A stretch of 64,000 bases of DNA, taken from positions 2,852,001 through 2,916,000 of the forward strand of contig JBNJNM010000011.1 in assembly GCA_052426225.1 (NCBI GenBank), in the 5' to 3' direction. The DNA is from Zancudomyces culisetae HAW-14-8 (Eukaryota; Fungi; Kickxellomycota). The notes beneath the pieces are model-generated. The model ran no database searches, was not told where the DNA came from, and saw only the letters and a program-made list of their open reading frames with translations. This document shows, piece by piece, positions 1 to 64,000 of this stretch. Both the position numbers and the translations under genes were made by a program. Positions within the stretch are counted from its first letter, which is position 1. Each line of letters opens with the position of its first letter.

Positions 1-1
1 T

Positions 2-2176
2 AGTGCTTGTATTGATTGGTGTGCTTGGTGTGCTTGGTGTCGTTGAAGATCCAGGCGATATACCCAATTGCGTTAGTAGCGACAAAAGCAATGGGTTGGA
101 TTGTAACGACTCTGGTGTTGGTGTTGACACCAATAGTTCCGACGGCAGTGATTGCTGGTTAGTGCTAGAGGCAGCACTTGAGCTAATACCCTGAGTGCTT
201 CCTGGGGTTGCACCACTCTTGACAATTGAATCAGACACCAATTCTGCTAGACGGTGTAGGTTCACGTTTGTTTGTGGAGAAAGGTTGTTGTTATTGGGAT
301 TTACTGGAACAAGGTTCCCATTCTGAGTAAATACACCTTGAAAATTTGGAGACCCTGGAGGTGGGGCATTAGGGTAGTTGCTAAATAACGATGAAGCAAC
401 CTGGCCCAGTAGTTGACGCTTTTGAAGGGCTTCTGACTCAGAGCCTGTCTCCGCACTTTTGTATCCGTAGATCGGTATGACAATCTTCGGGTCATTTACG
501 CCATAATATTTGTTCGGATCGCTATTTGGGGGAGCAAAGTATGTTCTTGATTCATTGAGTATCTCCTCGTTATTCAAGCTTATAATTACGGTCAGGTTCG
601 ATAGTGGCCCAGTTACGTCGTTTGTTTCCGTATCACTGGTAATCAATACAGGAACTTGGTATTGCTCAGCAAGATAGTTATTACTGTTGGCACTTCCGGG
701 ATCAATATACACAACTTCAGTTCCAGTGAGGCTGGGTGTATTCGCTGAGCTATTGCTTGAATCAGAAGGCTGTATATACAGATTAAGTCTAAGCTTGTAG
801 TTAAATGAGGCGGGTACTATACTTAGCATGTTTGCGGCTTGAAGCTGTTCGATCTCTATTGCTGCGTTTTGCTTTCTCAAGTAATCGATTTGTTGCTGTG
901 GTAACGCGTATTCTCGTTCGTTCCTGTAAATTATAATACCTTCTTTCTTAGTAACTACAGTAATATTCAATGTACTTGTGCCTTGAGTCACTTGGTTCAC
1001 TGTAGATGTGTAAGGTTTAGCCACTTGAGCTACATTTGTTCCTTTTGGTACAATATCTGTAGAGTTTAGAGTATCAGTAACCTGTGTAATTTCAGTACTC
1101 ATCTGTTGTTTAGCATTTTGTATGTTCTGAATTCCAGTCATAAATTGGTTAAACTCGTTTGGGTTTAAGCTGACATAAGTATGGTTATTTGGTGTGGCAA
1201 CTACCTGTGTATTAGGCTCGTTTGTAGTTGTGGTAGTATTATTTCTACCCCCATTAACCAATATCACTGTCGCGTTCTGTATTGGTGTCTCTTGTGAAGG
1301 AGATGTACTACTGGTATCAATGGATAACACATTCGGAATGTAGCCCTGGGATGATACAGTTGTTGCATTTGGAATTTGATATTCAGGCTCAGTGGTCACT
1401 TGGGTTGGTGTAGCTATAGTAGAATTGGTGTTAGGTACAGTTGTATTGAACACTATTTTTACACCTTTTTCAGATACAGTATTGGTACTTGGCATTTCTG
1501 TGTTTTTTTGATATGCATACTGGGAGGTTGAGTAAACAAAGGTCTGTTGTGAATCTTGGGTAGGATACTCGGCATTAACTTGCGTAGAGGTTATTGTGCT
1601 TTCAGCAGCATAGTTCTCTTCTGGACGCGCGGGGTATATTGCAGTACCATAAAATACTTGAGAGTCACTGTTGTTGTTAGAAAGAGGAGAGATACTGTTG
1701 TTCATATCCGGCTGTGTAGTGAGTGTTTCACCAATAGCATCCTGAATTGCTTGGTTTATCTCACCTTGATCTAGCACAGCCACTGTCTTATTTTTTCCGT
1801 CAACCACATATATATTGTTACTCTTCGATTCGTTCTGGCTTTGTGAAACTGGTACAAGTGTAGTAGTGTATTGTGATGCGGATTTCACACTTGAGTAAGG
1901 TTCGGATGGGTTCTTTGGAGCTTCTGGAACAACCGTAACCTTGAGGTTAACTTGGCATGTTTCACTGGATGCATTTGGGATGGGAATACTAGTTCCTACA
2001 AACGTAGAGTCCTTGGACACGCCATTGGTGGCAGGGTTTGGCTGCGCAATACCATTCGCATCTACTGGTGTATTCATGCTATGAACTATCTGATCATTAG
2101 TACCAGGGATATAGTGTTGGGGCATCGAATATGTCAGCCCCAGCGACATCAAAATAAATACTTTGCTTATAAACAT
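2..2176 (-). CDS. Secreted Ser/Thr/Pro/Asn/Gln-rich low-complexity protein, partial (runs off the left edge, >725 aa)
   Basis: ATG at 2176 reads MFISKVFILMSLGLTYSMPQHY (signal-peptide-like). The frame is stop-free in every stretch translated by hand, down to ...SPGSSTTPSTPSTPINTST at the edge. It is absent from the ORF track because there is no stop in the window. Confidence 0.8.
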   Translation of the reverse strand, partial: MFISKVFILMSLGLTYSMPQHYIPGTNDQIVHSMNTPVDANGIAQPNPATNGVSKDSTFVGTSIPIPNASSETCQVNLKVTVVPEAPKNPSEPYSSVKSASQYTTTLVPVSQSQNESKSNNIYVVDGKNKTVAVLDQGEINQAIQDAIGETLTTQPDMNNSISPLSNNNSDSQVFYGTAIYPARPEENYAAESTITSTQVNAEYPTQDSQQTFVYSTSQYAYQKNTEMPSTNTVSEKGVKIVFNTTVPNTNSTIATPTQVTTEPEYQIPNATTVSSQGYIPNVLSIDTSSTSPSQETPIQNATVILVNGGRNNTTTTTNEPNTQVVATPNNHTYVSLNPNEFNQFMTGIQNIQNAKQQMSTEITQVTDTLNSTDIVPKGTNVAQVAKPYTSTVNQVTQGTSTLNITVVTKKEGIIIYRNEREYALPQQQIDYLRKQNAAIEIEQLQAANMLSIVPASFNYKLRLNLYIQPSDSSNSSANTPSLTGTEVVYIDPGSANSNNYLAEQYQVPVLITSDTETNDVTGPLSNLTVIISLNNEEILNESRTYFAPPNSDPNKYYGVNDPKIVIPIYGYKSAETGSESEALQKRQLLGQVASSLFSNYPNAPPPGSPNFQGVFTQNGNLVPVNPNNNNLSPQTNVNLHRLAELVSDSIVKSGATPGSTQGISSSAASSTNQQSLPSELLVSTPTPESLQSNPLLLSLLTQLGISPGSSTTPSTPSTPINTST

Positions 2177-3557
2177 TTTTAATTTAAAATTTGGGTTAGT
2201 TCGGTTGAAGATATATATATATACCAGGATACTATCAGGGTATTACCAGGGTTTATTTTTTCTGCCCTTTTTCTTGGTTTCTTTTACACGCTTTCAACTA
2301 TCTTTTTTTGTGCAGTGCGTGTTGTTTCAAATACGTTTTTATTTTTAGCGATGGCATACCTTAGCCAGGAATTTCACGGGTATTTATACTGTTCACACCC
2401 AGTAATTCTAAACATACTACGTATCATCCACCGCAGGTTAGCAGTGTATACATATAATTCCTCGAGCCTTAAGTTTTTCCGTTTATAGGCATGACGACTT
2501 TATAATTTAGGCATACTTACAATAGTGCTTGTGGTGCCTAGATAGTAGAACGTATATAAAGACATACCATGCTTTTATATTACTTTTCCATGGGATCATT
2601 TTTTTACAAGCGGAGTATTAACAGTCAACTTTGCACACTTTTGACAAATGTAAGAAAAAAGTCGAACAATTTCGCTAGACATATTCTATATTGAATACTA
2701 ACAGCCTCTGGAATATAAAGTGTCATCAACATAGCATATGCGTTGTATGTAATCCCAGGATGTGCTCTTAAAACTAACATTATAGTATGGTGGAAGATAC
2801 ATGTGCAGCGTTTACTCGATAGATCTTAAAATCTGTACTTGTGTGCTGTCTAACTTTCGAGTTTTTTTTTTTTGTACACCATTAACGCACCTTCTACTAA
2901 TACTATACATATCGTATATATATATATGTATATATAAAAATATGGATATATGGATACATGCTCGAAACAGAGTATATAACATCCCAACCATATAATAAAT
3001 CGGATCTAGAACTATTTTGATTAAAAAAAGCACAACCAAATTTCTGGAAAAATAAACAAGCATGAGGTTCTTGTATTCACGTACGCCCACTATTAGCCAA
3101 CAGAGGCGAGAATTGTAGTTACTGGTGAATACAAACCGATTTTCAAACAGCAAGTTGCCTGTAGAATGATCTTGTGTTTTGCCCTTATTTTTTTCTGCTT
3201 TGGATTTTGGCTTGTTTCGCAAAGTTGTTGCTGACCTAGCCTAAACCACTTTTTTGAAAGCTTTTATCCAAATTGGCCTGCGTTTATATTTTATAAACTT
3301 CCCACCAATTAAATTTAAAGTAAAAATAAAATAAGACAATTAGCAACAAAAACTGGAATTTTTTTACTGCGTTTTACATGAAAAGAAAAAAACACAACAC
3401 ACCCTTTGAGCTGATATTAGAAATAGTATTACAGCTTGGAACGTCTAAATTGTATGAATTGCCAACAACTTGAATGTGGTTTAGATATATGTTTTAATTA
3501 ATTCAAAGAAGACAGGGCTAATAAAGAAAATAAATAATAGTACAACGAATTCTACAA

Positions 3558-5072
3558 ATGTCGATAAACACAGAACAAACAAGCGAGGTTGAGGCGGAAA
3601 AAAACGCACAGAAATTTTGGCCAGTTTCAGATATTAAAAGCGCTAAGCAAATCGAACAGGATACCCAAAGAGGATTAGATGAAGACATTGATCGCAAACG
3701 TAGCGATATACAAAGGAGCGTACACATATCAGATCTAGGTGCGACTAATGGAATGGAAAGCGGAATAAACATGGTACACGCCAATCTCGAAGCAGGCGGA
3801 AGCGTGGATTCGGATTTGATCAATACGTCAAGTACCCCTTTCAAGGTACATGAGGCAGATAATTTTGGGATTGAAGGTTTCAGCGATCTCGAGGAGGAAG
3901 AGCGTGGTTTCGAACAGGGACTCGAGAGACTCTTGGGGAAAAAGCAGGTAAGAAGTAACATAAATAATTTGATTAAGCCAATTCCAGCTAATGAAGGGTT
4001 AGTTGAACATGACACAAAAGCGAGAGAGGTAGTGGAAAAGGTGAATAATCTTGGGGACGATATATATATCACAAATACAGAATCCGGTGAAGCTGACCTT
4101 GATGAGAAAGGTGAACACAAGGGATTAGAAATACATCCAGAACATCAATCCCAGGGAGAATCATTTTTGGCTATTGGAAAGCCCGAGGATACCACCACTC
4201 TACAAAAAACATATTTGGATGATGAGATCACAGTAAGGGAAACGGATGAAGTGTTGGAAATAGAAGAAATAGGTGATGCCAATGAAAGCGTCAGGCAAGA
4301 GAGCGAAGTAATCGCACAAGAAAGTGAAGACGATGAGGATGTGTCAGAGGAGGTTGGAAAGCTAACTGCACCAGTAACGTGGATGAAGCATGATGAAAAA
4401 TGGGTTCGTTTTTTAGGAAAGGGTTCTGAGATTGGGGAGCAGGATAAATTTGCCCAAAACGCGTTGTTTGAGACTAGTATCGAGCAACTGATAGTGTTTT
4501 TACGTACTAAGCTAGAAATAATGGACAGCCACAGGATAACACTCGAGTTTCCAACTCTGGAGTTGTTCTTGAATCAGAACGATGCTGAATGTACTAATGT
4601 AAGCCTGGAAAAACTGTATAATTACCATTGTGCAGTCTTGCTGCTGCGCGAATCGCACGAAGAACCCGAGTCCTATGAAAATTTCCCTGGGGCTAATGAC
4701 TTTTTGTTTATTTTGAGAGTTGAGCCCTTTGCTAGCCACACGCTATCTATACTCAATGAACTACTGGATGGCGAAAGCTCTGAAGGTAGCTCTGAAAGTG
4801 GTTCCGAAGGTAGCTCTTACGATAGCGCACCGGAAAGTGAAGAGGGGATTCAAGATCAGCACGCATCTATTCAAGCCTTTAAACGAAGGCTTTCCGAGTC
4901 CAGCATTCCGGCTTTGTTTGACGGTGTTGATGCTGCGCACGAATTGGATGATAATGATTTAGTCACATTCGATGACGAACATCTTGACACCCATCTTGTG
5001 TTTGATGATACTGGGTCTTTAGTATCTACTGGTTTGGACCAGCCTCCTCAATCTAAAAAACCAAAGATTTAG
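3558..5072 (+). CDS. Acidic protein with RMR1/DUF2420-like domain and C-terminal NLS
   Basis: 504-aa ORF, highly acidic. Segment LFETSIEQLIVFLRTKL...ITLEFPTLELFLNQND...VSLEKL resembles the fungal DUF2420/Rmr1 pattern. Ends PPQSKKPKI. Confidence 0.55.
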   Translation: MSINTEQTSEVEAEKNAQKFWPVSDIKSAKQIEQDTQRGLDEDIDRKRSDIQRSVHISDLGATNGMESGINMVHANLEAGGSVDSDLINTSSTPFKVHEADNFGIEGFSDLEEEERGFEQGLERLLGKKQVRSNINNLIKPIPANEGLVEHDTKAREVVEKVNNLGDDIYITNTESGEADLDEKGEHKGLEIHPEHQSQGESFLAIGKPEDTTTLQKTYLDDEITVRETDEVLEIEEIGDANESVRQESEVIAQESEDDEDVSEEVGKLTAPVTWMKHDEKWVRFLGKGSEIGEQDKFAQNALFETSIEQLIVFLRTKLEIMDSHRITLEFPTLELFLNQNDAECTNVSLEKLYNYHCAVLLLRESHEEPESYENFPGANDFLFILRVEPFASHTLSILNELLDGESSEGSSESGSEGSSYDSAPESEEGIQDQHASIQAFKRRLSESSIPALFDGVDAAHELDDNDLVTFDDEHLDTHLVFDDTGSLVSTGLDQPPQSKKPKI

Positions 5073-5545
5073 CATTTGTGGATTACTGTGAATTGCAAAA
5101 AGACAAGGTAGCATGGTAAATATACCATCTTTTTTTTCTACCACATTAATCAATCAGTTTTTTCTTTTTTAAAAAAAATAAGGTTATTTATTGTGCCCAC
5201 CTATGTATGTAACATAATATTTTTTCAATATTAAATATATATTGTCTTAATGATACTATCTTAATATTATTTCTAATTAATGTCTTGATATTACTTAAAG
5301 TGACTTCCTATACTCCATTTTACTCTTTCTGTTTTTCTATCTGTCGTACTGGTACATACACATACAATAATACCACCTGACACTGTATTTGCAAGTTCAT
5401 TTTCGCAACAATATTTATTTGAAAAAAAAGTTTATTAGTTAAAATACAATAACATAAAGAACATGGGTATAAAAAAACTAGTTAACTAGCTAGTGCGCAT
5501 AACGCTGCTGTCTTGTCGTTGTGTTTACAAACGATTTACGCCAGA

Positions 5546-7595
5546 CTAAGGATGCTTAGTACAAGTAGGATTTACCAAGTCTTTTCCAAACAGATCCAGT
5601 AACCACAATATTACACCATTTGTCCAGCCAAAGCCGTACTGTCCAGCGTATTCACCACCCTCGGCCTGTTTTCCTATAATTTTTGCATCATACTTTTCAA
5701 ACATTTGACCATCCCCCCGTACATTCGGAAGCTTTTCCAGTAGATCTGGAATTGAACCTCCAGTAAAATACCAGCCACAATAAGCGTTATTTATGAAGCT
5801 TTGAGCGATTTGCAACGCCAACGCCTTCAGTTCACTATGCTGGCTCAGAAGGTTGTAATACATACTGGCTTCACTGTCGAGAGTACTATTTCTACTCAAC
5901 TCGTGTTTAGTTGTGGGAACTGCTGCAGTATTATTTGTAGAGGATGAAATAGACTTTACAGATGACAGAATTGCCTTGATTAACACATACTGGTGAGGTG
6001 CCCAAACATCTGGGTAATCCCATTGCAGACCTGTCTTAACAAGTGTTGCTGGGATACCTCCTGGGTTGGTACTAGCAATGTCACTCACAGATTCCCATGC
6101 ATTGGATATGCTACCAGGGTTTATGTCGTCTGATAGATACCAGTATGGCCAAAGGTTGGCAGGAGACCATACACCTGTAAAATTATTTCCGCTTATACTC
6201 CAGTCATTAAACATCCCTGAGTCTGCATCAAAAAGTAGGTCAAAAATGCTACTCTTTAGCTTCTCCGCCTTCGCCTTAAACAGGTGCTGATCATCTAGGT
6301 ATCTTCTTCTCAAGTTTTTGTTATTCGTTGCGTTTATAGCTATCCCGCTTAATTTATATATAAGCTGCATATTCCGGTATAATATTGCGTTGAGTTCTGG
6401 TGGAACGACATCACTAGTGTTTAACTGCGTCAGCAAATGAATCGGGTTTGAATTTGGCCCAACATAGCCCTTTATCCATCTTGAGCTAAAATCATGTCCC
6501 GACTCTGTTGCCGCTACAATTTCGCAAAATAGTGCTGTCCGTTTGCTTGTATCGTTGCTGAACAAGTTGGCCGTTTGCAAATCAGTTCTATAACTTTCTG
6601 GTCTTGCAATATTTGATTTTGCCTTGTACCTAAACACATTATGTTCAGTTACATCATCTCCTGTTTGCCTTTTAACTTTTATCATATGAGTACTGGCCCA
6701 GTGGTTATATTCCTTTTTAAGCGCAGGCAACACATCTATAAGTATCTTGGTATCTCCTGTGGCAGAAATGTAAATGTCCACCATTTGGGCCAGCATTGGT
6801 GGTTGACTTCGGTTCAAATAATACTCTCGTGTACCGTTTGGAACGTACCCGTACCTGTTGATAAGACTTACAAACGCTTTTATCATGTTTTTACTTAGGT
6901 CTGTTAGTTCCGACTTTAGTAGCCCCTCAATTATAAAATACGAGTCCCAGTAATATAGTTCAAAAAATCTGCCTCCAGGGATGACAAAGGGCCCCTCTAT
7001 ATCTAAAAAGCTACTAACACAGCCACTGCACAGACCCGACCTATCAAAGGTCTTGGTTAGATTTCTCCATACTTGGTGCACGGCTTTTCCAAACCCTTTT
7101 AGATATGGGCTCTTGATTGTATCTAGAAATTTTGGTGAATCTGTAAAGCCTGTCACTACTGTACTTTTAACAACTGTACTTTTATCACCAAAATTGTTGT
7201 TAAGGAACTCTGTGAGCTGTTTGTTGGTTGGGTTTGATCCTAATGCCCTAAATGATCTCAAAACGTCTTTTTCCGACTTTATTGTAGGCTATTTTTTAAA
7301 AATCAACTTTTTAGAAGCGAATCTTCGAGATTGATAACTATGTACTAGTTGTATCCATTTCATAATCATCAACTATAAATATATAAATGTATAAATGTAT
7401 ATATCCAAAGGATTGAAATACTGATTTTACCTTATCGACAAAGGTTTTGTCATCATCAAAAATGCCTGAAAGCTGAATTATGTCTAAAAGGCTGGGAGAG
7501 CAGTATATTGGTGACATGCATTTGCCATCTTCTGAGGAGCTCGCAGTATCCAGAATAAATAACGCTAGTGCGCAAAATATTCCGAGAGTTTTCAT
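5546..7595 (-). CDS. Secreted alpha,alpha-trehalase, GH37 (exons 7595-7431, 7288-5546)
   Basis: Motifs DKTFVDK|PT (joined across the GT-AG intron 7430-7289), PGGRFFELYYWDSY, NGTREYYLNRSQPP, ESGHDFSSRW, QWDYPDVWAP, GGEY and GFGWTNG. Signal peptide MKTLGIFCALALFILDTASS. Confidence 0.95.
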
Positions 7596-9143
7596 GTCAA
7601 AGTTGTCAAAGTGTTTGAAAATAGCCAAATCAACTGAATTGGGTGTACCTTATGTTTTTCTATATAGTATACATATTATCCCTTATAATCTTATAAACCT
7701 CTTCCTAGCTAATTCAGAGATTTGTGAAATACGTGGATATACGATTACTATATCTTTATCTTTGTATTACGAAATATTATAATATGTTGTAGTATATTGT
7801 AATACACTATATCGGTATATATGTGTGGGATGAACAAGTCAAAATGTTTTTTAAAGTTATAGCACAAACTTCAAAATCTGGCATTAATTTAATGACTTCA
7901 GCCTTTCTCATGCCAATCGACTTTCGTTATATACCCGTCAACATGTGTTTTAGATCCCCCTCCCCCCCTGTACTCTCACGGTTTATGGTTAAATCATTTT
8001 CTTAACAAAATGCATTGGTTTCTGTTGTTTAAATTATCGCACGAATAGCGGTATTTTATTCATCAAAAGCATACTTGAATTGCAGTATTCGGGTTTCCGA
8101 ACCTCAATACCATGACACTAGTTTTATACAATACCATTAGCATAGAATTAGGAATCCAAGCACCACACAGCTATTTGCTTAATCCTGAGTTCTAATTGGA
8201 GGGGTAGCTACAATGTATCAGCACAAGTCGAGCGATAAAAATAGGATGTCATATACAACAACACAAATCCGCTTTAACATGTGGCTTTATTGTTATTTTT
8301 TTTTGCATCTTTATTTCGCGCAGAGGGTGTTTTTATTGCACATTTGTTTGTGCATACTACCAATAACATACAAGGATCTTTTTTTGGGTTACCGCGAGTT
8401 TACTGGTCAATAAGGTATGTAGGCCGACTTGGATTATAAAAAAAAGAGTCCAATGGTTTGCATGAATTTCATCAATTTGGCCCATAAAGTCCCTTGTTAG
8501 TTGATTAGTTTCTGTAATCACAAGACTAGATGTTCTAAATAAAAAAGATAATACAGGTTCCGTAATCCAAACTAGCTGGTTAACTGAAATTTCAAGTATG
8601 TCGAATTAGTAGAATACCAGGTACCAAACTGTAGTATTAGACACAGGCTGACAGTCCGCTCGTGTCAAGCATCATACATCAGTCGATACAAAAAAAATAA
8701 AACACATTATTTTTGAGAGTCACCAAGTTTGTAGCCAATTAATTGTTATTGTACGAAGTGTGGAGGTAGACATATTGGAAATGGGAGGAGATTACAAGTC
8801 ACACTTCTTGTTGATACCAATAATAAAGATCCGCATATATTCGGAGATGTGGTGGATACAATTATCATGCAGACACATAGCTTGAACTGGCGATTCTGGT
8901 TCCTGATATCATCTATGTAGACCCATGTAACAACCTAGAACCGCCTAATACCCAACTCTCTGCCTTTTGAAAAGGATAAGCATATACGATAGTTTATTTT
9001 GAGATTAACACAACCAACTCAAGTGACTGCTTTATTGATATCAGCACATCAATAAAAAATAAAATAGTAGGTGAATGCCCCAAAGCAAGAATATAGTGAA
9101 TGACATAATAAATGATAGACTCGACATTAGGTCTTAAAAAAAT

Positions 9144-10284
9144 TTATGCGGCAACAGAGGCGGGATTGTCGAGCTTGATGGTTGTACATGTAGGAGTCAT
9201 TATATAGTTATACATTCCCATAAACGAGACACCAAAGTTGCGCATAATGAATTTTATGAAAGAATCCACCAAATACACAACTATCAGAATAAGCAACACT
9301 GCACCCAGTAGAAAGTACGCTAGAGGGATGTCAGGTGACGATGAAGCCGAGCGAGTATCGATTGTGATATCCACTTCGATGGGTGTCTTGAAAATGTCAT
9401 CAGAGTTTATGTGTTGACAGCAGTTGGGGGATATGCAATCTGGAGGACGTTTACTATAACATACACAAAAAATAAAAATAAATAACGAGACTACCATTAT
9501 GTTTTTCACACCAAGAGTGCTAATCATAAAGTATCTAGTGTTTTCAACATGGCTTAAGTAAGTTTTGAAGGTATACTTACTCAAATATTATGAATAAAAC
9601 ATCATCCTTAATGTATGTTTCTGGAAAATACCTGTAGTCTAAATATTCAGGAGTCTCAATTGATAACATAAATGGCATTAATAAACTTAACGAGCAATTG
9701 CATATATGGCAACAAGAACTCCAGTTAAAATCTTTTAAATTGCAATGGTACTCGCACTCTCCATATATTACAAGCTTCTTTGTACCTGATGAAAAGTATA
9801 AATCAACTTTTACCCCATTGCTCTTGGGTATAAAAACTCGCAGCTCCCAATTTTTTGTGTTGTGTTTACTATTTATATCGTATTTTGGATGCCATCCGTG
9901 ATCACTTATACCGTATTTTGAAAGATATTTCTCCTCCGAAATGAACCTTCGACCTCTGTTTGACTGAGGGAAAACACGGATAAAGGACTCAGAGAAGCTT
10001 TCAATACATTTGTCGCACATGCAGATATCAGCATCAGAGTCCTTTTCCGGTTCGTAACCATCGTTATTTACTGGGTAGAAGGTTTTTGTATGTTTTTCTT
10101 TGTAGTTGTGCTCTGAATTCCGCTCTGGGGCATTCTTGGTGGCGGCTGCAAAGGCAAAATTCTTCGAAGTATCATTCATTCGTATGTCCAAATCAAAGTT
10201 GCTGGTCGAATATCTAGGCCGGAGCCTTACGGAGTTTTTTATACTATCGTAGCTATCCTCCTGGGAATTGAAATTTGAATACAT
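9144..10284 (-). CDS. Divergent Hsp20/alpha-crystallin-like protein with C-terminal transmembrane helix (exons 10284-9581, 9453-9144)
   Basis: WHPKYDI...LRVFIP...LVIYGE...FMLSIETP...YIKDDVLFI matches the sHSP pattern. A GTAAGT donor at 9580 and TAG acceptor at 9454 join the two track ORFs in frame (GA|T = Asp). Hydrophobic segment LAYFLLGAVLLILIVVYLV. Confidence 0.6.
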
Positions 10285-11062
10285 TTGTTCATGTACATAT
10301 ATCTGGCAAATATTTGGTCGATTTGATAGTTTTCTTTCTAATACTATGCACAAACATGCGTTCACCGGAGAGAAGTGGAAAAAAAAGTCAGACTTTAGAA
10401 AATTTAACAATATCAAATCTCCAAATAAGACTTGGATAAATCTTATAGTCTAAATAAGGTAGTTGTGATAAATGCTGAAAGCACCAAGCATATCACGCTA
10501 CAAGGTGTTTCCAGAGTTTTACCTTTTATTTTCTCGTTTATTTTATTTTATTTGTTCTGCAAGTTCGTGTAAAGCTAAATGCGATGATTTTGATAGACAA
10601 TGAACAGGATCAATATTTGGATTTTAGCGCCCACAAAAGCAGTTATTTGCTGAAACAAAAAGGATAAATAGCTTTTTTTTCTGAGTAATGGGGATTGAGA
10701 GCAGAAACATGCTGCATGCAAAAATCAACAAAAATGGTCACAAAACGAAAAGACATGGCATGAAAATCGCGATTTCGTACCTTTATACGAACCATCCTCT
10801 TTTTTTCTTCCAAAGTCGACCTTTTTAGATTTAGTGGTATGTAATTATAACTATATATGAATATCAGAAAAGTAGCAAAATAAATGAAAGATAGGAAAAA
10901 AAACAGAAAAGCTGAGCATGTGGGCATGTGGGCATGTGGACATTTTATCTAAGTTAGAAGGCAAATAAAGTTGTACCATGGGTCAAAGTTGCGGGTCTTC
11001 AGTCACTACCACAACATGTACTTTGCAGATATCAGATAAGCACAAAAAAAGCTCTGTAAATA

Positions 11063-13880
11063 TTAGTAATCCATCCAGAACTCAGTAGGGAATACGTTCC
11101 TCATGATATACCAGTGATTGACAGCAACGTCGACCGTATACTTGTTAAAAACACCAAAATCACCATCATTGATTACAGCACCCACCGAATTATCGGATGA
11201 GCCAGTGGGACCAGCAGTACAACCGTCCAACAACAGTTCATTTTTTGCTAATGATTGCAACATCCTGGACCTAATTGAATGTCCAGCAAGTACCTCTTGA
11301 GGGAAATCGAACTTCACCGGAAGATCAGAGGCAAAGAACACCTAAATTTTTTTATTAGTCAGCGCGTAAATATAGAAAGCTGGGATGAGCATATAAATAC
11401 TTAAAAAAGGGATACCGACTGAACAAATTTTAGATAAATGTGAGAGTCGAGAGGGGGGAGGTAAAAAATGCAGCAAATGGTATATGCAAAAAATATGATG
11501 CTTACAATATTCTTGACGGTCTTTTGCTCCTTAGAATCACCCTTATCCAATGATTCAGTGTATAAGCGAACATTTTTGAATGCCGTAAGCAGTGTATTTT
11601 TTATCGAACAGAGTGTATGCTTGTCGTCATTAAAGGCAACGAAATTCTAAAATTATAAAGAAACGATAATTAGGCCATTTTTTAGAATACACACAGTACG
11701 CGAACACACAAACAAACAATACATGCTTCACAACCCCCCGATATATGTATGTTATTCTAATCGTGTAATAGTTATATAAATAATAATGTCAAAAGTACCA
11801 TTGCAAAGACACCATCAGGACGAAGTATTCGTTTTATCTGTTGTAATACTTGAACCGAAAACAAGTGTGGAGAAATGAATCCATTGGAGAATATGTCGTG
11901 AATCACGTAGTCATAGGTGCTGGTTGTATTGAATATAAAATGTCTCCCGTCAGAGATATGAATCGCATTCAAATCGTTAGGGAGATCAAAGTAGTTAAGC
12001 GCCGAGTGAACAACTGCGGCGTCATACTCTACTACATCTACAACCACATTTTGTTGATGTAGCGATTTTGCCGATACACCAATACCCAGGCCACTATAAT
12101 ATTTGTGCATTGGCAAGATGGGTTAGTCAAATATCGACACAGGATGATAAAATATAGTACATAATAACACTTACAGTTGGAGCGCAGCCTCAAATTTTCT
12201 TGGTGTGGGTGGCTTGACGTACCGTACAGCTATGTGTTATCATTATTCAAGTTAAGTTAATTAGGAAAACCAAAACAGCTATCCCAACTACATAATACTC
12301 TCCCCCCCCCCCCCCACACACACACATAAAGTCGTACATATCTATCTGGAGTATTACTTACCATCCAAATAATAAAAGTTTCCGTAGATACTCTCGCCGG
12401 TGGAATTCCAAACTCCTCCGATAATCGAATGCCCGGCTCTCAAAACACGAAACTTGATTTTATTGGTATCGTTGTCTTTATTTTTTATATTTTTGAAGAA
12501 ATCGGCAACAATGACCCAGCCAGAGATGGATTCAACTCTGGATATTAAAGTAAATCCGTTTGTTTCAGAGTGTTCGTTGTGCTTCCACGTCAAGATTGAT
12601 GAGCATTGAGGGTTTCTGTAAATTGTGTTATATGCAATAAAAAGCACAAATACAAATGGGGAAATAGAGAAAAAAGTCCGGAAGCTTTTAAATTTACTTT
12701 TTGCCCTCGCTGCAAGTCTTTTGCGTTTGGCATCATTGAGATCTACGGTGGGTTGCTCCTGTTGTTCCTGGTTTTGATCGTGTTGGTGTTGAGCACTGGG
12801 GCTTGACAATTCAGAAATCCGACGCTCAAATCGGGTTTTATCGATGTTTAGTTGGTAAAAAGACAGGCCTTTAAGAATAATAGACCCCAAACCTAAATGA
12901 ATAGCATAAAATAGAATACTTGAGCAGGCAGAGAACCTTTTGTGACCCAGAATTCTACTAGCAACCATTGCTGCTGATCCACTGGTTAAATAAACCAACG
13001 TATCCAAGATTGACGATCCTGAAAGCACTGCATTGTAAAAAATCATTGTGGCCATAAAAATTGCAAAAAGGTATCCAAAGCCCATAAGTCCATTGTTTGC
13101 TTTAAGAGAAATAGCCTTGGCACAAATCATGGTGACACCACCACCCAGGAAGAGATATACCGGATAATCAAAAAAAATGTGTACGAGAAGTGGACCATAA
13201 TAAGGTCCAAGGTATGTGTTATTTTCGGGTGTAAACAATGTTGCTGAGAGTAAGTTTGGGGTGGAAACTAAGAAAACACCAATTAGGTCGAATATCAGAC
13301 TGATGGCGTATAGGATATCCGTGTCAAGTTTATGAGGATACCAGTTATTTTCTCTTGTGATGTTGATAATCAAGTCTGAAGTAGTTTTGCTATCTTGTGT
13401 ACCAATACTATCACCGGTATCGCCGCCAGCTTTCTTGTTAGATTTGGATCCCTTTGGATTCTGTTGTTGCTGTAACTGGTCTGTCTGCTTTTTCAACTTA
13501 TTTACTAAATCTAGATTTTTAAGACTACATAGCCTAACAAAGATCAGGTCAAAATAGTGGCTAGAGAGCACACTACCCAAAAAGACGCAGAAAATCCGAA
13601 TAATTAAATGTTGATTTTGAAAGAAACCAACTTCACTAGGTATAACTGCACCGTAAATAGGTTCGAGATATTGTGCCCCTAAGATGTTTAAGCCAGAAAT
13701 GGTTGAAATGATGGTGTATGAAATTATTAAAAGCCCAAGTATCAACGGAGGTTCGGTGTTCGCATTCATCATTTGTTCAAACGTTGATAGTGTGAGTGAA
13801 GGGCCTTTGTCTCCTTCCTTAGTACCGTCGCTCGGTACCTGTTGCGATTCCGATTGTGGCTTTCGACTCCTTATTTCCAT
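11063..13880 (-). CDS. Multi-pass membrane protein fused to spermidine-synthase-like class I SAM-dependent transferase domain (exons 13880-12362, 12229-12175, 12093-11799, 11646-11506, 11341-11063)
   Basis: All four introns are GT-AG and frame-consistent. Motifs ALQLGLGIG, VDVVEYD, DGRHFI, YDYVIHDIFSNG and VLRAGHSIIGG. Several TM helices in the N-terminal half. Confidence 0.85.
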
Positions 13881-14290
13881 AATTTCTGTTTTTTTATGTA
13901 TTAGATAAGAGTATAAAGATTACGACCTTAAATATCTGTTAGCAAGCCCCTGATAGCTATTGAAAAAGTAAAATGGTTCAGTCAAATAATGTATTTAAAG
14001 ATAATAAAGTATACTGGTAGTTAAACTTGACCCCTGGAAACCATGGGAATAGGCGCTGATTATTTTCTTTTTATATGCATGAACTGGCCTAAGTTTCTGG
14101 CGCATGTCACTGCTCATGCTGAGCCCCTGTTTTTTATTTTTATTTTTTTTGAAAATAAAGCGATCGTATTTATGTAACCAGTAGAAGGAGTTATAACCAA
14201 ACAAAATCAAAAAATTGAAACTGCTTTGCAATGCAAATGTGGGGGCCATACCAAAGGAAGCTAGAAAAAAAACCTTTATAGTCACAATCC

Positions 14291-14365
14291 CAAAAAAAAA
14301 ACAAGTGTTATTAGAGCTTAAACAAAAAAAAAACAAGTGTTATTAGAGCTTAAACAAAAAAAAAA
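14291..14365. repeat. Perfect 32-bp tandem duplication (2.3 copies)
   Basis: CAAAAAAAAAACAAGTGTTATTAGAGCTTAAA at 14291-14322 and 14323-14354, plus a partial third copy. Confidence 0.9.
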
Positions 14366-14382
14366 GAAAAAGGTGGTGTAGA

Positions 14383-17340
14383 TCAAGAATATGATGAGAG
14401 CTGTTTGATACAGTCACTGATAACAATGTAGCTTGACTTTATATTATTATCAATAGCAAATGGTGAAGACGCAGAGCGTGAGTTTGAGGATGAAAGAAGA
14501 TCGTTTAGAGCGTTGATTAAGGGGCTAACCTCCCTACTGGCTCTCAACTTATTTTCAGCACTGTGGGAAACCAGTGCATCCAAAACGGAGTAAAAGCTAT
14601 TCGAGATTTTGGAAAAGTAATCCAACAGGCTGGAAGAACTCAGTGGGAGGGTTGAATACAAATCCACGCAGGCATCAACTAATGTAGTCGCTATCTTCAT
14701 CAGGATATCCCGGTATATTCTCGGTTCCAAACCCAGCGGCTCTTTTTCGATTGTGGAAAGAACAACATCGAGCTGGCGCTTAAAGCGGGGAGCAACAACC
14801 TCTTGTGTCTGTTTTAAAAGGGTCTTGGTCAAGGGGAGACCGTAGAGTGGAGAGTGGTGCAGAGCCCAAAACTTGACATTGGACAAGTACACGTCGTAAG
14901 ACCGCATCTGGATCAACGCATTTAGGTATAGGCGCGTAGCAGCGGCAGAAATGGTAACAGTGGCAGGGTAGTACGGATCCAGCGAATCAACCATATCGGC
15001 ATTACCACTAGTATCTTTTACTGGTGGGCGTTTGCGGGATGGAACCAAGGATCTGATCCTGGAAGCATGAGTCTTCATGTGGGTAATGATTTTGTCGGCC
15101 ACTTTAACCTGATCACCGCCTTTTAGGACGGCCTCTTGCACTTTGATCTCTAAATTCACCATTTCCAAAACCAAAATGGGATTTCGCAGTAAATAGGCTC
15201 TTATTATTTCCCGTATTTGAGTCATTTGTAAATTCTCTAATGAAACACTTGAGCCGGGTGTAGAGCCTTGGGTTGGTTGTTGTTGATCAGGATCAAAAAT
15301 GGTTGGTGCCAACAGAACATGAACCAAACCAGCCAAGTCCTGGCTACGCACTACCGCTCCATGCGTCTTCTCCATTTCCATATATATTTCACAAAATGCC
15401 TTGCCCATAACCAATCCTTTTATACAATCACGTGCCAAGACGATTTTGGTAAGATCTTTAAGCAACTCGGGATCGAATAGTCGAGGCTGTAGTCGGATTC
15501 CACGGCATACACGTTCCTCTTGTTGCACAAGCTTGCCCCACGTTTTAACACTTGCTGCTTCGCCTTGCTTAGCCTCAGCTACTAATTCTTGAAGAGTAAT
15601 TCTTAGCTTCGTAACATTTAACCTTTCTCGAGCCTTTTCGAACTGGCCACCACCCGTTTTTCCCAGTAATGAAAAGTATCCCGGGGGTAATCCATAGCTT
15701 AAATGTCTCATATCTCTTAAAAATTCTGTTTCCGCCGACTTTGCCGCTATTGGTGCCCCATCCTCCTCAGCCGTATCTTTTGAATCAGTACTCAAGTTTC
15801 TTCCCAGTAGATTATTTTCCAATTCTGGTTTTTCCTCGAAAATTTCGCATAGGTGCTTTATCTGCGCGCTGTGACTAAGTACTTGCTTTAATATTTCTTG
15901 ATCGCTTTCCTTGCTGTCATTACCGTTCAACAGCTCGTTCACAAAATCTAGTGCTTTCAGTGCGCCTTCTTCCAACCTTCGCGTGTATATATCAGCTTCA
16001 ATCTTTGTCTCCTTTTCCGAGTCCTTTTTGTGTATAGCTATATTACTTAGTATCCTATCAGTCATCACATGAGTATATAAATCTCCACAGTCCGATAACG
16101 AAAATACAACTTCTTGGTCCTTCAGGCTCCCCGAAACCAGCCCAACTATTGATCCAATATCATCAGCTGCTGTTCTATCTGCAACAACCCGGCTTGTATA
16201 TCCCATTGTTTCATCGATTCTTATGTTGTGCAATCGGTAATGCCGATCGCTGCTTCCCGTATTTATCAAATCCAAATGACTTTTACTCCAACAAACCTTT
16301 GTCACTGTTCCGTTTATCTGATTCTTACCTATAACTGCCGCAACGTCCACCCCAGCTCCCATTTTATTGCCACCAGTGAATCTAATGTCCCAGATATTAA
16401 CCACTCCACCATCTCCTCCCGATGCTATCCAATATGGAACGAATGGTGACCAGCTTATGTCGTTTATTGCCAAGCCCTGACCATCGTTTTGCATCTTCCA
16501 AAAAATCCCTCTCCCCTTTTTACGAAGATCCAAAATACTAATACCACCATCTGTGCTTCCGCTCAATATTTGACTATACGGATTGTGTGGGCTCCATTCA
16601 GCAGTGAAAATTGGTTGTCCCGCCATCTTCTCAATTCTAATCGCCTTACTATTTCTATTAATATCCCATACATTTACTGTACCGCTTAAACAGGATAAAA
16701 ATGTTGTTGTTTTTGCATTTGCCCTATCAAGTACCCTCCACGCACCCCCGCTTCCATCGCCACCATCATCTGTGCTTATAGTTCCCGGACAAAATGCAAC
16801 ACAACCCACTCTTCTACTAGCAATATGATTTCCTGGCGCTGCCGTTTCAACGCTTTTTGCTGCCTTATTCTTATATGTTTCAATACATTTTACCACCCCT
16901 TTACCGCCTCCATTGTTTCCTTCGCCTTCGCCTTGATTGTTTTGCAAGAGTTGTGAGCTTGAAACTTGATACAGTATCGACGCGCCCCTCTCCGTTCCTG
17001 TTATCAAAAAGTCGTCCTGGTAGCTTAATGAATATATCGGAAAACGGGAGGCAAAGAATGCTTTTATTTTCAATTCTGTCTCTCTATTCCTTTCATGTTT
17101 AGCCTCCACAAAAAATAAATTGGTATCGTAGGATCCTGATCCAACTGCTATCAATGGCAGATTGTTGGATATGGCTAAGCTCGTTGTAAATCTCGATTCT
17201 TCTGGTAGTGGTAAACTCGTTGATTTTAATCCCTCTATATCTGCAAGTTGCGAGGCTAAATATTCTGTTCTCCAAGCGCTCAAGCCCGCAAAATCTCTTT
17301 TAATTCTTTCCACTGAGTTGTAGCTCTGTTGTATTTCCAT
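14383..17340 (-). CDS. WD40-repeat protein with long helical C-terminal region
   Basis: Single long ORF (track start TTG 17367; first ATG 17340). WD repeats GTVNVWD, ILSGSTDGGISILDLR, ISWSPFVPYWIASGGDGGVVNIWDIR and VCWSK...TGSSDRHYRLHN. Orthology not assigned. Confidence 0.85.
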   Translation of the reverse strand: MEIQQSYNSVERIKRDFAGLSAWRTEYLASQLADIEGLKSTSLPLPEESRFTTSLAISNNLPLIAVGSGSYDTNLFFVEAKHERNRETELKIKAFFASRFPIYSLSYQDDFLITGTERGASILYQVSSSQLLQNNQGEGEGNNGGGKGVVKCIETYKNKAAKSVETAAPGNHIASRRVGCVAFCPGTISTDDGGDGSGGAWRVLDRANAKTTTFLSCLSGTVNVWDINRNSKAIRIEKMAGQPIFTAEWSPHNPYSQILSGSTDGGISILDLRKKGRGIFWKMQNDGQGLAINDISWSPFVPYWIASGGDGGVVNIWDIRFTGGNKMGAGVDVAAVIGKNQINGTVTKVCWSKSHLDLINTGSSDRHYRLHNIRIDETMGYTSRVVADRTAADDIGSIVGLVSGSLKDQEVVFSLSDCGDLYTHVMTDRILSNIAIHKKDSEKETKIEADIYTRRLEEGALKALDFVNELLNGNDSKESDQEILKQVLSHSAQIKHLCEIFEEKPELENNLLGRNLSTDSKDTAEEDGAPIAAKSAETEFLRDMRHLSYGLPPGYFSLLGKTGGGQFEKARERLNVTKLRITLQELVAEAKQGEAASVKTWGKLVQQEERVCRGIRLQPRLFDPELLKDLTKIVLARDCIKGLVMGKAFCEIYMEMEKTHGAVVRSQDLAGLVHVLLAPTIFDPDQQQPTQGSTPGSSVSLENLQMTQIREIIRAYLLRNPILVLEMVNLEIKVQEAVLKGGDQVKVADKIITHMKTHASRIRSLVPSRKRPPVKDTSGNADMVDSLDPYYPATVTISAAATRLYLNALIQMRSYDVYLSNVKFWALHHSPLYGLPLTKTLLKQTQEVVAPRFKRQLDVVLSTIEKEPLGLEPRIYRDILMKIATTLVDACVDLYSTLPLSSSSLLDYFSKISNSFYSVLDALVSHSAENKLRASREVSPLINALNDLLSSSNSRSASSPFAIDNNIKSSYIVISDCIKQLSSYS

Positions 17341-18374
17341 TCTTGTACTGCTAATAGATTTTTTCAAATAATAAACGTATAGATTTTGTGTTATTTCTGT
17401 GATAAGCGCCTGTAGCGGATAGAAATAGTTCGGTATTCACAGCCGATGTATAATTGTGTGAGTCAGGAAAAGCATATGATTTATACTGGGCTGGACCAAT
17501 CGGCTAAAAAGTATTATCTGTTTTGCTAGTAGCAGTGTTACTGGCGGTGATAGAAATTTTGGTTTCGATTTTCGCGCTTTTTTGCTATCTTACTGCTATT
17601 TTACCTGAAGTAAAGGTTATTTTAAGGAAAGAGTCAGCTAAATTTAGCACAGTATTTTATTATTGTACTTTCAATCTTTTGTGGTTTGATGGTAAGGAGT
17701 TGTACAATAAAGAGTTAAAGCTGAGAATTAAAAAGTTGAAGGTAAAATGGTCGGCAAAATCTCTGCTTTTGTTTTTTTTGTTCAAAATTTACAAAACAGC
17801 TATTGGTTATTTTGTTAACTTCAATTTTCGTTCTGCAAGCATAATTGGCTAATATTTTTGGAAATTGCAAATAAAAGAACCAGATTCAGTTTTGTTAAAA
17901 CAAATATTATGTATATGCTCACCACAGCCCATGTTCAACAGCTTAAAATTAGGTGATATTTATTATTTACAAAGTCTCTAGGATACTTCTGGCCTAGAAA
18001 ACTCACATAGCTGTGACTGAAAGCGCTTTGCATCAGCGGTTGATTTGTTCAAAGCGTTATAAAGTATCCCGCTTACTTTGCAGGTCAGAAAAAAGCAGAA
18101 AAGACAAAGTAAACCAACTACGTCAAAAAATACAAAAATAAATAAAACGGTGGGGAGGGCAAGGGTGGAAGGGTGGGTGGGGGAAAAAAAACGAGGCTAT
18201 ATTCAGTGTTGGCGCATAACGGAAAAAAAGATTAACATTAAACATTCTAAAAGTTGAAAAAGCTCTATGCACCAAAATTAACGGTAAATGAGTGGATTAC
18301 AAAGGTAGTTATATACAATGATTTTGTACATGGAGGTATAAGTGATTTAGATAATATGTATGGGATTTTGTAGA

Positions 18375-19763
18375 TTAATTTGGAGGAAACCAACTTTGAG
18401 TAAACTGCTGGTATGAACTCGAAAAACCTAACCACCCCTCTACGTCACTTTGGTCTGGGTTAAAAGTACTAGATATCTCTTTTTCGGTTAAAGAACTGGG
18501 TTCATTAAAAATGGGAATGTTTGAAAACGGATCCTCATTTTCTTCAGTATTGCGTGGTGAGTATATTGCAAAATCGTATGGTTTGCTGTAACTCTGCTCA
18601 TCAACCGCTGTTTCGTCAGGTTCATAACTTAGTCTATGTTTTGAGTGTTTACTTCGTAGTCCTCTAAGCCTATAATCCAGAGTACCACGCGTACTATTGG
18701 AGTCATCCGTTTCTTCCTGGTTTACTTTAACCCACTTTTGTTGAATAGAGTCAAAATATATTTTCTCGCTGCTCTGAGTCAAGGTTTTTCGGTTCTCAAG
18801 CCGATTTCTAGATTTTTTAGTGTTTAATTCATATTCGCCATTACTAGTCTGTCTATCCTTACAAACCTCACCAGTGATCCCAGTACCATTACCATTGTCA
18901 TCACTAGTAGTGACTACCTCTATACTACCTCTTATATCGTCATCCCACTCACTGCCTTTCTTATAAAACCTTTCCATTTCCTGTTCAAACGTAGCATCAA
19001 ATACATTTTCTTCTGCCTCATTACCAACCCACATTTTTCTTACCGGATCATAAATCATTTTACCAACAATTCTGGGCTCGTTAATGTTTCCCATATTTTT
19101 TATTAATGACACTCTTCCCGAGCCAGAATGTTCTCTTTTTGTTACAATTTTTGCTTTATATATTACATGTTTACCACCGGTTTCTTCTGCTGGGGATGAT
19201 GGGCCTGTGGGTTTTTCATATGCCCTGTAGTGGCTACTACTTCCCTCGTATCCATCTTCGCCGCCATCCTGGGATATATATTTCCGGTATCCATACTGGT
19301 TTTCTGGACTGAAGGCTGTATTAATTGAATCTTTTTCTATCACATATCTCGTATTGAATTGCGGAAGGTCATCACCATTTTTAAACAAATCATTACTACC
19401 AATAAATCCCCATCTATCTCCATACTCGCTGCCAAAACCTGCACTCGTCGATTCTCCTTGACGATCGTCCAAGTCGGATTTTCGATTTTTCAGGAATGAC
19501 GGTAGTTCATTTTCAGACACCTCGCTTTCATTCTCCCACATCTTATTTACAATCTCGTCCAAATTATCCTCAGTCTCCAAATCATATGCTTTTGATGCAA
19601 AACTCGAATTTCTTGATGCGATTCTGACAAAGGGCTTATGAATGCTTAGTCCATCCTTATCACCTACAGCGAGCTCTTCGGCCCGCCCGAACTCTATGCC
19701 ATATTCTGGATTTTCATCCAATTCGGTTTCCTCATACTCTCTCAGAAAACCTAGGGCATCCAT
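18375..19763 (-). CDS. byr4: Byr4/Bfa1-like two-component GAP scaffold (SIN/MEN, spindle position checkpoint)
   Basis: Two imperfect Byr4 repeats: LIKNMG...VGKMIYDPVRKMWVGNE...FD and KIYFDSIQQKWVKV...EDPFSNI. The rest is disordered and acidic. Confidence 0.75.
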   Translation of the reverse strand: MDALGFLREYEETELDENPEYGIEFGRAEELAVGDKDGLSIHKPFVRIASRNSSFASKAYDLETEDNLDEIVNKMWENESEVSENELPSFLKNRKSDLDDRQGESTSAGFGSEYGDRWGFIGSNDLFKNGDDLPQFNTRYVIEKDSINTAFSPENQYGYRKYISQDGGEDGYEGSSSHYRAYEKPTGPSSPAEETGGKHVIYKAKIVTKREHSGSGRVSLIKNMGNINEPRIVGKMIYDPVRKMWVGNEAEENVFDATFEQEMERFYKKGSEWDDDIRGSIEVVTTSDDNGNGTGITGEVCKDRQTSNGEYELNTKKSRNRLENRKTLTQSSEKIYFDSIQQKWVKVNQEETDDSNSTRGTLDYRLRGLRSKHSKHRLSYEPDETAVDEQSYSKPYDFAIYSPRNTEENEDPFSNIPIFNEPSSLTEKEISSTFNPDQSDVEGWLGFSSSYQQFTQSWFPPN

Positions 19764-22458
19764 TCTTTGGTTTCATCAATCTTTAGTTTCACTCTTGTTT
19801 ATTGTGATTCAAATCCGTTTTGATACAAATACTAATTGTTATTTTCACACCAGCCTTTGTAAATATCGGTAGTGTAATAGCATTAATGTTGACTTCTTAT
19901 ATCATGGGCGTAAAGAAATTGAAAAGAGCAGTAAGTAATCTGTGTTTACTTTACTTGCCCCGGTCAGATATCCATAAATACAATGAAAGAGTCTATTAAG
20001 TGACTCGGGATAAAGGCTTCAATGGAGCTTCAGCTTTATTTCAATAGAATAATTGCAATCTATATGCTAATGTAATTACATGTTTGGAACAATGGAATTA
20101 GTATAGGAATTCCGAATTCACACCAATTGCATTCAAACAATTGCTCATCTGCTTTACAACGATTTCGGCTAAAGAAAAAAAAATTTTTATTTGTGAAACA
20201 ACACAAAACACTAAATTTTGAAGTCTAATTTAGTCAATTCTGTGCCCTTTCATGCTCTACTTTAGACCAATTCTGGCATTTGTGCACTCTAGAGTTTGAT
20301 TGTCACCTTTTATGTTTTGCAAGTTAATTTTTTGTGCTACACATTGGACAATAATGGCTGGATTTTTTTTGAAATTCCACCTATGTTGATACACCAATTT
20401 CAAAGTTTTGTAGTATTACCTAATTATCCTGATTGCTGTGTAATCTGCGGCTCTCCAATTTATTAATTGTTCACTGACATAACACCAGTATATTTCGCCT
20501 AATGTGGTAATGATAAAAATGAATTCAATTTTGCCAAATGTAAATGGGGGGGTACTTCATTACGTCAATTTCTGGACAAAATAACTGCATCGATTCGCTC
20601 ATCTTTGTGAGAAAAGAAGGGCACTTGGTTAACAAGGGGAAATCAGTTGATATCATTTGACCACCGCCATCAATATTTTTTAGTTAGCATCATCTACATC
20701 CTAGTGATATTCGGGCGGACTTGCTTAAGTAAAATCAGGTTTGAGTTCAGTCGAGTTGCTTTTTTTGGGGGTGTTTTTTTCCGTTTTGTTCAAATGATTT
20801 GCAATTTTTTGGAGTAATTTTGAAGATAAACAAGGCAAGCCGGCTCAATAAAGAAGCGTTAAAATTATAGCGAGTTTTTTTGTGGTTATGCCAGCGTTGA
20901 TATGTGTACAATGGGATACAAAAATTCTTATACTCATGTAAATCTTAAAAGCAAACAAATACTCATTCAGGCCAGTAAAAGAAGCTTGAATCCATTAGTT
21001 TATTTTTAGGTAATGGTTATTTTGTATTTGTTTTTTTTTTTACATAGAACACTGCTTTATGATTCCTATTATTAAAAGAGCGTCCCCAACACCCAATAAA
21101 TTGGATCATGCGGATGTCTTGTTAAATTTGCTTTTCCTCACGCCTTGGTTCATTTTTGCGTAGATTTGCCTCTTTCTGCATCATTTTTTTTACTTTTGTT
21201 TGGTTTGGTTTGGTTTTGTTAAACCATCTTTTATATTCACTCCAATTTATTTATGATTAGCACCAGCAAATTTTAATTTCCGAACCGCCTTGTCTAAATT
21301 TAAGCCTTGAAAAGAACACAAATAAAAATCTTCAATATTAAAATTGCAAATATACTTTTTTTAGACTTTGCAACTTCGAAGATACTTGGGCACAGCGCGC
21401 TCATTTGCAACCTTACACGTGTTTTAGTCTGATGGTCTAAACTAAAGCAGTAAAGTAACAAAAGATACAAACCAAAACTTAGAAAAAAAAAGTTAAAGAC
21501 ACACAAGACACTTCATACTCAAAAGCATCGAACATACCTCAGCATCCATTATTTTTGTGCTACCATAACCTCTTTACACTACAACTCATGGATATTATAT
21601 TTGAAGTTGTGCTTTACATTATTTACAAACCAAAACTTTTGTAGCCAAATCTTCTTCCTCATCAATTGGTGTACAATTTCAATTATAGATATATCCTGTA
21701 ATGGCTGTTAAACGGATTTAATTGCACATCATGACGCGCGTTGTTCATTTTTATAAACACCTCGATACATGGTACACGTATTTTCATCAACTAGTACCAA
21801 AGTGCTCTTTTCGTTTTGTTTACATTTGTACTAGTCATTTCCCTTTTTGTTTATCAAAAAATCACTTTGTGCTAATGTCATCATGTAATTAGACCACAAG
21901 CTTTTACTAGGCCGCCGAACCAGAAAATTAAGCATTATTACCTACCACCCCCTTCACCAACTTCCACTAAAATAAAACATGTCTACGAACAATAAGCAAA
22001 TAATTTTGTGCTGGAGTAAAAGATATTAACAGATCGTACAGTATAGGGCGTGTAAATCAAAATTGTTAAGCGTCTTTTTTAATATGCAATGGTAGTTGAG
22101 GAGATCATCTACAAGATAAATTTAAATAATCATCACACATGAGGTCACCATAAATCGGCTCTTTTTCAATTAGCACACTGGTACATACGTCGTTTACATA
22201 TACAAACCACATATTGCGGTTAACCATTGTGCTTATAGAGTCAATTTGGTATCAACTTCGTATGAAAGCAAAATTTGGTTCTCAAGTATACCAGTCGTCT
22301 TCATTTTTAATTTTGAATACCATACGGTTTCATTTTTTATTCTTTAATTCAGTTTTAGAGAAACAAGGCATAATTTTGAAGAGAAAAGGGAACCCATGAT
22401 AAAAAAATAATATTAAAAGAGGCTGTCAAATTCTCAGATTCTCAGCAAAAATGGGGTA

Positions 22459-23426
22459 TTAATGATGAGATTTTGGGCAGCAACTGCTGGAAAGGATGCT
22501 TTTGAATCCGCTAGCAACAATAGTGAAGGCCTCGTTTGCGCGTGCAGCAACAGCAGAATCTTGCCATTCTCCTCTGGCAGCACACCAACCGTGGATCATG
22601 TCGTCAAATCTTTGCATATAGCACAGTTTTCCAAATGGTTTGGCCTGGATAAGCTTGAAATCCTCAGTAAAATCTCTCTCATTCTGTGAAGGCAAAACAA
22701 TCATTGGTGCGTTTGCTTTTTCAAAGTCTTCGGCTACCAAAAGCGATGGGTGAACACAGGCACCACCTTTATATGAGGGATCGTGCGCTGAAGCTGCCAT
22801 AACCATTTTAGCGCCCCAGCAAAAGCCGATTAGGAAAATATTTTCGGCACCATTATCTTGCAAATATTTTTTGGCTAATTTAAAGTCTGACTCAAGAATT
22901 TCCCAGGTCCCTTTTCTTTTAACATAATCCATAAACTTGTTACCATCACCTAACATTTCATTAGTTGGTGGATCGTTGCGAAGAAAATCGGGCATTATTA
23001 CCCTGTATCCTGCCTTGGACAAGATGTCACATCCCTGGTACGCGTTTGGGCTATATATGATTTCATTTTATTTGAGTCAAAATTCGTTTTTATATCTGGG
23101 TATATATAGAGTTACGAATACTTACTGGTTTGTGAATACATCATACACGTATAAGATGGCATTTTTGCTAGCCTAACAAGTACGATCGAAAGCAAATAAA
23201 GATGTTAGTTTTGTGAAAACAATATAAATAGCTGTACAGCTTTTTTTGCTTGATGAATGTGACTGTACAATAACAACGAAAAAAAAAACAAAGAATAAAG
23301 AATAAAGTTCACCTTATCACCAACAACATAGCAATCGAGATCATCTTTCAGTTTGAAAGTCTCGCCAACTGGCGTGTATTTAGCCTGTACTGGAGGTGTG
23401 TTACAACATTCCTTGATGAAAGACAT
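22459..23426 (-). CDS. Dienelactone hydrolase family protein, AIM2-like (exons 23426-23313, 23172-23126, 23050-22459)
   Basis: N-terminal CCNTPP, YDVF, MPDF, nucleophile motif GFCWG, HPS and catalytic HGW. Introns are frame-consistent. Confidence 0.92.
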
Positions 23427-25714
23427 TTTTGCTTTTGTAAGATTGAATGTATACTTCAACTCGATATTCTATTAAAACGTTGATGAAAATTGAAATGAGA
23501 ATCGGCTTTGTTGTTATATTTATTTCATTCAAGCAAAACCTCCTTAGGCCCCTTCTTTTTTTTTTTGTCTGGGTTAGTTTTTTTCAATGAAGTTTTTATT
23601 CGATTTACGCAATCCTAAGAACTGTCATTCGTCTTTCAATGTATTAAATAAAAAGTGCATATATTTTGACGCATGTTATTGGAGATATGAAAAGGCCTAG
23701 ATTCCGATTTGGCAATATTTGGACAGTTAAATTCAGATAAAGTAGAGCGAAGTGCTTGAAACAGCGAACTGGGAAAAGCTGGATGAACATTTTTAATGGT
23801 GTGGCATTAGTTTTGCGTTGACAATGCTTTATCCAATTAACTCACCACTTTTCTCTTTTATGTCTGGGTGCATGTGAACAATCAAAAACCGCTAACCTGA
23901 AATTCGGAAAAAGGCTACAAAGCGTTTTAAAAATTCAAAAAGCATAAATACGTTTTGAAATACAACTCGTCTCTTTTATCAGCATAATGATTCAAGCAGC
24001 GTTTACTCTAAAAGCATTTTTGAACCCTGGGGAGGAGGAGGAGGAGAAGAAGAGGGATTGGTATCTATCAAGTTTGTTCATTTGAATAAAAGCATTGTAG
24101 CATTGTAGCACTGTATCACTGTAGCGCGGTAGCACCAGCAATTAGCAAAACTGTACAGATGGAGAAGGGGAGTGTATGTCGAAAAGGATGTGTGTGCTTT
24201 GTTCAGGGAGGCAGAACACTTAGAAAAAATGTATTTCTTTTACCTTTAAATGGGTTAACATACACTTCAGAAACGAGCAATGGTACCTTAATGTGAATGG
24301 TCTTCTAATGGTGTATGTTTTAATCTCTACCCGGTTTTTTAACGATCTTATTTTCATTAGAACTGGCCAATAGAATAAAAGAAAAAACACGCTATGTTGT
24401 TAGGTCAAGGTAAGCATAATTAGTGTTGAAATGGATCAGTTTCAGCTCGGCTTGTTTATATAAGCCTTTAGTAATTTATGGGGGGACTTTTTTTTGATGG
24501 TGGAGAAGGAGATCAGGGATTCTCATGGATAAAAAAAAATGCAACTGTCAATAAAAATGAGTTAAAACAGCGGTAATGTATTTTGGTATTCTGAGTTTGT
24601 CTACGCCAACACTAATCCATGCCAAGAGAGACCAAGATTCTTTTTTTATTGTGTCTTATTGTATTTAAATTATGTCTGTTGGGGAGTGTTAGGGTTATAA
24701 CTCTGCTGTACTGTTTTGCACTTTTTGTTTTTTTATTATTGCTTTTAAAAGCCAAGAAAGATCATATACGCTGATGGGTTCAGTAGAGCTGGAGTAGGTT
24801 TTGAAAGCCAGACTGATAGAGTGGTGGGTTGCGTAAACAAAATGGAGTCAGTGTGTTCGATATCATATCACTTCTATTTTTAGTTTTATCTTAAGACTTA
24901 ATTTCCATATTACTGATTTTTAATTTGAGTGTTTAGTTTTTATTTATTTTATTGATTTTGAAACCTTTCCCAATTACGAAAACGTTAACCATTAATCCCA
25001 ACAGTGTCAGGATAGCATCAAAATAAATTAAAACCAGGAAAATACACACATTTTTTGGCGAATAGTCACTACTAAACATATTGCAAGAGTTTGTAATGTA
25101 TTAAGTTGAAAATTACTCAGTAATAAACCCACCTACTAAAACAATGCTACATAAATTCGCACCACAAGGATAACCTGAACAAATGGTGGAAATTAATTTT
25201 CCGATTCAAAATGATAGGAATATCCGTATTCACTGTTGAATTCTCGTTTAGAGGTTGTTCCCAAGGGCTATAGTCTCATCCTTTTATGCTTTTTTTTTCT
25301 TGCCTCAAAATAGAAACAGTAGAAACAATGTGCATGAATTACATAATTCGATCCTTAGGCTTTAATGCGGTTTCTTTTCATGGATTGAAACTAATCGAAA
25401 AAAAGGAAGCAGATTACCAAATCAATAAACATAAGCTGAAAGCAAGGAGAAAGTTGAGTTGAGCTGAGCTGAGTTGAATTATGTAGAAATAGCTGCAAAC
25501 ATTTAGTGAGGCGTGTTATCCAATATTTGGTTTAGCAAATACCAAAGGATTTTTTTGAATAATAATGGCAATAAATAAAATTAAAAGGCCAGCCAGACAA
25601 AACGGAACCCATAGAGTATAAAAAGCTGGAACTTTTCCCTAAGAAGGACTTCACTATTTAGGGTTTTTTTAGGATATATATAAACAAAAAACAACTATTT
25701 GAAACAAGAACAGA

Positions 25715-26794
25715 ATGAGTTATCAACAAGGACAAGGTGGTAGACAACAAAGAGGTGATGAGGATGAGAGCTCAGATAGAGGGCTGTTCAGCAGAAAGCA
25801 GGATAACCAACCTCAGCAGTATCAAACACCTACTGGCCAGCAACAGGGATATGGTGGCCAACCAAGACCACAGAACGCACCACAGGGCTCCAGTTTCAAC
25901 GCTCCCCAACAAGGTATGTATGGAAATAACGAGGAGAAGAAGGACTGGAAGAAGACAGCTGGTATTGCCGCAGGAGTCCTAGCTGCTGCTGCAGGTGTTG
26001 GTGGAGCAGTCTATGGCGGTGTTAAGATTTCTGAGCACAGAAAGAAGGAGCATGAAGAAGAGGAGGAGAAAAAAAATGAACGTATGCAACATGAAAAACA
26101 ACAGCAACAACAACAACAACAACAGCAACAACAGCAGTATGGTGGAAATAATTACCAACAGCAACAACAGCCGCCACAATATGGTGCAAACAACAGCCAG
26201 CAACAACAGTACAATGATCAAGGTGGGTCTTCCGGTTCTCAAGCTATCTCTGGATACCCAAGAGACGGTGTTATCTGTGTAGGACAGAGAGTAGCCCTTC
26301 GTCATGACCAAACTGGAAAATACTTAGCTACCCAGAGGGGTATTTCCACCACCACTGGCTCAAACCAGCAACTGATCTTTGGCAAATCTTCAAGGGATGA
26401 TGACTGCTGGTGGAAAATTGTTCCAGTAAACGGTGATAGAACACCAACAGGAGATCCTCTTGTTTTTGGCACACAAGTACGCCTGTGCCACATTCAAACA
26501 GGATGCTATCTGCATTCACACCGCGAGTACCAATCAGCAATAACCCGCCAGGGTGAGGTAACTGGCTTCGGTGGTGGAAACAACTCCGACACCAACGACC
26601 ATTGGGTTGCTGAGCGATTCAACGATGGTGGATATACACAAAGATGGGATGCAAACCAACCCGTGCGATTTAAGCACTCCAACACAGCTAGGTTCTTACA
26701 TTCTCATTACGAAAATATTGATGGTGGTAAGCAAGAGGTTACCGCTTACGGCGATGGACAGGAGCTCAATGACAAGTGGGTGTTTGAATACTAG
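25715..26794 (+). CDS. Q/G/N-rich protein with Gly/Ala hydrophobic helix and C-terminal MIR (beta-trefoil) domain
   Basis: Three MIR repeats: GQRVALRHDQTGKYL...WWKI, GTQVRLCHIQTGCYLHSH...QGEVTGF...NDHW and VRFKHSNTARFLHSH...QEVTAY...NDKW. No signal peptide. TATAAAA at about 25617. Confidence 0.85.
   Translation: MSYQQGQGGRQQRGDEDESSDRGLFSRKQDNQPQQYQTPTGQQQGYGGQPRPQNAPQGSSFNAPQQGMYGNNEEKKDWKKTAGIAAGVLAAAAGVGGAVYGGVKISEHRKKEHEEEEEKKNERMQHEKQQQQQQQQQQQQQYGGNNYQQQQQPPQYGANNSQQQQYNDQGGSSGSQAISGYPRDGVICVGQRVALRHDQTGKYLATQRGISTTTGSNQQLIFGKSSRDDDCWWKIVPVNGDRTPTGDPLVFGTQVRLCHIQTGCYLHSHREYQSAITRQGEVTGFGGGNNSDTNDHWVAERFNDGGYTQRWDANQPVRFKHSNTARFLHSHYENIDGGKQEVTAYGDGQELNDKWVFEY
26098..26137 (+). repeat. 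CAA/CAG poly-glutamine tract within CDS
   Basis: Run of about 13 Gln codons visible in the sequence. Confidence 0.9.
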
Positions 26795-27585
26795 AAACTC
26801 ACCGTATTTGTTTTTTTAGTAGTATTATTTTCTTCTTTGTTTTAAACTCTAGGTATTCCGAATTAGTTGTTTTTTGCTTTTCATAAAGCGCTGATATTTG
26901 CACAAGTTCAAGCCAGCTATGACTATAAATCACATTGAGTCTATAATACGCTTCATTCACTAATGCGTGATTATTTCAAAATGGCTGTCTTTGTATGGTG
27001 TTTGCCTAAATTTGTTTGCAGAAAATTTGTCATAATATAACAACATCCTAATAGCTCTGGTTTGGCAACCAATTTAATTCGTTTATCCTGTCTCTCATTG
27101 TTCGCAGAGTTTGTAAACACACATTTCATTCAACACATCTCGAGGGATCTTGTGTAGCTATGACACCGCTGAAGCGCACACAAATATTTGATTGAGCTCT
27201 ATAGTAAACAACTACTTTGATGGTGCAATAGACATATGTGTTTCACTTAGCTAATGGCGTTTAAAAATATATCATACATATAAACGTGTTACAAAAAAAT
27301 AACATTTAAGATTTTTAGTGAAGAAGGTCTGTCAGTGCTATCTAGATTCACTAACTGACGCATAAAACATGTTTAAATGACTTTTTATTTGATTCTTTTT
27401 GTCAGCTCTTCTTGAACCGAGTTCCTATAGGTGTGGAGTCTTTAGAGGGACAGAGAAAGGCTGATTAGATATGTATTATATGGTGTACTTTTCTAGTAGT
27501 TTTATGCGAAATTTATTTAGTAAATTGACCAAGCAAAAAAAAAAAGTTTTTAAATACACCAAATTGATTTATAGTTTATTACACA

Positions 27586-29604
27586 TTATACACTTGAAGT
27601 TGCTGATCTAACTCTTGTCCAAGAGATAGTAGCGTGTACGGTGCTAGTAGATGTACTGCCTACATCAAGAGGTGCATTCGCAGAAATATTGGCGGTGTCC
27701 GTTAGCGGATTTGCTACACTCGTTTTTGCATTTGGTGCATCTAATATTGAGCCAGCTGCACCTTGTGGGTTCACCACACCGGCTTGGGTGGTGGTGTTTG
27801 GGTTTCTAACATTCCCAACGTTGAAGGAAGCAGTACGGTTTCGCTCAGGCGATCCCCTCCGTGTAGTGTTAGTGTTCTGTACAGTGTTGTCATTCTGTGT
27901 GGCGTTAGTGTTCTGTGCAGCGTTGTCATTCTGTGTGGCGTTAGTGTTCTGTGCAGCGTTGTCATTCTGTGTAGCGTTAGCGTTTTGTGCAGCGTTGACG
28001 TTCTTTGTGGTGTTGCTAGTTTGTGCAGCCCTGTTATTCTGACCCTTTGACCAATTTTTCTGGTTAGATCTATCCTTATTCGACAGATTTCCAACCTGTT
28101 GATTCCTACCATTGAATCCTGAAAAGCCCACACCACCTTGCGGAACCCGATTCCCAATTACACCCACGTTAATCCCAACGTTTCCCTGCATATTATTACC
28201 ACCCCATCCCATACCATTGTAGTTTTGATTCATATTTTGTTGGTTATACCCTTGATTAATAGTAAAAGTGACTCCCCCTTGACCATTTTGGTAGTTGTTT
28301 TGCTGGTAATAACCATTGTTTTGCTGGTAATCATTATCATTGTCATAATACCACGAGTCGGTTTGGTAGGGAATACCTGCAGTAGAATATTGTCCTGAAT
28401 TAGAATCTACTGGATAGGTATTGTATGCATTGTCATCCGTAAACTGGTAGCTACTATCAAAGGTTTCGTAGTCGTTGTCATCATAGTTTGGCATTTGTGT
28501 TTGGTATGCATTATCTTCAGTTGAGATTGAATCCACATAATCGGTAGGTTCTACATCATCACATGTTGAGTCAGCGTATGTGTCAGTTGGATATGTGTCA
28601 GTTGGGTATGTGTCAGTTGAATATACATCAGTTGGGTATGTGTCGGTTGAATATACATCAGTTGGATATTCATCAGTTGGGTATGTGTCGGTTGGATATT
28701 CATCAGTTGGGTATGTGTCGGTTGAATATACATCAGTTGGATACTCATCAGTTGGATATGTGTCGGTTGGATACTCATCAGTTGGATATGTAGTGGCAAA
28801 AATGGTAACAGTACTTGGGTAATAAACAGGGTTGTATGTGTTGTACTCAGTATAGCTATCTGTGTCTGTGCATGCTCCATCAGTACAATAGTTGTCTGTG
28901 TCTGTGTCTGTGCATGCTTCATCAGTACAATAGTTGTCTGTGTCTGTGTCTGTGTCTGTGTCTGTGCATGCTCCATCAGTACAATAGTTGTTTGTGTCTG
29001 TGCATGCGTCATCGGTACAGTAATAGTCTGTGTCTGTGCATGCTCCATCAGTACAGTAGTTATCTGTATTATCAGTAGATGGGTAATATGTTTGTGGATA
29101 ATAATCGTCAGTGTTGGTTGGTAATTGTGGATAACTTTGCTCGGGGGTCACTGATAAGTAAACAGTTTGGGTTTCATAAACTGTGGATGTTTCACAAGTT
29201 GTGGATGTCTCATATATCGTGGATGTCTCATAACATGTGTCAGGTGTAGTATAAACGCTGTCTACATCAGTACTACTATAGTCTACGTAATCACAATCGG
29301 TATCAGTGCATTGTACTGTTGGGTAGTATGTTTGGTAGGGTGTTGAGTCAGAGGAATCGCAGTTGTTTTGAGAACATGTCACTCCATACTCATCGCAGTA
29401 ACAGTAGTTGCACGAATCCCCAGCCGACCATTTCCCACTTCCATATATGCTAACGCAGCTTTGGTATGAATCTGTTACACTTTCCTGAGTATAGACAGGC
29501 GAAACTTTGCATTTATATATCGTTACTGTGTTTATCGCCCATACCTCCGAGAAAAAACCTGTTAATGCAAGACTTAATAGTAAATTTTTATCCGATCTAC
29601 CCAT
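27586..29604 (-). CDS. Secreted repeat-rich protein with pacifastin/VWC-like six-Cys module, CTD and YPTD repeats, N/Q-rich tail
   Basis: First ATG 29604 (MGRSDKNLLLSLALTGFFSEVWA signal peptide). Module C-x14-CNYCYCDEYGVTCSQNNC. Internal tandem repeats. Confidence 0.85.
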   Translation of the reverse strand: MGRSDKNLLLSLALTGFFSEVWAINTVTIYKCKVSPVYTQESVTDSYQSCVSIYGSGKWSAGDSCNYCYCDEYGVTCSQNNCDSSDSTPYQTYYPTVQCTDTDCDYVDYSSTDVDSVYTTPDTCYETSTIYETSTTCETSTVYETQTVYLSVTPEQSYPQLPTNTDDYYPQTYYPSTDNTDNYCTDGACTDTDYYCTDDACTDTNNYCTDGACTDTDTDTDTDNYCTDEACTDTDTDNYCTDGACTDTDSYTEYNTYNPVYYPSTVTIFATTYPTDEYPTDTYPTDEYPTDVYSTDTYPTDEYPTDTYPTDEYPTDVYSTDTYPTDVYSTDTYPTDTYPTDTYADSTCDDVEPTDYVDSISTEDNAYQTQMPNYDDNDYETFDSSYQFTDDNAYNTYPVDSNSGQYSTAGIPYQTDSWYYDNDNDYQQNNGYYQQNNYQNGQGGVTFTINQGYNQQNMNQNYNGMGWGGNNMQGNVGINVGVIGNRVPQGGVGFSGFNGRNQQVGNLSNKDRSNQKNWSKGQNNRAAQTSNTTKNVNAAQNANATQNDNAAQNTNATQNDNAAQNTNATQNDNTVQNTNTTRRGSPERNRTASFNVGNVRNPNTTTQAGVVNPQGAAGSILDAPNAKTSVANPLTDTANISANAPLDVGSTSTSTVHATISWTRVRSATSSV
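27866..27998 (-). repeat. 36-bp coding tandem repeat (NAAQNTNATQND), about 3.5 copies
   Basis: gcgttagtgttctgtgcagcgttgtcattctgtgtg repeated. Confidence 0.9.
28577..29062 (-). repeat. Coding tandem repeats: about 15-bp YPTD[E/T/V] units and about 33-51-bp YCTD[G/D/E]ACTDTD units with (TCTGTG)n
   Basis: Directly visible near-identical DNA repeats. Confidence 0.9.
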
Positions 29605-29652
29605 CTTTTGTGTATAGTTTGATAAAACCACTTTTTTCTTAAGAAGAAATTT

Positions 29653-29745
29653 CTATAATGCCTATAATGCCTATAATGCCTATAATGATGCTAGTGCTAA
29701 TATGAATAATGTCAATAATGTCAATGATGTCAATGATGTCAATGT
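29653..29745. repeat. Two adjacent 9-bp minisatellites (CTATAATGC x4; AATGTCAAT/GATGTCAAT x4) upstream of the repeat-protein gene
   Basis: Directly visible. Confidence 0.8.
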
Positions 29746-30621
29746 TAGAAATGCTAGTTGCAATGGTAGCTCAGTAAACCAAACTTCACTCTTTACGTTC
29801 AAGTCGAGAGATACTCTTTTGATTTTATTTTTGGTTTCTAGTATTTTCTGTTTCTTTTTATTAGAAACTTTTAAAGCTAAAGATCCATTTCAATTTATGA
29901 CAGCATTAAATTGATATTTATATAAAACCATTCTAAAATAAAACTGGCCGTGAATATATGATGGCAATGGATACAAGTTATACTATTTGTGTGTTTCAAT
30001 GACAAATGATAAGCCAAAAAAATGGGCCAGCAGACCAATATTTCAATTGTCTTGTGGTCAAGTAAGGTCTTTTTACCGTTGTTATTGCCATTGCCCTATG
30101 TTTTTGCTTATGTGAACTTTCTTCTCTTATTGTTATTGTTAACTTATAACTATTATGCGAGTTCTTTTAAATTAGATTATTAGAAAATCATCATTGTACT
30201 TGTAATAGGAAAAAAAATCAATGAATTGTACCTTCTTAAACAGCCCCTAAACCATCGCTAACAGGAATACATTCCGAACTTTTTGGTATTTGCGCTCATT
30301 AATTTGTTTCGAAAAAAAAATCTCATCACTTTTTATAAGGAATAACAAGCAATTCAGAATAGTTGATCATGGATTATCAATGTTATTGTTTGTTTTTTTT
30401 ACCTATTAGTGATCAGGGCTTGTTAAATCATCGTGATTCTTATTTTTGCCATTTTCACTATTTGTAACTAAAGCAAGAAGTTTAGCGCAAACAATCGAAA
30501 TGGGGATAACACAATCAAAACCTCAATTGAGTCTACATAGGAGATTGTTTTAATTTTTGGTAATCGGGGGCAAAATCTATTAGGGTTTACATATTGCTAG
30601 TGTTTAGCAAGTTGGACCCAC

Positions 30622-30697
30622 CCTTCCACCTTCCACCTTCCACCTTCCACCTTCCACCTTCCACCTTCCACCTTCCACCTTCCACCTTCCACCTTCC
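30622..30697. repeat. Heptanucleotide satellite (CCTTCCA)10.9
   Basis: Perfect tandem array in intergenic DNA. Confidence 0.95.
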
Positions 30698-31215
30698 TTT
30701 CCCCTCCTTTCATACTATACACTTTTCTCTCATTGTCTAAGACGTATTACAAATTCGGTGTTTATAGCTTTTGAAGTAATCAACCCGATTTTCCTTCACA
30801 ATAAGAAAAAACCAACCTCCGGGAAAGCTATTACTTTACATCAAACAATAACCATATCTTATATAAGGCCCAAAAAACTTTTTTTGGCGATTAATATGAA
30901 TGTTTTTATTTTTGGTTCCGACTTTGTCTGCACAATGCAAACTGCTTCTTTGTGAAACCAAAATAGATAAATAACTTGGGTACAAGTATATAGTATGAAC
31001 ATATTTGGTTTGGTATGGTCCTGACCTCTAATAAGTTCTATCCCAGTATATAGCTCTAGAAATACTTGCCATCCAGCTCCTTCTTGCTAACTGGTAAGAG
31101 TAAACTGTTTAGTTCATTTCTTAAAAAGGCAATCATTCGGAGTGAATGAATAGATGATCCCCTTGTGTGCCCACAATCGCAAACAGGCTAGCACCACAAT
31201 ATCTCAACTTCTAAT

Positions 31216-31255
31216 CCCAAAGCCCAAAGCCCAAAGCCCAAAGCCCAAACCCCAA
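31216..31255. repeat. Heptanucleotide repeat (CCCAAAG)4+; G-quadruplex motif on minus strand
   Basis: Six CCC tracts at 7-nt spacing. Confidence 0.85.
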
Positions 31256-31673
31256 CGTGGTTCACGTTCACTTATAACCGGGTCCTTGGTAATATATATT
31301 TTTGTACAACTTTCTCCTTATGCCTAGGTGTTTAAAGGAAGAAGTGGCATCAATTGGTAGCTATAAGTGCCGTTTGAGTTTCATCAAAAAGATGCACATT
31401 ATTGATACCCTTGTGCAAAAAAAAACATACTTTTTCAGCCAGCAGTAAATTGACGGAATAAACCTGCTGTTTTAATATTACTTTTTTCAGAAAACGGTCC
31501 AAACTCCACCAAATTGAGTGGTTTGTATACTAACCGAATGGAGAATATTCCAATTGCACCTAAGACAGTCTTATGGTTGCCAATCTTTGCCCCGCAAACA
31601 TAGAAAAGCGTTTCGATGGATTTATTTAGAATATATTATAAAAAGCAAGTTACATGAAAATATAAATCTCCCC

Positions 31674-32727
31674 TCACAAATGCATTTGATCTTTATATTT
31701 GTAATAAAGCTCACCCACATCCTCAAGTCCGATAAACTCCCAACCGTCCTCTTTGATGTGGTACAATCTTACATACCCACCCGAAAATGCATCGCGGTAA
31801 GTGGCTTGAAATATTGCTCTTCGCCCAAGTTCTATTGCATCAGCAGTTTCGAGATCATACTTATAACCAGTATCCAATACACTGTAAGCAAAAGTCCCAC
31901 CAGAGCCTACGGCAAACAGATCACCCTTTACTCTTTGGCCCTCGCTATCCACATAATATATTGCAGGTCCCTTTTTATCCCAACCGCAAACCATTGTTCC
32001 CATTGATAGACCCATTCCTTTATAGTAGTATACCATATTGGAAAGAAGCTTCGAAGCAGCAGCAACGGAGATTCTTTCTTTGTTTGCTAGTTCATGCAGC
32101 CGGCATCTGCGACCTAGTTCTCTTTCCCAGTAAGAGCAATCTGCTGCACCTCCCGCCATCGTTCCCAAAAGATATGGGTTTATTTCTATCACCTTCTTGA
32201 CAGTCTGCGAGGCTATTTTGTGTGTATTTTTTATGTTAGTATGTCTAGATGGATTAGCAACAACGCTGCGTTTAAAAATCGTTAAAAAAATCTGACAAGT
32301 ACCTATAACATTTCCCGAGGTGGCTCTAGAGTCTGTAGCCACTATGATTCCGTTTTTAAATTTAAATGATAATGTTGTGGTGCCATGTGCTAGTTTAATG
32401 ATGCTATCCTTTTGTGATTTTACATCAATATATTTCGTGGCGAATCCTGAAGGCTATTTGACGTTTAGTACCAAGTTAAGCTCAGAAAGATTATGAAGAG
32501 CTAGGATATTTTTTTAATCAATCATATATCCAAAATGAAGGTTCATTTTTGATTTATTCTGTCAACATGAATTATTTATTTGTTTCAAGTACCTGTAGCA
32601 CGGGCGCGAAATCAAAATCCTTGTCCAGAGTCTTTTTGACCATATCATTGTTTCCATACTCTTCGTCAACAGCCGTAAACCCCTGCGAGTTGTTGTCAAT
32701 ATGTGCCAATATTTTGTTGATGCTCAT
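31674..32727 (-). CDS. PRE2: 20S proteasome subunit beta 5 (exons 32727-32593, 32453-32303, 32212-31674)
   Basis: Propeptide cleavage site LAHG|TTTL, then [37 protein letters not shown] and RDAFSGG. Confidence 0.97.
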
Positions 32728-33776
32728 CTTCACAAATGTTACAATGTTATTTTTATTTTCAACGTACCTAAATATTTGTTTTTCTGTTTTGGTTCACAAA
32801 TTATTTATTAAGTGCGAATGAAGCAAGTGTAGCTTGTTTTTCAATTACGTACGCCTTTTTTTTCCATCACTCATTTTGCCACAAATTGAAATTTGTTGTT
32901 GCTTTTTGCTCGCTTTTAGGAGCATTTAAAAAAAATTCGATGAATAAGCAGAGTCAATACTGGAAATGGAACTAAATAAATTATCAATCAGCTATATAAA
33001 ATGTACAAGCATGGATGACAAAAAAATACTAGCATATGGCTCTATCGACATAGTAAGGTAGAAACTGCCACAATTTCTGATTTCAAAGCCGCACATAAAA
33101 AACTCGGATAAATTTATGGCAGACTTCGATCATCCTTGTTTCCCTACTGAACGGGAAGATAGTGATATTGTTTTTATCACAACATTTGTCCATATGATGT
33201 TGTTCATTGTGTATTTATATATATATATATATTTTTAGATAATTAAGAGTCAAAATAGCCTTGGAGAAAAAAGGTTTGGTGTAATTGCACACTCACTATA
33301 CCGCGACCCCCTCTACCTACCATCCGTCCTTTTTTTTGTTAAAAGTTATCAGTAAATGTAGTAGAATTTGGTACTTTCTCTTGAATCGTAATTTGTAAAT
33401 ACTGGTACATTTCTATACACAACACACACACACACACATATATATATATTAAATATATATCGTGGATACTACAAGTGTAAAATAATGCGTTTTATAAAAT
33501 TAATTCAGCACCAATATCATATTTCGCAACGGATAAAGTTGGGTAATCGTCATACATCAAGTACAAAGTTCAGTTCTACCAAATGTAGTAAATGCAAGGA
33601 GGATGAATAAAGGTGAGCATAGGACAAAAGGATAGTCTATGTTCTGCAGATAAATGTAGAGAGTACCACTGCGCATACTGATGGGAAAAATGAATATTGT
33701 TTATTTTATTTTGCCATTGTGGTTTAGCAAAGATTAAAGCTAAAGTATGACAAAGCTGGGATGAAAAAAAGCCTGA

Positions 33777-34654
33777 TCAGTTGTTTTTAAGAGCGTACTG
33801 TAGGGACTCATACAATTGAACCTCGACTTCTGCGGCAGCCTTTTCGGCATCGTTTTTAGCGGAAGACAAACGGCTTTGAGATTCTGTAAGCTCTCGGTTT
33901 ACAGCCTAGTAGATATACACACATGTTAACATAAAAACCCACGTGATAATATTGTTTAGATGTGAATAGTCTTACCTCTAAACTAAAGTTAGACAGCTCA
34001 AAGGCCTCGACAGCATTAATGCTTAAGGCTGAGTTTGGATGCATTGTCAAAAATCCGCCAGAAACTATGTGCAATTAGATTATTAAAGATACAAAGTTCG
34101 AAGAGTTAGTTTGTGATTATACGTGTATTCAAGAAAAATAGAAATGTCATATACACGTACTGAAAAACTTTTTGTTTCCGTCAGCCTTGATTACTTCCAC
34201 TACACCTGGATTAAGCTGCTCGATTGTAGGAACGTGATCAGAGAGAATACCCATATCTCCTGTATGTGCTGGAACGTTGACCTGGGTGACAGGTATACTT
34301 TTAAAGATTACCTATATTATCAGTTTTTTTTTCCGAAGATTAGTAGGCTGCTGCTATTTGGTCGCCAAAAACATAGAACAATAGTGGTAATTACCTGATG
34401 TGGAGCAGAGAAGCTCAAAGTAAAACCCTGAGGAGTGGTTTGGGCCTCACTGGCAAATCTTCTTGCCCCTACTCAAGAGTAATTTTTGGTTAGAATGCGT
34501 TTAGCGATTGCTCAAAATCAAGAAAAAATATATATATTCAGGGTGGCGATTTAGGCCGGATGGTCCTGGAATGATGTAGAGTAAAAAGGTTCTTACCAAG
34601 TCGTAGTGTTTTGTTAAAGATTCCTGGTCTTGCCAAACGTAGTAAGCTGCTCAT
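33777..34654 (-). CDS. ATP16: Mitochondrial F1-ATP synthase delta subunit (exons 34654-34597, 34468-34395, 34311-34161, 34064-33976, 33905-33777)
   Basis: Presequence MSSLLRLARPG...RRFASEA, then LSFSAPHQ, QVNVPAHTGDMGILSDHVPTIEQLNPG, ISGGF and AAAEVEVQLYESLQYAL. All introns are GT-AG and in phase. Confidence 0.96.
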
Positions 34655-35890
34655 TTCGAATTACTAGATTTCACGATTATATTTTTGTAAACAAAAAAAA
34701 AACTTTTTTTATTACTATATACCGAGGGGTGGGTGTAAGAGTAATTTTTTTTGTTTTAAATTAGATAACGATCTTAACCTCGCAATTTTCCCTTTCCCCT
34801 TTTTTTTAGCTTCTGAAATTGCCCAGGTTCATTGGCTTGAAAAATAATCCAGATTAAGAAAAAAGCAAAATGTAATCAACAAGCATTGGTTTACCCACTT
34901 AAGAGGAGAGAGAAGAGTTTAGCAGATAGCTCGTGGATATGTGCAATTTTGACATACTTTTTTTTAAGAGCAAGAGATACACTTGAATTAGCGCAAAAAA
35001 GCTGTGACGATATATGGGTTCATATAACTGTAGCTGCAGCTTGCTTTTTTAATTACTAGGCCCCTCCACTGGAGTTGCAAATTGGTTTTTTTTTGCGAAA
35101 ATATCAAGTTTCAGCCAAATTGAAAAGCAAAAGAGCGTATAAAAGACACAGTATTTTTGAGAGCAGGGTGAAGAGGGTGGGTAGGTTCCGACATAGAGAC
35201 TTCTTCCCAAGCCATGGGTAAATATCTACATTTTTTTTTCTGTTTTATTTTATTTTGTTCTGCAAGCGCTCCCAAGTTCAATTAATGCGCTTTTATTGGC
35301 CAAGACTTCCATATTATTTTTGGGTTGGGAATAAAATTTTTTTTTGCTATACTCAAAAGAGTAAAATACGCAATAATGTTATCAAAAAGAAAAAAAGACT
35401 CAGACATGATAATGCGATAGTTCTATTGGCCTGCCCAAACCAGGTAAGTCCGTCAACATTTCCCTGTTTTTCGTTATTTTTTTAAAATCCTACCCAAAAT
35501 GCTGAGATTGGCACAGGAAATATCAACCTATTATACTGGAATGACAAACTAAAAATAGGAAATTGGTCGCGTGCTCTGGTGCGGTGAGCAGAAATATTTC
35601 CAGAATAAACGAATTAACTAATATACAAAAAAAACGAGAAATATTTACGCAAATCCACGCTCAAATGTCTCACTCTCCCGCTTTGACCGTCACGTGCTAA
35701 TTGTACAATAAATTGACAAGCATAACTGATAAAAAGGTGAAAGAATATATTTATTCCAGGTACGCCTTACCAGAACAAATATGTTGATTTGTGTACACTT
35801 TTATTGTGATTAAGCTTAAATGGATTAAAAAACAATATAAACACTGGTCTATAGTATATAAAGGAACAAAAGCTAAAAACCGAGTCCACG

Positions 35891-37918
35891 ATGGAAAATG
35901 ATTTGCCTTCTTCACACAAAAAGCTTGGGGAAGATTCACCCTTGATCAGCCGAGCTAACCGGAGTGCGGAATCTGCCACGTCTTTTTCCGCTAGCGGTGC
36001 AAATGTTGATAGTGTTCAACAAAGAAAGATATCCGGCCTGAGCATACAGACTCGATCGAGCTTTGAAGAGGATGTAATTGAGGATTTTAGTGGTCATGCT
36101 CCCGACGGGGATATTCAGGATGTATACCAGAGAGACGCCTTGTTAAAATATAAAATATTTGCGCTTATCTGCACGCTGTTGATTTCAGGTATCTTTTATT
36201 ATACCTTTTACTTTTTTTTTTTACACAAACACACTAAGATACATAGCTAAGATGCAAAGCTAAGATACAAAACTAAGATTGCTACGATATATAATGTAAT
36301 AGTGGGAAGTCATTATTCTGCGCATACTCTTGGAGCACTAAAGTCGTCGATAAAAAAGGTATAGTCTCATTCATCTTCATTCTTTCTGCTTATCTATCTG
36401 CATTTTTTTAACTTTTTGTCTCCCAAGACCGTCCGAGATGTATTGCTATTTACAAAAGAACAATGCTTTACACAGAAGTTTTTTTTTGTAGGAACTTGGA
36501 ATAACCAATGCGCAGTATGGCGCCTTACAATCGACGGTTTCCTTGGTGAACACAGTGCTGCCAATTATAGGTGGCTTGTTTATTGATTCCTTTGGAACAG
36601 AGGTGGGATCTATAATATCGACACTTTTCATAATGTTAGGAAGTATTGTTGTCGCCTTATCTACCAACTTTGTCTCATTTCCGATGATGGTTGTTGGCCG
36701 GTTAATCTATGGGTAAGACTCCAGTGATATGTTTTCTAAAGGTTTTCTCTTTCTTTTTTTCTTGCCTTTGGTATCACTAAATTTTGTTTTTTTAATTTTT
36801 ATATGCAAAAAAATAGACTTGGATCTGGCACTATAGTTACTGTGCAGGAAACAATATTAGGCCATTGGTTTAGGGGTTCGAGTTTGTCTGCGGTTATTGC
36901 GCTCCAAATAGCGACGTCAAGACTCTCATCTTTTCTTTCTATGGGAACATCGATTCCAATAGCCAACTTTTTCAATTTTTACGGAGCCGCTTTCTGGGCA
37001 GCATCGATTGTCTGTGTCTTGTCATTCTTAGTCAACTTTTTTTACGTTAATACTCTTCGGATAATCCACAAGAAGTTGGACAGCGAAAGCCTTCTCAGGA
37101 TAAAAAAGAAAAACAAATTCACTTTTGCGCTATTATTCTTTTTCCCAGGAATATTTTGGTTATTAACAACTGAAAGCTTTATTTTGGGGAGCAGTTGGAC
37201 CTCTTTTCTGCACATTAACACAGAATATGTAAAACTCAAGTTTGGAGTAAGTGATGAAGTAGCTGCTTGGAACGCCAGCTTTGCTCAATTCCTACCAGTA
37301 TTTTTAGTTCCGATTTTGGGTGTTGCAATCGATAAGTATGGATACCGTGTCGAATACGTGATACTTTCGTCACTATTCTTTTGTCTTTCAATACTTGTTT
37401 TGGGATACACATACGTGACACCCCTACTCGGAATGTTTATATTTTCACTATCACTAGCTTCGGGACCTCTGGCCATGGTGTCATCCATTGCTCTCTTAGT
37501 TCCTTCTGCATCTTTAGGCACTGGACTCGGATTATACAAATCTGCTTTAAATGTCGGAAGCACTATAGTTGATATTCTGGTGGGTTTTTTACAGGACCAC
37601 AGCCATTCAGGCCCACCTCTGGCATCTGACTATGACAACGTTATGCTGTTTTACATTTTTTGGTCTGTTCTTGCCCTTTTCGCAGGCATTGCGATATCCT
37701 ATCTGGACAAGCGACATTGGAGATCTTTACTTCAAAGCGATATAATACGTAGGCCTCTAGCGCTTCAGTCAAATTCGGAATTCTTTTCCCGGTACTCGGA
37801 AGATGTGATCCAGAATGCTAAGATTTCTAGGATAAAGTTCAAGAAGTGGATCCCAGTTCTGATCTTTGCTGTGCTGCTTGTCATAAGCTTTATAATGTTT
37901 TTTAGTTTTTTATTGTAG
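35891..37918 (+). CDS. MFS transporter, MFSD1-like (exons 35891-36188, 36303-36358, 36492-36712, 36817-37918)
   Basis: GSHY, VNTVLPIIGGLFIDSFG, VVGRLIYGLGSG, HWFRG and GVAIDKYG. About 12 TM helices. N-terminal dileucine-like EDSPLI. Confidence 0.9.
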
Positions 37919-38067
37919 ATAGTGTTTGCATACTTTTCTTGGTGTAACATAGTATCAGGTATAAAAGTGAAGTAGAAATAGAATTGAGGTTTTGTTTTAA
38001 TTGCGTCCATTCCGCAAATTCCATGACATGGAGTATAGTAATCGCACATCTTGTTTCAATTGGACCT

Positions 38068-38085
38068 GGGGGGGGGGGGGGGGGG
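38068..38085. repeat. Poly-G homopolymer (G18)
   Basis: Directly visible. Confidence 0.9.
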
Positions 38086-38476
38086 TGAAGGGATCTTGAT
38101 TGTAATCAGCCAGCCACTATGTGTTAGCGCTCTCAAAAATTGGTAAGAAGTTTGAAGTTTTGTTCTTAATTGTTAGATGGATAGCGGGAAATATACCCAC
38201 ATTTTAATACTTGTATTATTTTGAGCTACACATAGACAGAGAGCATATCAGATGTTCATTTGCTAGTATTAAAGTGATCAGGCATAATTTTAGTATTATA
38301 TCCGCTCCTAAATCAGAAAGAAAAACTTCAAAGTATCAAAAAGAGATAGGCAAATTCTTTTGGCTTAGTGTATACTACAATATCGCCTTAATCCAGCCTT
38401 TTCTTCAGGGCGAGCAACCATCGTACCTCATTTAGTACTTGCCTCGTAATCACTGCTAGTCCCTCGTATGGTTACT

Positions 38477-38512
38477 ACTATCACTATCACTATCACTATC
38501 ACCATCACCATC
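38477..38512. repeat. (ACTATC/ACCATC)n hexanucleotide microsatellite
   Basis: Directly visible; it produces spurious TITITI/VIVIVI ORFs. Confidence 0.85.
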
Positions 38513-39125
38513 GCTTTTTTTTGTGATTCAGTAAAATTTGTCCAGGTTTTGCTTTTCTTTTTTGCTTTAACTGTACATATACTAATAAAGTACAATTTTT
38601 GGACAACTGTCATTACGAGATCTAAAGGGTTATACAACATGCATAGGACTCGGTAGAATTCTCAATCCTTTCTTGTTTCTCCATTTTTATTTATTTGGAA
38701 CACGCAGTTTAAAAAAAATACACGACCAGTTCACCCTACTATAGATACTGAATCCTCTTTATCGTAAATCGAGCATTTAAACTATTTATGTCGAATAAAA
38801 TGCTTACTTTTTTACATACAGGGAATCGTTGTGGCACGATCTCTAGAGTAGCAGTGTATCGCAAAGCTTTTATTTTGCAAAATACTTGCACTCAAAAACG
38901 CCATTTGCTAAAAAAAAACAAAGTAATCACGTGGATACTGGGTAGACACGAATAAACATCATTTCTTTATTGCTGTTTTTAGCTATATTCTGCTTTATCC
39001 AATAATATTTAAATAAACTATCCCAAAGATTCTTTAAAAGTCTATACACATATATCCTGATGGTATGAGTGTATTCTATCTTGTTTTTTGAAAATAATAA
39101 TAATAACGAGGAAGACATGGTATAC

Positions 39126-40673
39126 TCATGGATGTACATGTGGACATATAACCTCTATGCTTTCAATTCGTGCCTTTCCATTAGATCCAAATATAAAATA
39201 TTTCCAGTCCTCAACCTTACCCAGTTTTCCACTGTTGAAAACTCTAACCCCTCCGGGACGCGAATATGGATCACCAATACCATATACAACTCTATCACCG
39301 TCAATCTGTGCAAATACAGTTGTCTTTTGAGAAAGCTGCTTTTCCGGTCCCAAGAATTTCAAAGAGCTAAAATTAGCATCTCTGGTCCTTATCCCAGACT
39401 TTTTGTTTGCGGTATTTGACCAAAAGAAATCCAAATAGTGATTATCATTTGCCTGTGCCTTGTTATTTTTTGTTACTAGACCCAAGTAAAAATCGTTTTT
39501 TGTTGTCACTCTTGCGATAAACAAGGCGTTGTTTCCTTTACAAACCGATCTCATCAAGTTTTTTTCAGGGTTATACGGGTTGCAAGCACATCCTTCTATA
39601 TTTCTACCACAATATTTATTTACCTTTCCGCAAACCCATCTGTTAGGATGGCATTTATTGTTGTAGCACTCATACTTATTTTTTTTGTACTTGTATGTAG
39701 TTTCGACACAAACTTTTGTTGATGTCATCTCACATCCACTCACAGTCTCAGTGGAATATACAGTAGAAATGCTGTCGACATTAAGAGTCACAACCGGCTT
39801 TTCGGTCGATATACTTTCATCTGTTTTTGATTCAGTACTTGTTATTGTAACTGTGGGCGTTTCTGTAGGCTCAGATGTAAACGTAGTAGTAGTAGTTGTT
39901 GTTGTTGAATCACTCACATTTAATATAGTGGTTTCCACCTTGCTTGTTGTTGTTGGGGTAATGGTTGTGGTATTTTCAACCAAGGTAGAGGTATTGGTAG
40001 TTGTTACCGTGACATCTGTGCTTGCTGTTGTTGTAATAACAGGAAAGTTAGCACTTGATGTGGGGGAAAAAACTCTGGTACATGATTCCCATAAATATTC
40101 CTTCCATGTAACTTGGTCATCGCCATAGCCGGCCCATTTTTTGAACCACGGGTATGGAGTTGGATCTGTCCAGCTTATTATAGATATTCCTGCTGTTTCA
40201 CCATCTTTTCCTATTCCGACATCAAAATATCCCGTGGACCTTGTAAAAATATAGAATGAAAAGAAGTTTGTGCTATCAATTCCCAATCCTTGCCCAGCGG
40301 CCACCAGCGGTCCACCTTGCACTTTTTTTATACCAGAAAGGTTTTTACCATAGCCGAAGCTTATTTCGTACATGTTGTTTACAGGACCATCTCCAGTAGT
40401 AAGACCAATCATAAAGTAGTTTCCAATGGATAACGGCGTACCATATATAAAAGCGGAACCGAACCCATTGCATACGTCATTTTGCCAGAAAATATTGGTA
40501 TTAAACGCAGGGTATGTTGGTGCCTCACTTGGCGTGGTTACTGCCTGGAGTTGTGGTGGCTTTATACCAATCATGGGATATTCATGTTTTTCGTTGTTGG
40601 ACGCTTGTTTCCCGAATTCTACTGCACTTGCGTAGTACAGGGAAATCAAACCATTTACAAGCGCCTTTTTCAT
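39126..40673 (-). CDS. Secreted protein with two putative Methyltransf_FA (FAMeT)-like domains, Thr-rich linker and Cys-rich segment
   Basis: Signal peptide MKKALVNGLISLYYASA. Domain 1: MYEISFG...SGIKK...FFSFYI...VGIGKDGE...ISWTDPTP. Domain 2: FIARVTTKNDFYLGL...ANKKSGIRTR...VVYGIG...YFIFGS. Confidence 0.75.
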   Translation of the reverse strand: MKKALVNGLISLYYASAVEFGKQASNNEKHEYPMIGIKPPQLQAVTTPSEAPTYPAFNTNIFWQNDVCNGFGSAFIYGTPLSIGNYFMIGLTTGDGPVNNMYEISFGYGKNLSGIKKVQGGPLVAAGQGLGIDSTNFFSFYIFTRSTGYFDVGIGKDGETAGISIISWTDPTPYPWFKKWAGYGDDQVTWKEYLWESCTRVFSPTSSANFPVITTTASTDVTVTTTNTSTLVENTTTITPTTTSKVETTILNVSDSTTTTTTTTFTSEPTETPTVTITSTESKTDESISTEKPVVTLNVDSISTVYSTETVSGCEMTSTKVCVETTYKYKKNKYECYNNKCHPNRWVCGKVNKYCGRNIEGCACNPYNPEKNLMRSVCKGNNALFIARVTTKNDFYLGLVTKNNKAQANDNHYLDFFWSNTANKKSGIRTRDANFSSLKFLGPEKQLSQKTTVFAQIDGDRVVYGIGDPYSRPGGVRVFNSGKLGKVEDWKYFIFGSNGKARIESIEVICPHVHP

Positions 40674-42418
40674 TTTCGCTTATATTGATTCTTCGGTGGT
40701 TGTTAGTTTATTCTGGTTTATCTTCTCTTTGTATTCTTTGAAGGGTATTAATAAAGTTTAGAAATTATTGAAGAATCAAAGCTAATACACTGTCACATAA
40801 AAGTCAGGAGTATATATAAAACGTTGTGACGTTAAATGGTTATAAAACATTACACGGCCAATATATGGTGATCCAACGAACTGTAACTTACAAAATTATC
40901 TGTTTATCCTGAATAACCTTGCGCTTTAATATAACTAACACACATAATAATAGGACCTTTCTGAGTTGGGCGATGCATTATGTGCCTTTTTTTTTCATCA
41001 GCATGTTCCTCAATTATGTGACTTGTAAAATTAAAACACAGTAAAAAAAACTGCAATTTTCATTCTGGATTATTCTATTTGGCTTTTTAATATTGTTTCT
41101 GATCTACGCTCCTTTAATATACAAGTCTTGAATTCTTTCAAATTCTACATAAGTTGTTATAGCTGAAACAATTTTGGGTCACCAATTATAAAGGAACAAC
41201 ATTAATAGAGCTGTAGTATACTTTGAAAATGCATTGCTTGGCCTAGAGGGGGAGCTACTACCATTTCATTCTCAAATATGATGTGCAAAAGGAATATCCA
41301 TTCCTCATAAATGGAGAAACTAAATCTAGATTTTCTTCGCACTATGCACACACTTGGATCCTATTCGAGCCGGAAAAAAAAAGTGTGCTGTACAAACCAC
41401 TTGGGCAAACTCAACTGAAAACCCTCTCAGACAAGGTTTTTTTCTGGCCCTTATGGTTTAATATGGTGTTACCTATTCTAACTAAATTGCAATTCTATTT
41501 TTTTTGAAGCTAATCCAGTCTTGGTGAAAGCTGGGCAATGAACAAGGTGAATACCTTGGTCTAGCCTAATTTCAATTTTTTACAATGAGCCTTCCTTGCT
41601 CACACTTGTAAAAACAAATGTATGAATATTCAATACGGATAGAGCTGTGGGCGTACTATACACACAAGTCCGTTGTAGATTTTCTTAGTTTTATGTGGGT
41701 CATGCGTGCGACGTGTTGTATTTAATGCATGGTGCTATATCCCTAGCTCGTAGTCTTTGAAAAATCAACCAGAGTAATATGAGCTACTCACTAGCTCGGG
41801 GAGTACGAAGTTCCAAACATTATACCCAGTCTTTTTCTTTGCAAGTTATCATTCTACTCTGTTCATCCAACAGGGCGAGATAAAAAGTGTTGCATATATA
41901 TCTCGAGGGGGTGGGACTATAGCACTGGAGCGTATGTACCATATATACTCAACAGATTACTAAATAAACGCTTCTTATGTTCTAAATGCTTTAGAATACT
42001 ATGCTTTTGACGTTATAGGTCACAGAAATTTGTGTGAGCTGTCTAAAACTATCTTGTTACAGCGATAGAAGCCTACATCAACTGGAAGTCATAAATACAT
42101 TTTTTGTAGATAAAGAATAGCAATTATCCTTTTCGCGTTTGTATATTTATTTTTGACCAAAAAAAGTGATATTTAGAGCTTTCAAAGCTCTCAGGGGGCA
42201 TTTGATTTGGTTCCAGTATTTATATGTTTACTGGGAGAATGGAGATGAAATTCACGCTGATTTTTGAGTGACGACCCCGTAAAATTATTTTGCAATCAGC
42301 AACCAAAAATATGGAGAAAAATTGAAAAAGGATACAACTCATAATTCAATAAATGCCTACTTGATAATAATTAAAAATACTCACAATTTGTTACAATTCT
42401 GTGCTCAAGACTTACACC

Positions 42419-42886
42419 ATGGAGGTTTCGGGAGGCTCAAAAACACCAGCTGATTTTCTTAAATTGATTATGGGAAATCAGGTAATCGTTCGTTTAAATA
42501 CAGGTGTTGATTATAAAGGTATTGAATTTATAGACAATTTATATACAATCGAGATTTAAGTTGGAAAATGGGGAAAAATGGTCCAGGCTAAGTTCAGTAC
42601 TCTGAAATTTTATTACAAATTCGGTATACACTACTACTAACAAGGCAACTTGATTAATCTTTTTAGGCACTTTGGCATGCTTAGATGGCTACATGAACAT
42701 AGCTCTAGAAAATACGGAAGAATATGTCGATGGTGTGCTTAAAAATAAGTATGGTGACGCCTTTTTGCGCGGAAACAATGGTAAAATCGTTTTTGTTTAC
42801 TTATGCTAAATGTATGTATTATTTAAATGGGCTCAATATAATGTGTTTCCAAAAACAAAATAGTTTTGTACATTTCACTGGATTGA
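42419..42886 (+). CDS. LSM6: U6 snRNA-associated Sm-like protein Lsm6 (exons 42419-42518, 42667-42780, 42864-42886)
   Basis: Spliced translation: MEVSGGSKTPADFLKLIMGNQVIVRLNTGVDYKGTLACLDGYMNIALENTEEYVDGVLKNKYGDAFLRGNNVLYISLD. Confidence 0.96.
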
Positions 42887-44689
42887 GGATGGGGTCTTCC
42901 AAAACACGATGAAGATAAAAATAAGTTATGGCCTTTCAGATTTCGGTATTTGTTGCCTCGAAATGTATATTTGAATCGAACAAAAAATTTTAACCACAGC
43001 CATTTTAACACAGTATTTGTTAGCATAGCAACCTGTTTTCCGATATTGACATCGACCTCATCTTTTACTTTTTGTTTAAATATAAACTTATCTATTTGTA
43101 ATTTGATGCAAAAATATCGAAAGGAAAGGTTTCTAAGGTTTTTTTCAGGGAGAGGAGGGGGGGAGGGGTACAGAGATGAGTGATTAGAAAGAAGGCAGAG
43201 GCGAACAGAGAAAACATTTCCAACGTACACTGTTGTGTTTATGAAAAAAAAGCTGTTGTCCTAGGTCTATAATCCAGCATTATTCCCTAATACTGAATGA
43301 TATCAGGCCTGTAATGTTATTTTAGTTGAGTAGCGACGCTACTGTGAATACATGGTAAATAAAATGTGTCGCAACAGGCATACCACCTACCTAAGCCAAT
43401 ATACTGTTTTACTGTTGAAAAAAAGAATGACCAAATCATACTGACAGGCTAAATAGTCTTATATTTGAAGAGGGTGAATGAACAAAAAAAATTCTATAGC
43501 TATATGCAGCTTGGGATGTATTGTATGCATAAAACGTTTGAATGTCGTGATGATCAATTTTGGGGCAGGTTAGTTACGAAATATTAACTGATGTACAAAG
43601 TGACACTCATATACCTTGGCGTACATTAAAATGCCGATAAAGACACTACTCTCTCTTGCGTAGCGAAGCTCTGCCAAAAGAATAGAAAAGGTCCTGAATT
43701 TCTTTTAAAAACAACAACCATTTGATCCAAAATACTACGAGAACAAGCTAGTTGCTGTGATAGCACTTTCTTTTCCATTTCCGGTTCAACTTCACAAATT
43801 TTTTTTTTTGGAGTTATCACAAGTAACCCTGGTACAGCGATTATAACAGTAGTATGCACAAGATTTTACAAGTTAATTGCTGAACATTATTCGCTCTTCT
43901 TACATTGACTAGCATCGATTTTATCTTCTAGCTTTGAAACGAAAGGAGAAAACGTTCACAGAACAGGGGTTTGAAAGCGTCGGTAAACATTCGCAATGCA
44001 AAAGAAAAGTTGGTGAGGGCTCCATTGGATTTGCACACCAACACTCAAAAATTTAAGGCTATTGTCATTTTTCAATCCACTGCATGATATTAACTTTGGC
44101 CTTTCGCAGAGTATGCTTGGAGCTGGAAACACTTTAAACCAAAGCGCTCTAGAATTGTATTCTTTCCTTTTTTTGATCTTCCAACTCGTAGATCAGTTTT
44201 TATAGGTTCAAAGGAATAAAATGCAAGGAATTTCAAAAAGCTGAGCGTCTAGAATGTTCTAGGAACACATATCCAGAATCGTGTAATTAACGCAAATTAT
44301 AATGCTGCGTCAAGTAGAGTCAAAGAACTGGCAGGTAGAATCCTGAAATATTCAAATAGCGATACTAGTTATTGCAAAGCCATGCCCAACTGTGCTGCTA
44401 CTTTTTTTATTTTTACACATTTAATAAGTTTATCTTATATAGCTAATAAAAGAAACACTCAAGTGGCATTACTGGTATTATCTCAATACATATTTACCAA
44501 CTGTTTATTCTCATATAACTAAATAGCTTGGAATATTAAAGACAAATTTAAACGCAAGCAGTTATTATTATACAAAGTGGCATAGTATAAACTATAGCAC
44601 ACCAGATAACCTTGATAATCAACTCAATAGGAACAATATTAGCCCCCCAAAACCATCGATAATACTATAGAAACAATAGAGGAAAAAAA

Positions 44690-45628
44690 ATGCACAAGCT
44701 TTTTCAGGTCGCAGTATTTTCGCTTTGTATTGTTACAATGCAGGTGCTCGGGCAATACGATATAAGTCCTGATCTCCAAGCAAAGTTTCCAAATAGAGAT
44801 ATTGCGAATGATAATATACAAGACCTATATGTCGACACCTATGGAGACATGAGTAGAATTCAATTGACTATAGGGATGCAACTGGATAGTAGTTGGGATG
44901 GAAAGGTGCTGTACGCCGGTTTTTCTTCAGACCAAACTCTTGTTCCAGATATTTATGAACTGAAGTTTTCATCTACAGAAGCCTCGGGAATTGCAAAGGG
45001 AGCCGCAGGTGCCTTGCTTGCCTCAGGACAACCTTTACCCAGTTTAAAAGCCCAGACCCTTGGAATAGTTATAGACAATTATGGAAGAATCACAATGGGA
45101 ACGGGTTCCTCTGTAACCAATCCTGTTGCTGTCACAGTTGCAAAATACACCGACAATTCGCCATTACCAAAGTTCAGGTATTTGCATTTGTACTCAGAAA
45201 GTGGAAAAGTGATCTTTTCAAACATAACAATAACCCGTAAGCTGATAGCTCCTGATGGGACACCAATTGAGCCAGTAACTGTGGTTGTGACAAACACAAA
45301 GTCAGAACTGGCGACTGTAACGGTTACAAGTATAAAAACTCAAACAGCAACATCGGTGTTCACAGTGCTGATTCCAACGACACTCAAAAGCACAGTTGAT
45401 ACTACTACCTCAACTACTACAGAGACATCATTTACTTTTGGAACCGCAGTGCCGACTACAACATCCACTACCACAACTAAAACGTCTACTTTAGTTATGA
45501 CAAGTACACTGCCGACTTCGACGGTTTCTTCTATAAATAGAACCACTGTATCAACTGCCACAACCACGACAGTACATAAAGTTGTATTCACAACGATTCA
45601 CTCTACAGTTACTATACGTAGGCGCTAG
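44690..45628 (+). CDS. Secreted protein with one FAMeT-like domain and Thr-rich C-terminal tail; paralogue of 39126-40673
   Basis: Signal peptide MHKLFQVAVFSLCIVTMQVLG. IYELKF...SGIAK...GALLASGQPL...ITMGTG...YTDNSPLPKFRY aligns with domain 1 of the 515-aa protein. Confidence 0.75.
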   Translation: MHKLFQVAVFSLCIVTMQVLGQYDISPDLQAKFPNRDIANDNIQDLYVDTYGDMSRIQLTIGMQLDSSWDGKVLYAGFSSDQTLVPDIYELKFSSTEASGIAKGAAGALLASGQPLPSLKAQTLGIVIDNYGRITMGTGSSVTNPVAVTVAKYTDNSPLPKFRYLHLYSESGKVIFSNITITRKLIAPDGTPIEPVTVVVTNTKSELATVTVTSIKTQTATSVFTVLIPTTLKSTVDTTTSTTTETSFTFGTAVPTTTSTTTTKTSTLVMTSTLPTSTVSSINRTTVSTATTTTVHKVVFTTIHSTVTIRRR

Positions 45629-46136
45629 TTAATAGGGCTAAAAAAGGGTGTATAGTGTTTTTTTTTTCAGTAAAAAAAAAACCCCCTTGGTGGCCATCCA
45701 TTTGTGCATACAAATGCGACTAACTAGTATATCGTTTATTGGCGCTAGATTTTACTATAAATAAACTTTTATATAAGAAGCGAGTTGACTATAACAGGTT
45801 GACGGGTATTTGTTTTTTGTTTGTTTCAGTCCTTCAGTAAGTTTAAACTACTGTGTTTGGGAAACTGTTATATTCTATAAAAGAGTTGTGCTCCACCAAG
45901 TTTCAATGAAGATTGCGTATCAAAATATTTTGAGATAAACCTACAAACAGTGAGTTGTAAGAAGATTCTAATTGTAAAGCCAAATTCGACACAACACTCG
46001 AGTAAGCTCACTCGCTCAAGCATTGGATAATAAGCTAGTAAAGATATATAAAACATAGACTACATATTGCTGCGAAAAAGGTAAAAACAGGCCCAAGGCT
46101 GGAGCAGATCTATGTAGAAGTGAAAAAAAAGGAAAG

Positions 46137-47609
46137 TTAGTCGTATCTCTTCGAAACCATCCCTTCTGGTGGGTTAGGCTCAACTTTCCTCTTTTTTACA
46201 TCATCCCAGTTGGTAGAGAGTGTGGTACCATTGCTTTCCACATAGCTTTTGACCATTGCACGACGAGCATCGCTATCAGCATCTTTGTATATAGTCTCAA
46301 AAAATCTGTGCACGTCTTCACTTTCCACATTTGCTGCTTCTTGTTTTTCAATCTCTTTAGATAGCGCATCCCAATTTTTTGATCGTTGGTTTGAAGTTGG
46401 ATATGCTATCAGGTAGATTACATCAAAATAAGTTAAGTAGAACTCAAAAAGAGGACCTGGGCATAAATACGTTTAAGAACACAAATATTACCTGACACAG
46501 GATCTTTTCCTATTACTGTTTTTAACGCTTCGATGGAATCCCAAAAGAGCCCTAAGACTTGCTTTTTCAATTTGATTTCAATTTTTGTAGATAGAATCCT
46601 ATATTCTGACTGGGTTGGGTCAACATCGTGCCGTAAGGGATTAAAAGCATACGAAATTTCACGACCCTCCCCGGTTCTAAAACTCACGTGCAGCTAATAG
46701 TACATGAAACACCATCATTATGTTAGTAAAAGCTAAGGAAGGCGATCCGCACAGCCAATGACACGGAACTTACAGAATTTGTGTTTATTTTTATGTGAGC
46801 ACTCGAAGAAACAACGTTTTTGCAGAATATCTCAATTGTGATGTATTGATTATTTTGGTAATACTCGTACCTATAGACAGGACAGTATAACTATTAGTTT
46901 GCACTTTGGGATTTTGTACTTAAAAGAAAACATTTCGTGTTAAAAGTATACCTAGGCTTTTGCGGTAAGTATGAGCAGTCAATGTCAAGCTTTTTCAAGC
47001 TTATATCCTGAGTACTTTCGAGTTTAACTATTTGGGAAAAAAATTATAAAAGAATATTTAGTTTACACAACAAATAAATAATAGCGAAAAAAGAACACTG
47101 CAAATTAGATGAGTACCTCGGATCTTTTCTATGTAGTGAGCTAAATCTTGGTCTCCAGGGTTGATTCTCTTTGCATTCAAAAGCATCGCTATTGCAGATT
47201 CATATCTCTTTTCTTCAAATAGCCATTTTCTATTATATGTTATATGTTTTCCAATGTTAAATAACCATTAAGTAATACGAACTTGTAACAGGTGAATGAT
47301 TAAAAGCTGTTATGTGTTGCTCTTTGAGTGATGGCCAAGCACTTACCCTAGCTGGACAAGAGATTTATAGTGTACCCCAAGGAGTTCTTGGTTATCATGT
47401 GAAATCGAAACCAGTCGCTTTAGATCCTCAATCGCTTCTGCCTTTTTACCCAACTTGTTGTACGTATAAGCTCTTTTAAGTAGTGCCCCAGTGTTATTGT
47501 TATCAAGACTGACTAAACTATCGAAACAGGAAAGAGCCTTTTTGTAATCATCCTCAAAATACGCATCGATTCCCTCGATATAATAAGCTTTGGCTTTTGG
47601 TGTGTTCAT
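46137..47609 (-). CDS. SGT1: Hsp90 co-chaperone Sgt1, TPR-CS-SGS (exons 47609-47347, 47229-47117, 47027-46952, 46870-46774, 46693-46492, 46405-46137)
   Basis: TPR repeats, CS domain (RYEYYQ...STKIEIKLKK...W), YPTS...KNWD, and SGS motif RRAMVKSYVESNGTTLSTNW...PPEGM. Confidence 0.96.
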
Positions 47610-48036
47610 TATATGTGTCTGACTTTTATTTCGATTCAGTGGGAGTTTTCGATCTATCTGTTTTGTTTTATTTTACTTTGTTCTATCGATGAGTTCGATG
47701 TACTAATTGATAGAAGAGAAATCGCTAAAATAAATAAACATTGACAAAAATGGCGATTCAAATTAAATTAAAAGCTTAACAGGAAGGTCTGATGAATAAA
47801 ACCATAGTAAAAAGCCAATAGCTTTGTTATTAATGGGGTTATTTTTGTACAGGTTTATTGGATAAATAGGTGTCACTAAAGTAAAAAAAAAATCTCAATC
47901 TTAAATCGCCCTGAAAATCAAATTTAGAGAACATTTTCATTTTACAAAGCCTATCCACCACTAAATCAACTCAAAAGTCAACTTGGTATTTGTGATATCT
48001 GTAGATAATTAGGAGGTAGTAGTGTCGTGTACAGAA

Positions 48037-48586
48037 ATGTCGGAAGAAAAGGATTTTAAAATCGATTGGGAGGAGGGCAAAGGTAGCGAAACCGAATGTA
48101 AAGCTGGTGAAGCTTTCGATCAACTGTTATACTGTTGGAGTAAGTTGAGATTTTGACAATAGTCGTTCCTTTTTATTTTACTAGAATGAACGCTTTGAGA
48201 CAATGAAAAAAATAGGCATTGACAATATAACACTATAATTAAGGGGCGTATAAATGATTTTCCAATAATAGCTGTAGGAAAGCAACTAAAAAGCATTTAC
48301 AGATACGGAAAGAAGCAAAATTGCAGCCAGTATTGGGATAAGCTGAAGCTCTGCTCCAAAGTTAAGCTTTACTCGAGCGAGCAAAGAGAGGTATTTACTT
48401 TAGTATTTAGTCCTACAAATTGTAGAATCTACATTTATATTAATATGTGCAAATTAATTGGAGGCTCGTCAACATTGCTATATTCTTGGTATTATATAGG
48501 CTGCTATTAAGCAATTTAATGACGAACTACAGGAAAAAAAAGAATCCAAACCAAATCTAAATGACATATGGACGCGCAGAGAGTAA
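48037..48586 (+). CDS. EMI1: Early meiotic induction protein 1 / DUF3128 (exons 48037-48139, 48272-48390, 48500-48586)
   Basis: Spliced translation CKAGEAFDQLLYCW-TVGKQLKSIYRYGKKQNCSQYWDKLKLC...NDIWTRR carries twin CX-spaced Cys pairs, YRYG and a C-terminal W-x-x-R. Confidence 0.85.
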
Positions 48587-49648
48587 TTTTTTTTAAATTT
48601 TTGTACACATATGACGTTTATGCTCATTCGAAAAAATTTACTCAAATGCTAACTACAAACACACACACACACAAACGTAAATTAGGGCACCGCCAAAAAA
48701 CTTTTCTACATAGCAAGTATGAGAAGTTATGAAGTCATTTTTATAGACAGTATAATATATGTATAGGTCTATACATTCGGTACCTATATATAAAACCGTT
48801 AGCTTTTAAGGTGCATCTAGAATCTGGATAAATGCCTAATAACTTCTTTTTTACATATTAATTCGCTAAAAAAAAACTTTTAGAAGGATGCGGTTTTATA
48901 AACAAAAGGTTTCTCCAGTAAAGAAGAAATAAGACACTGTTTTTGTTGTGAAATGATTATGCAGGGGGTCACTTTTGGTTAAACATGTTCTCAAAAGCGT
49001 TAAGTTGTTAGATATGGTTGGTTTTTAATCCTGTTACTGTTATTTGACTTGTATTTAAACTAAAAGCTAGTTTTTGGATAAAAAAATTATTTTATAAGCG
49101 AAATGCCGATAAGGGCGCTCGAAGGTATAGCTCCGCCAAAACCAAGAGAGATAGTGGTTTTGGATTCAAGCAAAACGGTGTTAGCAAGTGCAATATCAAC
49201 TACACTTTTTTATTGGCGAGTTTATTATATGCGTGCTACTGCGAATCTAACCAGGTGGTATAGCTGTGCTTGCCATGGTATAAGGTGGACAGCGAGCTTT
49301 TTCCAGATGAAATGGTGTGGGTACTGTGTTTTTTCCCTGCTTGTATAACCCTTGGTATATGTGCTCATCATGATAACATATAAACATAGTGTATATTCCC
49401 ATTTTGTAATAAGCGCGCCAGAAACTATGTACTACGCGTTTTTTAGTTTTTTAGTCTTTTGGTTCTCCTTTTTTTTGTGGGTTTGCTTAATTTGAAAGTC
49501 ATGTAAAGCTGGATGAAATCTCACTCGTTATACTGAGAGTTTGTGGCTATCAGAGTTAAGAAAAATAATCGTTAAATACCGAGGTACATAGACTTTAAAT
49601 GTGAGCCCATTTGAACATACCAGGTAATGCCCAGATAGCATGTCTACT

Positions 49649-49837
49649 CTAGCGTACACAACATAAAATGCACAAATAATGAAATAAATAAGTCTTGTGG
49701 CATATACAACAACAACAACCGTTGTGGGGCACTATTCCTTCTCGTTCAATTATTACAATCTGTGAAGTCGCAGTTTCGACCGGGGTAGGCGTCTGCACAT
49801 GTATGGTTTCGCTAAGCAACGGGACAGTATCGCTCAT
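49649..49837 (-). CDS. Small Cys-rich peptide (CYSTM-like), 62 aa
   Basis: ATG-initiated. Pro/Thr-rich N-terminus, then GCCCCIC...YLCILCC. TATA-like TATATAAATA about 75 bp upstream on the minus strand. Confidence 0.4.
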   Translation of the reverse strand: MSDTVPLLSETIHVQTPTPVETATSQIVIIEREGIVPHNGCCCCICHKTYLFHYLCILCCVR

Positions 49838-50741
49838 ATGAGGTACTGGAGTTTTGTCTATTCAAATATTTTCATGTTGTCGCTATAATATATGCTTCTT
49901 TTTAGGTGCGTATTTATATAGATAACTGTTTCGAAAAAATAAAGTCGCTAGAAAAATGACTATAAAAAGGTAGTTACTGGCACAAGGTGGTGGTGAAGAG
50001 GTGGCCTCCTCATAGCTAGGCGGAGTGATAGTTTCTTGACTCTGTTTCATATTTGGTTTGTTTCTGCCGCAGTATAATACTGTGTTAGCACGTTGATTGT
50101 AAAGTTTAAAGAGCTTTAAGAAATGTTTTTAAAAATAGGCAGTGTCAAGCTTTGTTTCATGAACAATAAATAGTAGAAATGTTCAGCTAATAGTCGGCTA
50201 TTTTGTAAGAGTGGATCACAGACCAATGAAATGATGGGTTAACATAAGAATAGCTGGCGTGATGAAGACAAACTCGTTTATTTCAAATGATAAGTCTGCA
50301 TAAAACATCTTGGTGTAAGTATAGGTATATCCCATGATTAACACAGATAAAAAGAAATAATGGTAGCCTGGGTAGTTTAAAAAACTATGTATTAGAGTAG
50401 AGATCGTATATAATACAAACAAGCATGTAATAAGCAAGGGTGCTGTTCCCAGATACAAGTGGACCGGAAATTGTCGTCATGTCTATTGCAAAGGGCTGTT
50501 GAGCAGATCAAGTATATACATCATATCTACCCCCTTTTTCGTTTTTCTTTGTGTTCATTCTAAAAACAGTACCAACAAGTGGAGATGTTGGGCAAAATCC
50601 TGGGCTGGCAGTGTTTTATTGACGAATTTTAAATTTACATATTAAGTTAGAATGAATGTAAATAAAAATGAAAAAACAGATAACATCGCTAGGATTTAAA
50701 TAGAAAACTCTGTCTTTAACTGATTAATATCTATCCCAAAA

Positions 50742-51607
50742 CTATTGGTTCGTGTATCTCTTCTTACCATAGTTAGAAAATGGGATATATTTATATTTTA
50801 TCATATGTGCTATTTGTCTTCTCATGGTGAGAACAACCAAAAATACCCAGTAAAATAGAAGGATAGGCCAGAATACTGGTACATCGAGAAAGCTGAAGAA
50901 TGTACAGGAGATCGAGATTAGGATTGCATAAGTTGAATTCAACCTAAATTTAGCCAGAATTTTCTTCAAGTTATGTCATACTGTTCAAAAATGATAAACA
51001 TTTTTTATATCCATCATGAATGTACACGTCGTGTGTCGTGAGATAATTCGATATATTCAAACTTACCAAAATTTAAATTCAGGTAGTCTCCTAATAAATG
51101 GTTTAAAATCGTCATCATTATTTACGGGAAGCAGTCCTGGTCCGTCTTCATCCTCCTCAACAATCTCTGGTTCAAACTTGGGGGATAAGAATGCCAAGAA
51201 CAGATTCAGTAGATATATCCCCAGGCCATATGCAATTATATACCAACCCTGAACAGTCAATATCCTAGCAATAAACAACAGTAGACTGATGATAGTAAAT
51301 ATCCATCTTCCAGTGATAGCGCCTGTGATGTTGTCCAGGAATGCTTGGTAGCGCTATTTATTTTTATTCAAGATCTCAGAGTGTTGTAATTGTCTCGTTA
51401 ATTAATTGAAATGGTAAGTGGGTTTGAAAATGGTTGTGGCTATGCAGCAAGTAAATGCAATGAATGTGGCACAAAAAACCCCCCAGAAACGGTGTGTAAA
51501 AAAAGGTGTAGCTATCAGAGTAATGGGAATTGGATACTTACTATTGACAAAGATTTGAGTGGGCTCTGGTTTCTCGATACCAATTTATCAGTGTCTGAGT
51601 TCGACAT
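50742..51607 (-). CDS. RER1: ER retrieval receptor Rer1 (exons 51607-51542, 51353-51067, 50943-50742)
   Basis: [58 protein letters not shown] and [17 protein letters not shown]. Confidence 0.97.
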
Positions 51608-53133
51608 CTCTATGGTTACACTGTTATCGTTCTAGATACTTATAATTTCTTTTGAGGAAAAAAGGAATGCAAAAATCCTTATTTTATGACTGGTCTTTCC
51701 TGTAAAACAAAACGTGCGGTTTGCAATTTGAAGGTTACGTATATTAGTTGGAGCCACTTGAATGATGCAACTAGTATTCATATAAATTTTTTTATAGTTC
51801 TATAGTGGCACACCTTGTTTCCAGCATTCAAATAATTGAAGTTTGGAAGTTGCCAGAAATTAAATGGTCCCTTTGTTCATGTAATTTTCCTATTGGCTGT
51901 TAATTAACCATTTTTTTTACCTTTAAAGTGCAACATAATATGTTGAAATGGGATTGTGATTTTCGTGTTTCTACCCCCTTCTAGCAAGAAATATAAAAGA
52001 GAGGGTGGAGGATAGTGGGAAAAAAGGTAGGAAGAAGGGCAAAGAAAAACAAAAAACAAAACTTTACATATACACCAAACTTGGGTTTAGGTTTATCCGT
52101 GTTTTATTTCACTATATTTCATTTTGTATTATTTAGGTAATTGTGCTTGTTGAATCATGGAATCACTTTATGTCCTGAAATAATGTTTTTGAACGTACGG
52201 GACATTATATTTTGGAAAGAGAAGTGGAGAGATAGTAGTGATAACGAATAGCAATTAGTTTCTTATTTCTTTTTTATCGCCCAACCAAGTCAATGGGTGT
52301 ACATAAGGCCGACTGAAGGGCCGTGTTATAGGCGGTTTGGAGGGGGAGGGGGGGCAAAGTATCAATACCAGACCGCTGTTTTGGATCATTTTAACTACTA
52401 CGCAGGCCCAATATCAAAGAAAGCGCACGTTTCATTATTTAGATACCAAGTTTTCAAATAAAATACATTTTTATTACTTGTTTTGTAGTTCGTCGTAATA
52501 TAGAAAAGGAAAGAAGAGGAATTGGTATGATGCCCATGTTGCTCATCAAAGGTATGCTTTAAACCAAAGCGTTTCAAATATCTAACAGCCAGATTGGTTT
52601 CCTTAAAAATGTGGAATTTTATTTGGTACTTTTGAGCTGGTGCCCTAGTACTGAATTTCCAATTTATTGCAGTTTTTTATTGGGAGAAAAAAAATTAAAA
52701 AAAACTGGCCAATTAGTACGCAGATGCAATTGGGTAGATAAAAGAGGTAATAAAATAAATAAAACACAAAAAGCTAAAACAATCTCTCATTGTGCTAACA
52801 AAGTAGAACTTTCGGGGTAAGTATATCACTTCAATAGATACTAAGAAATCCTTAAGCGTTGATGTACGTATGATGTTTTATGCTGGTGGTTCACAGGTCA
52901 ATGATATATGAGGCAGCCTTTAAATTTCATTTTGGAGTGAGGGTGCTTTTTATTGTCAAGTGCGCTTTCAGAGATTCATTTAAATCTTGGAAAACAATTT
53001 TTACAATTAATCGGATTCGAAAACAACTAAAAATCACTCGAGATTCGAATAGAGGAAAATTCGATATTTAATCACAAGTATTAACATTTACTCTGAATAC
53101 AATTTTTTAGACGAGCATATATATATATAAAAG

Positions 53134-53446
53134 ATGGCCAAATCGAAGAACCACACAAACCACAACCAAAGTAAGTTTTAATCACTAAGAAATAACAATA
53201 TAGGCTCTTACTGAGACTATAAACCTTGCTTTTGGTGTTTATTTTTTCTTGGACTCAACATTGATATACTTGTATTTTGCGTAACTAGACAAAAAGGCTC
53301 ACAGAAACGGTATCAAGAAGCCACGTCAACACAGATACCCATCCTTGAGAGGTGTAGATAAGAAGTTCTTGCGTAACCAACACTATGCCAAGCGCGGATC
53401 ACGCAGAACATTAATCGCCAAGAAGATTGCCGAAAAGTCAAATTAA
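53134..53446 (+). CDS. RPL29: 60S ribosomal protein L29/eL29 (exons 53134-53170, 53289-53446)
   Basis: [49 protein letters not shown]. Confidence 0.97.
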
Positions 53447-54067
53447 ATATATGCGCTCTAAGGGTTAATCTTTAGTTATATTTGTTGTTTTTGTTTAAAC
53501 ATGTTTTTTTAATAAAAGCAAAACAGTTTTTCGTGTAAAAACCAATTCTTAGTTGTCTCGTTGTGGGTCTTATGTTATTTACGGAAGGAATGGGTGCTAT
53601 TGCAGCACATTGGATGTGTATGGTGTGGGTTGAATGGAACTGGTACCATTGAAATTGCATTATTATCTGTGTATGATGGAGCAGCAGACGTAAGCAAGGC
53701 ATGGCCAAAAAAAGAAAGGATAAACCCAGAAACGTATCTGCATGGCGTTATAGCTTAACTCTACCATAAAACTATGGTGATCATGTGGGATGGTTGGTGT
53801 GGAAGTTAGGTTAAATGATGGGTCAGCGTTTTCATCTTTTCGTCGCATGTCACATAATGATTTTTTATTCAAGCGTGGATAGCATACAGTACTACTGGTA
53901 TCGCAAGTGGAGTTTAGATAACATCCTGTTGTTTAGAGGTGGAATGTTGCGATTTTAGCATTTTTGACAGCTAGCACTGATCTGCTCAGCTATCAACCTC
54001 GATTATTCGTCCTGATAGACAATTTCAACACGAATAAAAAAAAAAAGTAACCCAATGTTATGTATTC

Positions 54068-55708
54068 TCAATAATGTTTAAAAATGTCCGGAATGTCGAA
54101 CTTGCTGCAGAAAAGCTCTGTCTGGGGATTGTGGTAAAACTTACTGGCACCACCACCTAATAAATGTGAATCTGTGTTTGGTCTTCCCACCATGTTGGAT
54201 TCCCGATAAGGTCTTTGTGCATATCCCCTGGGAATTCTGGAGTTTTCATTAAAATCGCCATCTACGGCTGGCGCAATCATACTAAAATTGTCTGGTACCA
54301 TCAAGCTAACCGAATTCTGCTCGAGTTTATCCTTTTCGGTAGCTATTTCACGCATTACATCGCTACCAATATTATTCCAGAACTTTTCAGCTTCTGGATC
54401 AAGGTCTTTTCCCAAAATCTGATCACCGGATGGAATGTGTTTTTGAAGCGTCTTGAGTATTGCCAACCACTCTGTGTCATACTGAAGCGTGTCTACAACA
54501 TCGGTATGTTCATCAAGCTCAAAATCGATTATCTCCAGGTATTTACGCCCAGGTAAGCACTTATCCAGTGCCAAAAATCTCGTTTTCTTTCGCTGTGGCA
54601 TTTGATAAGGTTTATCAGCGTTTTCGTTTTCAGAGTCAGAAACATTGATTTCATCTTTGTTTTTTTCTACACTCGATCCACTCCAGTTCACGTTTACTCT
54701 GTGTCTTACGTGTAAATGTGAACTAAACCACCACGCTGGTCTCAATCTTTCTAATATATCATTGCTCACTGGTGAACCTAGTTCACCTTTTTTGATGTCC
54801 TGTTTAAAGTATGGTTTTATCTTTAAAAGGGTAGCGAGTTCTTTTTCCCCATTTCTTTTATCGGTTATCAAAGTGGGCCAATCATGCGATACAAATATAT
54901 CAAGGTCCCCTCTGTACTGTTTTAGCTTCTCCACTTCAAACTTTCTTACGTGGTGCATACTGTTCTTTCCGAACATTGCTGGAGTTTCGTTATAGTTATT
55001 GTTGTAATTGTGTTGCATATAAATCCCCGATATCCCTCCTATTTTCAGCCCCTTGTACTTTAGTACGTTACTGTAGCCCATGAAGTATATGTTTTTGGCC
55101 ACCCATCCCCCTAAATGCAGTTCTCGATTATAGCCACTTGCCTCGTGATTACCACCAACAAATAGTGTCATACATGGTGCATTCTCTACTCCCTTGTAGT
55201 ACTTGTGAAATCCGCCAAGTATCTTGTATTTATCCGGTGCCGCCATATCTTTTAAATCTGAAAAGTTTCGAACAGCCTATTAATGTAATTTTGTTTATTA
55301 TTTATTTTTAGCTTTTTTGATTAGGGTAAAAAATGCAATATATCAAAAACACGAGTACTATTTAAGTACCTGTTATTAGAGTTGAGAAAAAGAAGTTAGA
55401 TTAAGTACTAAGTATTATCTGACAGCTCTTTACCTGAAAATCGCCACATATTATTAACAAATCAACTTTTTTTTTCTGGCTTGTCTCCCATTTGTGTATA
55501 GCTTTGTATATATTTTTAAGTTCTCCATGCCCACAGCCCTCTATCGCCACCTATGATTAGAAATTTTCTTTATCATTTTATTTTTGGGTTGCATTATAGC
55601 TTATTGTAGTATTTTCGATTTGGTAAACAAAGGATGAGAATTAAAACAAATAAAGAAAATAAATTGAAACATTAAGATTGTGTCACTTACCCTTATAGTT
55701 CGACTCAT
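54068..55708 (-). CDS. DBR1: RNA lariat debranching enzyme (exons 55708-55691, 55550-55434, 55276-54068)
   Basis: VAIEGCGHGEL, ICGDFQ, GGNHE, SHDWP, HLH and FLALDKCLP. Confidence 0.97.
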
Positions 55709-57207
55709 ATTCACTATTATTAGCCTCAGTTGATTTAAGAAGGTTTAGAGAAGTATCACTCATAGATTGATTGAAATTCGATTCTTTCTGAAAACACCAA
55801 ATAGCACCTTTTTTATTTCTACTCTTTTATTTTCATCTTTTTCTTGATTTCCCACTAAAAAAATTAAATCTGAACAAAAAAAACTAGCCAAAATATCATT
55901 GCGAGTATTAAAGCTTTGCCTAGCGACAAACAACAAAACAAAAACAGAAATAGCAAAGCAAATGATCCTAGTGGTGATGGAGTTTTGTAGAAAAAGACAC
56001 TTAATTATAGCTATCTTTTTTTTTCTTATGAGGACGAATAGCTTTACAATACATTCGCCACAGACGAACATCACATTAATCCCCTGTCAGCAAGTATAGT
56101 ATTTCTACTATCACCCCATCTTTTCCTCCCTGTATTAGATGATTTTAACGTTTTCGCACGCCATGACTAACTACTCCGTTTTATAAAGTTAAGGCAAATT
56201 GATCAGACAATTTGTTCCACCCCCCTTGAAAGCAAAAAATCAACAAGACAATCTATATAGCACTTTTAGAATACAAACTCCCATGAATAACGTCATTCAA
56301 AGCGTTAAAGCAGAGCGTTTATAAAGAAGCATCCAAAAAGATGGTACTGTATGCACTATTGGACGTAATATAATTTTTCGATGGATTTATCCTCTAAACC
56401 AAAAGATGAGTAGCTGGATACTCTAACACATCAAACTGCTAAAGGACGCTGAGAAAATATACTTACACTCAACGAGCTTTCTGTCAGTTTGGTTTGGTTT
56501 GGTTTTGTTTTGTTTTGTTTGGTTTGGCTTGGCCTACTTTGAGCAATCTGGTTCGCTAGGCTACTATTTTGAGGGGGGTAGGTGAATAGTTTTATTGTGT
56601 CCAATAGTCTTACACCAGCTATTACTACCCTATCTGTACTGGGGTGTAATATGGGTTAGAGCACAAGATTTTGTTCTGGTAGGTTGAAATTTAATTGGTG
56701 TAACTGTTTTCTTTATTCAAAAAGGACAGTAATTTGAAAAATAGAACAAAAAGAATTAGTGAAGTTTGGCGGCTGATCAATATTTATCTTGGCCTGGGCA
56801 AAACACTGGAATAAGCTGCTTCATGCAATTGGCTGAACGAACCAGTAGTATTTATCTACCAACAGTCACGATTTTATCTGCGATTTTTTTAGTAAATTGA
56901 ATCATTTTTGGCAATCGTAATCCCGCTAATTCCTGTGTTGTGTTATTGTTTCTAATTTACACACCTATTGAGAGTGTTATTAAATATCTGGACCAGTTTT
57001 CTCTACATTCTTTCACACTGAAAAATTAGTTCTGAACCCCAGCTATTAAATGGCGCAACAATAAGCTAAAAGTAGCAGTATATTTAATTTTTTTATTTCT
57101 TTCTACCATAAAAGCCAAATGGTAAGTAGCAAATATAAAACAAACTACCTGTTATTACCGATTTTATCGATATAGAGCATAATAGAAATATATTCGAAAA
57201 CGGAAAT

Positions 57208-59072
57208 ATGAGTCAAAAATACTACGACGACCAATATAATTATAACCAGCCGCCCCCTCAACATTCTCAGGGTCATGGTTACAACCAAGGCCAGTACCCC
57301 CCAACCATGCCTCAGGCACCCAACTACCAACCTCAACAACAATATGATAACACTTTTTATCCAAATATGGGGTCTAACCCACAGCAAAATCAAAATCAAA
57401 ATCCAAACCAATATCTATACCAACAGCAGGACTACGGATACCCACCCCCACCCATACCCACCGGCCATGCGCTACAAGGTCAATCTGGGTCCGAAAAATT
57501 TGTCCGAACTTCACGTTTCCGTGATTTGTGGGCTGCTATTTTATTTCTATCTTTGTTTGCTGCGCATATTGTCTTTGCGATAATTGCAAGTGGGGGAAAC
57601 ACCAAAAACAACTTATTTGGGCTTAAAACAGGGAAGCTCGGTGTAGGGTTTTTTGCTGGGCTTTGTCTAGGAGCCTTTGTGATTTCAATCCTGATTTCGT
57701 TACTATTTATGGTCTTTACCTACAAGTAAGTGTATTTTTTTTATACATATTTTTGGCTGTATTTCACTAGAATTCCATATTTTAGACACTTATTTAATTT
57801 TATAGTTTTGTTTGCTAAACTACTTTCGGAGAATGAGATTGTGCAATCCATCCTTGAATGAAGCAGTAATACATAATAATAATCTATCTTGGTGTAATGT
57901 AATGTAAAAATAGAATGCCCAGGACTATGCTCACTATGGCCTTCTGGTTCACGGTATGCTTATTCACGGCGACTGGAATATATTCTATAATAACCAAAAA
58001 TTACATACCAGGCGTGCTTCTTTTGGTAGTGGTTGCGCTTTATGCTCTTTCATGGAAGGGATACAAAAGTAGAATTCCTTTTTCGAGCATCATTTTGGAC
58101 ATAGTCATAAAGGTTGTCAAGAAATTTCCCTCATCGGTCGTTCTTTCACTTCTTTGGAGTATCCTTGGGCTGGCATACAATTTATTTTTTATTTATGCAC
58201 TCTCGAGTATTTATCTGTACCTTGAAAAATACCAAAGCTGTAGCCCAAGTAGGGACGCAAAAGGGAGACCCACTCAAACATGTACAAACGTTCCGCTTTA
58301 TATTACAATCGCTCTCTATATATTTATGTATTATTGGACAATCCAGGTTATATTCAATGTACTTCATACGACAATATGTGGACTTTACGCCACATATTTC
58401 TTTTTTGATGGAACACCTGAGGGTTATCCCTCAAAATTTCCACTGCTTTCTGCGCTCAAGAGGGCATCAGTATTCTCATTTGGAAGCATCTGTTTTGGAT
58501 CTCTTATGGTTGCTTTAATCCAAACAATCCGTGCACTTTTACGCAATGCAATGCACAGTGATGATAATAACATAGTTGCTGTGATACTATTCGTATGTAT
58601 TGATTGCATCTTGGGTTGCATTGAATCTCTACTTGAAATGTTCAACAGGTATGCATATATCGAGATTGCGATCTATGGTAAACCGTTTGTCCAGGCCGCC
58701 AAGGACACGTTACACCTTGTCAAGAGTAAGGGAATTGATGCATTGGTAAACGACATTCTGATAAATAACCTGGTTATTATGGGATCGCTGGTCACTGGCT
58801 TGGTGTGTGGTGTTCTTTCCTATGTTGCCATTCTTATATTCGAATCTTCCGCAAAGAGTAACACCGGCTTTGTTGTAGCTACAATCGCCGCTGGGTTTGT
58901 TGTTGGATTTTCCATATTCTTAATCATCTATGGAGTTTTGGAATCCGGAAGCTCGACTGTATTTGTGTGCCTTTGCGAAGATCCATACTCTCTTGCCAGA
59001 ACAAAACCAGAACTATTTAACGCTATAGCTTCCACATATCCTGACGTTGTACAAGGGTTGTATACACACTAG
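57208..59072 (+). CDS. PNS1: Choline transporter-like protein Pns1/SLC44 (exons 57208-57725, 57914-59072)
   Basis: Q/P/Y-rich N-terminus, FRDLWAAILF, SRIPFS, SFGSICFGSL, FNRYAYIEIAIYGKPF and FVCLCEDP. Confidence 0.93.
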
Positions 59073-59823
59073 TTTTATAATTACACCTTTTTATTACACT
59101 TTTGAGGCTAATTGGACTTTAACACTAAAAATTGTTTATTGTTTTTTTTCTTATTAAACTAGTATTTTTACAGCTCTTCATTAACCAAATTACTTGGTAA
59201 ATTATTATAACGTGTTTCCAAGTTGAAATGGTAATAGCAGTACCAAAGCTATGTGGTGAATGGCACAAAGTTGGTCAGTATATCAAACGCGGAGAGAAGG
59301 AAAGAGAGGGTGCGAAAGATGGAGCGAGTGTGGCATAGTGGCTATTGCTCCGATCACCTTCTCTCTCAAAAAAAACAGATTTACCTTTTTTTTTTGAGTA
59401 TTAGGTTGTGTTGAGGTTAGTTGGTATGTGTATGCTCTATAGATTTATGCTGGGCTTACCATGAATGACTTTATCCTGTTGTTATCTGCTTTTATTCAAT
59501 TTGATTGGTAGTAGGTAAATGAAAATAGCAACTACCAATAAACACACTGGGCTAAAAAGCCCAACATGCATTTTGATGATACATACAACCCAGAATCAGA
59601 ACAAGGGAGCTTAGTATTGAGTAAGTATATAACGACTTGTACTATTTTGTTTTGATATCAACCTTTTCAATTATTTACACAAAATTCAGATATTGAAAGC
59701 TTCCATATCTTTTATAAAGCGATATTTTGCAAAGAAAGAAACAACAAATGTAAAAAGTATGTATGCTTACGCAAACCACATTCACAGTTATAATACCAAA
59801 GTTTTGAATATGAACCTACCACA

Positions 59824-61938
59824 ATGAAACCAAAAGAACTGCTTAAAACGATCCGGAACTACAAAGATCTTATAAATCCAAACGTTGAACCCCAGGAAGC
59901 GAACTCAGCTCGACGAGTGGTTAATTTGGAATACTTTCTGGCAGAGTACACTGCTTTTGAGGCGGATTTGGGCGAGAATAAGAGCCAGAATTATGTGAAA
60001 TCATGTGTTCCCGCTAAGAAATGTGACAACGTTGATGTAGGAAAAATCATTAGGATGGTAAAGTATATAGAGAAAACATATCCAAAATCAGTAATACTTC
60101 GTACAGATATCGAAAGTATCGGAGACAACAAATATTGCATTATTGAACCCTCAGAAGAAGAAAAAGGCGATTTACTTTTGTATTCTCAGTATCAAAGGGT
60201 AGTTAACCAAATCAAGAAAAAAGAAAAAACAGAAAAAACAATTGAAGAAGAATTAGCAACGTTGGGCGACAGTGATGTCACTGTTGTGGAGCTTTTACAA
60301 TCAGATTTAGTGAAAACAAAAGAGAAACTCGTGAGCCTAAAGGGTATTAAGGAAGATATTCTATCATCAAAGGGTGAAGTAATAGAAAAAGTTAAGAAAA
60401 GGGCTGCAAATTCTGCTGCTGCGGATGTTAAAAGATATGTTCCATTGTCTATTTTAAACGCATATTTGCATTTTTATTGCAAAGAGTTGTTTGCTGGCAA
60501 AAAAAGATTAAAAGCTGGCAAGTTGTTAAAGTCAATTGAAAAGGTGGACAACAGAATAGAAACAGTATCCATACTTCACCAATCTGAGCAAAATCAAGCG
60601 TGTTATCAGGCATACATGGGCGTTACGTTCGCTGACAAAGATATCTCCCTTGTAGAACACGAATTTGAAAAGATCAACCTATCTAATTCCATTGAAACTC
60701 GGAAGGGGGGTGGAATGGTTTATGAAACTGCAATAAGCGAAGGGTATACTGGAGCCAGCATCGAAGCTGCAAACATTAAAGCACGCGATAAATTTGCAAA
60801 GAGCATAAAGTACCAAATTGATGCAATTTTAAAAGAGCACGAACCAGATACCAGCTATATTGACCATACTAGGTGTTTCTGTGCTAAAGTGATAAATGTT
60901 ATCGATGCTTTTTTTAAAGGGGTACCAAACTACAAAACCGAGCTTGTAGGATCGTATAAATTGAACTTGAATATAAAAAACAGTGACATCGATTTGGTCT
61001 TGCTAGTCAGAGACAGTAAATGTGAGGATCTGCTCTTGGAGGATGGTGTCTTAATCGAATTGGCACGGGTGATATCCGAGGCCTTTGTAAACAATGAATG
61101 TAGAGCCATTTTAGTTCAGGCACGCATTCCGGTTATAAAGGTGAAATATTCTATTGCTTCTCAGCACGACGTGCTCATGGATATATGTGTGAACAATGTT
61201 GAATCGATAACAAAAACTAGATATCTTCAAGAAGTGAGTAGCAGGGACCATAGGGTATACACCCTGCTAAAACTTGTGAAGATTTGGGCATACAATCGAG
61301 GATTAGTTTGCGGAGCAGCTCTTATAAACACATTTACATTTTCGATGATGCTGTTAGCCTACCTGTTTGAAACACGTGCCGTTAAAACAGTTGATATAAA
61401 TAGTTTCAATGATAAAAACCTGTTTGAAAAAACCTTGGACGCCGGTCCTAACATCGACCTTCAACTTCACCTCGCATCTACCTTTTGGGATGAAAATCAA
61501 AATCCGATGAATACTAAACATAAGCATGTTGCATTTCTGTTACTTGGATTTTTTGAATACTACGGATACATCCACGACTATGAGCGCCATGCAATAGTGC
61601 CAAGTCTGGGAACCACAAAACACCTTCACGAGAATGCCATCAACGTTAAAAATTTTGCCTCGCTAGATGCATTTATAAAGGGATTTAAACCTTTGTTCAT
61701 CTTTGACCCCATCGATACAAATTTAAATTTAGGAAGAAATTTGTCATTTTGGTCCTTTGAACAGCTTAAAATGGAGTTCAGAAGAGCATATCATATTCTA
61801 AATTGCCAACAGTACTCTGCGAGTCAAACTTCTCTAAGATGCTTGTTAGGATACTGTGACTCAAAAAAAAGTTACCCCACCGAGTTTTGGATCGAGGAAT
61901 GCAAACCTAGTCTGGTAAAGCTTCTGGATCATCTTTAG
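59824..61938 (+). CDS. Non-canonical poly(A) polymerase / terminal nucleotidyltransferase (Cid1/Trf4/GLD2 family); 5' exons possible from 59566
   Basis: Pol-beta NTase motif LVGSYKLNLNIKNSDIDL, ARIPVIK, third Asp in DICVNN, LVKIWA, and PAP-associated LLGFFEYYG...FIFDPIDTNLNLGR. Confidence 0.88.
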   Translation: MKPKELLKTIRNYKDLINPNVEPQEANSARRVVNLEYFLAEYTAFEADLGENKSQNYVKSCVPAKKCDNVDVGKIIRMVKYIEKTYPKSVILRTDIESIGDNKYCIIEPSEEEKGDLLLYSQYQRVVNQIKKKEKTEKTIEEELATLGDSDVTVVELLQSDLVKTKEKLVSLKGIKEDILSSKGEVIEKVKKRAANSAAADVKRYVPLSILNAYLHFYCKELFAGKKRLKAGKLLKSIEKVDNRIETVSILHQSEQNQACYQAYMGVTFADKDISLVEHEFEKINLSNSIETRKGGGMVYETAISEGYTGASIEAANIKARDKFAKSIKYQIDAILKEHEPDTSYIDHTRCFCAKVINVIDAFFKGVPNYKTELVGSYKLNLNIKNSDIDLVLLVRDSKCEDLLLEDGVLIELARVISEAFVNNECRAILVQARIPVIKVKYSIASQHDVLMDICVNNVESITKTRYLQEVSSRDHRVYTLLKLVKIWAYNRGLVCGAALINTFTFSMMLLAYLFETRAVKTVDINSFNDKNLFEKTLDAGPNIDLQLHLASTFWDENQNPMNTKHKHVAFLLLGFFEYYGYIHDYERHAIVPSLGTTKHLHENAINVKNFASLDAFIKGFKPLFIFDPIDTNLNLGRNLSFWSFEQLKMEFRRAYHILNCQQYSASQTSLRCLLGYCDSKKSYPTEFWIEECKPSLVKLLDHL

Positions 61939-62673
61939 CGGGTTCCCATCCGATTATTTTTTTTTGTGTGTATGTTTGCCACTAGTATGAACGCAGTTGT
62001 ATTTTTTATAAAACTGACGAACTACTAACCCCGATGTTTAATGGAGGAAAATAACAATCAATTGTATTTCCGACCAGCACTTGGTTAAAAGCTACTATGT
62101 CAAAGCTTGGGAGGCTACTGGTTATACGTGATGTGGATACCCTAGGATCGGGGAGGTTTGATTCTTGCAAAATTTGCAACTCCAACTGAGTAGAATATTG
62201 CTACGATTAATTGTGTTTTATGATGGTATAGTGGGAGAGGGTAGAGAATGCTTGTACTATTCTCGCACATTTAAAATCGGCGGTGCATGCACTATTCAAT
62301 AATTTGGGAGAAAATGGATATACAAAAGGGTAATTCCGACGTGTAATGGTTAGGCTGCAATAGCTGGATGTTGAAACGATTTCAAATATCGGCGACATTG
62401 CCAGTGCGCACCAAACGTAATTGTCTCTGAATGCATCTGAAATATTGGGCTGGTGTTGATATTATACTATATTTGACTGGTTTGGCGAGTTACAATGCAT
62501 GTTACGGTTATGAAAATGGTATTAAATAAAATGGTCTAAATATGTCTAAATTTTATAGTTACATAGTACATCAAAGTAGCTAAATCTTTTTGCTTTGTTA
62601 AGAATTCCACCATTGTGTGTGATGTACTGTTATTCACCTTTAGGACTTCCCTTTGCAAAAATAAAGGTGTCCA

Positions 62674-63999
62674 TTATAGGGTAATTTTACTTTTGCCGCC
62701 GTGACCTTTTGCAGCAGCATACTTGTTAATAAAATGTCGTTCATTGAGGATTTTCTGGGGAAATGCTGCAGTATTTGTGGATGCATAGTAAGTTAGGGCA
62801 TTTTGATGCACAGAGTGTCGCCGGTCTTGCTGTACAAAGACTAAATTTTGAAACTGGTTATGTGATACAACTTTTTTGGAGGTTTGATGGCCTAGGTGCA
62901 CAGGATTTCTAAACTGAACTACGTTCGGATATATATTTCCTGGGTTGCCGTTATTCGGCATTATACTTCGATCCATGGAGCCTGCATTCATATTTGCTCC
63001 TACACCTGAGTAATACATATCTTTGTTTTCTATATTTGGATAGATAGGTAGCACTATTCCGTTGTAATTGTAATAAGCCGCTGCTTGTAGGGTATTATTT
63101 TCCGATTTTTTATGGACATTAATGCCCCTATTTTCTAGATAACCATAATTTTCGGGATAGGAACAACCAATGCTATTGGCTTGGTTTACATCGTTAACAA
63201 ACACAGGGTATGCTGAGGCTCTGTGTATCCTTGTTGTAGGATGGTATAGGTATTTTGGTTGGCCACTATTCAGCTGATGTTCAAAATATGAGTCTCTTTG
63301 GTTTGGCATCGCTTTAAAACCATCATTACCAACAAAGGACATGATACGTTGCTGATACATAGCAGTGTTGTTTTGGGTGTTTGGGTTTATCACAATAGGA
63401 TAATTTTCGGAGGCTACAGCATATTTGAGGTTTTGAATTTGATGTGCAGTGTAGTTGGGATAAATCACCGCATGAGGCTCATGATTATTTTGTGATGGCT
63501 GGGTGGATGCAGTCCCGCCAAACCTAACCCTGGATCTTACCGGATCTATCTTTTTGAGAGAATCGATATTTTGTTTGGGTTCATCGATTTCTGAACCTTC
63601 TAGTTTTTCTGTTTTATTTTTGAGAATTCCCTTCAGCTTCACTTTACTGGCACTATCACCACTTTTGGTTTCTGGAATTGAAATATCACTTTCAGTGGAT
63701 GCTGCTTTTTCGCTGGAGATAAATTCATCTTGATATTTTGTATCTTGGAGAGCTTGTGTTGCATTTGAGTTGTGAATACCTACTGCTTCTAAGTTGGCAC
63801 CGTTTGAAAATGTATTTATTTTACCAATATTTTGTGCACCTTTACCCTTGCTTTCTGTCTGTTTGGAAAAATCGACGTTCTTAACAGGAGGCAAAGGCGG
63901 CAGTTCAGCAAAATCTTCTTGACCTTCAGTGTTATTCTTCACGGATAGCGTGCTACCTTCTTCTGAGCCACATATAGGTGTAGGTTTGTTTTGTACATC
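62674..63999 (-). CDS. Disordered N/Q-rich hypothetical protein, partial (5' end beyond window); PP1-docking motifs
   Basis: The frame stays open upstream of the track's GTG to the window edge (DVQNKPTPICGSEEGSTLSVKNN...). Contains PPLPP, KGILK and RVRF. Confidence 0.7.
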   Translation of the reverse strand, partial: DVQNKPTPICGSEEGSTLSVKNNTEGQEDFAELPPLPPVKNVDFSKQTESKGKGAQNIGKINTFSNGANLEAVGIHNSNATQALQDTKYQDEFISSEKAASTESDISIPETKSGDSASKVKLKGILKNKTEKLEGSEIDEPKQNIDSLKKIDPVRSRVRFGGTASTQPSQNNHEPHAVIYPNYTAHQIQNLKYAVASENYPIVINPNTQNNTAMYQQRIMSFVGNDGFKAMPNQRDSYFEHQLNSGQPKYLYHPTTRIHRASAYPVFVNDVNQANSIGCSYPENYGYLENRGINVHKKSENNTLQAAAYYNYNGIVLPIYPNIENKDMYYSGVGANMNAGSMDRSIMPNNGNPGNIYPNVVQFRNPVHLGHQTSKKVVSHNQFQNLVFVQQDRRHSVHQNALTYYASTNTAAFPQKILNERHFINKYAAAKGHGGKSKITL

Positions 64000-64000
64000 A

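Follow-up and report, generated by a model that had tools for sequence, protein, structure and literature searches.

The locus studied here lies in a stretch of 64,000 nucleotides of the Zancudomyces culisetae genome (the window), and raises the question of what use an insect-gut fungus has for a putative secreted protein with two domains resembling the FAMeT proteins of arthropods. A reading made from the sequence alone had taken the organism to be a probable insect-gut fungus, which is the case, since Z. culisetae lives as an obligate symbiont in the guts of larval mosquitoes, blackflies and midges. That reading further proposed that the protein is arthropod-type, could be lectin-like or bind farnesoids, and may time sporulation to the moult of the host; these proposals fared differently.

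Architecture and synteny of AX774_g7943

The frame at 40673-39126 (reverse strand) runs without interruption for 515 aa and corresponds to the single-exon gene AX774_g7943 of Z. culisetae, as identified by homologue search. Copies in the older assembly have 9-10 codon differences and an intact frame. The gene is chromosome-internal, 2.3 Mb from an end. It encodes a predicted secreted, two-headed "dumbbell" protein whose layout is the one described previously (signal peptide, domain 1, Thr-rich linker, Cys-rich segment and domain 2), and all motifs quoted in that description are found in the translation. The weakest element is the signal peptide (aa 1-17, 40623-40673), which is probable on the basis of hydropathy; it is weakly hydrophobic, with a best 11-residue hydropathy of 1.39, compared to 2.2 in the Furculomyces orthologue. 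The first head, D1 (aa 62-199, 40077-40490), is acidic (pI 4.5), 19% aromatic and bracketed by C68 and C198. It is followed by a mucin-like stalk that is 51% Ser+Thr and contains three NxS/T sites (aa 200-312, 39738-40076), a basic segment with 8 Cys (aa 313-373, 39555-39737), and the second head, D2 (aa 374-512, 39138-39554), which is basic (pI 9.7) and bracketed by C378 and C510; all of these are on the reverse strand. There is neither a TM nor a GPI-like tail in the protein, the best C-terminal 11-residue hydropathy window reaching 1.07. A hevein or LDL-A identity for the Cys segment was not accepted, since the likeness was insignificant in Pfam and in the PDB sequence search (E 2.6-7), the latter including the LDL-A matches.

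A one-domain paralogue, AX774_g7941, lies 4 kb away on the forward strand (44690-45628) and has a signal peptide, one PF12248-like domain (about 44801-45247) and a Thr-rich tail. Between the two paralogues is an LSM-family gene (first two exons approximately 42419-42809, forward strand), which is outside the system and serves as a synteny marker. The same trio, again with the MFS and ATP-synthase delta genes as neighbours, is present in Furculomyces boomerangus and Smittium angustum, whose near-identical sequences were counted once, and this synteny places the origin of the pair before the split of these genera. D1 shares 57% identity with the Furculomyces orthologue and, by sequence comparison, is the conserved head. 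After D1, the Furculomyces orthologue runs on into His/Lys/Arg/Cys repeats. Downstream of four stops, in frame and preceded by a CTAAC branch-like site, there is a stretch that resembles D2 (39% over 57 aa, E 9e-11). This stretch is either decayed or spliced in, and its location after in-frame stops suggests that D2 may be dispensable. The public annotation, a 502-aa model, apparently merges the Furculomyces orthologue (5667-7544, reverse strand) with the LSM gene.

Relationship to PF12248 and predicted fold

Both domains had been assigned to PF12248 (Methyltransf_FA/FAMeT), an assignment that can be made firmly for D1 and only as probable for D2. With D1, the Pfam model scored 18.6 bits (E 0.0016), which is under its gathering cut-off of 24.2 bits, and there was no Pfam PF12248 match for D2, full-length AX774_g7943 or the paralogue. 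Scanning the Z. culisetae genome with the PF12248 model also gave nothing over the cut-off, and its single match was judged spurious. Against an HMM of canonical PF12248 members, however, D1 scored 34.7 bits, the maximum from 2000 shuffles being 7.4, and HHalign gave 96.7% (E 3.5e-10, 100 columns), compared to 0.14% for the reversed control. HHalign matched D2 to PF12248 only weakly (13-15%, E 0.002), with 1 of 2000 shuffles scoring as high, and the paralogue's domain aligned at 90.6% to canonical PF12248 and at 96.4% to D1. An alignment-free search with ESM features scored 0.96 to PF12248 clusters for D1 and 0.96 for D2, the latter having 189 of 256 features in common with these clusters. By these profile and feature comparisons, D1 is firmly a genuine but divergent PF12248 homologue, and D2 probably belongs with PF12248 as well, more weakly than D1.

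Animal and bacterial members retain 15-18 of the 18 invariant or near-invariant PF12248 residues, which include ND-x-H, YE-x-V-x-GGW-x-N-x-x-S-x-x-R, W, DP and S-x-W. D1 retains 8 of these, and D2 and the paralogue 6 each, and the two heads are therefore divergent homologues, not canonical members; the canonical polar site (D34, H36, GGW, R65) is mostly gone from D1. Direct BLAST of D1 against D2 revealed no likeness, which rules out a recent internal duplication as their source. Word-based homologue searches with D1, D2 and the paralogue retrieved only the query proteins.

Modelling of D1 with AlphaFold2 followed by comparison of structures, including with Foldseek, had been proposed as a check on the assignment. 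The model is all-beta (pLDDT 81, pTM 0.80) and has no Rossmann fold, in agreement with the earlier statement that the domain lacks a SAM-binding fold. Its matches to galectins and CBM66 (VIA Z 12.2-12.5, rmsd 2.3-2.6 Å over 121-127 aa) include the galectin beta-sandwich (Z 12.5, rmsd 2.6 Å, 121 aa), and the fold matches from Foldseek were likewise lectins and CBMs. TM scores to arthropod and oomycete PF12248 models were 0.77-0.81, a likeness that is partly circular because the D1 alignment held PF12248 members. As an independent check, a head of the X family described below was modelled from an alignment made up of fungal sequences alone (pLDDT 87); it falls into the ConA/galectin class as well, with Z 13.7 to the GH32 C-terminal domain and 12.3 to galectin-9. 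No methyltransferase was present among the best 50 matches listed per PDB fold search. Laminin G and SPRY were among the fold matches, and the ConA fold also serves protein binding. The galectin motif H-x-N-x-R / W-x-x-E-x-R is absent, D1 having no His at all, and the ligand therefore cannot be read from the sequence. PF00337 (galectin) had no Pfam match to D1 or D2, and reached E 0.034 at best in 3 of 33 X/Y heads. D1 and the X head are thus predicted to have a galectin/ConA-like beta-sandwich and not a methyltransferase fold, something that would fit the lectin-like role suggested earlier.

The predicted fold (Z 12-13.7) is shared with the tandem-repeat galectins (galectin-4, -8 and -9), CBM66 and the GH32 C-terminal domain, and the tandem-repeat galectins, as with AX774_g7943, carry two heads on a linker. 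Sequence identity to these proteins is, however, 7-13%, the galectin sugar-binding motif is missing from AX774_g7943, and its signal peptide, terminal cysteines and mucin stalk are absent from galectins. Amongst the FAMeT proteins, which are homologous to D1, the crustacean 2x type also has two domains per chain, neither with a SAM fold, but AX774_g7943 is fungal and below the Pfam cut-off. The crustacean copies are ∼40 aa apart, whereas ∼175 aa of mucin stalk and Cys segment separate D1 and D2. Insect FAMeT follows the order PF12248-DUF3421/DM9, and no DM9 was found in AX774_g7943 with Pfam.

An expanded family in the genome and relatives across life

A broad PF12248 profile matched two ORFs on contig C15 (E 3e-4), and searching the Z. 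culisetae genome with the head of these ORFs gave 51, then 57 matches in 28 loci (the X/Y family), which are distributed over contigs C6, C9, C11-C15 and C21-C23. In 25 of these loci the frame is intact, at 389-2407 codons, and the other 3 are broken copies. Most readable members possess a signal peptide, at least one acidic X head and long Ser/Thr repeats, and many end in a basic Y head, with stalks that reach about 2000 aa; several of the long ORFs were read only in part, and the C-termini that were read had no GPI-anchor signal. X and Y heads are homologous to one another (99.8%), and when the two are combined they align to the broad PF12248 profile at 92.9% (E 3.8e-7). Direct profile comparison with D1 gave no significant likeness, and X/Y therefore forms a separate branch, linked through the broad PF12248 profile. 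A C-x15-D spacing is shared by D2 and the X/Y heads and is found in 0 of 23 non-fungal domains, and the median pI of X heads (4.1) and Y heads (8.7) parallels that of D1 and D2. The same cysteine spacing recurs in two additional, divergent types of head, at C13:153774-154280 and C11:4589453-4589926, the C13 gene having the divergent type at its N-terminus and an X head at its C-terminus.

In at least four X/Y genes (C6:75839, C6:82150, C9:1168823 and C13:1310760), an N-terminal trypsin (PF00089) with intact catalytic triad motifs precedes long repeat stalks and heads, which argues that the heads serve as accessory (binding) modules. Fifteen of the 28 X/Y loci are located within 120 kb of a contig end, compared to the 12% expected, and 11 of 26 ends are involved; the nominal p of 1e-7 for this enrichment is overstated because the loci are clustered. 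Telomeric repeats were present at 9 of the 11 large-contig starts that were read. By analogy, this expanded branch resembles a subtelomeric adhesin repertoire, and the ∼30 Z. culisetae genes with PF12248-like heads are candidate gut adhesins. Amongst these, AX774_g7943 is old, syntenic and chromosome-internal, and belongs to a larger group in Harpellales that has PF12248-like heads on Ser/Thr stalks.

Fungal adhesins such as Flo1/Epa (with a PA14 head), Als, Flo11 and Mad1 are composed of a signal peptide, a binding head and a Ser/Thr stalk, and are usually GPI-anchored; the yeast adhesin families combine a binding head on a Ser/Thr stalk with expansion near chromosome ends. AX774_g7943 and X/Y share the signal peptide (by hydropathy), head and stalk of the Flo/Epa/Als type, and the X/Y branch is likewise expanded near chromosome ends. 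The fungal PF12248-like head is, however, predicted to be ConA/galectin-like and not PA14 or Ig-like, a GPI anchor is lacking, AX774_g7943 has a second, C-terminal head, and some X/Y members are fused to trypsin.

The label "arthropod-type" proved too narrow. A profile of D1, D2 and the paralogue, searched against 1.84 billion representatives, returned 16 proteins, of which 14 were non-self: 10 strong PF12248 proteins, one Harpellales protein, and three that were dropped as being repeat-driven and without PF12248. The matched organisms are lancelets, a crinoid, a hemichordate, molluscs (abalone and mussel) and Harpellales, along with two bacterial proteins and a protist-like protein; amongst these 16 matches no arthropod exceeded the threshold and, in a search of limited reach, no fungus outside Harpellales was present. 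PF12248 loci were additionally found in bacterial genomes (37 loci), on 22 viral contigs, many of them giant-virus, and in an oomycete cluster. Elsewhere, the domain is fused to F5/8-type C, DM9, CBM96, CUB, galactose-oxidase-like and Big_12/EGF/TM modules. DM9 is a mannose lectin, and DM9 partners in PF12248 proteins recognise microbes (PMC5712788). PF12248 is also present in six adhesive footprint proteins of sea stars, and in mollusc biomineralisation proteins (PMC9382459). The sea-star proteins Sfp7 and Sfp8 have two FAMeT domains each and are a putative adhesive primer layer (PMC9382459). Compared by description only, they are similar to AX774_g7943 in being secreted and Cys-rich, with two PF12248 domains and an aquatic attachment context, but their partner domains (EGF, hyalin, WAP and antistasin) are different, and any adhesive role of the fungal protein is putative.

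Some of these relatives have unusual arrangements. In a 2938-aa protist-like surface protein (Logan ERR13998649), eight PF12248 domains alternate with Big_12 Ig-like domains, EGF repeats and a TM helix. Giant viruses and Alphaproteobacteria encode proteins of ∼400-470 aa with PF12248 inserted near the N-terminus of a recipient protein, which looks glycosyltransferase-like by eye, with no Pfam support. Bacterial secreted proteins at three loci combine DM9 and PF12248 in the reverse order to that of insects, two of them also with F5/8-type C.

In a phylogenetic tree without arthropod sequences, proposed earlier as a means of detecting horizontal transfer, the fungal domains are on long branches beside protist copies and outside the animal group. 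An AU test did not reject an animal and fungal clade (p 0.37), with long branches and no arthropod sequences in the set. Host-derived (arthropod) transfer is not supported by the tree, and nothing points to a recent one.

Possible functions

We lean towards AX774_g7943 being a secreted, non-catalytic, two-headed binding protein, that is, a soluble cross-linker of glycans. From what is established (homology, predicted fold class, architecture, synteny, and the size and position of the family), we infer secretion, glycan binding, a ligand and adhesion as follows. The protein would enter the secretory pathway, and its stalk, judging from composition, would be O-glycosylated and act as a stiff spacer holding apart two galectin/ConA-fold heads (predicted for D1, presumed for D2). 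The acidic, aromatic-rich and conserved D1 would most likely stack on a neutral glycan, for instance chitin in the gut or a glycoprotein of the cuticle, and the basic Cys segment and D2 would attach to something anionic, for instance the wall or matrix of the fungus. Since it has no anchor, the protein would work as a soluble cross-linker, and may act as an adhesin, holdfast glue or wall-matrix bridge.

Several lines of evidence are consistent with a cross-linker: the galectin/CBM66-class fold of D1 and the same class for the X head, the fusion partners of PF12248 (F5/8-type C, DM9, CBM96 and CUB) and its presence in sea-star footprint proteins, the trypsin fusions, the charge polarity of the heads and the enrichment of X/Y near contig ends. 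Against it are the absent galectin motif, the polar site mostly lost in D1, the missing anchor, the weak signal peptide, the use of the ConA fold in binding proteins, the Furculomyces D2-like stretch behind stops, and the lack of direct likeness between X/Y and D1. Glue is released in the gut by the spores of Harpellales, although these fungi possess few adhesins of the Flo11/Mad1 kind and lack Als1/Mad2 (PMC5954228). Tentatively, the ∼30 genes could together be the holdfast glue or gut-adhesin repertoire of Harpellales, made up of anchorless two-headed lectin-fold cross-linkers that share PF12248 with sea-star footprints, with FAMeT as a glycan-binding module; this broader proposal is one that we hold to be possible rather than probable.

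It is also conceivable, though on the whole we doubt it, that the protein is structural, belonging to the fungal wall, the trichospore appendage or the matrix, and assembles through electrostatic head-to-head (acidic to basic) or protein-protein contacts, having no host ligand. The opposite head charges across the family would suit such assembly, as would the lack of an anchor, the loss of the canonical polar site, the frequent binding of proteins by ConA folds, and the mollusc biomineralisation proteins with PF12248 (PMC9382459). The trypsin-fused heads and the subtelomeric turnover with pseudogenes, on the other hand, are a better fit to an external and variable ligand, and conserved aromatics are abundant in D1.

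An unlikely reading is that of a secreted agglutinin or decoy directed at gut bacteria or at immune or mucosal proteins of the host, serving feeding or niche defence and not attachment. The bivalent, soluble design does resemble that of tandem-repeat galectins, trypsin fusions could target mucin or peritrophic proteins, and the microbe-recognising DM9 partners of other PF12248 proteins (PMC5712788) would point the same way. The X/Y stalks of up to about 2000 aa would, however, be better suited to a matrix or tether.

The idea that the protein was acquired from the insect host, and senses or soaks up farnesoic acid, methyl farnesoate or juvenile hormone so that sporulation is timed to moulting, found no support, and we consider it very improbable. 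The family name FAMeT, the one mosquito-derived gene known in Z. culisetae (PMC5026252) and the animal and fungal clade that the AU test did not reject are the grounds for it. The activity of FAMeT on farnesoic acid or JHA, which had earlier been called disputed, was never reliably shown, and MF/JH is normal in fly mutants (PMC10015273). A flat galectin-type sandwich is predicted and not a fold with a lipid pocket, no arthropod was found among the 16 profile matches, and an unanchored protein would have no means of signalling. The number of genes, ∼30, far exceeds the needs of a hormone sensor, and the loss of most canonical invariants (8 of 18 retained in D1 and 6 of 18 in D2) also makes hormone binding unlikely. 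A true SAM-dependent methyltransferase, suggested by the Pfam name alone, can largely be dismissed given the all-beta model with no Rossmann fold, the absence of methyltransferases from the best 50 matches listed per PDB search, and an inferred extracellular location, where SAM is not available.

Both the reading of the genes as an adhesin family and that of FAMeT as a lectin fold are plausible, whilst a hormone role and transfer from the host lack support. For the molecular basis of how Harpellales attach to the gut lining in larvae of mosquitoes, blackflies and midges, X/Y and AX774_g7943 offer a concrete candidate family, one that is invisible to current Pfam annotation. The predicted fold, and the modules to which it is fused in bacteria, viruses, protists and animals, suggest that the mis-named FAMeT domain binds glycans; if true, the domain would be a glycan-binding module across life, not a hormone enzyme. 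No report of PF12248 in Harpellales or any fungus, or of its fold, was found in the literature searched, which covered few subscription journals, and this agrees with the earlier remark that no such system is described in fungi; structure databases may already class the PF12248 fold.

Two other genes in the window are of note. At 27586-29631 (reverse strand) is an acidic secreted protein, without a Pfam match, in which Cys-Thr-Asp and Tyr-Pro-Thr-Asp are repeated; it is a candidate wall or adhesive protein. At 25715-26794 (forward strand) is a Q/G/N-rich protein with a MIR beta-trefoil, and a MIR gene is also located near the locus in Furculomyces.
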